A stretch of DNA of 64,000 bases from Nitrospirota bacterium (GCA_963699545.1 CAVOUE010000003.1:224001-288000); one strand, 5' to 3'; positions 1-64,000 are shown, counted from the first letter of the stretch. Numbers and translations: made by a program. Notes: generated from the letters alone by a model not told the origin.

Positions 1-846
1 GCGCAGTAACAAGTGTGCCTCAAGAGACCGCGCGACAAGAGGAGTTGCTGCGACGGCGGGAATACCCAACTGCTCAAGAACGCGCCCGCACAATTGCATC
101 GGTTCGGGCGAAGGATCATTGCTGGATGCATCAAGGACGGCGTTGTGGATACGCTGGATATAGCGCAATCCCTCATCCATCCGCTCATAGGCTCGATCCC
201 CTTTTTGTGGTTCGTCCCAGGAGGCAAGAAGATGACGAATGCCCTGGATGCCCTTCAGTCTCTCTATGGAATTCACCGATGCAAGCACATCTTCATAGAT
301 CGGCACGTCTCCGGGTACCGGTACCGCGTCCCCGGAAAAGAGTATATTGTAGCCGGGCAGGAAGAGAGAGACAGAGCCTTTGGAATGGCCGGGGGTATGA
401 AGCACCTGCAATTTCAGACCACAGGCCAGATCAATAATATCGCCGTCCTCAAGGGCCCTGTCTACGGCGGCCGACCCGGACACAAGGGAATGGAACCCCG
501 GCACAGGCCGTTCCCCGGCCTGGAATTCTACATTCTCGATCCATGCCTTTTCAGCTGAATGCACCGCGACAGAACATCCCGTTTCCATCTTTATGGCCCT
601 TGTTGCCCCGATATGGTCCGGGTGGGAATGCGTCAGGATGATCCGGGAGATGTCACTTACCTTTCGGTCGATTGTTCTCAGATAATCGAAGATTACCTCT
701 TCTGCAGATGCGACACCGGTATCGATCAGGCAAACCTCCATGCCGGAGATAATAGAGACATACACAAACCGATCGATACTGGTCCCGAGGGGGGTCGTTA
801 TGCTGAAAGGAATCCTGAGTGCGTGCACATGTTTGTTGATCTGCAT
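1..846 (-). CDS. MBL-fold metallo-hydrolase (3' end runs off window)
   Basis: Not in the ORF track. Manual translation from ATG at 846: MQINKHVHALRIPF...LIDTG...LTHSHPDHIGA...LHTPGHSKGS...LFSGDA, i.e. HxHxDH, TPGH and GD motifs. Confidence 0.9.
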   Translation of the reverse strand, partial: MQINKHVHALRIPFSITTPLGTSIDRFVYVSIISGMEVCLIDTGVASAEEVIFDYLRTIDRKVSDISRIILTHSHPDHIGATRAIKMETGCSVAVHSAEKAWIENVEFQAGERPVPGFHSLVSGSAAVDRALEDGDIIDLACGLKLQVLHTPGHSKGSVSLFLPGYNILFSGDAVPVPGDVPIYEDVLASVNSIERLKGIQGIRHLLASWDEPQKGDRAYERMDEGLRYIQRIHNAVLDASSNDPSPEPMQLCGRVLEQLGIPAVAATPLVARSLEAHLLLR

Positions 847-1024
847 TGTTACCTGCCAGACATAATTTCTCTCTTGTGCATTATTATAGAACATTGCCAG
901 GGTATGAATGGTCACCTGAAGAAACCGGATACTCGTCTCATATTCCCTGATTTGTGTTTCCCAGCTTGTAGTGCATAAAGCAGGGCGGGGTTCACGATAA
1001 AACCCCTCCCTGCTTACAAACAGA

Positions 1025-1055
1025 GGGGCTGATCCCGCTTCCAGGGATCAGCCCC
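1025..1055 (-). terminator. GC-rich hairpin, likely terminator of the USP-YeeE operon
   Basis: GGGGCTGATCCC-N7-GGGATCAGCCCC, a perfect 12-bp stem just after the YeeE stop; weak U tract (TCTGTTTGT) on the minus strand. Confidence 0.6.
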
Positions 1056-1091
1056 CTCCCTCACTTCCTTGTTATTTCATCCTTCCATCAA

Positions 1092-2192
1092 CTAATCGAT
1101 ATTCATCGGCCTTATGAACTTGAAATAGACCATTACCCAGTTGCCGAGCATTATGGACGTGATCGCCACGATGCTCGAGACCGCCATGGTGGAGAAGCCG
1201 GTGACCCCATGGCCGAGATTGCATCCTCCGGCAATGACCGCACCTATGCCCATCAGAACACTCCCAAAAAAGACGGTGAGGAACTCCTTTGCCTGAGGTA
1301 TCTTCCATTTGAATTCTTTGAGGGCTATCGCGCTCATCAAAGCGCCGATAGGGACCGCAAAGATGAAGAATACGCCCCACGTGCCGGTAAATATTCCGAG
1401 GAAACTGAATTCGGGGAATGGGGAGTGGGAACTCTTGTAAAGAACCGCGTTGAAGAACTCCCTGAGAGGTGTGGTGATCGCAAGGCCCCTCGGCACTCCT
1501 CCGAAATAGGAGGACACCCACCATGCAGCCACGGTCAACAGTCCGATTAAGAGCCCGGTTAATCCCCACGAAAAGGCCTTCGAGTTCTTTCCGAACGAGG
1601 GCTTGCCTTTCAGAACAAAGGCCAATACCCCAACGGAGAATATGCCGATCGTCGCCCACTTCGCTACCGGTCCGCTCCCGAAGATGTCCCACAGCGCAGG
1701 GTTTGTCTTTCCCGCGATCTCAACCTTCAGGCTCTTGAGGTAGGTGTAGATCGGGCTCAGCAGCCCCTCCGTGGTCATCACGACTCCGAAGAAGAAGCCT
1801 ATGATCGCCGTCAACGTGGAGACCTGGCCCTCCCCGATCCTGTAAACAATACCACTTGCGCATCCGCCCGCAAGCACAATCCCCAGCCCGAACAGGAAGC
1901 CTCCGAGGATGTTGGCGGCAGGAACAAAACTCTGGCGCATGAGTTCAACCTGGACATACTTTCCTGTCTCCGCATCCAGGGCCATAAAGAGCCCCAGGTC
2001 CTCAAGGAGGTTGGTCCCCAGGACCGCTACGACCACGCAGAGCAGATAGGCCCTGAAAAATGTGAGGTCCTTGACAAATATAATATCCCTGAACGCAGAG
2101 TTAAGACAGAAGCGCCCCCTCTGGAGCACGAATCCGAGCATCAGACCAAGCGTAATCGCAGAAAGAACCGAAAAAACATTACCCGACAACAT
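1092..2192 (-). CDS. YeeE/YedE family thiosulfate/sulfur-compound transporter
   Basis: GFVLQRGRFCL, GGFLFGLGIVLAGGCASG and LMGIGAVIAGGCNLGH motifs with three conserved Cys; many TM helices; probable start MLSGNV overlaps the upstream USP stop. Confidence 0.9.
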   Translation of the reverse strand: MLSGNVFSVLSAITLGLMLGFVLQRGRFCLNSAFRDIIFVKDLTFFRAYLLCVVVAVLGTNLLEDLGLFMALDAETGKYVQVELMRQSFVPAANILGGFLFGLGIVLAGGCASGIVYRIGEGQVSTLTAIIGFFFGVVMTTEGLLSPIYTYLKSLKVEIAGKTNPALWDIFGSGPVAKWATIGIFSVGVLAFVLKGKPSFGKNSKAFSWGLTGLLIGLLTVAAWWVSSYFGGVPRGLAITTPLREFFNAVLYKSSHSPFPEFSFLGIFTGTWGVFFIFAVPIGALMSAIALKEFKWKIPQAKEFLTVFFGSVLMGIGAVIAGGCNLGHGVTGFSTMAVSSIVAITSIMLGNWVMVYFKFIRPMNID

Positions 2193-2697
2193 ATTCTTCC
2201 CTCCCATTCCAGACAGTGCCATGCTCGCCGCACCCATTCCCCTTGGCGATCAGCACCGGCACCTTTGCGTTTTTCTCAACATGTCGGGAAGCGCATCCCG
2301 TGACGAACCTTTGGATGCGGGACTTCCCGCTGCAGCCGACCATGATGAGATCAACCCCTTCTTCCTCTGCAACCTTGAGGATCTCATCTGAGGGATGGCC
2401 TTCCCTTACCATGGTCTTCACGTTCGTAAACCCACTCTTCCCGAGTTCGGTCCTGTAATGACCCAGTATCGTCTCTGTCTTCTGGTCAAGCGCCTCCTTG
2501 TGCTCGGTCCCCTTCAGCGATTCCTTAAGGGTGGACATTTCGGCGTCCCCGAGCATGGCGGTCATCAGAGAATTGCCCTCCAGTTGCTGAACATGAAGCA
2601 GGACTATCTTCTCGGGTGATGACACTAACTCGCGGAATAGGGACAATATCCCTTTCGAACCCTTTGTACCGTCAACGGCTATCAGTACTGTTTTCAC
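2179..2697 (-). CDS. Universal stress protein (paralog 4)
   Basis: VLIAVDG...REGHPSDEILKVAEEEGVDLIMVG...GCASRHVEKNAKVPVLI; GGAGGAG RBS before GTG. Confidence 0.9.
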   Translation of the reverse strand: MKTVLIAVDGTKGSKGILSLFRELVSSPEKIVLLHVQQLEGNSLMTAMLGDAEMSTLKESLKGTEHKEALDQKTETILGHYRTELGKSGFTNVKTMVREGHPSDEILKVAEEEGVDLIMVGCSGKSRIQRFVTGCASRHVEKNAKVPVLIAKGNGCGEHGTVWNGREEYVVG

Positions 2698-2770
2698 TTT
2701 TTCTCCTCCTTATGTTTTTCTCGTATGACTAAAATTGTCCACATACTGTGGTACATTCATTCCCCTTGCA

Positions 2771-3280
2771 TTAGGCCGTGATCGTGGCTTCCGTCAGACC
2801 GCAGGCCTCTTCTTCTGTCGTGCCCTTCGCCACAAGCACGGGTACCTTTGAGCTTCTTTCCACATCCTTGCTCATGGATCCGGCAACGAGCCTCTGGAGG
2901 CCTTTCGTTCCGTTACAGCCCATAATGATGAGTTCGGCGTTCTCTTCTTCGGCAACCTTAAGAATTTCCTCAGAAGGAATCCCTTCCCTCACCATGGTCC
3001 TTACGCGGAACAACCCGGCACTCTCTATTTCCTTCCTGTAGTAATTGAGGATCTTTTCGGCCTTCCGGTCCAGCTCCTCCTTGTATTCAGTCCCCTTGAG
3101 CGCTTCCCTGAGTTCGGACAGTTCGGCTTCTCCGAGCATGTCGATCATCAAGGTCCTTCCCTCGAGTCTCTCTACATGGAGAAGGATCACCTCTTCAGGT
3201 GGCCTGACCAGATTGTTGAACACCGATAATACCGATTTTGAAGCCTTCGTCTCGTCCACGGCAACCAATACCTTTTTCAT
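2771..3280 (-). CDS. Universal stress protein (paralog 3)
   Basis: MKKVLVAVDE...REGIPSEEILKVAEEENAELIIMG...GSMSKDVERSSKVPVLV; start moved to the ATG after the AAGGAG RBS. Confidence 0.9.
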   Translation of the reverse strand: MKKVLVAVDETKASKSVLSVFNNLVRPPEEVILLHVERLEGRTLMIDMLGEAELSELREALKGTEYKEELDRKAEKILNYYRKEIESAGLFRVRTMVREGIPSEEILKVAEEENAELIIMGCNGTKGLQRLVAGSMSKDVERSSKVPVLVAKGTTEEEACGLTEATITA

Positions 3281-3300
3281 CTTTTTTTCTCCTTTGTTCT

Positions 3301-3888
3301 TTATTTGTAAGGCAGAAACGCCTTCTCCAAAATGATCCCTAAGACAAACATAAATAAGACTACTGCTGTAGCGAGCGATACTGCATAATACGCATGTTTC
3401 CAGGGAGAAGTTTCTTCCCATAGAGCAGGCTTTTTTGCCAAGAGCACCGGCACCTTCGCCTTTTTTTCCACGTCTCTCGCAACACTGCCGGAGATGAACC
3501 TGTTCAGCCCTCTGCTTTCACTGTAACCGAGAATAATGAGTTCGACATTCTCCTTTTTGGCAATGGTAAGGATTTCCTCCGCAGGAATCCCATCTCTTAT
3601 GATGGTCTTAACACTGGTCATCCCTCCTTCTTCCAACTTCCTCCTGCAGTAGTCGAGGCTCTTCTCAGCTTTTCTGCCCAGTTCCTTCTTATGCTCCGTG
3701 TCCTTCAGATCCTCTCTTAGTGTTGACAGCTCAGCTTCACCAAGCATGTCAATCATTAAAGACCTGCCCTCAAGCCTCTCCACGTGAAGAAGGATTACCT
3801 CTTCAGGTGGTCTGACTAAGTTGTCGAAGACTGATAACGCGTATTTCGAGCCCTTCGTGTCGTCTATTGCAACCAGTATCTTTTCCAT
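3301..3888 (-). CDS. Universal stress protein with C-terminal TM helix (paralog 2)
   Basis: USP motifs (ILVAIDD, DGIPAEEIL, GSVARDV, VPVLL) plus hydrophobic tail AVSLATAVVLFMFVLGIIL. Confidence 0.9.
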   Translation of the reverse strand: MEKILVAIDDTKGSKYALSVFDNLVRPPEEVILLHVERLEGRSLMIDMLGEAELSTLREDLKDTEHKKELGRKAEKSLDYCRRKLEEGGMTSVKTIIRDGIPAEEILTIAKKENVELIILGYSESRGLNRFISGSVARDVEKKAKVPVLLAKKPALWEETSPWKHAYYAVSLATAVVLFMFVLGIILEKAFLPYK

Positions 3889-3924
3889 TATCCTCCCTCT
3901 TGCGTTAACGACAACAAGCCCCTG

Positions 3925-4509
3925 TCAATGCAGAAACTTTCCTGACTGGAGAATGATTCCTAAGAGGAATAGTCCCGAAATAACCGCCGTAGTGACTGAA
4001 ATTGCAGCAAACGCATCTCTCCAGGTGTAAGGTTCCTCGCACAGATTCGCCCTTTTTGCTACCAGCACCGGCATTGTTGCATTTTTCGCCACATCCTTGG
4101 CAACGCTTCCCGCAATAAGCCTGCTGAGGCCCTTCCTTCCGCTGTAGCCGAGAATAATGAGTTCGACTCTTTCCTCGTTCGCTACCTTAAGTATCTCCTC
4201 GGCCGGGATCCCATCCCTTATCACGGTCTTTACATGGAACGAACCGTTGCTTTTCAATTCTTTTGCGTAATAGTCCAGGATCGCTTCTGCTTTTTTATCC
4301 AGTAATTCTTTGTGCTCAGTTCCGTTCAATGAATCTCTCAACGTTGCGATTTCCGCTTCACCAAGCATATCGATCATTAATGACCTTCCCTGAAGCCTCT
4401 CCACGTGCATAAGGATAACCACTTCTGAATGCTGCACAGAATTATGAAAGGTCGTGAGTACCGCCTTTGAAGCCTTGGTATCGTCTACTGCTATTAACAC
4501 CTTTCGCAT
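3925..4509 (-). CDS. Universal stress protein with C-terminal TM helix (paralog 1)
   Basis: MRKVLIAVDD...GSVAKDVAKNATMPVLV plus tail AFAAISVTTAVISGLFLLGIIL; GGAGGA RBS before ATG 4509. Confidence 0.9.
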   Translation of the reverse strand: MRKVLIAVDDTKASKAVLTTFHNSVQHSEVVILMHVERLQGRSLMIDMLGEAEIATLRDSLNGTEHKELLDKKAEAILDYYAKELKSNGSFHVKTVIRDGIPAEEILKVANEERVELIILGYSGRKGLSRLIAGSVAKDVAKNATMPVLVAKRANLCEEPYTWRDAFAAISVTTAVISGLFLLGIILQSGKFLH

Positions 4510-4553
4510 ATCTTCCTCCTGCATGTTAACTGTTCCAGTTGCCACATCTTCAA

Positions 4554-4570
4554 AGCAAGTCTGATGCCAA
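4554..4570 (-). promoter_or_regulatory. Sigma54 -24/-12 promoter of the USP-YeeE operon
   Basis: Minus strand TTGGCATCAGACTTGCT fits TGGCAC-N5-TTGC(A/T) with one mismatch; lies next to a divergent sigma54 activator. Confidence 0.85.
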
Positions 4571-4722
4571 ATCTTGATATTCTATAAACTTATGATATTT
4601 CAAGATGTTATTGTCTAGAATACGTATTGGATTGACAGCCACCTGTTAATTATGGTAATTAATGTTAGCGAGATTAATGAACGTCTTAACGTTTGTTAAT
4701 TAACACTGTTGACTTCTGCAAT

Positions 4723-6070
4723 ATGTTAGAAACTCTGCTAAAAGACCCGAGATTCTTGATGGATGTCGTTGAGACGATGAGGGACGGCCTCATGGTGGTA
4801 GACTCTCAAGGAAGAATATTGTTTTTCAATAAGGCAGCGGAAGAGATTACCGGCTACTCCAGAGATGAGATCATAGGAAAACCCTGCACCTTGCTCGATT
4901 CCGATACGTGTGTCGTACTCACCGAATCGGGGAGAACAAAAGAGTTGTGACCTTTTCACCATGGGAACCATGTGTAATAAGCGTTGCAGGATACGGTCAC
5001 GGGATGGAAGGGGAGTCTATCTATTGAAGAATGCTGTTGTCCTGAAAAACAGCAGTGATGAGACGATCGGGGCCGTGGAGACAATGACCGACATCACCTC
5101 CCTCTATATGAAAGAACTGGAGCTCGAAGAACTCAAGCAGGAATTGAGAAAAGAATATTGGTTCATGGGCCTCCTGGGGAAGAGCGATTCCATGAGTAAT
5201 CTGTACGAACAGATCCGGAATGCCGCAGGGAGCGAGGCCCCGGTTCTGATCCAGGGAGAAAGCGGCACGGGGAAAAACCTCGTCGCCAAAGCGATCCACG
5301 CGCTCAGCAGGCGCAAGGACGGTCCCTTTATTGGCCTGAACTGTGCTTCGCTCAATGAGCACCTCCTCGAAAGTGAGCTCTTCGGCCACAAAAAGGGATC
5401 CTTTACCGGTGCGATAAGTGACAGGACGGGTCGATTCGAAGCGGCACATAATGGGGCTATCTTTCTGGACGAAATAGGTGATATGCCGCAAAGCATGCAG
5501 GCAAAACTTCTCAGGGTCCTTGAGGATAAGGTAGTTGAACGGGTGGGAGAACACAGGCCGATTCCCGTGAATGTAAGACTCATTTCAGCTACAAATAAGG
5601 ACTTACCCACGCTCGTCTCCCAGCATACGTTCCGGGAGGATCTCCTCTACCGGGTAAATTCCATCTTTATCACCATACCCCCGCTTCACGAACGATCGGA
5701 AGACATCCCGATGCTCGCGTTTCATTACCTGAAGAAGATCGCCGTGGTGAATAACAAAGATATTCGAAGAATCAGCCCCCATGCACTTGAACTTTTGGAA
5801 CATTATAACTGGCCTGGCAATGTGAGACAGCTCATTAACGCCCTTGAGCACAGTGCAATAACCTGTAAGGGTGATACGATCGAAGTCTCGGACCTCCCGG
5901 AGTATATTCTTCACACGAAAAGAACGGAGGGAAACGAACATCACATTGATCGTGAAAAGATACGCTCGGCGCTTTCAACGTATAAGGGTAACAGGACCCT
6001 CGCTGCAAAGCATCTTGGGATCAGCAGGGTGACTTTGTGGAAAAGGCTGAAAGAACTGGGTATTAGCTAA
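4723..6070 (+). CDS. PAS-domain sigma54-dependent activator (NtrC/Fis family); apparent +1 frameshift near 4930
   Basis: PAS (FNKAAEEITGYSRDEIIG), GESGTGK, ESELFGHKKGSFTGA, FLDEIG, FREDLLYR, WPGNVRQL and Fis HTH; removing one G from the GGGG at 4929-4932 joins the two ORFs. Confidence 0.9.
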
Positions 6071-6441
6071 TCGGGCCGGCGCACTTCCCCTCCTGCCAGA
6101 GGTGTCAATTGACGGCGCCATGCGGCTGCCTCCGGGTTAAACAAGGGGTTAGACCGACTGTGGTGACGGTAGAGCCATCTCCATACTAGCCCCAGAGGCA
6201 CTTCCGAGAAGATGGGGAAGGATGCCAAATAGAAGAACTGCTGCGAGAGATAAGATCAGCTGGTTACTTGGCCGCTTCCCTTTTGTGGGCATGCGCCGTT
6301 AGGATTGAAAAGGGGTAAAATGTATTCCGCATATCGTTTTCGTCCACTGTGATCTGATAAATCTTCCACACAGGTTGAGAGATGTATAGATTACAGAGTT
6401 CCATCGACTGACACTATTTAGGGGTTCGTGTGACGCCACTG

Positions 6442-7368
6442 TCAGCGCGGCATCCCAGGGTGAAAAAACAGGTTTGGACCTCCGCGAGCCTTGCCCTCTT
6501 TGTCCATCAGCATATCCAGTGCAAGGGTAGCAAGGTCATCGGCCATCGCTTCCATCTGACGGTCCTTTTCCAAGTACAACAGTTTCAGGTAGGAGTTGCA
6601 GTCGTCGCAACTCTCCGCCTTGACTGCGCCGTTCGCACCTTGCAGAGTGTAGTGATTGATCCCATGGATAGATTCGCAACTGCTGCACTTGATCCGCACC
6701 ATGTGCCATTGAGAGGCGCAGAGGGAGCAGCAGAGGTAACGCAATCCCTGCTCTGCCCCACCGGTGCGTATTATACCGGTACTCGGGAATGACCCGCACA
6801 CCGGACATTTCCCACCCTGACCCTGCCTGCCAAACGAATCTTCTTCCAAGGCTGAAGCCATGCGTACCCAATAGACCTGCAGCGCGGCGGCGACAAACGG
6901 CAACTCCTGAGGAGAAATATCGGTCAGATCCCCCGCCAAAATCCTGTCTGCCATCTCCTCCAACCCGGTTGCACCCGCCTGCATCAAGCTGGCTACGGTC
7001 TCACATGCAGCTGGTGGAAGAGCGGCCTCTCTCATCTGCTGCAGAATCATTTTCAGCCCCCACCGCCATGCCAAGTTTCGGGGCCAGGACTGGAAGCCCA
7101 GCAACGGCATGCCATGCTCGCGACATTGTGCCTGTTTGTCCGGATTAGGCTGAGGCAACGTGGGAAATTGACTCAAGGCCTCCTGCTGCGCATCTGCCAG
7201 CAAAGCGAGAAAGGTCAGGTAATCTCTCAGGGGATGACCATGGGCAAGAAGCCGGAAACGTTCGGCGCGACGTGTAAACAGATCCCGGCCGGGAAGGAAG
7301 AGAAAACGGATCTCTCTGGGTGGGGTTTCCATCTGACCAGGCTCAAGGATGCGGGCCTCTGTGTTCAT
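6442..7368 (-). CDS. fdhE: Formate dehydrogenase accessory protein FdhE
   Basis: CPVCGS, RYLCCSLCASQWHMVRIKCSSC, ESCDDCNSYLK, ADDLATLALD motifs. Confidence 0.95.
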   Translation of the reverse strand: MNTEARILEPGQMETPPREIRFLFLPGRDLFTRRAERFRLLAHGHPLRDYLTFLALLADAQQEALSQFPTLPQPNPDKQAQCREHGMPLLGFQSWPRNLAWRWGLKMILQQMREAALPPAACETVASLMQAGATGLEEMADRILAGDLTDISPQELPFVAAALQVYWVRMASALEEDSFGRQGQGGKCPVCGSFPSTGIIRTGGAEQGLRYLCCSLCASQWHMVRIKCSSCESIHGINHYTLQGANGAVKAESCDDCNSYLKLLYLEKDRQMEAMADDLATLALDMLMDKEGKARGGPNLFFHPGMPR

Positions 7369-7997
7369 TTGCCTCCTCCGGTCATCTCCCGGAACCATGT
7401 CGGATGATGCTGTTTCGCCCAGGCACGCCTGACCCGGCCGTACAGCATGGCGTCGATGCTCTCCTTGGTCCAGATGGCGGCATAGATGTGAAAGATGATC
7501 AGGGCAATCATGATTGTTGCCGCTACAGCATGAACGACAGAAGAGAAGCGGATCACCGCAATCGGGAACAGAAACGAAAAATAGGCACGCCAGATAACGA
7601 TGCCGGACAGGATGAGCAGCGCCATGCAGGCCACCAGCAGCCAGAACAAAAGCTTCTGACCACCGTTGAACTTGCCCGATTCCGGCATGTTCTGGTCATC
7701 GCTCTTCACCATTTCACGGACATGGCTCAACCATTCCCAGTCGGTCGGCGTTATGATATCCAGCTTCCTGAAATTAAAAAACATGACTCCAAACGATAGG
7801 ACCATCACCACTCCGATGAAGGGATGAAGGATGCGTGTCCAGACGCCACCGCCGAACAATTGACTGAGCGGGTAGAAGGCGGGATGAAAGAAAGCGAGCC
7901 CGGAGAGTGCCAGCAGGATGAAGGTGATTGCTGACAGCCAGTGGTTGGCACGATCGAATGGCGAATACCGGAGTAGACTTTTCGGGTCATTTTTCAT
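7365..7997 (-). CDS. fdnI: Formate dehydrogenase cytochrome b556 (gamma) subunit
   Basis: RANHW...[32 protein letters not shown]. Confidence 0.93.
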
Positions 7998-8868
7998 CTT
8001 CAAACTCCTTCTCGATCTCTCTTGAGACCTCGTTGGGACCCTTGGTTACATAGTGGAAAAAGGCCCCGAGGACAACCGTGGCAAGGGCAAAAGAGGCCAC
8101 CGGCTTTGCGGCACCCTTCCAAAGGCCGACCATCGCCCCGATGGAAGGGTCCTTGGGGAGACCGCAATAAACATCAGGTTTATCGGCGTGCTGGAGCACA
8201 TACATCACATGCGTGCCTCCGACCCCTTGAGGATTATAGATCCCTGCCTTGTCAAACCCCCGGCTTTTCAGTTCGACGACCCGTTCCTCCGCGTGGTGGA
8301 GCATGTCATCCTTTGTGCCGAACACGATCGCTCCGGTGGGACAGGTCTTGACGCAGGCCGGTTCAAGGCCCACCGCCACCCGGTCGGAGCAAAGGGTGCA
8401 CTTGTAGACCTTGCTGTCCTTCTTAGACAGGCGCGGGATGTTGAACGGGCAGCCTGTGATGCAGTAGCCGCAGCCGATGCAGTATTCCTCGTGGAAATCC
8501 ACGATGCCGTTGCTGTACTGAACGATGGCTCCCGGCGCGGGGCAAGCCTTGAGGCATCCCGGATCGGCGCAGTGCATGCAGCCGTCCTTGCGGATCAGCC
8601 ACTCCAGGCCCCGCTCGGTTTTCACTTCCGCATAACGCATCACGGTCCAGGAATTCTCCGTGAGGTCCGCCGGATTGTCGTAAACGCCGTGGTTCGTACC
8701 GATGGCGTCGCGCGTGTCGTTCCACTCCATGCACGCGACCTGGCAGGCCTTGCACCCGATGCATTTCGAGATGTCGATCAGCTTCACCACCTCCGGAGTT
8801 TGACGCTGGCTCGGCGAAGGGGTGGTGGTGGCCGAACGACGGATGATGTCAAGCGATTGAAGTGCCAT
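7987..8868 (-). CDS. fdnH: Formate dehydrogenase Fe-S (beta) subunit
   Basis: [58 protein letters not shown]-terminal TM helix. Confidence 0.95.
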
Positions 8869-8878
8869 GATCCACCTC

Positions 8879-11800
8879 CTATGCCTTCTCGATGTTGACG
8901 AGGAAGGACTTGAACTCCGGTGTCTGCACGTTGGCATCGCCCACGTACGGGGTCAGGGTGTTGGCGATGTAGCCGTTCTTGGCGATGCCTTTAAAGCCCC
9001 AGTGGATCGGGATGCCCACGTGATGCACGGTCTTGCCGTTCACCTGAAGCGGTATGATGCGCTTGGTCACCAACGCCTTCGCCTTGATGAAGCCACGTTT
9101 GGACCACACCTTGACCCAATCGCCGGCCTTGATGCCCTTTTCTTTGGCCAGCTCCTCGCCGATCTCCACGAACTGCTCGGGCTGCATGATGGACGACAGG
9201 TTTGTGTGCTTGGTCCAGAAGTGGAAGTGCTCGGTCAGGCGGTACGTGGTAGCCGCATAGGGGAAATCCTTGCTCTTGCCGAAGGCCTCCATGTTCCCCT
9301 TGAACACCCGCGCAGCCGGATTGCTGACCACTTTGGGATGGAGCGGATTGGTGTCGATCGGCGTCTCGAACGGCTCGTAGTGCTCGGGGAACGGCCCTTC
9401 CGCCATCTTGTCCACGGCGAACAGCCGCGCCACGCCTTCGGGATTCATGATGAACGGGTTCATGGGATCGCCGGGTGGCACGTCGGGCTTGAAGTCGGGA
9501 ATGTCCACCCCGGCCCATTTGCTGCCGTCCCAGCCGATGAGCTTGCGCTTCGGGTCCCACGGTTTTCCGGACGGGTCATTAGAAGCGCGGTTGTACAGAA
9601 CGCGCCGGTTGGCGGGCCAGGCGAACGCCCAGTTAAGCGTGTTGCCGAGGCCGGATGGATCGGAATTGTCCCGTCGCGCCATCAGGTTGCCCTTCTCCGT
9701 CCATGAACCGGAATAGATCCAACAGCCGCAGCTGGTGGAGCCGTCGTCCTGGAGCTGGGCAAAGCCATCCAGCTGCTGGCCTTTTTTCGGCATAACCTTT
9801 GTCTTGTCTTTGGGATCGACGAGGTCGGCCAGGGCTTTGCCGCTAAACTCCATTGCCAATTCCTCAGGAGTCGGCGAAAGCGGGATCTTATGGTTCCAGG
9901 TAATGTTCAGGATCGGATCAGGGAACACGCCCCCCTCTTTTTTGTAGAGCTCGCGCAGCTTAAGGAAGATGCCGGCAATGATATCCGCATCGGGCTTGGC
10001 TTCACCAGGCGGATTGGCGCCCTTGTAATGCCATTGCAGCCATCGGCCGCTGTTGGTGAGCGACCCATTCTCCTCGGCGAAACAGGTGGAAGGAAGACGG
10101 AAGACTTCGGTCTGGATCTTTGCGGGGTCCACGTCGTTGAGGTCTCCGTGGTTCTCCCAGAAGCACGAGGTTTCCGTGGCCAGCGGGTCGATCACGACCA
10201 TATATTTGAGCTTGGCCAGGGCACCGCCGATCTTGGCCTTGTTGGGGAAGGCGGCGAGCGGGTTGAAGCCCTGGCAGAAGTAGCCGTTCAGCTTGCCCTG
10301 ATGCATCAGCTCGAATGTCTGGAGCACGTCGTATACCTTGTCCAGCTTGGGCAGCCAGTCGAAGCACCAGTCATTCTTCTTCGTTGCGGCATCGCCGAAC
10401 CAGGCCTTCATCAGGCTGACGTGGAACTTGCCGTAGTTCTGCCAATAGGACATCTGGCCCGGCCGCAGGGGCTTCAAGGCCCGCTTGCTGATGTAGGCCT
10501 GGTAGTCCGTTTCCTTTTCACCGGGCAGAGTCATATACCCGGGCAGGAGGTTCGACAGGAGGCCCAGGTCGGTAAGGCCCTGGATATTGGAGTGGCCACG
10601 CAGGGCATTCATGCCGCCGCCTGACATGCCGATATTGCCGAGCAGAAGCTGCATCATGGCCGCAGTGCGGATCATCTGCGATCCCACCGAGTGCTGGGTC
10701 CAGCCCAGGGCGTACATGATGGTAAGCGTCCTGTCCGGCACGGACGTGGTGGCGATATTCTCGCACACCTTGATGAAGGTATCCTTGGGCGTGCCGCAGA
10801 TATTGCTCACCGCCTCCGGCGTGTACCGGGCATAGTGTTTCATGAGCAACTGGAACACGCATCGGTGATGTTTCAGTGTGGGATCCACCTTGGCAAAGCC
10901 GTCCTGCCCCATCTCGTACATCCAACTTGCCTTGTCGTATGAACGCTTGTCAGGGAGGTATCCGGAGAACAGTCCGTCATCGAAATTGAAATCCTCGCGC
11001 ACGATGAAGCTTGCGTCTGTGTAAGCCTTGACGTATTCGTGCTGGATCTTGTCGTGCGTGAGAAGGTAGTTGACCAACCCGCCCAGAAAAGCGATGTCCG
11101 TGCCTGCTCGGAGCGGGGCATAGAGGTCCGCCACCGCTGCCGAACGGGTGAAGCGTGGGTCCACCACAATGAACGTGGCCTTATTGTGGGCCTTGGCCTC
11201 GGTCACCCATTTAAATCCGCAGGGGTGGGCCTCGGCGGCGTTTCCGCCCATGACGAGAATGACGTTCGCGTTCTTGATGTCAACCCAGTGGTTGGTCATC
11301 GCGCCGCGGCCGAACGTGGGGGCCAGACTGGCCACCGTGGGTCCGTGTCAGACCCGCGCCTGATTGTCGAATGCGAGGATGCCGGTGCTGCGTACCGCCT
11401 TGTGGGTGATGTAGCCGGTTTCGTTGCTGGAAGCCGAGGCCGCAAGGAATCCAGTGGTCAGCCAGCGGTTGACCGAGGCGCCCTCCGCGTTCTTTTCGAT
11501 GAAGTTCTTGTCCCGGTCGTCCTTCATCAGGCGGGCAATCTTGCTGAAGACCTCGTCCCAGGAAATGCGCTTCCATTCATTCGTTCCGGGGGCGCGGTAC
11601 TCCGGATACTTGAGCCGGTTCGGGCTGTGAATGAAGTCCACCAGGGAGGCGCCTTTGGGGCAGAGTGTGCCGCGGTTCACCGGATGGTCCGGGTCGCCCT
11701 CGATGTGGAAGATGGACGATTCGGCGTTTTTCGCCTTGTCCCCCAGGCTGTGCATGATCACACCACAGCTCACCGAGCAGTAAGGGCAGGTGTTGCGGGT

Positions 11801-11935
11801 CTCGGTACTGCGGGCCAGCTTGAACTCGCGCACCTCCGCCAACGCATCGCCGGGCGAAAAGCCAAGGGCCGCAACACTGGATGTCGCCATTCCACCGGCA
11901 CAAACCTTGAAAAACTGTCTCCGTGTCACCTTCAT
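8879..11935 (-). CDS. fdnG: Formate dehydrogenase alpha subunit, selenocysteine-containing (in-frame TGA 11348-11350, residue 196)
   Basis: Tat signal [15 protein letters not shown] Fe-S motif; [29 protein letters not shown] joins the 195-aa and 818-aa ORFs in one frame (1018 aa). Confidence 0.95.
11315..11350 (-). promoter_or_regulatory. Bacterial SECIS element after the Sec codon
   Basis: TGA CACGGACCCAC GG-T-GGCC-AGTCT-GGCC-CC: bulged-U stem and GU-containing loop as in enterobacterial fdnG/fdhF SECIS. Confidence 0.8.
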
Positions 11936-11984
11936 TTATATATATACCTCCTTGGTTTGCATGAATTGTTCGGGGAAGAGAATG

Positions 11985-12103
11985 TTTGCCCTTGCCGTCC
12001 GGCATGTCCTGATACTGGTTGAAGGTGGCGTCACGGGTCTGCTGTACCAGTTCGGCGATCCGCCGGAAGAAACTTTTAAGAACTGCCGACGGGTGATTTC
12101 CAT
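11985..12103 (-). pseudogene. Deleted relic of a second formate dehydrogenase alpha gene
   Basis: AAGGAGG upstream of MEITRRQFLKVSSGG (Tat signal), fused out of frame to IAELVQQTRDATFNQYQDMPDGKGK, which aligns with Fdn[14 protein letters not shown]. Confidence 0.65.
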
Positions 12104-12157
12104 TCGAGAAATGTTTCCTCCTTTCACCAGCGGCTATCCTGCATCCCTTGTAAGAAC

Positions 12158-12186
12158 AGAGTAGAACAGATTCTGCCGTTTGTCAA
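12158..12186 (-). promoter_or_regulatory. Sigma70-type promoter for relic plus fdnGHI-fdhE
   Basis: TTGACA-17 nt-TACTCT on the minus strand. Confidence 0.6.
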
Positions 12187-12308
12187 GAAGAAGCCGGATC
12201 CATACCGTGCAAGATCTCACTGCCGGCTTCAGATACGTATCGCACGAAGTAATCCTGGAGGGATTTGCCACGGGAAAGGATGCTCACCGGGTGAAAGGTC
12301 TTCCCCGC

Positions 12309-13046
12309 TTACCGGGTCTTGACCCCGCTGTAGATCGTCGCGATGCCCATAGACAGGGAGAGGGCCGTCAGTTCCGTAAAACCGCATCCCCGCATCATCC
12401 CCTGAAATTCCTCAGGCGGGTAAAACGCCTCAATCGACTTCGGCAGATAGGTGTAGGGAAGGGAATTCTTTGTAACGATCTTTGCGATGAACGGCATGAT
12501 CTTGAAGGTATACAATTTGTAGAGAGGCACGACCACGGGATTCTTTGGTCTTGTAAGCTCAAGGCAGTAGAATCTTCCCCCGGGTTTTAGAACCCGCCTT
12601 ACCTCTCTGAGGGCAGCCGCGGTGTCGGGGACATTCCGCAAGCCGAAGGAGACCGTGACCGCATCGAAGGTGTTATCGGGAAAACCAAGCTCCCTCGCAT
12701 CGGCAAGGACAAAGGAGAGGTTTTTGGGCATCGGGCTCAGCTTCTTCCTCGCGATCTCGAGCATATCCTCACAGAAGTCGGCTCCGGTGAGTGAGCCTTC
12801 GGGACCGACCTTCTTCAGAAGCAACTTCGCCAGTTCCCCTGTGCCGGTGCAAACATCAAGAACGTTTTCTCCTCTCCTGATCCGGTCCCTCACTTTCCTC
12901 CGCCAGAGATGACACAGTCCGAAGCTGAATGCGGTGTCCAGGGGATCGATATAAGGAGCCACAATCGAGAAAACGTCCTTTACAAGGCTCGCTCTCTGCT
13001 CGTGTGGCAAATCAGATAGTGGTGGCGTCGACTGGCGGTCATTCAT
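12309..13046 (-). CDS. ubiE: Ubiquinone/menaquinone C-methyltransferase UbiE/MenG
   Basis: VLDVCTGTG, FPDNTFDAVTVSFGLRNV, RVLKPGG, YTYLPKSIEAF. Confidence 0.85.
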   Translation of the reverse strand: MNDRQSTPPLSDLPHEQRASLVKDVFSIVAPYIDPLDTAFSFGLCHLWRRKVRDRIRRGENVLDVCTGTGELAKLLLKKVGPEGSLTGADFCEDMLEIARKKLSPMPKNLSFVLADARELGFPDNTFDAVTVSFGLRNVPDTAAALREVRRVLKPGGRFYCLELTRPKNPVVVPLYKLYTFKIMPFIAKIVTKNSLPYTYLPKSIEAFYPPEEFQGMMRGCGFTELTALSLSMGIATIYSGVKTR

Positions 13047-13131
13047 ATAGTTCAGGTGTGACCGTGCTTCCGCAATACTCTTAACTTTGTCAAATCTGTC
13101 TCTTTTTTGTCAAGGAATGCTTACCGATCCG

Positions 13132-13506
13132 TCATGATCTTTCGATCCTGATCCTTGTCGCACCCTTCGCCTTTCTCAGGAGCGTCGGATCGCCCGTTAT
13201 CCTCCCCACAAGGTTCACCTCGCTTGCGGGGACCGGCTCAGGCCCTCTGCTCATCGGGGTCGGGCCGAAGAAAACGGCAAGGGCATTTCCCGGCGGCCAG
13301 TATCCAATGTCGCCCACGGCAACCTTTGTCGTTGCACTTCCGTCAAGGGGCATCTTTACGGGGATCTCAAAGTAGAATTCGTCGCCCCATTCGTTCGGTA
13401 TTGTCTCGATGGGGAGGGCGGCGGCGACCGCCCTTGCACAGGGCGTATTGAAGAGCTCTCCATCCAGCGCACGATCACCTATGACTATCTTTATCGGTGT
13501 CGGCAT
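13132..13506 (-). CDS. Cyclophilin-like fold protein (DUF369 type)
   Basis: ALPIE...WGDEFYF...GDIGYWPPGNALAVFFGPTP...PASEVNLVG. Confidence 0.8.
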   Translation of the reverse strand: MPTPIKIVIGDRALDGELFNTPCARAVAAALPIETIPNEWGDEFYFEIPVKMPLDGSATTKVAVGDIGYWPPGNALAVFFGPTPMSRGPEPVPASEVNLVGRITGDPTLLRKAKGATRIRIERS

Positions 13507-13519
13507 TCGTTTCCCTTTT

Positions 13520-15035
13520 TCACCCTGTGATACTCCTTATCCCTTCCTTTATCACCTTCAGCAGTTGCTCGAGATTCTCAAGGCTGATCGAAAGCGGCGG
13601 CATGATCACGACGACATTTCCGAGGGGTCTGATGAAAACTCCGTGGTCCCTCGCATAGTACGCAACACGCCACCCCATCTTTTCTTCCCATGGATAAGGC
13701 TCCTTTGTGGATTTACTCTTAACGAGCTCGATACCCGCCATCATCCCCTTGTTTCGGACATCTCCCACATGCCCGAGTTTCGCCACATCTCTCAGGAAGG
13801 ATTCGAGCATCCCGATCTTCGGCCCGAGTCCCTCCAGGGTATTCTCCTTCTCGAAGATATCCAGGCACGCCAGGGCTGCGGCGCAGCCAAGAGGATTGCC
13901 GGTGTATGAATGGCCGTGGAAGAAGGTCTTGAGATCTTTGAAATCACCGAGAAAAGAATGATAGATCTCTTCCGTCGCCACGGTCGCCGCAAGGGGAAGA
14001 TACCCGCCGGTAAGTCCCTTTGACAGACAGATTATATCCGGCATGACTCCTTCTTGTTCGCATGCGAACATGGTGCCGGTCCTCCCGAAACCTGTTGCCA
14101 CCTCATCGGCGATCATCAGCACATCGTATTTCGTACATAATTCCCTCACTCCCTTGAGATATCCCGGGGGAGAGACGATCATGCCGCCCGCAGCCTGGAC
14201 AAGAGGCTCGATGATCACTGCCGCAATTTCCCCTGACTTCTCCCTGAGCATCTCATCCATCGTCCCGAGGCATTTGAGTTTGCAGTCAGGATAGGCTGCC
14301 TCCAGTTCACAGCGGTAGCAGTAGGGTGACGGGGCTTTATGCGTCTTGAAAAGGAGAGGTCCGAAGACCTTATGGTAGATATCAATCCCCCCGACACTTA
14401 CCGCGCCGAGGGTATCGCCGTGGTAGCCGTTTTTCAGAGAGAGAAAAGAGACCTTTCCCTCTTCGCCCCTGTGGGTCCAGTATTGAAATGCCATCTTGAG
14501 CGCAACCTCGACAGCGGTAGAGCCATTGTCGGAATAAAAGACCTTGCTCGGGGGCAAGGGGTAAGGGGCAAGGGGTGACTGCCGCCTACTGCCTGCTGAT
14601 AACGAGCTGGGGACTGTCCCAGACCTGCCTACCGGACAGGCAGGCCCGCCTGCCGGACGGGCAGGTTTACGGACGGAGTTCAGCGAAGTCGTAGAATCGG
14701 GACTGTCCCCTCCGGGCATGATCTTAGCAAGCCTCTCCGCCAGTTGTATGGCTGGGACATTGCTCAAGCCGAGCATGGTGCTGTGAGCGATGTGATCCAG
14801 CTGCTCCCGGATGGCATCGTCGATCTCCCTTTTCCTGTGTCCGTGGATGTTCACCCACAGGGAGGAGGACGCCGTCCAGATACCAGTTCCCATAAATATC
14901 CCTGAGGAAACAGTCGCGCCCTTCTGCGATAATGAGCGGCTTTTCGTCCAGCCAGTCCTTCATCTGTGTGAAGGGATGCCAGACGTATCTCTTGTCTAGT
15001 TCTTCAAGATGACTGTTTTCCTCAGAGGTCCCCAT
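13520..15035 (-). CDS. bioA: DAPA aminotransferase BioA; frameshift near 14866 and ~50-aa in-frame insertion
   Basis: VWHPFTQM, YLDG(VSSLWVNIHGH), SDNGSTAVEVALK, GYHGDT, IADEVATGFGRTG, SKGLTGGYLP, FFHGHSYTGNP. Confidence 0.9.
14551..14710. repeat. Nested palindromic and heptamer repeats inside bioA
   Basis: AAGGGG(C/T) heptamers 14551-14575; element 14609-14710 bounded by GGGACTGTCCC and containing two 21-bp palindromes (14624-14644, 14645-14665). Confidence 0.85.
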
Positions 15036-15213
15036 ACTTAATCCAGAAGGAGAGAGACTGCTCTATAATATCACAAAAAGGGGAGGTGCCATGGCCCTTT
15101 GAGAAACTGTACCCGGGGTCGATGGCTCACCACATAGGGTGCAGTGAAACCGAACTGGTCTTGACCCACCGATGGTTTTGCCGAAGTGGACTATTGTACA
15201 GTTTCGAAAAGGG

Positions 15214-15792
15214 TTATGGCACCTCAGGCGCAACGAGATATTTCTTTGCCATCTCGATGAACCCGAGTATCTTAAGGTCAATAAGGTTTCCCTCTTCTGA
15301 AAGACGGGAAAGCGTCCCGTGAACGGCATCAACAGACACCTTCATGACCTCGATGTCTTCAGTCTCATCCCTCTGTCCAACACCTTTGAATTCGAGTCCC
15401 GTGGCGAGATAGACCGTCATGATCTCCCGTGACGACCCGCTGGAAAGGGGGCCCCTGGCCAGAAAGATCATCTCCTTCGCTTCATATCCTGTCTCTTCAA
15501 GGAGTTCTCTTGATGCAGCCTTTTCACTGCTTTCACCCCTGTCATTCAGCCCCGCGGGAAATTCGACCACGTAGTTATCCAGCGGCGGCCTGTACTGTCT
15601 TATCAGGATCATCTCTCCTTCGCGGGTAACCGGAACAATGGCAACGATGCCCTCACAGTTCACCCGCTCCACCGCCTCCCACTGCCTCAGAACACCTCCG
15701 GGATCCCTGTAGGTGAGTCTAAGGCAGCGGAGGAACTTGCCTTCCCAGAGGATCTCTTTGCTCACGACCTCATATTCTTTCATCTTCTCCAT
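15214..15792 (-). CDS. NUDIX hydrolase (ADP-ribose pyrophosphatase-like)
   Basis: RQYRPP...EFPAGLNDRGESSEKAASRELLEETGY Nudix box. Confidence 0.9.
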   Translation of the reverse strand: MEKMKEYEVVSKEILWEGKFLRCLRLTYRDPGGVLRQWEAVERVNCEGIVAIVPVTREGEMILIRQYRPPLDNYVVEFPAGLNDRGESSEKAASRELLEETGYEAKEMIFLARGPLSSGSSREIMTVYLATGLEFKGVGQRDETEDIEVMKVSVDAVHGTLSRLSEEGNLIDLKILGFIEMAKKYLVAPEVP

Positions 15793-15926
15793 ATCTCCTC
15801 TGTTTCACAACCCCGCTTAACCGCCCGCACCATTAGGAAACATATCACTGTATACGTCACGGAGCTGATCTTCAGTGTCGTAACTATTCCTTGCATTTAT
15901 AAAGCGCTTCCTTGAATAACAGGCCC

Positions 15927-15942
15927 TATGACCTAAATCATA
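15927..15942. promoter_or_regulatory. Crp/Fnr-family-like palindrome upstream of norC
   Basis: TATGACCTAAATCATA; same motif at 19729 and 19838. Confidence 0.65.
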
Positions 15943-16010
15943 GAGAACTTCCTCTGTTTTTTCAATAATGGTAACAGACCAGTATGACTGGAAAATCGAG
16001 GGAGGTGTGT

Positions 16011-16685
16011 ATGAGTAACAAAGCCGCAAGAAATCTCTTTATCATCGGCAGTCTCTTCTTCTTCGTGATCTTTCTTGCCCTCACGTTTGACACCATGGGG
16101 AAACTGGACAAGAGGGCCCCGGAGATCACTGAAGAAGTGAATGCCGGCAAGATGGTCTGGCACAAGTATGACTGCATCGGTTGCCATACCATTTTCGGGA
16201 ATGGTTCATATTTCGCGCCCGACCTGACAAAGACCGTCGAGAAGAAACCAAAGGGATACCTGAAGCAGTTCCTGATGGATCCAAAGGCCGTCAACCCGAA
16301 GGCGGCGATGCCGAAATTCGGGATCACGTCAGAGGAAGCCGATCAACCTGATCGCTTTTCTTGACTGGACCTCAAAGGTGGACACGAACGGCTGGCCGCC
16401 AAAGCCGATCCTCGCCACCGCAGCAGGTGTGGGCGGGAAGGAACTTTCCGCGGGACAAAAGATATATCAGTCACAGGGGTGCTCAGGCTGCCACATGATC
16501 AACGGCATCGGCGGTACCACCGGCCCTGACCTCGCCGGAGTCGGGAGCAGACATGACAGGAAGTGGCTCCGTGAACATTTTAAGGACCCCAAAAAAGTGG
16601 TGACCAACTCCGCTATGCCGGGGTATAAACATCTGGGCGATCAGGCATTGGACACTTGACCGAATACATGCTTACCCTTAAATGA
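16011..16685 (+). CDS. norC: Nitric oxide reductase cytochrome c subunit, two heme-c motifs; frameshifts near 16344 and 16655
   Basis: ARNLFIIGS TM anchor, GKMVWHKYDCIGCHTIFGNGSYFAPDLT, DTNGWPP, then second CSGCH...GPDL...MP domain. Confidence 0.85.
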
Positions 16686-16688
16686 ATG

Positions 16689-16785
16689 GCGAGCGTATTG
16701 CCCCGCAGCTTACTGCTGGGCAAGCGAGCGTATGTGGAAACAATTCCTTGCATTAAGATTCCTGTAGCTTGCTGCAGGAAATCTT
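16689..16785. repeat. Two related intergenic hairpins between norC and norB
   Basis: TTGCCCCGCAG-CTTA-CTGCTGGGCAA flanked by direct repeats GCGAGCGTAT; AAGATTCCTGTAGC-TT-GCTGCAGGAAATCTT. Confidence 0.6.
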
Positions 16786-16803
16786 CAATAGGAGGTTGGA
16801 GAA

Positions 16804-18199
16804 ATGAGTATACAATATGAAAGCCAAAAGATAGCGCAGTATTTTTACACCTTTGCTGTGCTCCTCTTCCTGGTCCAGGTGCTGGTCGGCATCATCGCGG
16901 CCATCCAGTTCATCAGGCCCGATTTCTTCATCCTGAACTTCAACATCATCAGGACGCTCCACATCAACGCCCTCGTGGTCTGGCTGCTCGTCGGGCTCAT
17001 GGGCGCGACCTACTATGTGGTCCCTGAGGAATCGGAGACCGAGTTGTGGAGCCTTCCCCTTGCAAAGTTCCAGTTCTGGGCAACGGTCGTTACCATCACG
17101 CTCGTCGTCCTCGGTTACATCTGGATGGGCATCAATCCCGCAGGCGAACAGACCGTGTGCTGGGCATTAACCCCCTGAATGAAGGCCGGGAATATATCGA
17201 GGCCCCGCGCTGGGCAGATATCCTCATCGTGGTCTCGGTGCTCCTGTTCCTCTTCAACATGTTCATGACCATGATGAAGACAAAGAAGTGGACCGGCATC
17301 CAGGGCGTGCTCCTCGGCGGTCTCGTGTTCCTGGCGCTCATGTATCTGCCGGGCATGTTCTACACAAAGAGCATGGTAAAGGACCAGTTCTGGTGGTGGT
17401 GGGTGGTCCATCTCTGGGTCGAAGGCTCCTGGGAGATCATCGCCGGCGCGCTCCTTGCCTTCATGCTGATGAAGACCATCGGCGCAAAGCGGGAAGTGCT
17501 TGAGAAGTGGATGTACATCGAGGTCGGCCTCGTCCTCTTCACCGGCATCCTCGGCACAGGCCATCACTACTACTGGATCGGGACACCCAAGTACTGGCTC
17601 TGGGTCGGCGGCATTCTTCAGTTCACTTGAACCCGTCCCGCTGCTCCTCATGGTCTGGGACGCCTTCAGGACCACACGGGAGGCAAGGAACGTGACGAAC
17701 AAGCCGGGACTTTTCTACACCGTGGCCCATGCGATCTTCAACTTTGTCGGCGCGGGGTTCTGGGGCATCATCCATACCCTGCCCCAGGTGAATCAATGGA
17801 CCCACGGCACGCAGATCACCACGGCCCACGGCCATCTCGCATTCTACGGCGCCTATGTCCTGCTTGTGATCTCCATGATCTACGTGACACTGCCGGCGAT
17901 CCGAGGCGTGAAGGAGTACAATCCCGTCAAGGGCGTATCTGTCGTTCTGGTGGATGACCATCTCCATGGTCTTCATCGTCCTGACCATCACCGGCGCAGG
18001 CATGGTCCAGGTCTATATGGAAAGGCTCATGGGGCTTGACTACGTAGCGGTGAAGACGACCTACAACCTCTGGTTCTGGATATTGAGGGCGATCTTCGGC
18101 GTGGGCTTCCTCATCGGTGTCGGGATCTTTGTCGTGGATTTCTTCAAGCTGGGCAAAGAGCCGATGCCTGTGGCGAGCGTAGCGCCCGAAAAAGCGTAA
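16804..18199 (+). CDS. norB: Nitric oxide reductase catalytic subunit (cNOR); frameshifts near 17157, 17615, 17925
   Basis: RTLHIN, EGREYIE, WWVVHLWVEGSWE, GTGHHYYWIG, SSLEPVP, HTLPQVNQWTHGTQITTAHGHLAFYG across four partial ORFs. Confidence 0.92.
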
Positions 18200-18220
18200 C
18201 TTGGACAATTCATAAATTCG

Positions 18221-18377
18221 GGGAGAGGTGTCCGGCTTGAAGGGCAAGACTTCGGGTTATGTGCCGGTCCGCAAGAGCGGACCGTGACAATACATGGGAA
18301 CAGACTGCTCTTAGGTGCACAGACCTTGGCATAGTCGAGAAGGGCTATTGTCTTGCCGAGAGACGGATACCTCTCCC
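18221..18377 (+). ncRNA. Candidate structured ncRNA or non-autonomous element, copy 1
   Basis: Nested stems GGGAGAGGTGTCCG/CGGATACCTCTCCC, GGCAAGAC/GTCTTGCC, TGTGCC/GGCATA and hairpin GGTCCGC-AAGA-GCGGACC; diverged second copy near 56.3 kb. Strand is assumed. Confidence 0.55.
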
Positions 18378-18414
18378 GGGAAAAAGAGACTCGTGAATAG
18401 TATATAATGTTGCC

Positions 18415-19341
18415 GTGATGAAATGGCTATTGAATGTTTCTTTTCTTGTGGTACTGTCTTTTCTTTTTCCGTCCCTGTCCCATGCCACCACTGACTATGC
18501 GCGCCAGACAGGGATGGAATGCAGGGAATGCCATGTGGCCGCCATAGGGGGCGGGGCCCTCACAAAGGAGGGGGAGAGGTTCCTTGCCGACATGAAGCTC
18601 AAGGGCCTCTACAGGCCCCTGTCAAATGCGCAAAGAGTCGTGAGGTTCTTCATCGGATATGTCCATCTCCTCACGGCCATCGTCTGGTTCGGTACGATCT
18701 TCTATGTCCATATTCTTTTGAAGCCTGCATATGCCGCACGGGGGCTCCCCAAGGGCGAACTCTTTCTTGGCTGGATCTCGATCGCAATTCTTGCCGTTAC
18801 CGGTATCCTCCTCACGATTGCGCGGATTCCGACGTGGAAAATGCTTTTCACCACACGGTTCGGGATCCTCCTGAGCATCAAGATATTCCTCTTTCTGATC
18901 ATGGTCTCAACAGCGGTCATCGTAACTTTTGTCATTGGACCTAAACTGAAGAGAAAACTTAAGGCGCGGTGGGAGGGTGATATCAGTAAAGGGAAGCAGG
19001 ACTTGACCGCTGAAGAGCTGCGCAGTTTCGACGGCAAGGAGGGACGGCCCGCCTTCGTTGCATACAAGGGGAAGATATACAATGTCACGAAGAGCAAGCT
19101 CTGGACAGAAGGCTCCCATGCGAGAAAACATCATGCGGGCATTGACCTTACCGATGCCCTTAAGACCGCTCCCCACGCTGAAGAAAAGATACTCTCCATG
19201 CCCGAGGTGGGGAAATTGATCGAAGCAGGCCAGAAAATACCGAAACCCCTGCCCGAGCGGGTTTTCTATGTCTTCGCCTACCTTAACCTGGGCTTCGTTT
19301 TCCTCATCACCCTGGTCATCGCCCTCTGGCGGTGGTGGTAG
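18415..19341 (+). CDS. Membrane protein: c-type heme motif, CopD-like TM domain and cytochrome b5-like domain
   Basis: Signal peptide, CRECH, VHLLTAIVWFG...LLSIKIFLF, ELRSFDGKEGRPAFVAYKGKIYNVT...HHAGIDLT...APH. Confidence 0.8.
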   Translation: MMKWLLNVSFLVVLSFLFPSLSHATTDYARQTGMECRECHVAAIGGGALTKEGERFLADMKLKGLYRPLSNAQRVVRFFIGYVHLLTAIVWFGTIFYVHILLKPAYAARGLPKGELFLGWISIAILAVTGILLTIARIPTWKMLFTTRFGILLSIKIFLFLIMVSTAVIVTFVIGPKLKRKLKARWEGDISKGKQDLTAEELRSFDGKEGRPAFVAYKGKIYNVTKSKLWTEGSHARKHHAGIDLTDALKTAPHAEEKILSMPEVGKLIEAGQKIPKPLPERVFYVFAYLNLGFVFLITLVIALWRWW

Positions 19342-19368
19342 TGTCCTGTATCATTCCCGGAGAACTCA

Positions 19369-19629
19369 TCATCCCTTTTCGATGATCTCAAAATTCTTTA
19401 CGAACTGTCCCACCTGCACACCAAGATAGACGCACTTGATTCCGTTCATGCATTCATCAGCGTCCTTTTTCTCAAGATGCGTCGTGAGTTCGTGAGCGTC
19501 CTTTTTGAACCTGACGATATAGGCACTTTTCTGAGTATCAAAATCGAGGCTCACTGAGATGGCATGTTTCCCGATCTCCGGATACATCTCCGTGATCTTG
19601 TCCTTGAGCGCAACATTCGAGTACCCCAT
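19369..19629 (-). CDS. Hypothetical protein (86 aa)
   Basis: AAGGAGG RBS; coherent ORF MGYSNVALKDKITEMYPEI...DADECMNGIKCVYLG. Confidence 0.7.
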   Translation of the reverse strand: MGYSNVALKDKITEMYPEIGKHAISVSLDFDTQKSAYIVRFKKDAHELTTHLEKKDADECMNGIKCVYLGVQVGQFVKNFEIIEKG

Positions 19630-19728
19630 GGATTCCCTCCTTTAGCCGATTTTTTTAACTGATCCTCTCTTACCACTTATAGCAGAAATTTCCCTTCTCT
19701 TCCAGCTCCTCAGCTCAGGACACTTCCG

Positions 19729-19744
19729 TATGATCTAAATCATA
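19729..19744. promoter_or_regulatory. Crp/Fnr-family-like palindrome
   Basis: TATGATCTAAATCATA, followed by TATGTT at 19767-19772. Confidence 0.6.
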
Positions 19745-19837
19745 TACGCGGCATTCCTCTTTGGGGTATGTTTGAAATAGATAGTTTCTCCCATGCTGCC
19801 TGTCTCCCCCTCCTATAAGACAGGCAGCATCCCCCCT

Positions 19838-19853
19838 TATGATTTATCTCATA
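19838..19853. promoter_or_regulatory. Crp/Fnr-family-like palindrome upstream of the 4Fe-4S gene
   Basis: TATGATTTATCTCATA, followed by TATAAA at 19876-19881. Confidence 0.6.
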
Positions 19854-19895
19854 TCGCTCATCCCCCTTCTCCTGTTATAAATTAGGGGAGAGCTC

Positions 19896-20922
19896 ATGTC
19901 GGACGAAAAGGGGTATGCCATGAACGGACGTTCTCAAGGGGAGGGGGCAGTGCTCCATCCTCAGCCTTCGGGCACCGCTCATCTGAACCGTTACCGGCGG
20001 ATAACACAGCTGGCATTCATGCTTTTCATACTCCTCATCCCCGTGTTGGATATCTTCCGCTTTGACTCGGCCGCAGGGGAACTAATCGTCTTCGGACAGG
20101 TCTGGGGTCTCGGTCTCAAGCAGGGCTTTTATGCCGATCAGAGCATATCAGGGGCAGGACACGTCGCACTGCATTTTTTTCTTAAGGCGGTACTACCCTG
20201 GGTTTTGGTCCTTTCCGTATTCCCCCTCCTCGGTTATTTCACCGGGAGGTTCTTCTGCGGGTGGCTCTGCCCTGAAGGAGCGCTCTTTGAATGGGCTGAT
20301 TTTCTCACCCTCAAGCTTCTCGGAAGAAGAAGCATCTATGACAGGAGGGGGAATGACCCTGATCACCGGAAGGGCAACCGGGCGCTCTATGGCCTCATTG
20401 CCCTTCTGAGCGCGGTCATAATCCCCGTCTGCGGTGGCATCGCACTCACCGGCTTTGTGATCGCACCGAAGACGGTCTGGAATCAGGTCATGAGCGGGAA
20501 CTTCACCTTCGGGGTGAAGGCCGGCATCATCGGGGTTTCGGCCTATATGCTCACCGGCTCGATCTTTGTGAGGCATACGTTCTGCAAATACGTCTGCGCG
20601 GCAGGGCTGATGCAGACGCTCTTCGGCTGGGTCAGCCCGGTTCTCCATGCGGCTGAAGATGGACACTGAAAGGCCGGGGGAATGCACCGACTGCGGAGGA
20701 TGCGAGAGGGCGTGCTTCATGAACGTACTGCCAAGGAAGAATAAGAGGGATATTTCCTGTGTAAACTGCGGCGCGTGCATTGACGCGTGCAATAAGGAGC
20801 TCAAGGGGAGAGGCCTCTTCCATTACACCTTCGGTCAGAACAAGTGTCACGCCCCCGGGGAGAACCGCGCCGATGCCCGGGTGAAGGCCGTGCTGGGCCT
20901 AAATCGCCCGGATCGTCTTTAA
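19896..20922 (+). CDS. NapH/CcoG-like membrane 4Fe-4S protein; frameshift near 20641
   Basis: GRFFCGWLCPEG, RHTFCKYVC, CTDCGGCERAC, CVNCGACIDAC. Confidence 0.85.
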
Positions 20923-21990
20923 TGAACTGAGAAAATTCTCCACGAGGACAGGGTTGAAGTCCTTTCCCGATGCCTCTTTCATGAACTGCACTACGGTAGG
21001 ACTTTCCAGCGCCGCCCGGTAAGGTCTCTTGGCTCTCAGCGCATCAAAGAAGTCAGCAACGGCCGCCATCTGGCTCATAATGTGCTGCCGTCTTCCCCGT
21101 CGTTTTGTGTCAGGGTATCCGCTCCCGTCAAATTTCATATGGTGCTCGAAGGCCGTCACGAGGGCGAGCTTCGGGACATCCGGAAGGGCGGCAAGGTACC
21201 TCGCGCCGAAAACCGGATGGTTTTTGATGGCGTTCCATTCATCTACGTCCAGCTTCGCCTCCTTCTCCAGGATTTGCTTTGAGACGAACATCTTTCCCAC
21301 GTCATGGAGAAGCCCTGCCATGCCGGCGTCATGAAGGTCCTGACCCTTCATGCCCAGGGACTCTGCCTGAAATACGGTAAGCACCGACACGTTCGTGGCA
21401 TGGACATAGGTGTATTCACTGTAAGATTTCACCGGGCTGACGATACGAAGCACATTCGTTTCCCTCTTTAAGGTCGTGATGAAACCTGCAACCGCATCTT
21501 CCAGGCTTACCATGTCCAGCCTTTTGAATTTGGCAATCCCCTGATAGATACCCTTGACCTTTGTGATATTCTCGTTCATCAAGGTGTTCACATCGGTCCC
21601 TTCGTGACTGAACTTCACCTCCACCATTCCTACGGCAAGGTGAGGGCTCGAGACCACCTTTTCTGAGGAGGCAACACCGGCGGTGAATTGTATGAACTCC
21701 TCGGGAGTGAGCCCCTTCCTTATGATGATCTTTTCTATCCCTTTTCTCTTAAGCCTTCTTTTAAAACTGCTTATGTGGGCACCCTTGTCGGTGATGGGGC
21801 TGTTGTTAAAAACAAGGCTGTCCCCAAGGACGGTAAGGGTCAAGGTGTCTTCAGAATAAAGCCCTTCCATCACCGTAAGGGCCTTTTCGGAAAACTCACG
21901 CACGAGAGGGTGCCGCTCAGAGTACAGTGAGCAGTTCGAAAGCGCGGTCACCATATGCGAGATAAGTTCAGTTATCTTTTCCTGGGACAT
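20899..21990 (-). CDS. HD-GYP domain protein (putative cyclic dinucleotide phosphodiesterase)
   Basis: YTYVHATNV, GLLHDVGK, HPVFG, EHHMKFDGSGYP, VADFFDAL...RPYR. Confidence 0.9.
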   Translation of the reverse strand: MSQEKITELISHMVTALSNCSLYSERHPLVREFSEKALTVMEGLYSEDTLTLTVLGDSLVFNNSPITDKGAHISSFKRRLKRKGIEKIIIRKGLTPEEFIQFTAGVASSEKVVSSPHLAVGMVEVKFSHEGTDVNTLMNENITKVKGIYQGIAKFKRLDMVSLEDAVAGFITTLKRETNVLRIVSPVKSYSEYTYVHATNVSVLTVFQAESLGMKGQDLHDAGMAGLLHDVGKMFVSKQILEKEAKLDVDEWNAIKNHPVFGARYLAALPDVPKLALVTAFEHHMKFDGSGYPDTKRRGRRQHIMSQMAAVADFFDALRAKRPYRAALESPTVVQFMKEASGKDFNPVLVENFLSSLKTIRAI

Positions 21991-24139
21991 TGTCGTTTCC
22001 TTTGTGTTTAAGCAATCTTTCACTTATCGCCCTGATCTCCTTGTTCTTTGATGCGAGACCCTGATCGAGGAGCGGCCTGACAAGGGCCTGAGGGTAATTG
22101 GAGAGGCTTCTGAAGATCTCAACCTTGAGTTCTTCCATGGAGGACCTATACAGCATGGTCCAGGACTGATAGAGCCTTATGAGGGTATCCACGGCCCTGG
22201 GGTCACCGATATCCCCCAGTGCCTTTACCACAGAGGTCTTATGAAACCACTCCGTACGGAAGAGATCTTTCTTCTCAAGGATCTCCAGGAGATAGGGCAC
22301 CGCCGCCTTGACCTTGTACATGCCCGCGAGCTTCACCACCTGATCACGCAGTTCAAGGTCCTTGGAGTATAAATAGACCCTGACATAGGCAAAAGCACCC
22401 GGGACGTTGAAATGCAGAAGGGTCTTCACCGCCTCAATGCTGATCCTTTTATCCGCATGTTTCGCAAAGGGTCGGATCTCGTTGGCATATTTCACCCCAC
22501 CGCACTCCCTGATGAGGTATATCATGTTTCTCACCACATACCACCGCCCGTCATTCAGCTTTCTCACCGCCTCCGGGAGGGTCTCGCTCCTGAACCCGGT
22601 CAGCACGGAAAGATAAAATTTTCTTATGGACGGGTCCTTCTCTTCCGCCAGGGCATCAAGCAGCGGATCAGCGAGATGCAGTTTCAGTGCGCCCGCAAGT
22701 CTTGCAACTCCCTCCCGTCCAAACCTTCCCCAGAGCTTGAAGGCGTCAATCATTCTTGCTATGGCATCTTTGGAATGAAAGGAGAACTCGAGCATCCCAG
22801 CTGCTTCTGCCCGGTATTTTCCGGCAAGGGCATGGGCGTAAAGGGTGTTGTAGATATCGGATACCTCAAGGAACCTCCCTGTCTCAAGGAAGTCACCCGA
22901 CATTTCCGAAAGTCTCGTCAGAAGCGCAAGATACTCATCCCTGCCCGTGGTGTCCACCTCAAGCAATTCAAGCATCACCTCAGAAGCAGCCCTGTCAACG
23001 ATTTCGTCCCTGAACTCATCTCTCACCTGTTCAAGGATAGGGGACTTTCTCCCCTCGAAGCCGCTGAGCATTCTTTCCAGTTCCGCCTGGTATTCGTCAG
23101 TAACAAAGGTCTTGAAGTGATCCGAACTGAAAAGCCCCGTAATGCGTTCGTCGATCTCCACATCATCCACAAGTCCTTTTTTGTTTACGATCAGGTCGAA
23201 GAAGCCCACCCCTTTTTTGGCCGTGCTGAGCTTGTCGATGAGATTCCTCAGACTGTTGGGGATGAGGGAAGAATGCTCGCTGAACATGGCCATCACCTTC
23301 TCGATGTCATCCTGCCCGAGCTCTCCGAACAGTCGTCCAGCCTCACCGGCATCCATGGAGGGCCCGCTGAACGCCCTCTTAAGGAACTGTCGTTTGATCT
23401 CCGGGCTCAGATTCTGGACCATGGAGATGAAGCGGGTGAAGAGTTCACTGTTGATACCTGAGTCTTCTTTCTTCCTCAGGTAGGACGTGATCACCCTGTC
23501 GTACGTCACCTCAGGAGTGTCGTCCGCTATCTGATTGTTGATGAGATCGGCAATGTCCTCCGGAGCCACATTGAGGAGAACTCCTTCCGCATCTGAATCT
23601 GCAAGTCTTCCCTCAAGAAGACCGTATATATATTCTTCCCAGAGCTTTGTCTCGTCGCCATCCTGTCGAAGCTCCCCCTCCACAAACCCGAACTTCGATA
23701 TGTCAAGGGGGGTCAGCACAATGTGTTTGAGGCCATTTTTCTGCGCCAGCTCCGCGAGGGCCTGGCCGGTGGGGGTATGCTTCGCCGTGATCAGCTCATT
23801 GAAGCCGAAAAGCTCCTCCATCTCGAGCCCGGAGTAAAAGGTTATGGCGGCAGTTCCCTTGCCGTGGATGCTCACCGCAAATTCCCTGAAGACAGGGTTT
23901 CTCCTTTCCAGGGTGTATTCATCGACCACAAGGGTATCCTTTGCAACGCCGATGGTAATGCTGCTCCTGAGGTCAAAGAGCTTCTTAAGAAACCCAAAGG
24001 CCTTTTCTATGGATTCCCTTGCAATAGGATGCTCCCGGGGATAGAGGCCGACGCTCCTCCGCGAAATGTTCAGTTCGATGACCGCATCGGAAAGGAGCTT
24101 TGCATCAATGGGAAGTTTTTCTCTGGTCTTCTCTTCCAT
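21968..24139 (-). CDS. Large HEAT-repeat protein
   Basis: C-terminal HEAT/PBS-type repeats (LNDGRWYVVRNMIYLI, VKALGDIGDPRAVDTL); overlaps the HD-GYP start. Confidence 0.75.
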   Translation of the reverse strand: MEEKTREKLPIDAKLLSDAVIELNISRRSVGLYPREHPIARESIEKAFGFLKKLFDLRSSITIGVAKDTLVVDEYTLERRNPVFREFAVSIHGKGTAAITFYSGLEMEELFGFNELITAKHTPTGQALAELAQKNGLKHIVLTPLDISKFGFVEGELRQDGDETKLWEEYIYGLLEGRLADSDAEGVLLNVAPEDIADLINNQIADDTPEVTYDRVITSYLRKKEDSGINSELFTRFISMVQNLSPEIKRQFLKRAFSGPSMDAGEAGRLFGELGQDDIEKVMAMFSEHSSLIPNSLRNLIDKLSTAKKGVGFFDLIVNKKGLVDDVEIDERITGLFSSDHFKTFVTDEYQAELERMLSGFEGRKSPILEQVRDEFRDEIVDRAASEVMLELLEVDTTGRDEYLALLTRLSEMSGDFLETGRFLEVSDIYNTLYAHALAGKYRAEAAGMLEFSFHSKDAIARMIDAFKLWGRFGREGVARLAGALKLHLADPLLDALAEEKDPSIRKFYLSVLTGFRSETLPEAVRKLNDGRWYVVRNMIYLIRECGGVKYANEIRPFAKHADKRISIEAVKTLLHFNVPGAFAYVRVYLYSKDLELRDQVVKLAGMYKVKAAVPYLLEILEKKDLFRTEWFHKTSVVKALGDIGDPRAVDTLIRLYQSWTMLYRSSMEELKVEIFRSLSNYPQALVRPLLDQGLASKNKEIRAISERLLKHKGNDNVPGKDN

Positions 24140-24325
24140 AACGCCCGGGTCAGGCTCTCTCAAGTACCTGACCCTTATATAATACTATAATACGGCAAGA
24201 ATCAAATCTGCTTTTTTTACCATAACGGGACCTGCACGGGTAAAAGGGCTCCGACCCATCCTTCCCGTGCCTTCTCAAGTACGCACCGCGCTTCTACGCT
24301 TGGTTCGAATGGTATAATGTGTGCT

Positions 24326-25066
24326 ATGAATAGCGTGACCGCAAAAGCCCTCACAAAGGATTACGGCTCCCTGAGGGCAGTGGATGCCATAGATTTCGCA
24401 ATTGCCAGGGGAGAATGTTTCGGCTTTCTCGGGCCGAACGGCGCAGGAAAGACAACGGTAATGCGCATCATCTACTGTTTTATGCCACCGACGTCGGGAG
24501 AGGTAAAGGTGTTCGACCTGGACGTTACGAAAAATCCCAGCGGGATAAAGGCAAGAATAGGGGTAATGCCCCAGGAGGACAACCTCGACCCTGACCTCAC
24601 CGTCTTTGAAAATCTGATCGTCTATGCCAGGTATTTTGACATCCCGAAAAAGGTCTCTGCGAGGCTTGCATCGGAACTCCTGGAATTCGTGGAACTCCAG
24701 GGAAAGGTCCGGGTGAAGATCGGGGATCTCTCCGGCGGCATGAAGCGGCGGCTCATCCTCGCCAGGTCCCTGATAAACAGCCCTGAACTGCTGCTCCTTG
24801 ACGAGCCCACCACCGGACTTGATCCGCATAGCAGGCACGCTGTCTGGGACAAGCTGAACCTGCTCAAGGCAAAGGAGACGACCCTCATCCTCACCACACA
24901 CTACATGGAAGAGGCCGAAAAACTCTGCGACACAGTGGCCATAATGGACAGAGGCAAGATCGTGACCGTCGATTCACCCGGCCACCTGATGCGGACGCAC
25001 GGCGGAAATCTTGAGGATGTCTATCTCAAGCTGACGGGTCTGCGACTCCTGGAGGGGGCAACGTGA
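24326..25066 (+). CDS. ABC transporter ATP-binding protein (NodI-like)
   Basis: GPNGAGKTT, PQEDNLDPDLTV, LSGGMKRR, LLDEPTTGLD, TTHYMEEAE. Confidence 0.92.
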   Translation: MNSVTAKALTKDYGSLRAVDAIDFAIARGECFGFLGPNGAGKTTVMRIIYCFMPPTSGEVKVFDLDVTKNPSGIKARIGVMPQEDNLDPDLTVFENLIVYARYFDIPKKVSARLASELLEFVELQGKVRVKIGDLSGGMKRRLILARSLINSPELLLLDEPTTGLDPHSRHAVWDKLNLLKAKETTLILTTHYMEEAEKLCDTVAIMDRGKIVTVDSPGHLMRTHGGNLEDVYLKLTGLRLLEGAT

Positions 25067-25815
25067 ATCTTAAGAGGGCGTTCAGGGTCTGGCAGCGGAA
25101 TTTTACCGTCTATACCAAGCTCTACAAATCGAGCATAGCCCTGAATTTTGTGGAGCCGGCCCTCTACCTTGCCGCCCTGGGCCTGGGGCTCGGTGCCTTC
25201 GTCAAGGAGATTAACGGCGTGCCATACGTAAATTTTATCGCTCCCGGGATCATCGCCTCCTCTTCCATGTTCGCCGCGACCTATGAATGCACCTACGGGA
25301 CCTATGTGAGGATGACCTTTCAGAAGACCTTCGACGCGATCCTCGCGACCCCGGTGAACATCGACGACCTTGTGGCAGGAGAGCTCATGTGGGGCGCTAC
25401 AAAAAGCATGCTTTACGGCACGATCATCTTGATCGTGATAGCCCTCTTCGGGCTGGTGGATTCTCCCATGATCATTCTCGCCATCCCCGTCCTTTTCCTC
25501 AGCGGGCTGATCTTCGCGGAGGTTTCCCTGATCGCGGTGGCCACGGTGCCGGGGATAGATACCTTCAATTATTTCTACACCCTCCTTATGACCCCCATGT
25601 TCCTCTTTTCCGGAATCTTCTTCCCTCTCACGGGTCTGCCTCCCCTCGTCACAAAGATCGCGTTCTTTACGCCCCTCTATCATCTGGTAAATATCTGCAG
25701 GTCACTGGCAGCGGGAAGGATCGAAAGTGTCTGGGACATTATCTGGCTGATCGTCGTCGCGGCGTTCCTGGCGCCGTACCCCTTCCGGCTCATGAGGAGA
25801 AGGATAGTGAAGTGA
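25063..25815 (+). CDS. ABC-2 permease (NodJ-like)
   Basis: RVWQRN, EPALYL, FIAPG, FDAILATP, TPMFLFSGIFFP. Confidence 0.9.
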   Translation: MNLKRAFRVWQRNFTVYTKLYKSSIALNFVEPALYLAALGLGLGAFVKEINGVPYVNFIAPGIIASSSMFAATYECTYGTYVRMTFQKTFDAILATPVNIDDLVAGELMWGATKSMLYGTIILIVIALFGLVDSPMIILAIPVLFLSGLIFAEVSLIAVATVPGIDTFNYFYTLLMTPMFLFSGIFFPLTGLPPLVTKIAFFTPLYHLVNICRSLAAGRIESVWDIIWLIVVAAFLAPYPFRLMRRRIVK

Positions 25816-26020
25816 AGCCGAGATGAATTGCCGGCTTTCTGTAAACCGCACCTTTGAAGCCTGGCAAAAAATAGTGCTCATTATGATCGCTAATCAGCAG
25901 TAGTGACACCTGTCAAAAGCTCGCTAACAGATGCGAGATCGGATCCGTGGAAACAATGCATGTTGTCGCATTCCAACGATTCCCGCAGCGCCTCATGATT
26001 TTAGCAATTACTGAATTTCC

Positions 26021-26049
26021 TTGACGAAATGTTCCAGAGATGGTATTCT
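26021..26049 (+). promoter_or_regulatory. Sigma70-type promoter of the csp genes
   Basis: TTGACG-17 nt-TATTCT. Confidence 0.6.
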
Positions 26050-26167
26050 ATGGATAGAATTTTAGAAGTTTTTGCCGTTTATGAGGCCACAAAGACTTTT
26101 GACTTTGTGGCCTTTTTTTGTTGAGGCCTTCTGAGATTTGAGTCTAAAGAAAAAGGAGGGAGAAGAA

Positions 26168-26368
26168 ATGGAACAGGGAACTGTGAAATGGTTTAACGAC
26201 AGCAAAGGTTTTGGATTCATTACGAATGAAGACGGAAGTGAAGCGTTTGTTCACCATACGTCCATCCAGGGTAATGGCTTTAAGAGTCTTGCCGAGGGTG
26301 ACAAGGTCAGTTTTGATACTGAAAAGGGTCCGAAAGGCCCCAAGGCGATCAATGTCGTCAAACTGTAA
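26168..26368 (+). CDS. Cold-shock protein
   Basis: [31 protein letters not shown]. Confidence 0.95.
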
Positions 26369-26376
26369 TTAACCGG

Positions 26377-26410
26377 AAAAGGCTCCCTTCTCTTGGAGGG
26401 GGCCTTTTTT
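26377..26410 (+). terminator. Intrinsic terminator after first csp
   Basis: AAAAGGCTCCCTTC-TCTT-GGAGGGGGCCTTTTTT. Confidence 0.7.
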
Positions 26411-26447
26411 ACTTACGATTTCACTTGTCACGAAAGGAGCTACTGCA

Positions 26448-26648
26448 ATGACCAAAGGAAAAGTAAAATGGTTCAACGATTCCAAAGGCTTTGGTTTTAT
26501 TACGAGAGATGACGGTTCCGACGTCTTTGTTCACCATGCTTCCATTCAGAGCAACGGGTTCAATACCCTTGCCGAGGGCGATATGGTAGGCTTTGATGTC
26601 GAAAAGGGCCCGAAGGGTCCCAAGGCAATCAACGTCGTCAAACTCTAA
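26448..26648 (+). CDS. Cold-shock protein (tandem paralog)
   Basis: [24 protein letters not shown]. Confidence 0.95.
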
Positions 26649-26696
26649 ACCACCGGAGAAGCCCCTCTGCTGTGCAGGGGGGACTTCGTTTGAAAG

Positions 26697-27080
26697 GTGA
26701 AAATGACCTACCGTGAAAAGTGTGATGCGAGAATGGAGAGGACGCAGCAGAGGCTTGACGCCGGCCTTATTTCCAGGCGCTTCCCTGAAGTTTCAAGCAT
26801 AGTCGTTGACATGAAACACCACAGGGAAGGAATAGCAGCGATTCTCGTATTGAGAACGCTCAATTTTTCGTCCGACAGTCATGCGTATTTTCATGTTGAA
26901 TGCCTGAACAGAGATTGCAAGGATTGTACCGAGGGGTTTGATTTGGAGCACGTCGTTACTGCGATGGTCAGAAGTCATGCATTCTCGAGAGAGGGGGAGT
27001 TGGACTGTAAGGGAAACGGTCTCACCTCCGGTCATGTGAACATTGACTATACGGTTACCATACAATACAATGAAAATTAA
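26697..27080 (+). CDS. Hypothetical Cys-containing protein
   Basis: 127-aa ORF with ECLNRDCKDC...DC...H pattern directly after the csp pair. Confidence 0.65.
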   Translation: MKMTYREKCDARMERTQQRLDAGLISRRFPEVSSIVVDMKHHREGIAAILVLRTLNFSSDSHAYFHVECLNRDCKDCTEGFDLEHVVTAMVRSHAFSREGELDCKGNGLTSGHVNIDYTVTIQYNEN

Positions 27081-27360
27081 GAAAACTCTCGAAGTATCAT
27101 GCTACGGCAGGATTACGGGTCATCCGTCGTTACGTGAACAAAAATGAGAAGAGTTCTTTGAAACGTTTCTTAACAAGGTCATACAGCTCATCTTTCGGTA
27201 GCTAAACTACCTTCTCAAAAGCCCTGCCGCTTCTCCCCCCTCCTTGCAGAGGGCTTGGCCTTGTCGGGAGAAAGTCTGTTCTCTCATTTCTTTCTTGCGG
27301 GCTTTCAGTAAATAAGCACTGATATTCTCTTTGTCTTTACAGAAGAAGGAGACCTCAAAG

Positions 27361-30300
27361 GTGAAGGTGATCAACAAGACCATACTCGGAAGCCTGCCGC
27401 ATCTGCGTGCGAGCTTCCGCGGAACAGACCTGGCGCAAAAGTGCGCTGTCTCCGAACCTCCGCTGCGATCGGAGTTGTTCAGCATCGACCAGATGGAGCA
27501 GCATGGCATGACCCTGGCGGGCTTGCACAAATTGAGCCCGGGATATCCTCCTGATCAACTCCTGGGGCGACTGGCTGAGAATGAAGGCATCCTGACCGGA
27601 ACCCGTCGCCTGCTTATGGAGGCGGTCACAACTGATCGCCGGATCACGCCGGCAGGCGAATGGCTGCTCGATAATTTCTACCTGATCGAAGAACAGATCC
27701 GCACGGCCAGGAGACATCTACCAAAGGGGTACAGCCGGGAACTTCCCCGCCTGCGGGACGGTCTTTCGGCAGGGCTTCCGCGCGTGTATGACATCGCTTT
27801 GGAGACGATCTCACACAGCGATGGGCGGATAGATCCGCAAAGTCTCAGCAGGTTCGTTGCAGCCTACCAGACAGTCACCGTCCTGAAGTTGGGAGAATTG
27901 TGGGCCATCCCTATTATGCTACGGCTCGCGTTGATCGAGAATCTCCGACGCATTGGGGCACGGATCGCTGCCGACAGACTCGACCGAAACCAGGCTGATT
28001 ATTGGGCGGACCGGATTACCGAGATCGCCGGAAAGGACCCGAAAAGTCTCATATTGGTGATCGCGGATATGGCGCGGTCGAACCCGCCGCTGAAGGGCGC
28101 TTTCGTTGCGGAATTTGCCCGCCGGCTTCAGGGTCAGGGCCCGGCCCTGGCAATGCCGCTCACCTGGATTGAACAGCGACTCTCCGAGTGCAGTCTGACG
28201 ATCGACCATTTGGTCCAGTCGGAGAACCAGCAACAAGCGGCTGATCAGGTTTCGATGAGCAACAGCATCGGCAGCCTCCGTTTTCTTGGCACAATGGACT
28301 GGCGCGAGTTCGTCGAGACGATGAGCGTTGTCGAACAGACCCTGCGTGAGGACCCCGGCGGTACGTACGTCAAAATGGACTTCTCCACTCGTGACCGTTA
28401 CCGTCACGTGGTGGAGAAAATGGCGAAGAGCGGCAGACTATCGGAAGGCGAAGTGGCAGCCGAAGCAATCCGGCTCGCGCACAGGGGCACAATCAATAAA
28501 GACGGTACTCGCTGCGGAGATGATCGCGAGGCTCATGTGGGCTATTACCTGATCGACAAGGGATTGCCGCAGCTTGAAGAGCTGGCACATGTGCCGATTG
28601 TCTGTCTCCAGGGCTCTTCGGAAAGTGAGTTCCCGGGTTCCTTTGCTCCTCTATCTGGGCACGATCACGCTCATGACAGCGATTTTCACCGGGGGGTTAC
28701 TGACGAAGGCGCATAGTGATGGTTTACACAATTGGCTGCTCGTGATGACCGGTATCCTCTCATTGCTGTGTGCAAGTCAGCTGGCGGTTGCAGTGGTGAA
28801 CTGGCTTGCGACATTGCTGGTAATTCCGCAGCAGCTGCCGCGAATGGACTTTTCCAAAGGTATTCCGCCTGAATCGCGGACTCTCACCGTTGTCCCGACC
28901 ATGCTCACAAGCGCCCAAGGAATCGAGGACCTGATCGAGGCTCTGGAAGTCAGGTTCCTGGCAAATCGTGACGAAAACCTGCACTTCGGCCTGCTGACTG
29001 ATTTTCAGGATGCGGCAGAGGAAACGCTGCCGGAGGACGAACCGCTGTTACTGCTGGCCCGGCAGAGAATCGAAGAACTGAATGAGAAGTACAGGAATGC
29101 AAAAGGCGATACGTTCTTCCTTTTTCACCGCCCGCGGCGATGGAACGCCCGGGAGCAGGTTTGGATGGGTTACGAGCGCAAGCGGGGGAAGCTGGCGGAA
29201 TTGAATTCCTTATTGCGCGGCGGAAAAGATGGCGGGACAGATGATCTCTCCGGAAACTCCTTCTCGCTCATCGTCGGTAATACAGAAATCCTGTCAAACG
29301 TAAAGTACGTGATCACCCTTGACACTGATACTCAGCTGCCGCGCGATTCGGCGCGGCAGTTTGTGGGAGCCATGGCGCACCCGCTGAACCGTGCGCAATA
29401 CGACGAAGGCAAACAGCGCGTTGTTGCCGGGTACGGCATCCTTCAGCCCCGGGTCGGAGTGAGTCTGCCGGGCACAAACCGCTCGCGGTATGCCCGCATG
29501 TACGGGAGTGATCCTGGCATCGACCCATACACACGTGCGGTCTCGGATGTCTACCAGGACATCTTCCTTGAAGGTTCTTTTATCGGCAAGGGGATCTATG
29601 AGGTCGACACATTCGACCGGGCGCTGGGCGGACGTTTTCCCGAGAACCGGATACTCAGCCACGATCTCATCGAAGGGTGTTACGCGCGCGCGGGGCTTCT
29701 GAGTGATGTAATGTTGTACGAGGAGTACCCCTACCGCTACAGCGCTGATGTGAGCCGCCGGCACCGTTGGATTCGCGGTGATTGGCAGCTTGTGCGCTGG
29801 CTGCTACCGGGGGTTCCAGGCCCCAATGGACAGCGCCAAAAGAACCCTCTCTCGCTGTTGTCCCGATGGAAGCTCTTCGACAACCTTCGGCGCAGTCTCG
29901 CGCCTTCGGCATTGACGCTTCTCCTGCTGCTGGGCTGGACGGTCCTGTCATCACCGTGGTTCTGGACCTTGTCCGTAATCGGCATCTTTCTTATCCCCTC
30001 TGTGATATCCTTTATTCTCGACCTGCTTAAGAAGCCGGGCGATCTGCTTTTCAGTCAGCATCTCACTGCTGTGGGGCGCTCCTTCGGCAGGCGCTTTGTC
30101 CAGCTTGTGTTTACGATCGCCTGTCTCCCGTATGAAGCGTCTTTTCAGTCTGGATGCGATTCTGCGTACAACCTGGAGAATTCTGGTCACACACAAGCGA
30201 CTCCTTGAATGGAATCCGTCAGGTGACCCGGACAAAAATGCCCTTAGCTCCCGTATGGGTGGTTTCGCCGGTGTCTGCCGGACCATGTGGTTCGCACCCT

Positions 30301-33300
30301 TTCTTGCCGTCGCAGCGATAATCCATCTGGCGCTTTTTAATCCCGCTGTCCTGGGAGCGGCTGCGCCAATACTGCTTCTCTGGTTTTCCTCTCCCGTTAT
30401 CGCGTGGCGGATCAGTCTGCCGCTTGCCCGCAACGAAGCAAGGCTGAGGCCCGACCAGACCGTTTTTCTCCAACAGCTTGCCCGAAAGACCTGGGCCTTC
30501 TTCGAGACATTCGTCGGCCCCGAAGACCATTGGCTGCCGCCTGATAACTATCAGGAGCACCCCGCCCCTGCCGTTGCTCATCGCACTTCACCTACTAACA
30601 TGGGACTTGCGCTGCTGGCGAATTTGTCCGCCCACGACTTTGGCTACCTTTCTACGCAGCAACTCATCGAACGCACCACGAATGCATTCTCTACAATGGA
30701 AACGCTGGAACGCTACCGGGGCCACTTCTATAACTGGTACGACACACAGACTCTCAAGCCGCTGCGGCCCAAATACGTCTCCACCGTGGACAGCGGGAAC
30801 CTTGCAGCCCATCTGCTTACGTTGCGGCAGGGTCTGATGACGCTTCCCGATCAGACAATCCTAGGCCCGCGGGTCTTTGATGGGCTCCGCGACACATTAG
30901 GGATTCTCCTGGACGCAGTGGCCGAAACACATTTTGAAGGGGACGTCCCTGTCTTGCTCGCTCAACTACAGAAAGAGCTGGAATCTACCTATAATTTCAA
31001 ACCACCTGTTCTGGCGACTGCGCAGCTCTGCCTTGATAACCTCGCAAAGTACGCAGAGGAGCTGCTTTCCAAGATCGATCCTCTGGATGTCGGTTCGGGA
31101 AATCAGGCCGGCTCGTGGGCACACGCTTTTGCCGGGCAATGCCGGGCCGCGCTCAATGAGCTGACGCTTCTCACCCCGTCGTCAGTGAACGGCATTGATG
31201 AGATACCGACGCTGCGCGAACTGGCAGGCATGGGAAACGAGCTCGCTACTGAGAGGATTACGGCTATCGAAAAGCTTGTGTTGCAGTCCGGCGAACTCAG
31301 CCGCATGGAGTATGACTTCCTGTTCGACAGGGCGAGTCATTTGCTGGCCATCGGGTACAACGTCGACGGCCGCAGGCGGGACATGAGTTACTACGACCTG
31401 CTGGCTTCGGAGGCCAGACTCTGCAGTTTCGTAGCGATCGCCCAGGGACAATTGCCACAGGAGAGCTGGTTTGCCCTCGGGCGCCTGCTCACGAACGTCG
31501 GGGGAGAGCCGATCCTCGTTTCCTGGAGCGGTTCGATGTTCGAATACCTCATGCCGCTCCTGGTAATGCCGACGTATGAACGCACGCTGCTCGATGCGAC
31601 CTGCAAGGCGGCAGTGGCCAGGCAGATCGAGTATGGGAGGAAACGCGGGGTACCCTGGGGCATTTCGGAATCGGGCTACAACACGATCGACGCCCATCTC
31701 AACTACCAATACCGCGCCTTCGGCGTCCCCGGCCTGGGCCTCAAACGCGGGCTCGCCGACGATCTGGTAATTGCGCCCTATGCTTCGGCGCTTGCGCTCA
31801 TGGTGGCGCCCGAGGAGGCGTGCCTGAATTTGCAGCGGCTCGCGGCGGAAGGATGCGAGGGGAAATTCGGCTTCTATGAAGCGATCGATTACACTCCTTC
31901 GCGTTTGCAACGCCGACAATCGAGTGCCGTGGTCCGGTCATTTATGGCTCACCATGTGGGCATGAGCTTTCTCTCCCTGGCCCATCTGCTTTTGGACCGT
32001 CCGATGCAGAAACGGTTCGAGTCGGACCCTTTGTTCCAGGCAACCACGCTTCTTCTTCAGGAGCGTGTGCCAAGGGCCACGGGATTCTATTCGCAGACCG
32101 CCGACCTCTCCGAATCACCTACGTCTTCCACCGGAGCGGAGACCTCCGTGCGCTCTTTCAGCAGCCCGGACACACCGTTTCCCCAGGTGCAGCTGTTGTC
32201 GAACGGCAGGTACCACGTGATGATCACGAACGCCGGCGGCGGGTACAGCCGATGGAAGGACATCGCAATCACACGCTGGCGTGAAGACAGTACCCGCGAC
32301 GACTGGGGCACGTTTTGTTATATCCGTGAGGTGGCGAGCGGGGAGTTCTGGTCAACAACATATCAGCCGGCGCTCAAACGCTCGAAGAATTATGAAGCGA
32401 TTTTCTCGGAAGGACGCGCCGAGTTTCGTTGCAGGGACCACGACTTTGACACACACACCGAGATCGCCGTTTCTCCGGAGGATGATATTGAGCTGCGCAG
32501 GATCACGATCACCAACCGCGGCCGGACACGCAGAGAGATCGACATCACAAGTTACGCGGAAGTCGTCCTTGCGCCACCTGATGCAGACACGCTGCATCCT
32601 GCGTTCAGCAATCTTTTCGTTCAGACAGAGATCATCGATCACAAGCGGGCGATCCTCTGCACCCGTCGCCCCCGCTCCCTCGAGGAGCATGCGCCATGGA
32701 TGTTTCATCTGATGGCTGTCCATGGGGTAGAAACCGACGAAGTGTCCTATGAGACCGACCGTATGCGGTTCATCGGTCGTGGAAACACGGTTACCAACCC
32801 GCAGGCCCTGAGCGGGTCTGCTGCGCTCTCGGACAGTGAAAGCTCAGTGCTCGATCCGATCGTCGCGATACGGTATCGTATAATTCTTGACCCGGAAAGA
32901 TCGGCAACAATAAATATTGTCACCGGCATCGGTGAAACCCGGGACATCTGTATGGGCCTCGTAGAGAAATACCAGGACCGGTATCTTGCAGATCGTGTCT
33001 TCGATCTCGCATGGACGCACAGCCAGGTGCTCCTGAGGCAGATCAACGCCACGGAAGCCGATGCGCAACTCTATGGGCGCCTTGCCGGCTCTGTGATCTA
33101 CGCCAATTCTTCGTTGCGCGCCGACCCGGGCGTCGTCATCACGAATCGCCGCGGGCAATCCGGTCTGTGGGGCTACTCCATATCCGGCGATCTCCCTATC
33201 GTGCTGTTGCAGATCGGAGATCCGGCAAACATCGACCTGGTGCGCCAGCTCGTACAAGCACACGCGTACTGGCGTCTCAAAGGACTGGCGGTGGACCTTG

Positions 33301-36061
33301 TGATCTGGAACGAAGATCATGCGGGTTACCGGCAGCTTCTGCAAGAGCAGATCATGGGACTCATCGCCGCAGGCGTCGAAGCGAACGTGACAGAACGACC
33401 GGGTGGCATCTTCGTAAGACCTGTGGACCAGATATCAGGCGAGGACCGCATCCTGCTCCAAACGGTCGCCCGTGCCGTCATCACCGACAGCCTCGGCCCG
33501 ATCGAGGACCAGATCAGCCGCCGCAGTAGCGTGCCACTCATAGTACCGCGCCTTGCGCCGGCCCGGAGCCTTCGCGCCGAATCCTCGACTGCCGTGGCAA
33601 TTACTCGCAGCGATCTGCTGTTTTTTAACGGACTCGGAGGATTCACCCCCGACGGCCGCGAGTATATCATTACGACCCTGCACGGACAGGTGACTCCGGC
33701 GCCATGGGTGAATGTGATTGCCAACCCTCACTTCGGGACAGTCATTTCGGAAAGCGGCGGTTCTTACACCTGGAGCGAGAATGCCCACGAGTTCCGCCTC
33801 ACTCCCTGGTACAACGACCCGGTGAGCGATTCCGGCGGAGAGGCTTTTTACCTCCGCGATGAAGAGAGCGGCCTTTTCTGGTCCCCTTCGCCGTTGCCTG
33901 TTCGGGGGGCAAGGCATTACGTCAGTCGCCACGGATTCGGTTACAGTGTTTTTGAACACACGGAAGACGGCATCAGCTCAGAGATGTGGGTTTACGTAGC
34001 AACGGATGCATCGGTCAAGTTGACGGTGTTAAAGGTGAGAAACGAATCGGACCGGTCTCGCCGGCTCTCAGCCACCGGATACGTGGAGTGGGTGCTGGGA
34101 GATCTTCGCCAAAAAACAGCAATGCATGTGAGCACCGAAATAGACCCAAAAACCGGCGCGCTCTTCGGGCGGAACCCATACAACACGGAGTTCGCCGACC
34201 GGACCGCGTTCTTCGACGTGGATGAGGCGACGCGGAACGTAAGCGGCGACCGTACTGAGTTCGTTGGCCGTAACGGCACGCTTCGGACGCCCGGACGCGA
34301 TGACACGCGCCCGGCTTTCAGGCAGGGTAGGAGCCAGCCCTGGACCCCTGCGGCGCTATCCAGGTCCCCTTCGAACTTGCAGAGGGACAAGAGCGTGAGA
34401 TTATCTTCAGGCTTGGCGTAGGACGCGACCCATATGATGCCGGCCAGCTGGTGCGGCGCTTCCGGGGATCTGCCGCCGCGCGCGACGCGCTCGAAAAGGT
34501 CTGGCAGTACTGGAACCACACCCTCGGTGCAGTGCAGGTGGAAACACCGGACCAGTCCGTCAATGTGCTGGCCAACGGCTGGCTTTTGTACCAAACTCTG
34601 GCATGTCGTCTTTGGGCACGGTCCGGATACTACCAGCCCGGGGGCGCCTTCGGCTTCCGCGACCAGTTGCAGGACGTGATGGCGCTTATCCACTGTGAGC
34701 CCCGGCTTATGCGCGAGCACCTCCTCCTTTGCGCGGCCCATCAGTTCAGGGAGGGAGATGTCCAGCATTGGTGGCATCCCCCCTCTGGCCGGGGCGTGCG
34801 CACACACTGTTCGGACGACTTTCTCTGGTTGCCCCTGGCTGCGTGCCGCTACGTTCTGATGACCGGAGACACGGGGGTGTTGGATGAAACTGTCCGCTTC
34901 ATCGAGGGCCGCCCGGTAAACAAAGACGAGGACTCGTATTACGATCTTCCCCAGGCGTCCGAAGAAACGGCGAGTTTGTACGATCACTGTGTGCGGGCCA
35001 TTCTAAGGGGCCTCAGCCGGGGCGAACACGGTTTGCCGCTCATCGGCTCGGGTGATTGGAACGACGGAATGAACATGGTGGGCGAATACGGCAAGGGTGA
35101 AAGCGTTTGGCTGGGATTCTTCCTCTATAAAGTGCTCGTGGAGTTCTGTGAGATTGCGCGTCTGCGCGGTGATCTGTCCTTCGTCGAACGCTGTCGGGAG
35201 GAAGCTGCTCAACTGCGCAGAAATATCGAGGAGAATGGCTGGGATGGCGAGTGGTATCTGCGTGCTTACTTTGACGACGGTTCACCATTGGGTTCGGCGG
35301 GTAATCCCGAATGCCGGATTGATTCGATTGCGCAAAGCTGGTCTGTCCTCTCGGGAGCCGGAGATGCCGATCGCTCAGCCATGGCAATGGAAGCGATGGA
35401 TAAGCTTCTCGTTCGACGGGACCATGGCCTGATCCAGCTCCTAGACCCGCCATTCGACAAATCGGATATGAACCCCGGCTATATAAAGGGATACGTACCG
35501 GGGGTAAGGGAGAATGGAGGGCAATACAGTCATGCGGCAATCTGGGCGGCGATGGCCTTCGCTTCGTTGGGCGACAGCAGTCGCGCGTGGGAACTGCTGG
35601 CAATGATCAACCCGGTAAACCATGCGGGATCTCCGGAGAAGATCGCAATCTACAAAGTAGAACCGTATGTTGTCGCGGCCGACGTATATGCGCTCTCTCC
35701 GCACATTGGCCGCGGTGGATGGACATGGTACACGGGATCGGCCGGCTGGATGTACAGGCTTATCCTTGAATCACTCCTTGGGTTGAGGTGTGAAACAAAC
35801 ACGCTGCGCTTCGAGCCGTGTCTCCCCGGGGATTGGAAGGCGTTCAAGGTGCATTACCGGTACAGGGAAACAGTCTACCACATCACCGTGCTCCAACCGA
35901 GCGACGCCAGTGTGGCGAGTGTGATTGTCGATGGCGTTGAACAACCCGACGCGGTAATCCCCCTTGTTGACGACCATCGGGAACATTCAGTTGAGGTGAG
36001 AATTGCAGTGGCGCACCTTAGCCCCCGAAGAGCCAGCGCTTCAGATTCCAGAAATGGATGA
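27361..36061 (+). CDS. ndvB: Cyclic beta-1,2-glucan synthase (Cgs/NdvB; GT84 plus GH94); frameshifts near 28595, 30142, 34291, 34335
   Basis: [110 protein letters not shown] across four partial ORFs. Confidence 0.93.
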
Positions 36062-36608
36062 TCTTTTGTGTAAAGGCGACCTGGTCAACCGTGGTTGCCA
36101 GATCCTTTAGCTCCATTCGCGTCTTTTCTATCTCTCTGTCCTGGGCCTGTTCAAGTCCGCCGTCAGCAATGAAATGGCGAATCTTTTCAAGTTCTCCCGG
36201 ATCGAGCCAGACACCGTGTTTCCCGCATTCGTCGATGATCACCCCTGAGATCTTTCCGAAATTCTTGCGGTTCATCATCTTGCCGCACCGGACACAGGGG
36301 ATGTACTCCACGGGGTCCTTTGCAGGGGCTTTAAGATACTCGCCGTTCACCTCTTCTTTCCTGTATACATCATATTCGCTCGTGACGACTTTGAACTCAC
36401 CTCTGTCAAGCCACATGCCGCTGCATGACGGGCAGAGGTCATACTCTTCTTTCGCGGCCATGTGGACTTCAAGGGGCGTTCTGCACCGCGGACACACCGG
36501 GGGGAGCTGCTCACATTTATCACGGAGATGTCCGCCGCAGAGGGGACAGGTGGCGTAGTTCACATTGATATCCCTGCCGCAGTAGTCGCATTTCTTTGTT
36601 CCGCTCAT
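36018..36608 (-). CDS. Multi zinc-ribbon protein (zf-TFIIB-like)
   Basis: CDYC, CPLC, CPRC...[17 protein letters not shown]...[15 protein letters not shown]. Confidence 0.8.
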
Positions 36609-36746
36609 GTTCTTATCCTATGGATGTATCGCCCCGTTGTCAAGGAATCAACGAAGGATCTCACTATACGCTATGTCGTGCGTTACCATTCCTGTTTGCC
36701 GGGATGCAGCATATCCGCTCCGCCCCGGGCGGGTGTGGCACTCCAG

Positions 36747-37810
36747 CTAAAGTGCGGAGGGTGAACCTGCGACCGACTGTTTTATCACAGATACCATCGT
36801 CCCCGTCTCTCCCCTCTTCCACAATACAAGAATGTGCGCCCTGAGCTCCGCTGCCCTCCTGTAGCCGATCCTCCTGGCGTCCTCCAGCAACGACCAGTCT
36901 CTGCTGTCCGAAAAATTCTGAAATGCGTTCATCATCTCGGGGAGATTTCTCTTCTGATCCCGTCCAGGAACGCCATATGGAAATGAAGGAGAGCGGTCTT
37001 CCTCCCTTTGATGATATGCTGAAGAGGTCCCTTTTCCGAGGTATCCGCCAGGAGGTCCTTCACTCCCCTTACATAGAATTCGGCGGCCCTGTCCGTATTT
37101 CCACTAAGGATCTCAAGCCACTCATCGGCATGCTCATCTTCGAATGCCTCACCCGTTTCGTGCAGAACGAAAAGCTCTGACACCTCTGAAGAAAGGGCTT
37201 CAATCTTGTGAATAAGTTCCTCCGGAGATTCCTTGCCTTCTATCCCGAAAGCAGAGAAGGCCTCTTTCAGCAGACCCCCGAATCTCCTGCCTTGCAATTC
37301 CTGGAACTTGTCCCAGAGCAAAGCCTTCAGCGCCTCGAGCCTCATGAATACGCACCTGCCCTGGACCATAGCCGCAGATGTGGTGAGGTCCCTGCAGAGT
37401 TCCTTCCCCGAGTAATGGACGAGGTAATCATAGTACTCCCTTTTCCTCTCAAGGGTCGCAAGGTAAAAGGTCGGTTTGTTGAACCTTCCGTAGCCCCCTC
37501 CGTAGACAAAACCCTCCCGATTAAGGAGCGTGTTCAGTCCGTCGACGTCAAAGGGATCATAGAGAGCACCCTCTATCTGGAGGGGCCGGAATTCTTCATG
37601 CTCAAGGCTTTTCCATAGCGCTTCTGTAGCGGCGATCCATTCCGACGTCCCTTCCCTGGGTGTTTGGTCCCACGGCATGAGGTTGTGTTCGTTTTTGTAT
37701 AGTTCTCTCAATCTCATGAGCAGACCGCAGAGGGAATAATATCCCCAAAACCTGGCGTCGGAGATGGTGCAGTTCAATTTCACCTGCTCTTTGAGATTCT
37801 CTATGTCCAT
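36747..37810 (-). CDS. Conserved hypothetical protein (Sfum_1244-like); frameshift near 36938
   Basis: NCTISDARFWGYYSLCGLLMRLRELY, YGGGYGRFNKPTF, LHETGE; C-terminus continues in ORF 36747-36935. Confidence 0.7.
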
Positions 37811-37905
37811 AAAGATATCTTAGGATAAACAGCCCGAAAATGAAAAGACGCGGTCGTCCCTCCGCTCTTGCATATTACCGGGGTAAATATTAGAATCATA
37901 CGACT

Positions 37906-39189
37906 ATGAAGATACTGAAGACATCCGGGGAGGTACGGGCATTCCTCCTGCTGCTCAGGAAAAGGGCGTCCGGGGGCACAGGCAGGGTGGAAGTGACCGT
38001 AAGAAAGATCCTGGACGATGTCAGAAAGAACGGCGATGAAGCGGTCATCAGATACACACGGAAATTCGATTCCCTGAAGACGGCGAACCTTCGGGTACGG
38101 CCGGCAGAGATCGCACGCCATGCCAATAAAGCAGACAGGAAGATCGTCAAATGCCTCGAGGTATCTGCAAACAGGATCCGCTCCTTCCATGAGATGCAGA
38201 AGGAAGAGTCCTGGTCTTTCTCTGAGGGTGATGCGATCTTGGGCCAGATAGTGCGGCCTCTGGAGCGGGTCGGTGTTTATGTCCCGGGCGGAAAGGCGTC
38301 ATATCCGTCCACCGTGCTGATGAATGTTATCCCTGCCCAGGTGGCGGAAGTGGATGAGATCGCCCTCTGTGTGCCCACGCCGGGAAATGAGGTCAACCCC
38401 TATGTCATGGCAGCCATAGAGATGCTGGGGGTAAGGGAGGTCTACAGGACAGGGGGCGCCCAGGCCGTCGGAGCCATGGCGTATGGAACGAAGACGATAA
38501 AGCGGGTCGATAAGATCGTCGGCCCCGGTAACATCTACGTTGCCATTGCCAAGAAGCTTGTATTCGGGGAAGTGGACATCGACATGATCGCAGGGCCAAG
38601 CGAAGTACTCATCATTGCCGATAAAACAGGCGAGCCTGAGTTCATCGCGGCAGACCTCTTGAGTCAGGCAGAGCATGATGAACTGGCCTCCTCTGTCCTT
38701 GTCACTGATTCCGCCGGACTGGCGAAAAGGGTACAGGAAGAGCTGAATCTTCAGGTCTCGAAGTTGCCTCGCATCGCCATTGCAAAGAAATCCATCAGTG
38801 CCTACGGGGCCATACTCCTCACAGAGAACATGAAGGAGGCGGTGAGGCTTGCCAACGCAATCGCCCCGGAACACCTTGAGGTGATGACCTCAAACCCCTT
38901 TGAGCTCCTTCCTCTGATCCGGAACGCCGGTGCGATCTTCCTCGGGCCCTGGACCCCCGAACCCCTGGGGGATTACGCTGCCGGACCGAACCACACGCTG
39001 CCTACGGGGGGAACCGCGCGGTTCTTCTCTCCCCTGGGCGTATACGATTTCATGAAGCGTTCCAGTCTTCTCAGCTTCTCAAGAGACGGCTTCAGGAAGC
39101 TGGCGGCGACGGTGATCGCATTATCGGAGATCGAGGGACTGAATGCGCACGGAAATACCATACGGGTGAGATATGAAAAGAAAGATTGA
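37906..39189 (+). CDS. hisD: Histidinol dehydrogenase
   Basis: GVYVPGGKASYPSTVLM, GPGNIYV, DMIAGPSE, DLLSQAEHD, APEHLE, GDYAAGPNHTLPT. Confidence 0.97.
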   Translation: MKILKTSGEVRAFLLLLRKRASGGTGRVEVTVRKILDDVRKNGDEAVIRYTRKFDSLKTANLRVRPAEIARHANKADRKIVKCLEVSANRIRSFHEMQKEESWSFSEGDAILGQIVRPLERVGVYVPGGKASYPSTVLMNVIPAQVAEVDEIALCVPTPGNEVNPYVMAAIEMLGVREVYRTGGAQAVGAMAYGTKTIKRVDKIVGPGNIYVAIAKKLVFGEVDIDMIAGPSEVLIIADKTGEPEFIAADLLSQAEHDELASSVLVTDSAGLAKRVQEELNLQVSKLPRIAIAKKSISAYGAILLTENMKEAVRLANAIAPEHLEVMTSNPFELLPLIRNAGAIFLGPWTPEPLGDYAAGPNHTLPTGGTARFFSPLGVYDFMKRSSLLSFSRDGFRKLAATVIALSEIEGLNAHGNTIRVRYEKKD

Positions 39190-40231
39190 TATAAGAACGC
39201 TGGTAAGACCGAACATCCGCACCCTCCGGGCCTATATCGCAAAGGAGATACCGTGCAGGATCAAGCTGGATGCCAATGAAAGCCCCTTTCCCATGAGCAC
39301 TGGGGACCGCCGAAGGCTCGCGGGGATCTTAGGCACGGTAAAGGCCAATCGTTATCCGGACCCCGAAGCAAAGGAGCTCAGGAAATGGGCGGCCGGAAGA
39401 TTCGGCGTCAAACCCCAAAATGTCCTTCAAGGCAACGGTTCCGATGAGCTCATCTATTACCTCATCACAACCTTTGGCGGACCGGTGCTCTATCCGGTCC
39501 CCACATTCTCGATGTACGGGATCATCTGCCAGGCCCTGGGAGAAAAAGGTACCCCTGTCCTCCTGAACAGGGGGTTCGATCTTGATCTCGAAAAAATGAT
39601 GAGGGTCGTCAAGGAAGAAAGACCGAAGCTCATCTTTCTGAGCTCTCCCAACAATCCAACCGGGAACTGTTTTTCGGCGGAGAAGATCCTGAAGCTCATC
39701 GAAGCATCAAAGGGCATCGTGGTGGTTGACGAGGCGTACCAGCCCTTCGCAAGCAAAAAAGGTTTTCTGCCCCTGCTGAAGGATTACCGGAACCTCGTGA
39801 TCATGCGGACGCTGAGCAAGGTGGGCCTGGCAGCCCTCCGCCTCGGTTTCCTCGTAGCAGACGCTGAAATTATCGGCGAAGTGAACAAGGTGAGACTCCC
39901 CTTCAACGTTAATTCCCTTTCACAGGAGCTGGCAGTGGCTGCCTTGAAGGATGCAAGGGGATTAGATGCAGCCATAAAGACCATCGTTTCAGAAAGGGAA
40001 AGGCTCCTGACGGAGATGGAACGGATAGAGGGTGTTGCTCCCTATCCCTCCGAGGCAAATTTCATACTCTTCAGGGTGAAGGACCCTGACCGTCTGTATC
40101 GCGGGCTCCTGAAAAAAGGGATACTCGTGAGGAATATGAATGACGGGATCAGGGGTTGCCTCAGGGTAACGGTGGGGACGCCGGAAGAGAATACCGCCTT
40201 TTTGAAGGTCCTGAGACAGGCGGTAAAGTAA
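39173..40231 (+). CDS. hisC: Histidinol-phosphate aminotransferase
   Basis: KLDANESP, NRYPDP, GNGSDE, SPNNPTG, DEAY, RTLSK, LRVTVGT. Confidence 0.95.
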   Translation: MKRKIDIRTLVRPNIRTLRAYIAKEIPCRIKLDANESPFPMSTGDRRRLAGILGTVKANRYPDPEAKELRKWAAGRFGVKPQNVLQGNGSDELIYYLITTFGGPVLYPVPTFSMYGIICQALGEKGTPVLLNRGFDLDLEKMMRVVKEERPKLIFLSSPNNPTGNCFSAEKILKLIEASKGIVVVDEAYQPFASKKGFLPLLKDYRNLVIMRTLSKVGLAALRLGFLVADAEIIGEVNKVRLPFNVNSLSQELAVAALKDARGLDAAIKTIVSERERLLTEMERIEGVAPYPSEANFILFRVKDPDRLYRGLLKKGILVRNMNDGIRGCLRVTVGTPEENTAFLKVLRQAVK

Positions 40232-40366
40232 GGATATCCGCCTTTTCGCCTGGTCGGACACAATTATGCGCGTGGCCGTATAAGGAGAGGGCAACTCCGA
40301 ACGTCGAGAAAAGCGGGACGTGTTTCAGGCTTCCGTTCTTCCGCACTGAAAGTCGTCGGCTTTTCG

Positions 40367-40438
40367 TTATTTCTTTGTCTTTTTTGCGGCGGTCTTCTTT
40401 GAACCGCAGGTCGAACCTTTACCGGCTTTGCATGCCAT
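40367..40438 (-). CDS. Unannotated 23-aa basic peptide MACKAGKGSTCGSKKTAAKKTKK
   Basis: AAGGAGG RBS before ATG 40438; TAA at 40367-40369; own TTGACA-17-TATATT promoter. Confidence 0.65.
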   Translation of the reverse strand: MACKAGKGSTCGSKKTAAKKTKK

Positions 40439-40484
40439 ACGCTGTCCCTCCTTTTTTTACGTTCTCATTCGATTTCTATCATTG

Positions 40485-40513
40485 AATATAGCATTTGAAT
40501 ACTTGACTGTCAA
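40485..40513 (-). promoter_or_regulatory. Near-consensus sigma70 promoter for the small peptide
   Basis: TTGACA GTCAAGTATTCAAATGC TATATT. Confidence 0.7.
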
Positions 40514-40566
40514 ATGACTTTGCACCGGGCCGAAAGCCACGGGCAATGAGCGGCGAGCTTTGGCTA

Positions 40567-40965
40567 TTACCGGAATTCCGGAAGCAGGCTCACCAGTCTC
40601 CACTGTTTCTTGCCTCCTTCATCCACATAAGCCCATTTCTGGGTGTCCACGAGGGTCTTCAGCCGGTAAGCGGAAAAAGTATAGTAGTCGATTTCTACCT
40701 TCACTTCAGCTTCGCCCTTTTGTTCGTCGAACTTTAACCGTGCGAGGCGATAGTCCACAATTCTGACGTTCTTTGCCGCCCGCGCTCTGGCACTGAACTC
40801 CTCCACAAGGGCCTCGGTGGTGAAACTGCTGGCAAGGTCCATTTTGTTCTTGCGCACCAGCTCCCCGTATTGATCGACGCTCGCTTCAAGTTCCCCACGG
40901 ATATTCTTGACACAGGCGATGAGCGTCACACTGATGACAAGCGCCCATAAAAGAGATCTTCTCAT
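40567..40965 (-). CDS. Putative lipoprotein
   Basis: Signal peptide with lipobox LIAC; GGGAGG RBS. Confidence 0.7.
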   Translation of the reverse strand: MRRSLLWALVISVTLIACVKNIRGELEASVDQYGELVRKNKMDLASSFTTEALVEEFSARARAAKNVRIVDYRLARLKFDEQKGEAEVKVEIDYYTFSAYRLKTLVDTQKWAYVDEGGKKQWRLVSLLPEFR

Positions 40966-41146
40966 GTCATCCTCCCTTTCCCTATTCTTCGTGTCCCGCT
41001 TCTGATGGACGATAACAGTTCTGGCGATAGCTTTATTACAGTTGATCGTAGTTACTTCGGGCCATAGCTACAGGAAAAACATGAGGCGCGAGGACCGCTC
41101 CTCATCCATAAGCCTTTTCCCTTTCGCACTACAGCACTGTTGTGCG

Positions 41147-41587
41147 CTACTCAACCACTACCTTGCCCGTCATGAAGGGGTGCATCTCGCAGGAATAGGA
41201 ATATGTCCCGGGTTTGGTGAACTGCCTTTTGAATTCTCCGCCCTGTTCCAGGGGGCCGGAAGCAAAGCTGCCATCGTCAGCCGTCACCGTATGGACAGAG
41301 GACTCATTGTTTCTCCACCTGACCTCAGTGCCGGCCTTGATCTTTATAACATCAGGGGAAAAGGCCATTTGGTCGAGCACGACCTTAACGAAAGCCGGGG
41401 CTGAAGCTTTTGTAGTTTCCTTCGGGACACAACACTTCTGCTGCTCGGTGCAATCAATAAACGCACCTTGCTCCGCAACCTGATTGGGCGCACAGACGCT
41501 CTTGCATTCTCCTCCGAGCTGGGTAGCACAGTCTTCGCTTGCAAACGCCAGTGCCGGGAATAGAACAAACATCAAAATCCATTTCAT
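41147..41587 (-). CDS. Secreted cupredoxin (plastocyanin/amicyanin-like) with N-terminal 6-Cys domain
   Basis: AFSPDVIKIKAGTEVRW, HTVT, YSCEMHPFM type-1 Cu ligands; signal peptide; C-x7-C-x3-C-x13-C-x5-CC. Confidence 0.85.
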   Translation of the reverse strand: MKWILMFVLFPALAFASEDCATQLGGECKSVCAPNQVAEQGAFIDCTEQQKCCVPKETTKASAPAFVKVVLDQMAFSPDVIKIKAGTEVRWRNNESSVHTVTADDGSFASGPLEQGGEFKRQFTKPGTYSYSCEMHPFMTGKVVVE

Positions 41588-41854
41588 GACACTATTATAC
41601 CGCGATTTCATCATTTATGCATCCGCCTGTTAAAAGTGTGTGCTTGAGCTGATACCAGAGAGTCTTTCCGCCCCCTTCGCTCCCTGCCGTGACCCTTGCG
41701 TTTTTCCGCAAACTATCATATGCGAACGATGAGCTTTCTATCCCAGCTCCTCACGCCATACACTTTTCGCCTTACGGTCCTTTGGAAAAGCTGGTAAAAT
41801 GAAGAAGGAAAGCCGTAGCAAACTGAAGCGCATGACAGGAGGAGGTATGGAGAA

Positions 41855-43460
41855 ATGAAGAAAAAGATTCTATGGACGGGCGGCATACTTGTTGCCGTGC
41901 TCCTTGTCGTTTTCATCGGACTGAGCATCGCTGTAAAGAATTATCTCAAGAGCGATACGCTGAAGGCCCTGATCATTCCAAAGGTGGAGGAATTCACCGG
42001 AAGGAAGGCAGGCGTAGACCGGATAGACGTATCGCTCTTCAGGGGCATAGCGGTCAAGGGGATACGTCTCATGGAGCAGGACGGAAAGCAGGAATTTGTG
42101 AACGTAGGGGAGTTCGTCCTGGAATATCGCCTTTTCCCCCTTCTGAAAAAAAGGCTCGTGATAAAGAGGATCGACCTTGTCTCGCCCTCTGTCCGACTGG
42201 TAAGGGAAAAGAACGGCCGTTTTAATTTTGCCGACATCACGGAAAGGAGCAAGGAAGCACAGAAGCAGCCCACGCCCGGAGCTGCCGAAGAAAAAGGACT
42301 TCCTCTGTCTGTGGAGAACGGACAAAATATCGGTTCGGGATGCGAGGGTGACCTTCATCGATGCAGAGGGCGCCTTGCCTGCGATAACCTTCGTCTCCGA
42401 CATCGATCTGAGGCTGACTGCAGAGAGAGGTCTGGCCAGCCCCGAGGTATCGGGCAAAGTCGTGGTGAAAGAGCTGACGATGAAGAATGACGGCAGTGAG
42501 ATAAAAAGCACCGGGACCGTCACCATAAAAGAGAATGCAGTGGACTTCACCCTTACGGCCGCTATGGCGAAAGAGACAATAAGATTCTCCGGAGAAGTAA
42601 CGGATTACATGAAGAAGCCCGTTGTCCGCATGGATATTACCGCTGCCGAACTTGACCTGGAAAGACTTATTGCCATTTCGGAAGGGACGAAAAGAACAGC
42701 AAAGCCCCAGGCCGTGAAACGTGAGCCCCCTCCTCAGAAGGAGAAAGGGACGGGGAAAGAAGAAAAAACTGCCGGGCTGACCGCTTCGGGTGAAGCAAAG
42801 GTTGCTGCCGCGAAATACAAGGGATATGTCCTGAAGGATTTCGCAGCCCGCTACAGTTACTCGGACGGCAATGTCACCATAAGCCCAATAAGCACCGGTC
42901 TCTCAGGCGGCAAGGAGGCGGTGGTGCAGGGGACGGCAAAAGGGGAACTCAGGCTTTCCGTGGCCGGGGAGAGCGCTGCCGATTCGGTCAAGAAGACCCT
43001 CGCGGGAAAGCTCACCGCAGACTTGAACAAGTGCGAGATGATCGAGACAAAGATCAGCAGTGCCATTGCGCTCTTCACCGGAATAAAGGAGCTCGCAAGC
43101 CCGAAGTTCGACGCAGTACACTTTCTCCTTGCCATCGGTAACGAGAAGATAGCCCTGGACGGCACCATGACCTCAAGCCTGATAAATCTCAATCCTTCCG
43201 GGACAGTCTGGTTCGATAAGAAGATCGACGTCATCGCAGACCTCAAGGTTGCGCCAGGTCTCGGTGGCAGGATCGTTTCCGCCCAGTTCACACGTTACAT
43301 AAAGGACGAGAAAGGATGGACTGTCATTCCCCTCAGGATAACCGGAACGACGGACAAGCCCTCCGTCGGTCTTAACCAGGCAGCGGTGGGCAAGCAAATC
43401 GAAAAAGGGGTAACGAAGGAGATGGAAAAGCGGCTATTCAAAGGGATCTTTGGGAATTAA
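41855..43460 (+). CDS. AsmA family protein; frameshift near 42318
   Basis: N-terminal TM, TGRK...LVREKNGRFNFAD, ELDLERL, C-terminal IPLRITGTTDKPSV. Confidence 0.8.
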
Positions 43461-43476
43461 TAACCCGTTAAAAACC

Positions 43477-44234
43477 GGGGACACATCCCATTTTATTATG
43501 CTTATTTGTCATCGCTGTTTCTTTCTCGGCCGTCCAATAGGCAAGGCAGCAAGCCTTTTCCCGAGATTGCGCTCGATTTCCTTTACAAAGTTGTCTGTTC
43601 CTAACGGTCGGCCTGTTCTTGCGCTCTGCCGGATGTCTTTCATCTCCTCTACAGGAATGCTTGTTTTTATGAATTCAATATAATCGCTCCGTTGAATTTC
43701 AGGAAACAGCTCTTCTCCCAAGAGAGGATCCTGAACAAGGCCAAAATGTGCACGGGCGCTGGAATATGGATAATCCTCGGAGTTATCAACGACCGTTGCA
43801 CGGACTGGATTTTGTTCTATATAGCGGGCAACAGCCCAGAGATAAGCTTCCTGATCTACAACACATGAGTGATATCTGCTTTCCCAGAGCCGCCCCGTAC
43901 GCCGATACTTCCTGTTTATATGCTGGGCATAGCAGAGGGTTAACCCCTGCATCATTTTCTGAAGGGACACCTCCGAAGAGGGTTTTGCAAGGAGATGTAC
44001 ATGATTGGTCATGAGGCAATAGCAGATGATAGAAGTATCCCATTTTTCTGCATATCTCTTCACCAGGTAAAGGTACACAGCCCTGTCTTCCGAAGTAAAA
44101 AATACATCCCCTCGATTGTTGCCTCTCTGAACAATGTGATGTGGGAATCCCGCTGCAACAGCCCTCGCTATTCTCGGCATATGGAAAGTCTACATGAGAA
44201 AACTACCGGCGTCAAGAAAAATGGGATGTGTCCC
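43477..44234 (-). mobile_element. RAYT-like (IS200/Y1) element bounded by 17-bp inverted REP-like repeats
   Basis: GGGACACATCCCATTTT (43478-43494) and AAAATGGGATGTGTCCC (44218-44234) flank the transposase. Confidence 0.85.
43509..44180 (-). CDS. REP-associated tyrosine transposase (Y1 HUH)
   Basis: MPRIAR...HHIVQRGNNR, YCLMTNHVHLL (HUH), GRLWESRY, YIEQNPVRA, YPYSS. Confidence 0.92.
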   Translation of the reverse strand: MPRIARAVAAGFPHHIVQRGNNRGDVFFTSEDRAVYLYLVKRYAEKWDTSIICYCLMTNHVHLLAKPSSEVSLQKMMQGLTLCYAQHINRKYRRTGRLWESRYHSCVVDQEAYLWAVARYIEQNPVRATVVDNSEDYPYSSARAHFGLVQDPLLGEELFPEIQRSDYIEFIKTSIPVEEMKDIRQSARTGRPLGTDNFVKEIERNLGKRLAALPIGRPRKKQR

Positions 44235-44242
44235 TATTTATT

Positions 44243-45745
44243 TCAATCCTCGCGAAAGGCCTCCTCGCGTTTCTTGTAAAGTGCAGGGATGCATGTGGCT
44301 ATGATCGCCAGCACGCCTATAGCAAGCAAGGTGGCACTGATCGGACGCCGCAAGAAGACCGTCGGGTCGCCGCGCGAGAGCAGCATTGCTCGCCGCAGAT
44401 ACTCCTCCATCAAAGGGCCAAGAATGAAGGCGAGCAGCATCGGGGCCGGCTCACAGTCAAGTTTAGTGAAGAGGTAGCCCAGAAACCCGAACAACGCCAT
44501 GAGATAGATATCGAACACGGTGTTTTTCAGGCTGAACACACCAATTCCACAAAACACCAGGATCGCCGGGAACAGGAAATGGTAAGGCACCGTGACAATA
44601 CGCACCCACATCCCGATCATTGGCAGGTTGAGGATGACCAGGAAAAGGTTGCCGATCCACATCGAAACGATGACCCCCCAGAACAGCGCCGGCTGCTCGG
44701 TTATCACCGAGGGCCCTGGCTGGATACCATGGATGATCATGGCGCCCACCATGAGCGCCATCACCGGATTTGAGGGGATACCAAGGGTCAGCATCGGGAT
44801 GAACGAGGTCTGGGCGCCGGCGTTATTGGCCGATTCAGGGGCTGCGACACCTTCGATCGCGCCCTTGCCGAATTCGGCCCTGTGCTTCGAGACTTTCTTG
44901 TCGATGGAGTAGGCCGCGAACGATCCCAGGATTGAGCCGCTGCCAGGCAATATACCGAGGGCCGAGCCTATGGCGGTCCCCCGCAGGATCGGTGCCACCA
45001 TGCGCTTCCAATCCTCCCTGGTCGGCATCAGGCTGGTGATCTTTGTTACCATAGCTGTGCGGTGTTCCTCCTGCTCCAGGTTGCGAATGATCTCGCCAAG
45101 GCCGAACATACCCATGGCTACCACCACAAATCCGATGCCGTCGGCCAGTTCGGGAATACCAAAGGCAAACCGCTGCGTGCCGGAATTAACGTCCGTGCCG
45201 ACCAGTCCCAGGAGCAGGCCGAGCACGACCATGCCGATGGCGTGCAACAACGACCCTTGGGCCAATACCACGGAAGCGAGCAGGCCAAGCACCATGAGAG
45301 AGAAATAATCGGCCGGGCCGAACTTGAGCGCGACTTCGGCAAGCGGGGGCGCGAACAGAGCGATAATGAGGGTGGCGACCGTGCCGGCAAAAAAGGAACC
45401 GATGGCGGACGCTGTGAGGGCCACGCCGGCACGCCCCTGTCGTGCCATCTGATAACCGTCCAGCGTGGTGACTACTGATGCAGCTTCACCCGGCACATTG
45501 ACCAGAATGGATGTAGTGGAACCGCCGTACTGGGAACCGTAGTAGATGCCCGCCAGCATGATCAGGGCGGAGACCGGTGGCAGGGTGAACGTGATGGGCA
45601 GGAGCATCGCAATAGTGGCCGTCGGTCCAAGCCCGGGCAATACCCCGATGAGGGTGCCGAGAAAAACACCCGCAAGGCAGTAAAACAAATTTGCCAGAGT
45701 GCACGACGTCGTCAGACCTAATCCGAGGTTGGCAATAAGTTCCAT
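44243..45745 (-). CDS. tctA: Tripartite tricarboxylate transporter permease
   Basis: GTLIGVLPGLG, YYGSQYGGSTTSILVNVPGE, DGYQMA, PESANNA, LTLGIP. Confidence 0.95.
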   Translation of the reverse strand: MELIANLGLGLTTSCTLANLFYCLAGVFLGTLIGVLPGLGPTATIAMLLPITFTLPPVSALIMLAGIYYGSQYGGSTTSILVNVPGEAASVVTTLDGYQMARQGRAGVALTASAIGSFFAGTVATLIIALFAPPLAEVALKFGPADYFSLMVLGLLASVVLAQGSLLHAIGMVVLGLLLGLVGTDVNSGTQRFAFGIPELADGIGFVVVAMGMFGLGEIIRNLEQEEHRTAMVTKITSLMPTREDWKRMVAPILRGTAIGSALGILPGSGSILGSFAAYSIDKKVSKHRAEFGKGAIEGVAAPESANNAGAQTSFIPMLTLGIPSNPVMALMVGAMIIHGIQPGPSVITEQPALFWGVIVSMWIGNLFLVILNLPMIGMWVRIVTVPYHFLFPAILVFCGIGVFSLKNTVFDIYLMALFGFLGYLFTKLDCEPAPMLLAFILGPLMEEYLRRAMLLSRGDPTVFLRRPISATLLAIGVLAIIATCIPALYKKREEAFRED

Positions 45746-45771
45746 AGCGTCTCCTTCGATATTCTCAAGAG

Positions 45772-46233
45772 TTATCCGCCGAACCACGAACCCAGTATCG
45801 GAAGCGGTATTCCCAAACCCTTCAGGAATATCAAAATGCAAAACGCGGTGAGTCCTGCTGCCAGGGCCAGTGAATACCGCCAGCTGAACCGACCGCTGGC
45901 ATAGGCGCTGATGATCACCAACAGGGGCAGCGCGATGATCAGGCCGGCGCCCCGGACGGTGAGGCCGAATACGAGCGTCGCACCGATGACCATCAGGAGT
46001 CCCTTAAACGTGAAGCTGCCGAATGGACTGCCCGGCCTAATGAATGAGCGGACCAGGGAAATGATCCCGATTATTATCAGCAGGACACTAAGAATCGCAG
46101 GGAAATAAGCCGGGCCCATCTTGACGGCGGTGCCCATACCGTAGTCGCGGGCGATAATGAGAGCAGCCGTTCCGAAGGCAATATAGATGATGCCGGTCCA
46201 GAAATCTTTGACGTTGCGCATCAATGAGCTCAA
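45772..46233 (-). CDS. tctB: Tripartite tricarboxylate transporter small subunit
   Basis: KDFWTG, GTAVKMGPAYFP, IFLKGLGIPLP; TTG start after AAGGAG. Confidence 0.9.
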   Translation of the reverse strand: MSSLMRNVKDFWTGIIYIAFGTAALIIARDYGMGTAVKMGPAYFPAILSVLLIIIGIISLVRSFIRPGSPFGSFTFKGLLMVIGATLVFGLTVRGAGLIIALPLLVIISAYASGRFSWRYSLALAAGLTAFCILIFLKGLGIPLPILGSWFGG

Positions 46234-46309
46234 GACTGTCTCCTTACGTAGAGGAGCGACGCCAGGCATCGTCCCGGTCTGAGTTTCGGCAGCTCAAGAA
46301 CAACCCTGG

Positions 46310-47284
46310 TCAGTCGGCGTAGACGCCGGCTTTTTTGATGATCGGCGCCCATTTGTCAATTTCGGCCTTGAGATGCGCACGCAATGCCTCGGGAGTAGCG
46401 TGATTCTTGGTTTCCGCCTTGGTGCCCAGTTCCGTAAAACGCTGGTTCAGCGTTGCATCCGCCAGCGCATCCTGCAGGGCTTTCACGAGCTTGTCAATTA
46501 CCGCTTTCGGCGTGCCCTTTGGCGCGTACAGACCTTGCCACACCGTTATCTCAAAGTTCGGCAATCCGGCTTCTTGCACTGTCGGCACATTCGACAGCGA
46601 AGGCACACGTGTCTTTGTCGTCACACCGTAGACCTTAATTTTGCCGGCTTTGATCTGGCTTATGGTGTTGGTGATCTGATCGCACATGAAGTCCACCTGG
46701 CCGCCGAGAAGGTCGTTCATGGCCGGGCCCGTGCCTTTATAGGGGATGGTGGTGAGGTCCGTCTGGATCGCGGACATGAAGAGCATGCCGCACAAGTGTG
46801 AGGCAGCGCCCAGTCCGGCGTTGGCTAAATTTATTTTCTCCCTGTTGGCTTTTACGTACGCTATCATTTCCTTCAGATCCTTGGGAGGAAAATCCTTTCT
46901 TGCGACCAGGGTCATCGGCACATCGCCGACCAGCCCGATGGGCTCGAAGTCACGGATCGTATCGTACGGCAGCTTGCGATAGAGGGACGGAGCGGTGGAA
47001 AAGCCGATATGGTGCAAAAAGATCGTATACCCGTCCGGCGGTGATTGAGCCACACGTGTGGACGCAATGGTGCCTCCTGCGCCGGCCACATTTTCCACAA
47101 TGATCTGAGTTTTGAGGGACGTGCCCATTGCCTGGGCAAGCAGGCGGGCTATGGTGTCTGTGGGGCCACCCGCAGAGAACGGCACGATCATCGTGATCAC
47201 TTTTGAAGGATACTGTTCCGCATGCGCCTGCGACACACCGAGAAACGCGAGACAAATGAGCATCAGCAGAACTCTGTTAATCAC
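46310..47284 (-). CDS. tctC: Tripartite tricarboxylate transporter substrate-binding protein (Bug/TctC)
   Basis: YPSKVITMIVPFSAGGPTD, VENVAGAGG, PPDGYT, IPYKGTGPAMNDLLGGQVD. Confidence 0.93.
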   Translation of the reverse strand: MINRVLLMLICLAFLGVSQAHAEQYPSKVITMIVPFSAGGPTDTIARLLAQAMGTSLKTQIIVENVAGAGGTIASTRVAQSPPDGYTIFLHHIGFSTAPSLYRKLPYDTIRDFEPIGLVGDVPMTLVARKDFPPKDLKEMIAYVKANREKINLANAGLGAASHLCGMLFMSAIQTDLTTIPYKGTGPAMNDLLGGQVDFMCDQITNTISQIKAGKIKVYGVTTKTRVPSLSNVPTVQEAGLPNFEITVWQGLYAPKGTPKAVIDKLVKALQDALADATLNQRFTELGTKAETKNHATPEALRAHLKAEIDKWAPIIKKAGVYAD

Positions 47285-47394
47285 TACCCACCTCCGCAGT
47301 TGTTTGGTTACGCATATCTGTTTCTTGACAGGTGCTTGCTTCCCGTAAATATGAATATATGAAAATGACGCTTGTCTTGTCAATGTAATTGAGG

Positions 47395-47421
47395 AAAAAG
47401 TAGGGACCATGTCCCCTTTTT
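47395..47421. repeat. Degenerate REP-like palindrome
   Basis: AAAAAGTAGGGACCATGTCCCCTTTTT resembles the RAYT-flanking repeats. Confidence 0.5.
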
Positions 47422-47507
47422 AAAGCGGGATTCACTAATTAGACCTTGCGAAATAGTCGATTGTGGCGGTAAGATAGAGCGTGAAATCTCTCGTTTCCCG
47501 AGGTGAC

Positions 47508-48011
47508 ATGAGGTATCTTCTGATCGCTCTTTCGTTTCTCTTCCTCACCGCTGAGGCTCCCTCACCATGGGGCATCGATGAACTGGTCGGGAAGAAAGCT
47601 CCTGATTTTACCCTGAAGAACTTGAACGACAAGCCGGTCTCTCTGTCTTCTCTTAAGGGAAACGCTGTGCTGATAAGCTTCTGGGCAACATGGTGCCCTC
47701 CCTGCCGGGATGAGATGCCCTCCCTCAACAGGCTTTATCGTGACAAACGGGACAAGGGCCTTGTCGTAGTGGCGATTTCAACGGACAGGGGGGTATCGCC
47801 GGTCAAGGATTTTTTAAGGAAGACCCCTGTGGACTTCCCTGTTCTTATGGATTCCGGCAACAGGGTCACAAGACAGTTCAAGGTGTTTTCCCTTCCCACT
47901 ACGTTTCTCCTGGACAGGAACGGAGCTATTGTTGAAAAGTATCTCGGCGAAGAGGAGTGGGATTCCGCAAAGATCCGGGATAAGATCGATGCGGTGTTAC
48001 GGATTCAATAA
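47508..48011 (+). CDS. TlpA/ResA-like thiol-disulfide oxidoreductase
   Basis: APDFTL, FWATWCPPCRDEMP, LPTTFLLD. Confidence 0.92.
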   Translation: MRYLLIALSFLFLTAEAPSPWGIDELVGKKAPDFTLKNLNDKPVSLSSLKGNAVLISFWATWCPPCRDEMPSLNRLYRDKRDKGLVVVAISTDRGVSPVKDFLRKTPVDFPVLMDSGNRVTRQFKVFSLPTTFLLDRNGAIVEKYLGEEEWDSAKIRDKIDAVLRIQ

Positions 48012-48086
48012 CTCTCCCCTTTTGTCTTGCATCCGGCTGATGTGCATTTACTGGGGATTCAGGATTGCGAAACGAGGATTTCGTTC

Positions 48087-49061
48087 TTAGTAGGGATTCC
48101 AGAGATGACAGGACACAAGCCTCCCGCTGAACCCATCCCCTGCCGGCACTTTCAATTCAGGCACAACTCTGTCACAGGGCTCAAATCTCTTCGGGCACCT
48201 CGGATGAAAGGGACATCCGTGAGGGATATCCACAGGGCTCGGCACATCCCCTTTCAGGATCGTCCGTTTCTGACCGTCCGGTCTTATCTTCGGCGCAGAT
48301 GAGAGCAGCACGACCGTGTAGGGGTGGAGGGGATGAGCAAAGAGGTCTTCCGCCTTCGCCTCTTCCACGATCTTTCCAAGGTACATCACCCCAACCTCGT
48401 CACTGAAATACCGCACCACCCGGAGGTCGTGGCTGATAAAGAGGAATGAGATATTCGATTCCTTTTTCAGGTCCTGGAGGATGTTCAGTACCTGGGCCTG
48501 AATTGATACGTCCAGTGCGGAGAGGGGTTCATCGGCTATGATGACCTCCGGGGATACCGCAAGTGCCCGCGCAATACATATCCTCTGTCTCTGACCCCCG
48601 CTGAATTCATGGGGGTAGCGGTCCAGCGCATCGGGCTGGAGCCCGACACTGTTGAGAAGGCTCACCACTTTTTCCTTAATCTCTCCTCTCGGAACAATCT
48701 TGTGGATTTTGAGAGGCTCGGAGAGGGCATCAGAGACAGTCATCCTGGGGTTCAGGGATGCAAAAGGGTCCTGAAAGATTATCTGCACCGATTTCCTGAA
48801 GGCCCGTAAGGATTCTCCCTCGAGTTCGGAGACCTTGCTTCCTTTAAACAGCACGTCTCCGCCAGTGGGTTTTATAAGCTTCAGGACCATCCGGGCCACG
48901 GTGGATTTTCCGCATCCGCTCTCCCCCACCAGGGAAAACACATTGCCCTGCTTTACCGAAAAAGTCACCCCGTCCACTGCCTTGAGAGACCCCCGCTTCA
49001 TGAACGCTCCGGCTTTCACCGGGAAATATTTCCTGAGTTCGACTACATCGATAATGTCCAC
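48087..49061 (-). CDS. Oligopeptide/dipeptide ABC ATPase (OppF/DppF-like)
   Basis: GESGCGKST, FQDPFASLNP, YPHEFSGGQRQR, GCPFHPRC. Confidence 0.92.
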   Translation of the reverse strand: MDIIDVVELRKYFPVKAGAFMKRGSLKAVDGVTFSVKQGNVFSLVGESGCGKSTVARMVLKLIKPTGGDVLFKGSKVSELEGESLRAFRKSVQIIFQDPFASLNPRMTVSDALSEPLKIHKIVPRGEIKEKVVSLLNSVGLQPDALDRYPHEFSGGQRQRICIARALAVSPEVIIADEPLSALDVSIQAQVLNILQDLKKESNISFLFISHDLRVVRYFSDEVGVMYLGKIVEEAKAEDLFAHPLHPYTVVLLSSAPKIRPDGQKRTILKGDVPSPVDIPHGCPFHPRCPKRFEPCDRVVPELKVPAGDGFSGRLVSCHLWNPY

Positions 49062-50017
49062 TGCATCTCCTCAGCCCTTATGCACCGCGCGAAGTGACCC
49101 CGGGCGATCTCTCTGAGGGCGGGCTCCTCTTTCCGGCAGTCGGGAATCATGTATCTGCACCGGTCCGAGAACTTGCAGCCTGGAGGAAGTTCTTCCGGTC
49201 TCGGAACGGAACCGGGAATCGGTTTGAGCGGGATCCCTTTTTGCTTCGGCAGGGACTCCAGAAGTCCTATGGTGTAGGGATGCTTCGGTGATTCAAGCAC
49301 CTGTGAGACCCGGGAGGTCTCCATGATCCTTCCCGCATACATGACTGCGGCTCTCTCCGCATTTTCAGCGATCACCCCGATGTCGTGTGTGATGAGCAGA
49401 ACCGCCATATTCCTTTCCTCTCTCAGGTTCCTCATGAGTTCAAGTATCTGCGCCTCTATGGTCACGTCAAGGGCCGTAGTTGGTTCATCCGCGATGAGAA
49501 GGGAGGGATTGCACGCGACCGCCATGGCGATCATGATCCGCTGCCTCATCCCCCCTGACATCTGATGAGGATACTCCTTCAGCCGTATCTCGGGAGAAGG
49601 GATACTCACCGCCTTCAAAAGCTCCACGACCTTTTCCGTCGCGCTTTTCCGTGAAAGTCCCATGTGCGTGGTGAGAACCTCTCCGATCTGATACCCTACG
49701 GTGAGCACGGGGTTAAGGGAGGTCATGGGCTCCTGGAAGATCATGGATATCTCCTTGCCCCGCAGCCTTCGCATGGATTCTTTATCTGTGGTGAGAAGAT
49801 CCCTGCCTTTGAAGCGAAGATCGCCTTCCGCAAAGGAATTCTCCGGCAGAAGCCCCATAATCGCAAGGGCGGTGAGACTCTTTCCGCAGCCGCTTTCGCC
49901 CACAAGACCGAAGACCTCCGCTTCATTGATCGAGAAGTTCAGTTTGTTGACGACGTTAACGGGGCCCGATGATGTGCTGAAGGAAATGCTGAGATCCCTT
50001 ACCTCAAGGAGGGACAC
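49043..50017 (-). CDS. Oligopeptide/dipeptide ABC ATPase (OppD/DppD-like)
   Basis: GESGCGKS, FQEPMTSLNP, YPHQMSGGMRQR, GCKFSDRC; start trimmed to GTG (VSLLEV). Confidence 0.92.
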   Translation of the reverse strand: MSLLEVRDLSISFSTSSGPVNVVNKLNFSINEAEVFGLVGESGCGKSLTALAIMGLLPENSFAEGDLRFKGRDLLTTDKESMRRLRGKEISMIFQEPMTSLNPVLTVGYQIGEVLTTHMGLSRKSATEKVVELLKAVSIPSPEIRLKEYPHQMSGGMRQRIMIAMAVACNPSLLIADEPTTALDVTIEAQILELMRNLREERNMAVLLITHDIGVIAENAERAAVMYAGRIMETSRVSQVLESPKHPYTIGLLESLPKQKGIPLKPIPGSVPRPEELPPGCKFSDRCRYMIPDCRKEEPALREIARGHFARCIRAEEMQWTLSM

Positions 50018-50021
50018 TCTC

Positions 50022-50729
50022 CTACTTGTCCTCTTTCCGCAGAAGCTTGAGATAGGTCTTTGCCTCTTCGAGTTTCGGGTTGTACCGCAATGCGCTCTCC
50101 CATTCCTCAAGGGCAAGCCCTACCATGCCTTTCATATAGTAGGTAAGACCGAGCTGCACCCATCCCTGGCCGTAATCGGGATTGATCTCCTTGGCCTTGA
50201 CAAAATAGATGACCGCATCCTCATAGTTCCCTTTGCTCCTGATGGCGATGCCCAGCTTCGTATAGAAATCTGCAGCCCTGGGATGGAGCTTGACCGCCTT
50301 CTGGTATTCCTCAATGGCATCATCCCACATGCCGAATTCAAGATAGATGTTGCCGATCTTGTAATGCTCGTTCGCCAGCTTCCTTGCAACAAAGGGGTCC
50401 AGGGATGTGGGAGTGGGATGGGCTATCTGCGCCGCCAGGGAAAATACCTCCTGGGCCTGCTTGAACTCGCCCATCTCATTGTAGGTGATGGCAAGGTTAA
50501 GGGACGCCTCGGTATACAGCGGGTTTAACTGAAGGGCGCGCTCGAAATACTCGGATGCCTCTTTGAACCTGCTGTTGAGGTGCGCGATGATGCCGAGTTT
50601 ATTGAGCACATCAGCGTAGTTCGGATTAAGCCTGATAACATCACGGAGAACAGCTTCTGCCTCGTTATACCTGCCCGCATCGAAGAGGTCGCTGCCCATC
50701 TGGTGGAGGTCATAGACGTCCTGGTTCAT
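50022..50729 (-). CDS. Tetratricopeptide repeat protein
   Basis: Repeated TPR units (NPNYADVLNKLG, NPLYTEASLNLA, NPDYGQGWVQLG). Confidence 0.88.
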   Translation of the reverse strand: MNQDVYDLHQMGSDLFDAGRYNEAEAVLRDVIRLNPNYADVLNKLGIIAHLNSRFKEASEYFERALQLNPLYTEASLNLAITYNEMGEFKQAQEVFSLAAQIAHPTPTSLDPFVARKLANEHYKIGNIYLEFGMWDDAIEEYQKAVKLHPRAADFYTKLGIAIRSKGNYEDAVIYFVKAKEINPDYGQGWVQLGLTYYMKGMVGLALEEWESALRYNPKLEEAKTYLKLLRKEDK

Positions 50730-50776
50730 ATCGTCAGAGTATAGGGGTTCGCCAATTCTTTGTCAAGGCAACGGAG

Positions 50777-51085
50777 CTAATTGATCGAGCGGATCCTTCC
50801 TGTTCTCCTGTCGAAGAGAATCTTGTCATACAGCCGTTCGCCCCTGTATATGTCTGCCTCGATAAACCGGTCCTTGTGACGCATATTCGCCACCCTTAAT
50901 CCTTTGCCCCTAAAGTATTTCTCGATGGCGACCTCAGCTTCTTTCGGGCCCATGTCCTGCGTGCATATGCCGTACGTGTTCCCCTTGGGATAATCGCCAT
51001 AGGGCATGACGCGTTCTTCCCCGTACCCGGCCACGGCCATCAGCAACACCATGAGCGGCAGCACATAACGCATTGTTCTCCTCAT
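50777..51085 (-). CDS. Small secreted protein, PepSY-like
   Basis: Signal peptide; C-terminal FIEADI...KILFDRRTGRIR. Confidence 0.6.
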   Translation of the reverse strand: MRRTMRYVLPLMVLLMAVAGYGEERVMPYGDYPKGNTYGICTQDMGPKEAEVAIEKYFRGKGLRVANMRHKDRFIEADIYRGERLYDKILFDRRTGRIRSIN

Positions 51086-51132
51086 AGTATAACTACCATT
51101 TTAGAAGAAAACCGTGAAGGAAATGTGAAGGA

Positions 51133-51417
51133 TCATATCTTCTCCACCCCTTTGATCCCGACAAGCTTATGCCTGGAGGACAGTCCCCGAATGATATGAA
51201 TGGCGCTCTTCTTCACTCCCAGCCTCTCGGAGAGAACCTCGATGAGCTGTTCATTGGCAGCGCCCTCCGCAGGGGGAGAGGTGAGATACACTCTGACGAT
51301 ATCGCCGTCAACACCCTCGATCCCTTTTCTCGAAGAACGGGGCTGGACCTTCACCTGTATGGAGATGCCGTCCTTTGTCCTCTTGAAAGGGATCCTCATG
51401 TTGAGCACGGTCTTCAT
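51133..51417 (-). CDS. DUF167/YggU family protein
   Basis: VKVQPRSS...PPAEGAANEQLI...GLSSRHK. Confidence 0.88.
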   Translation of the reverse strand: MKTVLNMRIPFKRTKDGISIQVKVQPRSSRKGIEGVDGDIVRVYLTSPPAEGAANEQLIEVLSERLGVKKSAIHIIRGLSSRHKLVGIKGVEKI

Positions 51418-51420
51418 CCG

Positions 51421-52797
51421 TCAGTCCTTGTCTTTGGCTGCAAACTGTCTTATCGGCAGCCATACCCTTATCGCGGTCCCTTCCGCCACTTTGCTCTTTA
51501 CCTCGATCCTCCCGCCCATTATATCGACAAGCTCCTTTACGAGCGCAAGGCCTATGCCCGCTCCTCTGTCCGCCGCGCCCCTGCCCCGGTAGAATCTCAT
51601 GAATATCTTAGACACCTCGTCTTCAGGGATACCCATTCCTGTGTCCTTCACATCGACAAAAAACTCCTTGCCCTCTCTGCCATAATCGATCCATACCCCA
51701 CCTTTGCCGGTATACTTAAGGGAGTTCGCGATGATATTCTTCAGTATCCTTTCCAGTTTATCCAGATCAGCCATGACTTCCATGTCGGCCCTCTCAGCCA
51801 CAGAGAACTGAAGTCCCTTCTCATTGAATATTGGCTCCATGGAGCTTGCCGTTCCCCTGAGAAACTCCTTCAGGTTGATCCGCCGGTACTCACCCGGGGA
51901 AAAGAAACTGGCCTCTGCCTTTGTCAGGTCTTCGATCCCTTCCACGAGGTGCGTCAGCTTTTCTATCTCGTTCCTGATATTTTCGAGCCCCTCTTCCTTA
52001 TTTTCGACAACTCCGTCGATCATCGCCTCTGCCTGGGCCTTCATCACCGCAAGGGGCGTCCTCAGTTCATGGGCGACATTGGAGGTAAGGCGTTTTCTGA
52101 GCAGTTCCTCCTTCTGGAGGGCCTCAGCCATATAGTTAAAACTCTCAGAGAGTCTCCCGATCTCATCCGTTGAAACCGATGCCACCCTGGTACTGAAATC
52201 ACCCCTGGCAACCCTTTCCGCTGCGATCTTCAGCCTCCTCACCGGCCGTGAAAGGGTGAGACTCAAAAAAATTGCCATGGCCACCGCGCTTATCCCCGCA
52301 ATAAAGAAAGACATGATCAGGAAGTTCCGTCCCTTTTCCTTAAAAATTGCGCCTTTTACCTTCAGGAGTCCCTCCGTCTTAAGCGATCTGACAAGGAGCG
52401 TCCCAAGCTCACTGCCCTCCGCATACAGAGGGTATCGCTCGTATTGCCCTTCTGCGGAATGGCTGTGGACAACGGATTCCATCCTGCGCTTCATCATGGC
52501 AGGGAGGGAGTGCATTACCGCGTGGGAGCTTGTTATCTCCCGGCCCTCTCTGTCCTCCACCCTGATATCGAACCCCAGCATCATGCCCCAGTGGACCGCC
52601 TCGGACAGCAGGCTCATATCCCATCTGCCGTCCTGATAACTGCCTTCCGTCGATGCAATGACCCAGTAGAGATGGTCTTCCCTGGTACCTCTTGTATATT
52701 CATCAAAATCGCTCATGATGAGCCGCTCAAAGATAAGGTTTGAGATCAGGGCGATACCGATCACGAGAACGAATGCGAAAAAGAGCTTAGTCCTCAT
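51421..52797 (-). CDS. HAMP sensor histidine kinase (BaeS-like)
   Basis: DEIGRLSESFNYMA, AHELRTPL, NIIANSLKY, DTGMGI, GAGIGLA. Confidence 0.92.
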   Translation of the reverse strand: MRTKLFFAFVLVIGIALISNLIFERLIMSDFDEYTRGTREDHLYWVIASTEGSYQDGRWDMSLLSEAVHWGMMLGFDIRVEDREGREITSSHAVMHSLPAMMKRRMESVVHSHSAEGQYERYPLYAEGSELGTLLVRSLKTEGLLKVKGAIFKEKGRNFLIMSFFIAGISAVAMAIFLSLTLSRPVRRLKIAAERVARGDFSTRVASVSTDEIGRLSESFNYMAEALQKEELLRKRLTSNVAHELRTPLAVMKAQAEAMIDGVVENKEEGLENIRNEIEKLTHLVEGIEDLTKAEASFFSPGEYRRINLKEFLRGTASSMEPIFNEKGLQFSVAERADMEVMADLDKLERILKNIIANSLKYTGKGGVWIDYGREGKEFFVDVKDTGMGIPEDEVSKIFMRFYRGRGAADRGAGIGLALVKELVDIMGGRIEVKSKVAEGTAIRVWLPIRQFAAKDKD

Positions 52798-53492
52798 CGG
52801 AGATGCCGGTGAATTTGTAGCCCACGCCGTACACGGTCTTTATGAAGAGAGGGTTCCGCTGATCGTCCTCTATCTTCTGTCTCAGGTTCTTGATGTGGGC
52901 GTCGACGGTCCTGTCGTAGCCTTCGAAATCGTACCCCTGGACCATGTTGATAAGCTGGAGCCTGCTGAATACCCTTCCCGGCTTGTCAGCGAGGATCATC
53001 AGGATCCTGAACTCGGTGGGGGTGAGGACCGCAGGAGCGCCTTTCTTTGTCACTTCATGGTTTTCTGTGTCCATGGTGAGAAGGCCCTCATTGAAGCTCA
53101 CCACTCTCCGGATTCCTTTCTTTGTCCTCCTCAACTGCGCCTTCACCCTTGCCACAAGTTCCCTCGGGCTGAAAGGCTTGACCACATAGTCATCAGCCCC
53201 TAACCCGAGTCCCCGTATCCTGTCTTCCTCACCGCTCTTTGCGGTGAGCATGATGACAGGGGCGTCCGATGTCTCCCCTGATGGTGCTGCAGAGCTCTTC
53301 ACCCGAAATATCAGGGAGCATCAGGTCAAGGATGATCAGGTCAAAAGGCTCGTTGAGGTGCTTCATCGCCTCTTCCCCCGTGCCTGCAAGTTTTGTCACA
53401 AAGCCTTCCCTTCTCAGGTACAGCTCTACGATGTCGGAGATCTTCCTTTCGTCCTCAATGATTAATATCGTTCCTGACTTCCCAGTATCCAT
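52787..53492 (-). CDS. OmpR-family response regulator; frameshift near 53282
   Basis: ILIIEDE, DLIILDLMLP, PVIMLTAK, GADDYVVKPFSPREL, DRTVDAHIKNLR, TVYGVGY. Confidence 0.9.
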
Positions 53493-54342
53493 AGTATTTC
53501 TCCCCAATGAAAAATGTAATGGCTGCGAGGATCACTCCCCCGATGACATCGACCACGTAATGGTATCTGCAGTATACCGTAGAAAAGATCAGCATCGCCA
53601 CAAGCGGAAGGGCCACAGAGAAGAATGTCCTGTGGAACCTGTATGCAAGACCCAAGACCACCAGCGCCACCCCGGTATGCCCGCTGGGAAAGGCGTCCCT
53701 CTTAATACCCTCGATCCTGTTCAGGAGCTCCTGAATCGGTCCTGCGAGGAACAGCCCCTGGAGGTCGGTCGACTGGAGATGGCTCATGGTATAGCGGGGA
53801 CCCAGGGCGGGGAAGAGCATATAACCGATATAGGACAGATAAAAACAGAGAAGGATCATGAAGACCGTCCGCTCGAATGCCTCATTCCTTTTCTGTACCT
53901 TCAATAGAACGCCAAGGGAGATGGGCAGGAAGTAATAGCTGGTATACGCGATCTGGAGCATATCGGTGGCCAGAGGGTTCTGGAAAGACTCAAGCATAAC
54001 GGTAGGATAGCCCCTGAAGATCAGGTAGTCAAGGCGGATCAGCACGGGATCGATATCCACCGGATTGATACCGTGGACCAGCCACTGGAGACTGTCAAAT
54101 ATTACAAGCACGCACACCACCGGGAAAACCACACTGCGGACCATATCCAGAACCCTGTTCCTTGCAGCTGTTTCATGGTGTCTGATAAGGAAAAGCTGCA
54201 CGAAGAACAGGATAGAATAGATGAGAATGAGGGCCTTCACGCGGGGGATCTTATCATGAAAGCCAAGGGACACCGTCGCAAGGAAGGAAAGGAAAATGAT
54301 GGTCAGGGATTCTGCCGGCCGCAATCTCAACAATATGCTCAT
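53455..54342 (-). CDS. PAP2/Aur1-like membrane phosphoesterase
   Basis: FPALGPR, DAFPSGH, RYHYVVDVIGG. Confidence 0.85.
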   Translation of the reverse strand: MSILLRLRPAESLTIIFLSFLATVSLGFHDKIPRVKALILIYSILFFVQLFLIRHHETAARNRVLDMVRSVVFPVVCVLVIFDSLQWLVHGINPVDIDPVLIRLDYLIFRGYPTVMLESFQNPLATDMLQIAYTSYYFLPISLGVLLKVQKRNEAFERTVFMILLCFYLSYIGYMLFPALGPRYTMSHLQSTDLQGLFLAGPIQELLNRIEGIKRDAFPSGHTGVALVVLGLAYRFHRTFFSVALPLVAMLIFSTVYCRYHYVVDVIGGVILAAITFFIGEKYYGYWEVRNDINH

Positions 54343-54848
54343 CAGAGTTTTCCCAGCGCCCTTTGCATGGTCTTTTCTTTTTTTGACAACTGCCGGGCCC
54401 TGCCCCTTCCGGAGACGTCCATTGCCTCTTCATCCTCCTCTTCTGAAAGAAAGACCTCAGGACCCCGTTGCGCCCCCGCCCCTGCCGCTTCGAGGAAAGG
54501 GAGGAATCTTCCCGATCCTATGGGGACGGACCCTGTTGCCCATGCATGGCCGGCGATCTCCCTGTCGGAGCTCACCACGATCCATTCCCGCTTCTCTGAA
54601 GAAAGGATACGTTTTATCACCGCATCGGCCTTCTCTCCAAGCCCCGAATAGACGACCTTGACCCGGCCTCTGACCGAAGAATGTTCGGCGCCCCTTCCCC
54701 CCTTCCACCCGTCAAAGACCACCACGATCTCGTGGCCCTTCCGCTTCCTGTATTCGATCAGGAGCTCAATGAGCTTCTCCCTCTGCGCCTCGAGGTCTTT
54801 GTGACAGATGCCGATGAGGTTGTATCCGTCGATGATGAGGGAGGAAAT
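54342..54848 (-). CDS. NYN (YacP-like) domain protein; apparent ATT start
   Basis: Frame extends upstream of the ORF call to ISSLIIDGYNLIG; VVFDG, ADAVI, VVSSDREI. Confidence 0.8.
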   Translation of the reverse strand: MSSLIIDGYNLIGICHKDLEAQREKLIELLIEYRKRKGHEIVVVFDGWKGGRGAEHSSVRGRVKVVYSGLGEKADAVIKRILSSEKREWIVVSSDREIAGHAWATGSVPIGSGRFLPFLEAAGAGAQRGPEVFLSEEEDEEAMDVSGRGRARQLSKKEKTMQRALGKL

Positions 54849-54859
54849 AGCGTTCTCCT

Positions 54860-55417
54860 CTACGTGAAGTCTTGTATGGTGAGGAGGGAATAGACGGGGC
54901 AGCCGAGCCGCTCGATATTCTGTCTGCCGTCGAATTCGCCCCTGTCCAGGAGGATGATCACCGCGATGATCTTCAGACCCGCCTTTCGCGCCGCTTCCAT
55001 CGCCTTTATGGTCGAGCCTCCCGTAGTGACCACATCGTCAATGATGATCACCTCATCACCGGGCTGCACGTTTCCCTCGATCTGGCTCATGGTGCCGTGG
55101 CCCTTCGGCTCTTTTCGGATCACCATGGCCTCGATAGGCTCGTTCCTGGTATGCGAGGTATACGCGGTTGCCGTGGCGATGGGGTCTGCTCCCATGGTGA
55201 GCCCGCCGATGGCTTTTGGTCTCAATCCCATTTCCCTGACCTTGTCAAAGACGAGGTTGCCGATGAGATACTGCCCGATGGGTGAATAGGTCGTCTTTTT
55301 CATGTTGAAATAAAAGGTGCTCAGGTTGCCGGACGAGAGCTTAAATGTGGGCGTATCGCTTCTCTGGAAAGAGTGCGCCTTTATGTAATCAATGAGCTGT
55401 TTTCTGTGATCCATCAT
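54860..55417 (-). CDS. pyrE: Orotate phosphoribosyltransferase
   Basis: FKLSSG...FYFN, GGLTMGADP, RKEPKGHG, IIDDVVTTGGS. Confidence 0.93.
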   Translation of the reverse strand: MMDHRKQLIDYIKAHSFQRSDTPTFKLSSGNLSTFYFNMKKTTYSPIGQYLIGNLVFDKVREMGLRPKAIGGLTMGADPIATATAYTSHTRNEPIEAMVIRKEPKGHGTMSQIEGNVQPGDEVIIIDDVVTTGGSTIKAMEAARKAGLKIIAVIILLDRGEFDGRQNIERLGCPVYSLLTIQDFT

Positions 55418-55532
55418 CTCAACTATAGCAAAAAATCCCGGGGAATGGCAAAACGACACCGGATCGTGGCTCATTGTTTAAATGCGTGGCCGGATTGTAT
55501 AATTGAGTACATCTGTGCACCACGAGGCTTGC

Positions 55533-56201
55533 ATGAAACTCATACTTTTTGACATCGACGGGACATTGATGGATTCGGGAGGGGCGGGAACGAAGTCCAT
55601 GAACCTCGCCTTCGAGGAACTCTTCTCTGTCCGGGACGGGTTCAAAGGCATTAACATGGCGGGGAAGACCGACACCCAGATCATGAAAGAGGGCCTCAGA
55701 AAATACGGCTTGAATGGAGAGAACGGGAATGTCGGTCTCTTCTCTGACCGGTACATCAGCCACCTCAGGAGAGAGATCGAGACCCCGGGGAAACATCTGA
55801 AGCCCCGGATCAGGGAGTCCCTGGAGCTCCTGAGCAGCATGGACGATATCTTTCTCGGTCTCCTCACCGGAAACATAGAGGCGGGGGCACGGATAAAGCT
55901 CGGCGCATTCGGCCTCAACAGCTATTTCCCCTTTGGCGCGTTCGGCAATGACGATGAGGACAGGAACAAGCTCCTTCCTGTCGCTGCAGCGAGGTTCCGG
56001 GAGCTCCATAGGCAACATGTGGAATACAGGGACTGCATCGTTATCGGGGACACCCCAAGGGATGTGGAGTGCGCGAAGATCTATGGAGCATACGCCGTTG
56101 CTGTCGCCACGGGGCCCTACCGCTATGATTCCCTTGTCGCGTCGGGGGCGGACCTGGTGCTGAAGGATATGTCGGAGATGGACTGCTCCCTCATCCTCTA
56201 G
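55533..56201 (+). CDS. HAD-family hydrolase
   Basis: LFDIDGTL, GLLTGN, IGDTPRD. Confidence 0.9.
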   Translation: MKLILFDIDGTLMDSGGAGTKSMNLAFEELFSVRDGFKGINMAGKTDTQIMKEGLRKYGLNGENGNVGLFSDRYISHLRREIETPGKHLKPRIRESLELLSSMDDIFLGLLTGNIEAGARIKLGAFGLNSYFPFGAFGNDDEDRNKLLPVAAARFRELHRQHVEYRDCIVIGDTPRDVECAKIYGAYAVAVATGPYRYDSLVASGADLVLKDMSEMDCSLIL

Positions 56202-56262
56202 CCTGATTATTCAGGAAGAGCAAGGTCATTGGAGTCTCACCCGTCCGAGTCATGATACGTAC

Positions 56263-56365
56263 CCCTTCTCTGCTGTGCCGTCGTCCATACACCTAAAAGA
56301 CTCTGTCCCAATGATCGCTGTTGTCCGCTCTTGCGGACCGGCACACAACCCGACGTCTTGCCCTT
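56263..56365 (-). ncRNA. Diverged copy 2 (body) of the 18.2-kb structured element
   Basis: 41 of 43 nt identical to 18240-18282, then shared blocks GGGA-CAGA, TTAGGTG, GGCA-AG, GAGAAGGG. Confidence 0.6.
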
Positions 56366-56371
56366 TTGAAT

Positions 56372-56575
56372 AAAATGGGGACACATCCCATTTTCCTTTA
56401 TCTCCTTCGCCGTATCTATCTTCAGCCACCTGGCCTCAGGGGGGTTCTATAGTCTTATTAAGGAATGTGCTTCAAAGTTAACTTCTTTTTTCGGCTTAAC
56501 CCAAAACAGGGCAAGCGCAAGCCTTCGCACCTCAGTTGTTTAACTCCTGAAAATGGGATGTGTCCCTATTTTATT
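56372..56575. mobile_element. Non-autonomous REPIN/MITE-like element with the RAYT terminal repeats
   Basis: GGGACACATCCCATTTT (56378-56394) and AAAATGGGATGTGTCCC (56550-56566), identical to the 43.5/44.2 kb repeats; no transposase between. Confidence 0.8.
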
Positions 56576-56608
56576 CTATTGTCTTGCCGGGAGACGGACA
56601 CTTCCCCC
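56576..56608 (+). repeat. Detached 3' arm of the structured element
   Basis: CTATTGTCTTGCCGGGAGACGGACACTTCCCCC versus copy 1 CTATTGTCTTGCCGAGAGACGGATACCTCTCCC. Confidence 0.7.
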
Positions 56609-56625
56609 ACCCATAAGCAGGACAG

Positions 56626-57840
<1,215 letters not shown>

Positions 57841-57960
57841 CTAAAATAGTCCTGCTTTTTTTCTCAGCGAACACGGGGCTTCTCCCAAATCTCTTTTAAG
57901 GGGAATTTCGAAGGTGAGACGAAGTCCCTCCGCCTCAGGCGGATGCACGAAAGGAAACAA

Positions 57961-60220
<2,260 letters not shown>

Positions 60221-60233
60221 GGACTACAGAGCC

Positions 60234-61466
60234 ATGATCAAAAAGAACGGGAATCCACCAGCCACAACCGATATCCTGAACAAACTGACCATCGAAGACA
60301 TGGACATCAGGGGCAAGAGGGTGTTCATCCGTGTGGACTTCAACGTGCCCCTCGACGAGAACCTCAAGGTGACTGATGACCGCCGGATCCGTTCCGCTCT
60401 GCCGACGATCAACTACGCCATTGATGAAGGGGCGAAGGTGATCCTCGCCTCCCATCTCGGCAGGCCCAAGGGCAAGGTGAGCCCCAGGGCCAGCCTCGCC
60501 CCTGTCGCCAAGAGGCTCCAGCGGCTCCTGGACAAGGACGTGATCTTCGCCGATGACTGCGTCGGGCCGCAGGTCGAGAACTTCGTGTCAAAAATGAAGA
60601 GCGGCGATGTGCTCCTGCTCGAGAACCTGAGGTTCCACCAGGAAGAGGAAAAGAACGACGAAGAATTCTCAAAGGCCCTGGCAAGGCTCGCAGACGTATA
60701 CATAAATGATGCCTTTGGAGCGGCCCACCGGGCCCATGCGTCCATTGTGGGCATCACCAAATTTATCCCTGCTGCGGCGGGCTTCCTGCTGAAGCGGGAG
60801 ATAGAATACCTGAAGGGAGTGGTGCTGAACCCTGTGAGACCCTTTGTCGCGATCCTCGGCGGCGCAAAAGTCTCGGGGAAGATCGGGGTACTTGAACACT
60901 TCGTTGATAAGGTGGACAAGGTCATTGTGGGGGGCGGCATGGCGTTCACCTTCATAAAGGCCATGGGGTTTGAGATCGGCAATTCGCTCGTAGAGGCTGA
61001 TATGCTGGACTCTGCGAACGCCATCCGGGAAAAACTGATAAGGAATAATGTGAAGTTCTATCTGCCGGTGGATTGTGTCATTGCCCAGAGCATGGAGCCG
61101 GGGGTCGAAACGAAAATCGTCACCACCCAGGAGATACCAAGAGGGTGGCTTGCGCTGGACATCGGGCCTGCGTCGGTGCGGCTCTTTTCAGAGGCGATCC
61201 AGGACGCAAAGACCGTGATCTGGAACGGCCCCATGGGAGTGTTCGAGCTGGATGCGTTCTCGCGCGGGAGCTATGCCATCGCCCACTCTGTGGCGGATGC
61301 GTACGCCCTTACGATCGTGGGAGGCGGAGACACCGACCTTGCAGTGCACAAGGCCGGCGTCTCTGACTCGATATCCTTTATCTCCACGGGAGGCGGCGCA
61401 TCTCTTCAACTGCTGGAGGGAAAAGAGCTTCCCGGCATCTCAGCGCTGACAGACAGGAAAGAGTAA
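60234..61466 (+). CDS. pgk: Phosphoglycerate kinase
   Basis: RVDFNVP, SHLGRP, LLENLRF, NDAFGAAHRAHAS, WNGPMGVFE, STGGGASL. Confidence 0.98.
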   Translation: MIKKNGNPPATTDILNKLTIEDMDIRGKRVFIRVDFNVPLDENLKVTDDRRIRSALPTINYAIDEGAKVILASHLGRPKGKVSPRASLAPVAKRLQRLLDKDVIFADDCVGPQVENFVSKMKSGDVLLLENLRFHQEEEKNDEEFSKALARLADVYINDAFGAAHRAHASIVGITKFIPAAAGFLLKREIEYLKGVVLNPVRPFVAILGGAKVSGKIGVLEHFVDKVDKVIVGGGMAFTFIKAMGFEIGNSLVEADMLDSANAIREKLIRNNVKFYLPVDCVIAQSMEPGVETKIVTTQEIPRGWLALDIGPASVRLFSEAIQDAKTVIWNGPMGVFELDAFSRGSYAIAHSVADAYALTIVGGGDTDLAVHKAGVSDSISFISTGGGASLQLLEGKELPGISALTDRKE

Positions 61467-61471
61467 GCCTC

Positions 61472-61876
61472 CTACGCTGTCTGGAATTCCGGCTGATCGA
61501 CCTTGTGCGGGAATTTTATGTTCTCGTGTGAGAGGATCCCTCTTTTTATCTCCACCACAGAAGGGTTCTTGCTCTCGAACCGTTCTATGAGGAACCCGGC
61601 TGCCACCTCCGGCTTAATGATATCACCACAGGTGAAGATATCAACGGCAGCGTACCCGTGCTCCGGCCAGGTGTGTATGGACAGATGTGACTCTGCTATC
61701 ACTACCATGCCGCTGATACCAAAGGGATTAAATTCGTGGAAGGAGATATCTACGATTGTGGCCTTTGCTTCCTTGGCTGCTGAAACTAAAGCATCTCTGA
61801 CTTCTTCGAGACTCTTCAGGATTGTAGGGTTACAATCCCTCAATTCCACTAAAAGATGGGTGCCTAAAGCATACAA
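61472..61876 (-). CDS. speD: S-adenosylmethionine decarboxylase proenzyme
   Basis: GTHLLVEL, IAESHLSIHTWPEHGYAAVDIFTCG; TTG start after GGAGGG. Confidence 0.93.
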   Translation of the reverse strand: MYALGTHLLVELRDCNPTILKSLEEVRDALVSAAKEAKATIVDISFHEFNPFGISGMVVIAESHLSIHTWPEHGYAAVDIFTCGDIIKPEVAAGFLIERFESKNPSVVEIKRGILSHENIKFPHKVDQPEFQTA

Positions 61877-62170
61877 TTCCCTACCCTCCTTCAATGAAAC
61901 CTTGGGAGCGAAACACTCCCCTTTCGGTGTAAGAATTTACAGCAAAAGGATAATGTTTGTCAAGAAAAATCTTTCCCCGCTCTCACGCGAGAGCTCTGAA
62001 CTTTCCGATGACGCCGTGCGAAAAAAATGTGACCGCGCATCGACTCATGTTGCTAAGGAAAAGAATACTTTGATATAATGAAGGACCTTACGGCAATGCC
62101 GCAGGGTCCTTAACGCAAGGAATTGTTTTTATCACATTCGCTCCGCTCTACGTTTCAAGTCTACCTGATA

Positions 62171-62247
62171 GGCGGTGTAGCTCAGATGGTTAGAGCATGC
62201 GGCTCATATCCGCAGTGTCCGGGGTTCGATTCCCTGCACCGCCACCA
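62171..62247 (+). tRNA. tRNA-Met(CAT), elongator type
   Basis: GGCGGTG/CACCGCC acceptor stem, TAGCTCAG D arm, TGCGG-CTCATAT-CCGCA anticodon arm, GTTCGATTC, encoded CCA; G1-C72 paired, so not initiator. Confidence 0.93.
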
Positions 62248-62522
62248 ATTTTCTTGTCACTTTCAGCCACAAAGCGGTTTCCCCCGGTGCGCGAATGATG
62301 CACGATTTCCGAATGAAAGACACATTCCTCAAAGTGCAGGCTGCACCTGCTAAGCCGCAGCAAAGAACACAAGCAGAAACCGTTTGACTATACGAACCTC
62401 AGAGATGGTTCGTGTCTTGTCTAAGCGATAGGGGTAAATCAATAAAGGCCGACAGGCAAGACCAGTTCGGACACACGAATATTTATGCTCCGTATTCGGC
62501 TCTATTTGTTTTAGAATGGAGC

Positions 62523-63356
62523 ATGATAGAAGTCACGGACGTGACAAAAGACTACGGTAAGATACGGGCGCTGAACGCCCTTTCTTTCAAGATCGACCGC
62601 GGAGAAGTCTTCGGCCTCCTTGGGCCGAACGGCGCAGGGAAGACGACCCTGATCAAGATACTCACGACGCTGAGCAGGCCCGATTCCGGCAAGGCTGTCA
62701 TTGACAGGTTCGACGTTATAGAGCGTCCCCTCGAAATTAAGAGACGTGTCGGGGTGGTGCCGCAGGAGAACAATCTTGACAGGGAGCTCACGGCGAGGGA
62801 AAACTTGCTCATCTACGGGATGCTCCACGGGGTAACCGAGAGAGATGTAAAGATCAGTGCTGCCCTTGAAACAGTCGGCCTTTCTGAAAGGAAAGACTCG
62901 GTCGTCTCCCATTTTTCCGGTGGCATGCAGAGAAGACTGCTCCTGGCAAGGGCCCTCCTCTCCGAACCGTCCGTGCTTTTTCTCGATGAACCTTCCACAG
63001 GTCTCGACCCTCAGATCAGGCATCAGCTGTGGGACATCATCAGGAAGACAAAAAAGGAAGGACGTACGGTCATCATAACCACACATTACATTGAAGAAGC
63101 GGAAGCGCTCTCCGACAGGGTCGGTATCCTTTCCAAAGGGAGGATGATCGCCCTTGATACCCCCCACAATCTGAAGGCATGTATCGGTGAGTATGTGGTT
63201 GAGTTTGTGGACGGGACCGGGAAGCTCATCCGGCATATCTGCAGAAACCGCGACGAGGCCGGTGAAATCGCAAGAGGGATTGAGACGGCCGTAACGATCC
63301 GGCGGTCAAACCTCGAAGACGTTTTCATCAAGCTTACCGGAGAGCGCATAGAATGA
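62523..63356 (+). CDS. ABC transporter ATP-binding protein (NodI/DrrA-like)
   Basis: GPNGAGKTT, PQENNLD, FSGGMQRR, LDEPSTGLD, TTHYIEEAE. Confidence 0.92.
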   Translation: MIEVTDVTKDYGKIRALNALSFKIDRGEVFGLLGPNGAGKTTLIKILTTLSRPDSGKAVIDRFDVIERPLEIKRRVGVVPQENNLDRELTARENLLIYGMLHGVTERDVKISAALETVGLSERKDSVVSHFSGGMQRRLLLARALLSEPSVLFLDEPSTGLDPQIRHQLWDIIRKTKKEGRTVIITTHYIEEAEALSDRVGILSKGRMIALDTPHNLKACIGEYVVEFVDGTGKLIRHICRNRDEAGEIARGIETAVTIRRSNLEDVFIKLTGERIE

Positions 63357-64000
63357 AAAGCGCCCTTGAATGGTATCCGATCTTTTTACGGGAGATGCTG
63401 TTATACAAGAGACGGCTTTTGCGGCTGGGGTACCTCATCTCGACCATGTTTGTCCCGATCGTCTACCTCGTCGCCTTCGGGTTTGGCCTCGGCAAGAGCG
63501 TCCAGCTGCACGGGACGAGTTACCTCGATTTCCTCATCCCCGGTCTGGTTTCGATGAGCTCCATGCTCAATTCATACACGTGGGTGGCGAATTCCCTGAA
63601 CCTGGACAGGCTCTATTTCAAGACCTTTCAGGTCTTCATCCAGTCACCGATCAAACCTGCATCAATAATGGTCGGGGAAGTGCTCGCAAGTGTCGTCAAG
63701 GGTCTCCTCACGACCGTAGTAATCATTGTCACAGGCCTTCTCACATCCCGGGGCTTCTCGATTACTCCCCTTTTTATCCTCGCTCTGGTCCTGAACTGTT
63801 TCCTTTTTGCCAACATGGGGGTAATCACGGGAATGCTCTCCAAGTCCCACGAGGATATAGGCACCTATTCAAATTTCTTCATCCTGCCGATGGCCTTTTT
63901 CGGCGGAACCTTTTTCCCTCTGGATAAGGCGCCGCTGCTGCTGAAATCGATCATCTATCTCTTGCCTCTCACGCATACGAACGTCCTGATACGGAAGCCC
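63353..64000 (+). CDS. ABC-2 permease (runs off window)
   Basis: Manual translation MKSALEWYPIFLREM...PIVYLVAFGFGLG...YLDFLIPG...LPMAFFGGTFFP; not in the ORF track. Confidence 0.85.
   Translation, partial: MKSALEWYPIFLREMLLYKRRLLRLGYLISTMFVPIVYLVAFGFGLGKSVQLHGTSYLDFLIPGLVSMSSMLNSYTWVANSLNLDRLYFKTFQVFIQSPIKPASIMVGEVLASVVKGLLTTVVIIVTGLLTSRGFSITPLFILALVLNCFLFANMGVITGMLSKSHEDIGTYSNFFILPMAFFGGTFFPLDKAPLLLKSIIYLLPLTHTNVLIRKP

Follow-up and report, generated by a model that had tools for sequence, protein, structure and literature searches.

The element at positions 18200-18400 of the window (the whole stretch of 64,000 nucleotides analysed, C3:224001-288000 of genome G000) is very probably, to judge from its sequence, a MITE, that is, a non-coding, non-autonomous repeat of ~205-220 bp mobilised by a transposase of the IS1380 family. 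Several features point to this class: the element is short and non-coding, it has terminal inverted repeats and a target duplication, its copies are dispersed and are present or absent at given sites, and its ends are shared with autonomous insertion sequences (IS). The same features bear out the proposal, made in a preliminary description of this DNA, of a non-autonomous mobile element that carries no recombinase. The accompanying idea that the element is an orphan bridge RNA was a false lead and is removed here. The repeat family is a previously unnamed one of uncultured Thermodesulfovibrionales (Nitrospirota), very probably of the IS1380-mobilised MITE kind; among the titles and abstract openings listed in a search of literature outside subscription journals, none described a MITE of Thermodesulfovibrio or Nitrospirota. 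In this family one sees a prokaryotic transposon system, related to piggyBac, that has YTAR as its target. The one feature of it that merits specialist attention is the stronger conservation of the core than of the ends.

By analogy with the known behaviour of IS1380 and piggyBac elements, a DDE transposase of the IS1380 family, acting in trans, would recognise both ends of the MITE, cut the element out and paste it into a YTAR site, which would be duplicated on both sides. The long stem would be an extended inverted repeat, and the conserved core of ~150 nt would be cargo. The copies in the window are most likely immobile relics, because the G000 assembly has no IS1380 transposase, the right tip of copy 1 is missing and copy 2 is in pieces.

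Copy 1 and its surroundings

Copy 1 occupies 18200-18400 on the plus strand, its extent being set by the span (query positions 5-201) over which BLAST and nhmmer align it with other copies. The tetranucleotide GTAA stands at the YTAR target-site position at its left edge (18196-18199, plus strand), and the TAA within it (18197-18199) is the stop codon of the upstream heme-copper oxidase (norB-like) gene, whose reading frame ends at 18199. The left terminal inverted repeat, CTTGGACAATTCATAAATTC (18200-18219, plus strand), is conserved in the copies and matches the termini of IS1380-family IS, CCCAGATAATTCATAAAT. Inward from it, on the same strand, lie the 5' arm of the outer stem (18221-18233), which pairs in the MFE structure with the 3' arm (18365-18377); GGCAAGAC (18243-18250), the partner of GTCTTGCC (18350-18357), which belongs to the best-conserved block GGGCTATTGTCTTGCC; and the hairpin GGTCCGC-AAGA-GCGGACC (18266-18283), which is seen in the fold and in the pairing counts over copies. 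An internal segment, GACAATACATGG (18286-18297, plus strand), resembles the left tip at the level of the consensus (CCTTGACAATACAT versus CCTTGATAATTCAT). The right subterminal part, GGAAAAAGAGACTCGTGAATAG (18378-18400, plus strand), lacks the terminal ...AATGGG and YTAR when it is aligned to other copies and to the empty sites. On the plus strand within 18200-18400 there is no open reading frame of at least 50 aa.

The right terminus of copy 1 is ~8-10 nt shorter than the family consensus, as judged by alignment to other copies and to the corresponding sites of G010 and G011. We place the end of the copy at ~18400 because the similarity of these two genomes to G000 resumes at AGTATATAATG (18399 onward). 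With GTAA at the left and no recognisable tip at the right, the target duplication of this particular copy is not visible.

The norB-like gene upstream (15984-18199, plus strand) reads in pieces: after two cytochrome-c-like reading frames come three COX1 (PF00115) segments, each in a different frame (16804-17178, 17046-17630 and 17500-18039), and finally 17954-18199. Either the gene is a frameshifted pseudogene or indel errors in the assembly have broken it up, and in the latter case individual bases of the element could be unreliable as well. Further upstream in the window, a SECIS_3 selenocysteine insertion element was found at 11295-11353 on the minus strand (81.4 bits, gathering score 63), and a selenoprotein gene is therefore expected there.

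Copies and distribution

The preliminary description spoke of an orphan in two copies, a picture that the genome does not sustain. G000 has three full copies, namely window 18200-18400, C3:388362-388555 (minus strand) and C12:120887-121077 (minus strand), together with a rearranged remnant (copy 2) and an internally deleted mini copy (C10:156380-156445). Between located termini the copies of the family measure 201-243 bp, and they differ from one another by single-base indels. Alignment of the G000 copies shows GACAATTCAT conserved in all three full copies, and the right-hand ...CTCGTGAATA is conserved too.

Relatives hold many more. Matches were found in 9 of the 19 genomes of the family, G000 included, with 21 in G004, 14 in G012, 9 in G002, 8 in G008 and 5 in G005, while two genomes of the same genus as G000 (G010 and G011) had none. 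Across the order Thermodesulfovibrionales, 8 of 317 genomes had a match at E<=1e-6 (6 of 18 in family f1, G000 not counted, and 1 of 54 in f13). A pattern of two core blocks retrieved 73 metagenome stretches. The contigs with matches are from Thermodesulfovibrionales or Nitrospirae MAGs. Pattern matches in a Bdellovibrionales and a Bacilli record were set aside as chance, there being no profile match in either; so was one at G005:C124:224, which falls inside a coding gene. Solo matches to the left end beside housekeeping genes (G004:C16 and G005:C24), with no transposase nearby, are remnants or chance. The neighbours of the copies are varied housekeeping genes, and one of the 80 reading frames that flank 42 copies is IS200-like.

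Ends and target sites

The consensus of the family ends is (YTAR)CCyTGATAATTCATAAA ... ATGAATAnAATGGG(YTAR) or, more fully, (YTAR)CC(C/T)nGATAATTCATAAA(C/T)TC ... CTCATGAATAnAATGGG(YTAR), based on alignments of 42 copies with their flanks and on end-anchored location in 67 of the 111 pattern-positive copies. Flanking 4-mers were counted at 57 loci, after ten rows that repeat a locus had been dropped (L181, L199, L201, L206, L207, L194, L231, L232, L208 and L224). They are identical and palindromic (CTAG) at 7 loci; identical, non-palindromic and in direct orientation (CTAA, TTAG, ATAG) at 5; inverted at 1; and different by one mismatch at 15. The remaining 29 show two or more mismatches, which indicates decayed or mislocated ends. 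Direct 4-mers are more frequent than inverted ones (5 versus 1), as a target duplication predicts. Many of the flanking 4-mers have decayed, and we therefore regard most copies as old. The 29 of 57 located copies that lack matching 4-mers do nonetheless count against a MITE, as does copy 1 with its GTAA at the left and no right tip.

The YTAR targets are mostly CTAG, CTAA and TTAG. Because YTAR includes TAA or TAG, many copies coincide exactly with a stop codon, among them copy 1 between the norB-like gene and the next gene. Gene 3' ends are abutted in both orientations: in 19 cases the upstream gene is co-oriented and ends within 60 nt, and in 19 the downstream gene is convergent. These counts, which come from crude gene calls that miscalled the frameshifted norB-like gene, fit insertion in random orientation at targets that contain stop codons.

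Insertion footprints

Comparison of orthologous sites shows the element present in some genomes and absent from others. Behind the norB-like gene, where the preliminary description had suggested that empty sites might be found, G010 and G011 do lack the element; from the oxidase stop codon up to the common AGTATATAATG they carry unrelated sequence. At the parA-parS site, 5 nt in G011 correspond to 264 nt in G000, and the C12 site of G000 differs from both same-genus relatives. Internally deleted minis that keep both tips occur in G000 (C10:156380-156445), G004, G012 and G005, and one orthologous site carries a full copy in G004 and a mini without the core in G005.

Long-hairpin MITEs are known from other bacteria, among them Correia/NEMIS (Neisseria), ERIC (enterobacteria), RUP and Nezha. 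Like the present MITE, these are small, non-coding, multi-copy elements with inverted-repeat ends and a short target duplication; they are intergenic, often at gene ends, and the whole element can fold as a hairpin. The present MITE differs from them in its IS1380 parent, its host order, a core more conserved than the ends and modular extra hairpins. Its intergenic position at gene ends, and a long stem that is kept complementary by several compensatory variants within one genome, might also be expected of a REP- or ERIC-like palindrome maintained between genes by the host and spread by recombination or gene conversion. Such a palindrome would not be expected to have defined termini identical to the ends of autonomous IS with tetranucleotide repeats beside them, and the patchy spread (none in two genomes of the same genus, up to 21 matches in one of another genus) and the insertion-type polymorphism at orthologous sites make this explanation very improbable.

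Two minor observations concern these sites. The copy at C3:388k (L022; C3:388300-388340) has the start of a ParA/Soj-like gene on one side and a perfect parS-like palindrome, TGTTCCACGTGGAACA, on the other, and the flanks just outside it are inverted repeats themselves (GCATAGTGC and GCACTTTGC). Behind the norB-like gene, G010 and G011 (L042 and L045) have C-run/G-run palindromes, ATCCCCCC...GGGGGGAT, which may be another type of repeat.

Autonomous relatives of the IS1380 family

The IS1380 family is defined in ISfinder by CC ends and target duplications of 4-5 bp. The MITE and the full-length IS of its host order share a terminal CC(C)AGATAATTCATAAA at both ends and a 4-bp YTAR duplication; they differ in that the MITE has no transposase gene, is ~205-220 bp long as against ~1650 bp, and has an unrelated interior. 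A parent of the IS5 family, which had been guessed from the YTAR target, was rejected: PF01609 had no match in G000 or G004, and one candidate proved to belong to the IS1380 family. The search with DDE_Tnp_1 led to this IS, in G005, which has 22-nt inverted repeats, TTAA/CCC...GGG/TTAA ends and a 460-aa transposase that scores 195.9 bits against NF033539 (IS1380, NCBIfam; cut-off 180). Matches to NF033539 were found in 11 of the 19 family genomes, 4 of them above the cut-off. The best, at 341.7 bits, is in G003, a genome of the same family, where the transposase lies 275 nt from CTAA/CCCACATAATTCATAAATTT, which is the MITE terminus.

Transposases related to that of G003 were identified in 17 of the order's 317 genomes. 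Where both ends of the IS are in the locus (14 copies), both termini read CCCA(G/C)(A/T)TAATTCATAAA. The flanking 4-mers of these IS were read by eye, leaving out L152 (two adjacent termini) and L154 (a 49%-identical relative with unclear flanks). Eight are direct and non-palindromic, with CTAA, TTAG or CTAC (L146, L148, L149 with CTAC, L150, L153, L162, L163 and L168), two are palindromic (L147 and L164), three have one mismatch (L151, L155 and L167) and one is inverted (L170). The IS at L146 is 1651 bp long; its 22-nt inverted repeats show 91% complementarity, and its transposase, of 448 aa, scores 409.4 bits against the same cut-off of 180. Membership of the putative parents in the IS1380 family is thus indicated by scores in three places (L146, G003 and G005); the MITE itself encodes no transposase.

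Two findings speak against an IS1380-mobilised MITE. Neither G000 (completeness 87%) nor G004, which has more matches to the element than any other genome, yielded an IS1380 transposase in the search with NF033539. MAGs often lose repeated IS. Furthermore, no full-length IS with these termini was found to have an interior that matches the MITE core: the MITE profile had no match at E<=1 in any of the IS loci, and only the tips of ~20 nt are common to MITE and IS. The core is therefore not derived from the IS. A 10-mer, AAGACAATAG, that lies 53-60 nt from the end in the MITE and in the IS of G168 and G171 was dismissed as chance; it is absent from other IS lineages.

The ends of piggyBac begin with CCC. 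Common to piggyBac and the IS1380 system is the duplication of a four-base target centred on TA, as in the G005 copy with TTAA on either side of its CCC...GGG; the IS1380 system differs from piggyBac in that the target is relaxed to YTAR and the host is prokaryotic. Published work on the two groups pairs piggyBac with IS1380-like elements as a related transposase superfamily (PMC5718144) and treats IS1380 as the outgroup (PMC10813416). Examples of the IS1380 family are IS1247 and ISPme1, and for IS1247 a duplication of 5 bp and inverted repeats of 16/13 bp are listed (PMC3281130, Table 2).

The full-length IS of the order (for example L146, 2404-2480) also carry an inverted repeat, ATAGCCAAC...GTTGGCTAT, whose end coincides with the start codon of the transposase. 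In the 5' leader of these IS1380-type elements such a repeat could form a hairpin that controls translation.

Relation to IS110 and bridge RNAs

In the preliminary description the nested stems were read as the layout of an RNA guide, and the element as recombinase-less and possibly RNA-guided, in the manner of IS110/IS1111 bridge RNAs or seekRNAs. Such RNAs are, like the MITE, non-coding, ~180-200 nt long, built of stems with internal loops and linked to mobile DNA, and the argument drew on a 9/10 match between the internal segment of copy 1, GACAATACAT, and the sequence GACAATTCAT at the left edge (18204-18213), which was taken to be a flank. It is not a flank: GACAATTCAT lies inside the left terminal inverted repeat, so that both members of the match are conserved parts of the element. 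The corresponding match claimed for copy 2, TCATTGG, belongs to the 3' arm of the element itself, in reverse complement. Moreover, a link between loop and flank fails when followed across copies, as the variants AATACAT and AAAAAGT of the internal segment do not track the variants of the terminus.

The distribution of IS110 genes leads to the same result. Matches to PF01548 (IS110 DEDD) are absent from G012 and from G002 (100% complete), which have 14 and 9 matches to the element; G004, with 21, has a single one, and G005 has seven. The two IS110 genes of G000 (C3:426009-426428 and C6:404392-404811) could be cited in favour of a guide RNA, but the nearest copy of the element is ~38 kb away. 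Adjacency to DEDD_Tnp_IS110 genes, which had been put forward as a check, was found for no copy: no IS110 or IS1380 transposase is encoded among the 80 reading frames that flank 42 copies. The MITE thus differs from the bridge RNAs and seekRNAs in that it does not lie beside a DEDD recombinase, in its inverted-repeat ends and target duplications, and in a loop and supposed flank that are fixed parts. Ends and a 4-bp target duplication of this kind are those of IS1380-family DDE elements, and an IS110 or IS1111 origin is extremely improbable. The two IS110-family transposase genes of G000, which have identical scores (55.9 bits) and 367-aa frames, are probably two copies of one IS that is unrelated to the MITE.

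Fold and conservation of the core

The nested fold ascribed to the element was recovered for copy 1. The predicted RNA fold of 18200-18400 has an MFE of -84.4 kcal/mol, compared with a mean of -59.4 for shuffled sequences (z -5.73; 0 of 200 shuffles as good), and it includes the outer stem, GGCAAGAC/GTCTTGCC and the hairpin at 18266-18283; copy 2 folds no better than its shuffles (z +0.31). When the structure of the preliminary description was counted on 42 copies, 85.2% of cells were paired, as against 40-47% with the partners slid by 1-3 columns. The outer stem, into which the terminal inverted repeats run on, is paired in 90% of cells and has changes on both sides in 10 of its 13 pairs. GGCAAGAC/GTCTTGCC is paired in 87% of cells (both-side changes in 2 of 8 pairs), the inner five pairs of the hairpin (helix 5) in 92% (2 of 5) and its outer two pairs (helix 4) in 81.5% (0 of 2). 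The pairing TGTGCC/GGCATA, which had been singled out as kept between copies, is weak, with 67% of cells paired and both-side changes in 4 of 6 pairs.

The pairing of the arms is maintained. When all columns were compared with all others, the outer stem alone stood out, and the inner helices showed little or no covariation; one pair of coupled columns (95 and 143), isolated and without neighbouring pairs, reflects subfamilies and was discounted. A change in the specificity of the transposase cannot explain the outer-stem variants, because several compensatory ones coexist within G004.

Conservation along the element was measured on the 36 copies found without a pattern filter. A profile on 93 copies is biased, since the metagenome copies were chosen by a pattern that requires two core blocks, and the 36-copy profile is preferred. 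Mean column identity was 0.77, with a variance of 0.031 compared with a binomial expectation of 0.005. Identity reaches 0.96 in the core block TATTGTCTTG and 0.89 in GTTATGTGCC, whereas it is 0.49-0.82 at the left terminus and 0.61-0.75 at the right. The core (~150 nt, identity 0.85-0.96) is thus better conserved than the termini, which is the reverse of what recognition by a transposase alone would predict and so counts against a plain MITE. Subfamilies differ in added hairpins: in subfamily B, GACTC is replaced by the hairpin CCGCC-TGA-GGCGG while the partner GTCTTGCC is unchanged, and in L071 and L076 the following loop holds two more hairpins.

Some of these data would be accounted for by a structured RNA with a function of its own (the product of a small RNA gene, or an mRNA element acting in cis) that travels with the MITE or has been exapted from it. 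Under selection on the plus strand, one would expect the low folding energy of copy 1, a core conserved above the termini with excess variance in identity, and insertions that take the form of hairpins at loops. Two adjacent consensus wobbles in the outer stem (T.G and G.T) would become A.C mismatches if the opposite strand were read, and RNAalifold on 93 unique copies gave -17.7 kcal/mol for the plus strand and -10.3 for the minus strand. That same alignment, however, kept little beyond the outer stem, neither the inner helices nor TGTGCC/GGCATA fit such selection well, and the strand bias is not significant: G.U pairs outnumber A.C pairs (138 versus 55), but outside the three consensus wobble positions the numbers are 69 and 55 (p 0.24). 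Nor is the element biased in orientation toward the genes that it abuts (19 versus 19), and at the site where G004 keeps the core, G005 has lost it. Scans for promoters and terminators returned none of either in the element. Rfam 15 gave no match at the element in a scan of the whole window at gathering score, and at E<=10 the best match was ftsZ-DE (21 bits where 72.2 are required, E 0.086), with nothing relevant. The suggestion of a new ncRNA family gains nothing from covariation, which shows compensatory change in the outer stem only and no significant strand bias. We consider a functional RNA quite unlikely. Causes at the level of DNA, such as the formation of hairpins or cruciforms and repair between the arms, fit the maintained pairing at least as well as selection on an RNA.

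Within the interpretation of the element as an IS1380-mobilised MITE, we tentatively keep, at rather low probability, the idea that the core is a selected, foldable module of ~150 nt, acting either in cis as a DNA hairpin or cruciform that joins IS1380/piggyBac-like ends or as a mobile structured RNA. It is kept because the core is more conserved than the ends, compensatory changes seen inside individual genomes preserve the stem, and loops are the only places where additional hairpins occur. If it were true, a folded core could be a general property of the IS1380-type transposon family.

Copy 2 and the repeat that interrupts it

The second, diverged copy reported in the preliminary description exists, but as a truncated and rearranged remnant that another repeat interrupts. 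Over 108 nt (56260-56365, minus strand) it is 78% identical to copy 1, and in the stretch AAGGGCAAGAC...GCGGAC the two are identical at 41 of 43 positions, counted by eye. By alignment and sequence the remnant proper, on the minus strand, comprises the core from GGGCAAGAC to the right terminus ...CCTGAATAATCAGG (56202-56365), with CTAG, a YTAR tetranucleotide, adjoining its right end (56198-56201, minus strand). The left terminus is absent, part of the 3' arm is replaced, and unrelated sequence stands in the core in place of CTATTGTCTTGCCGAGA. A fragment of the 3' arm, CTATTGTCTTGCCGGGAGACGG..., lies apart at 56576-56608 on the plus strand, inverted relative to the core (33 nt, 88% identical to query positions 131-163), so that the rearranged remnant as a whole covers 56198-56608.

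Between the two pieces is a different repeat of ~207 bp (56369-56575), bounded by inverted AAAATGGGATGTGTCCCyATTTT motifs. Read on the minus strand from the stop codon of tgt, the order is the inverted 3'-arm fragment (56608-56576), the ~207-bp repeat (56575-56369) and the MITE core, which begins with GGGCAAGAC at 56365 and reaches the right tip ...TGAATAATCAGG at 56202, with CTAG after it. The motif occurs in 17 copies in G000, several of them as inverted pairs 110-160 nt apart. It is also found at window positions 43493 and 44219 (C3:267493 and C3:268219), and in G012 it abuts a copy of the MITE (L024). This second family may be another small MITE or a palindrome that binds a protein.

In G004, which belongs to a different genus, a MITE copy lies 30 nt behind tgt in the same orientation as copy 2, and the tgt proteins of the two genomes are 75% identical. 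The copies that adjoin tgt in G000 (56198-56660) and in G004 (L067, 1460-1800) share a GACGGG variant in the 3' arm, and they may represent one ancient insertion inherited by both.
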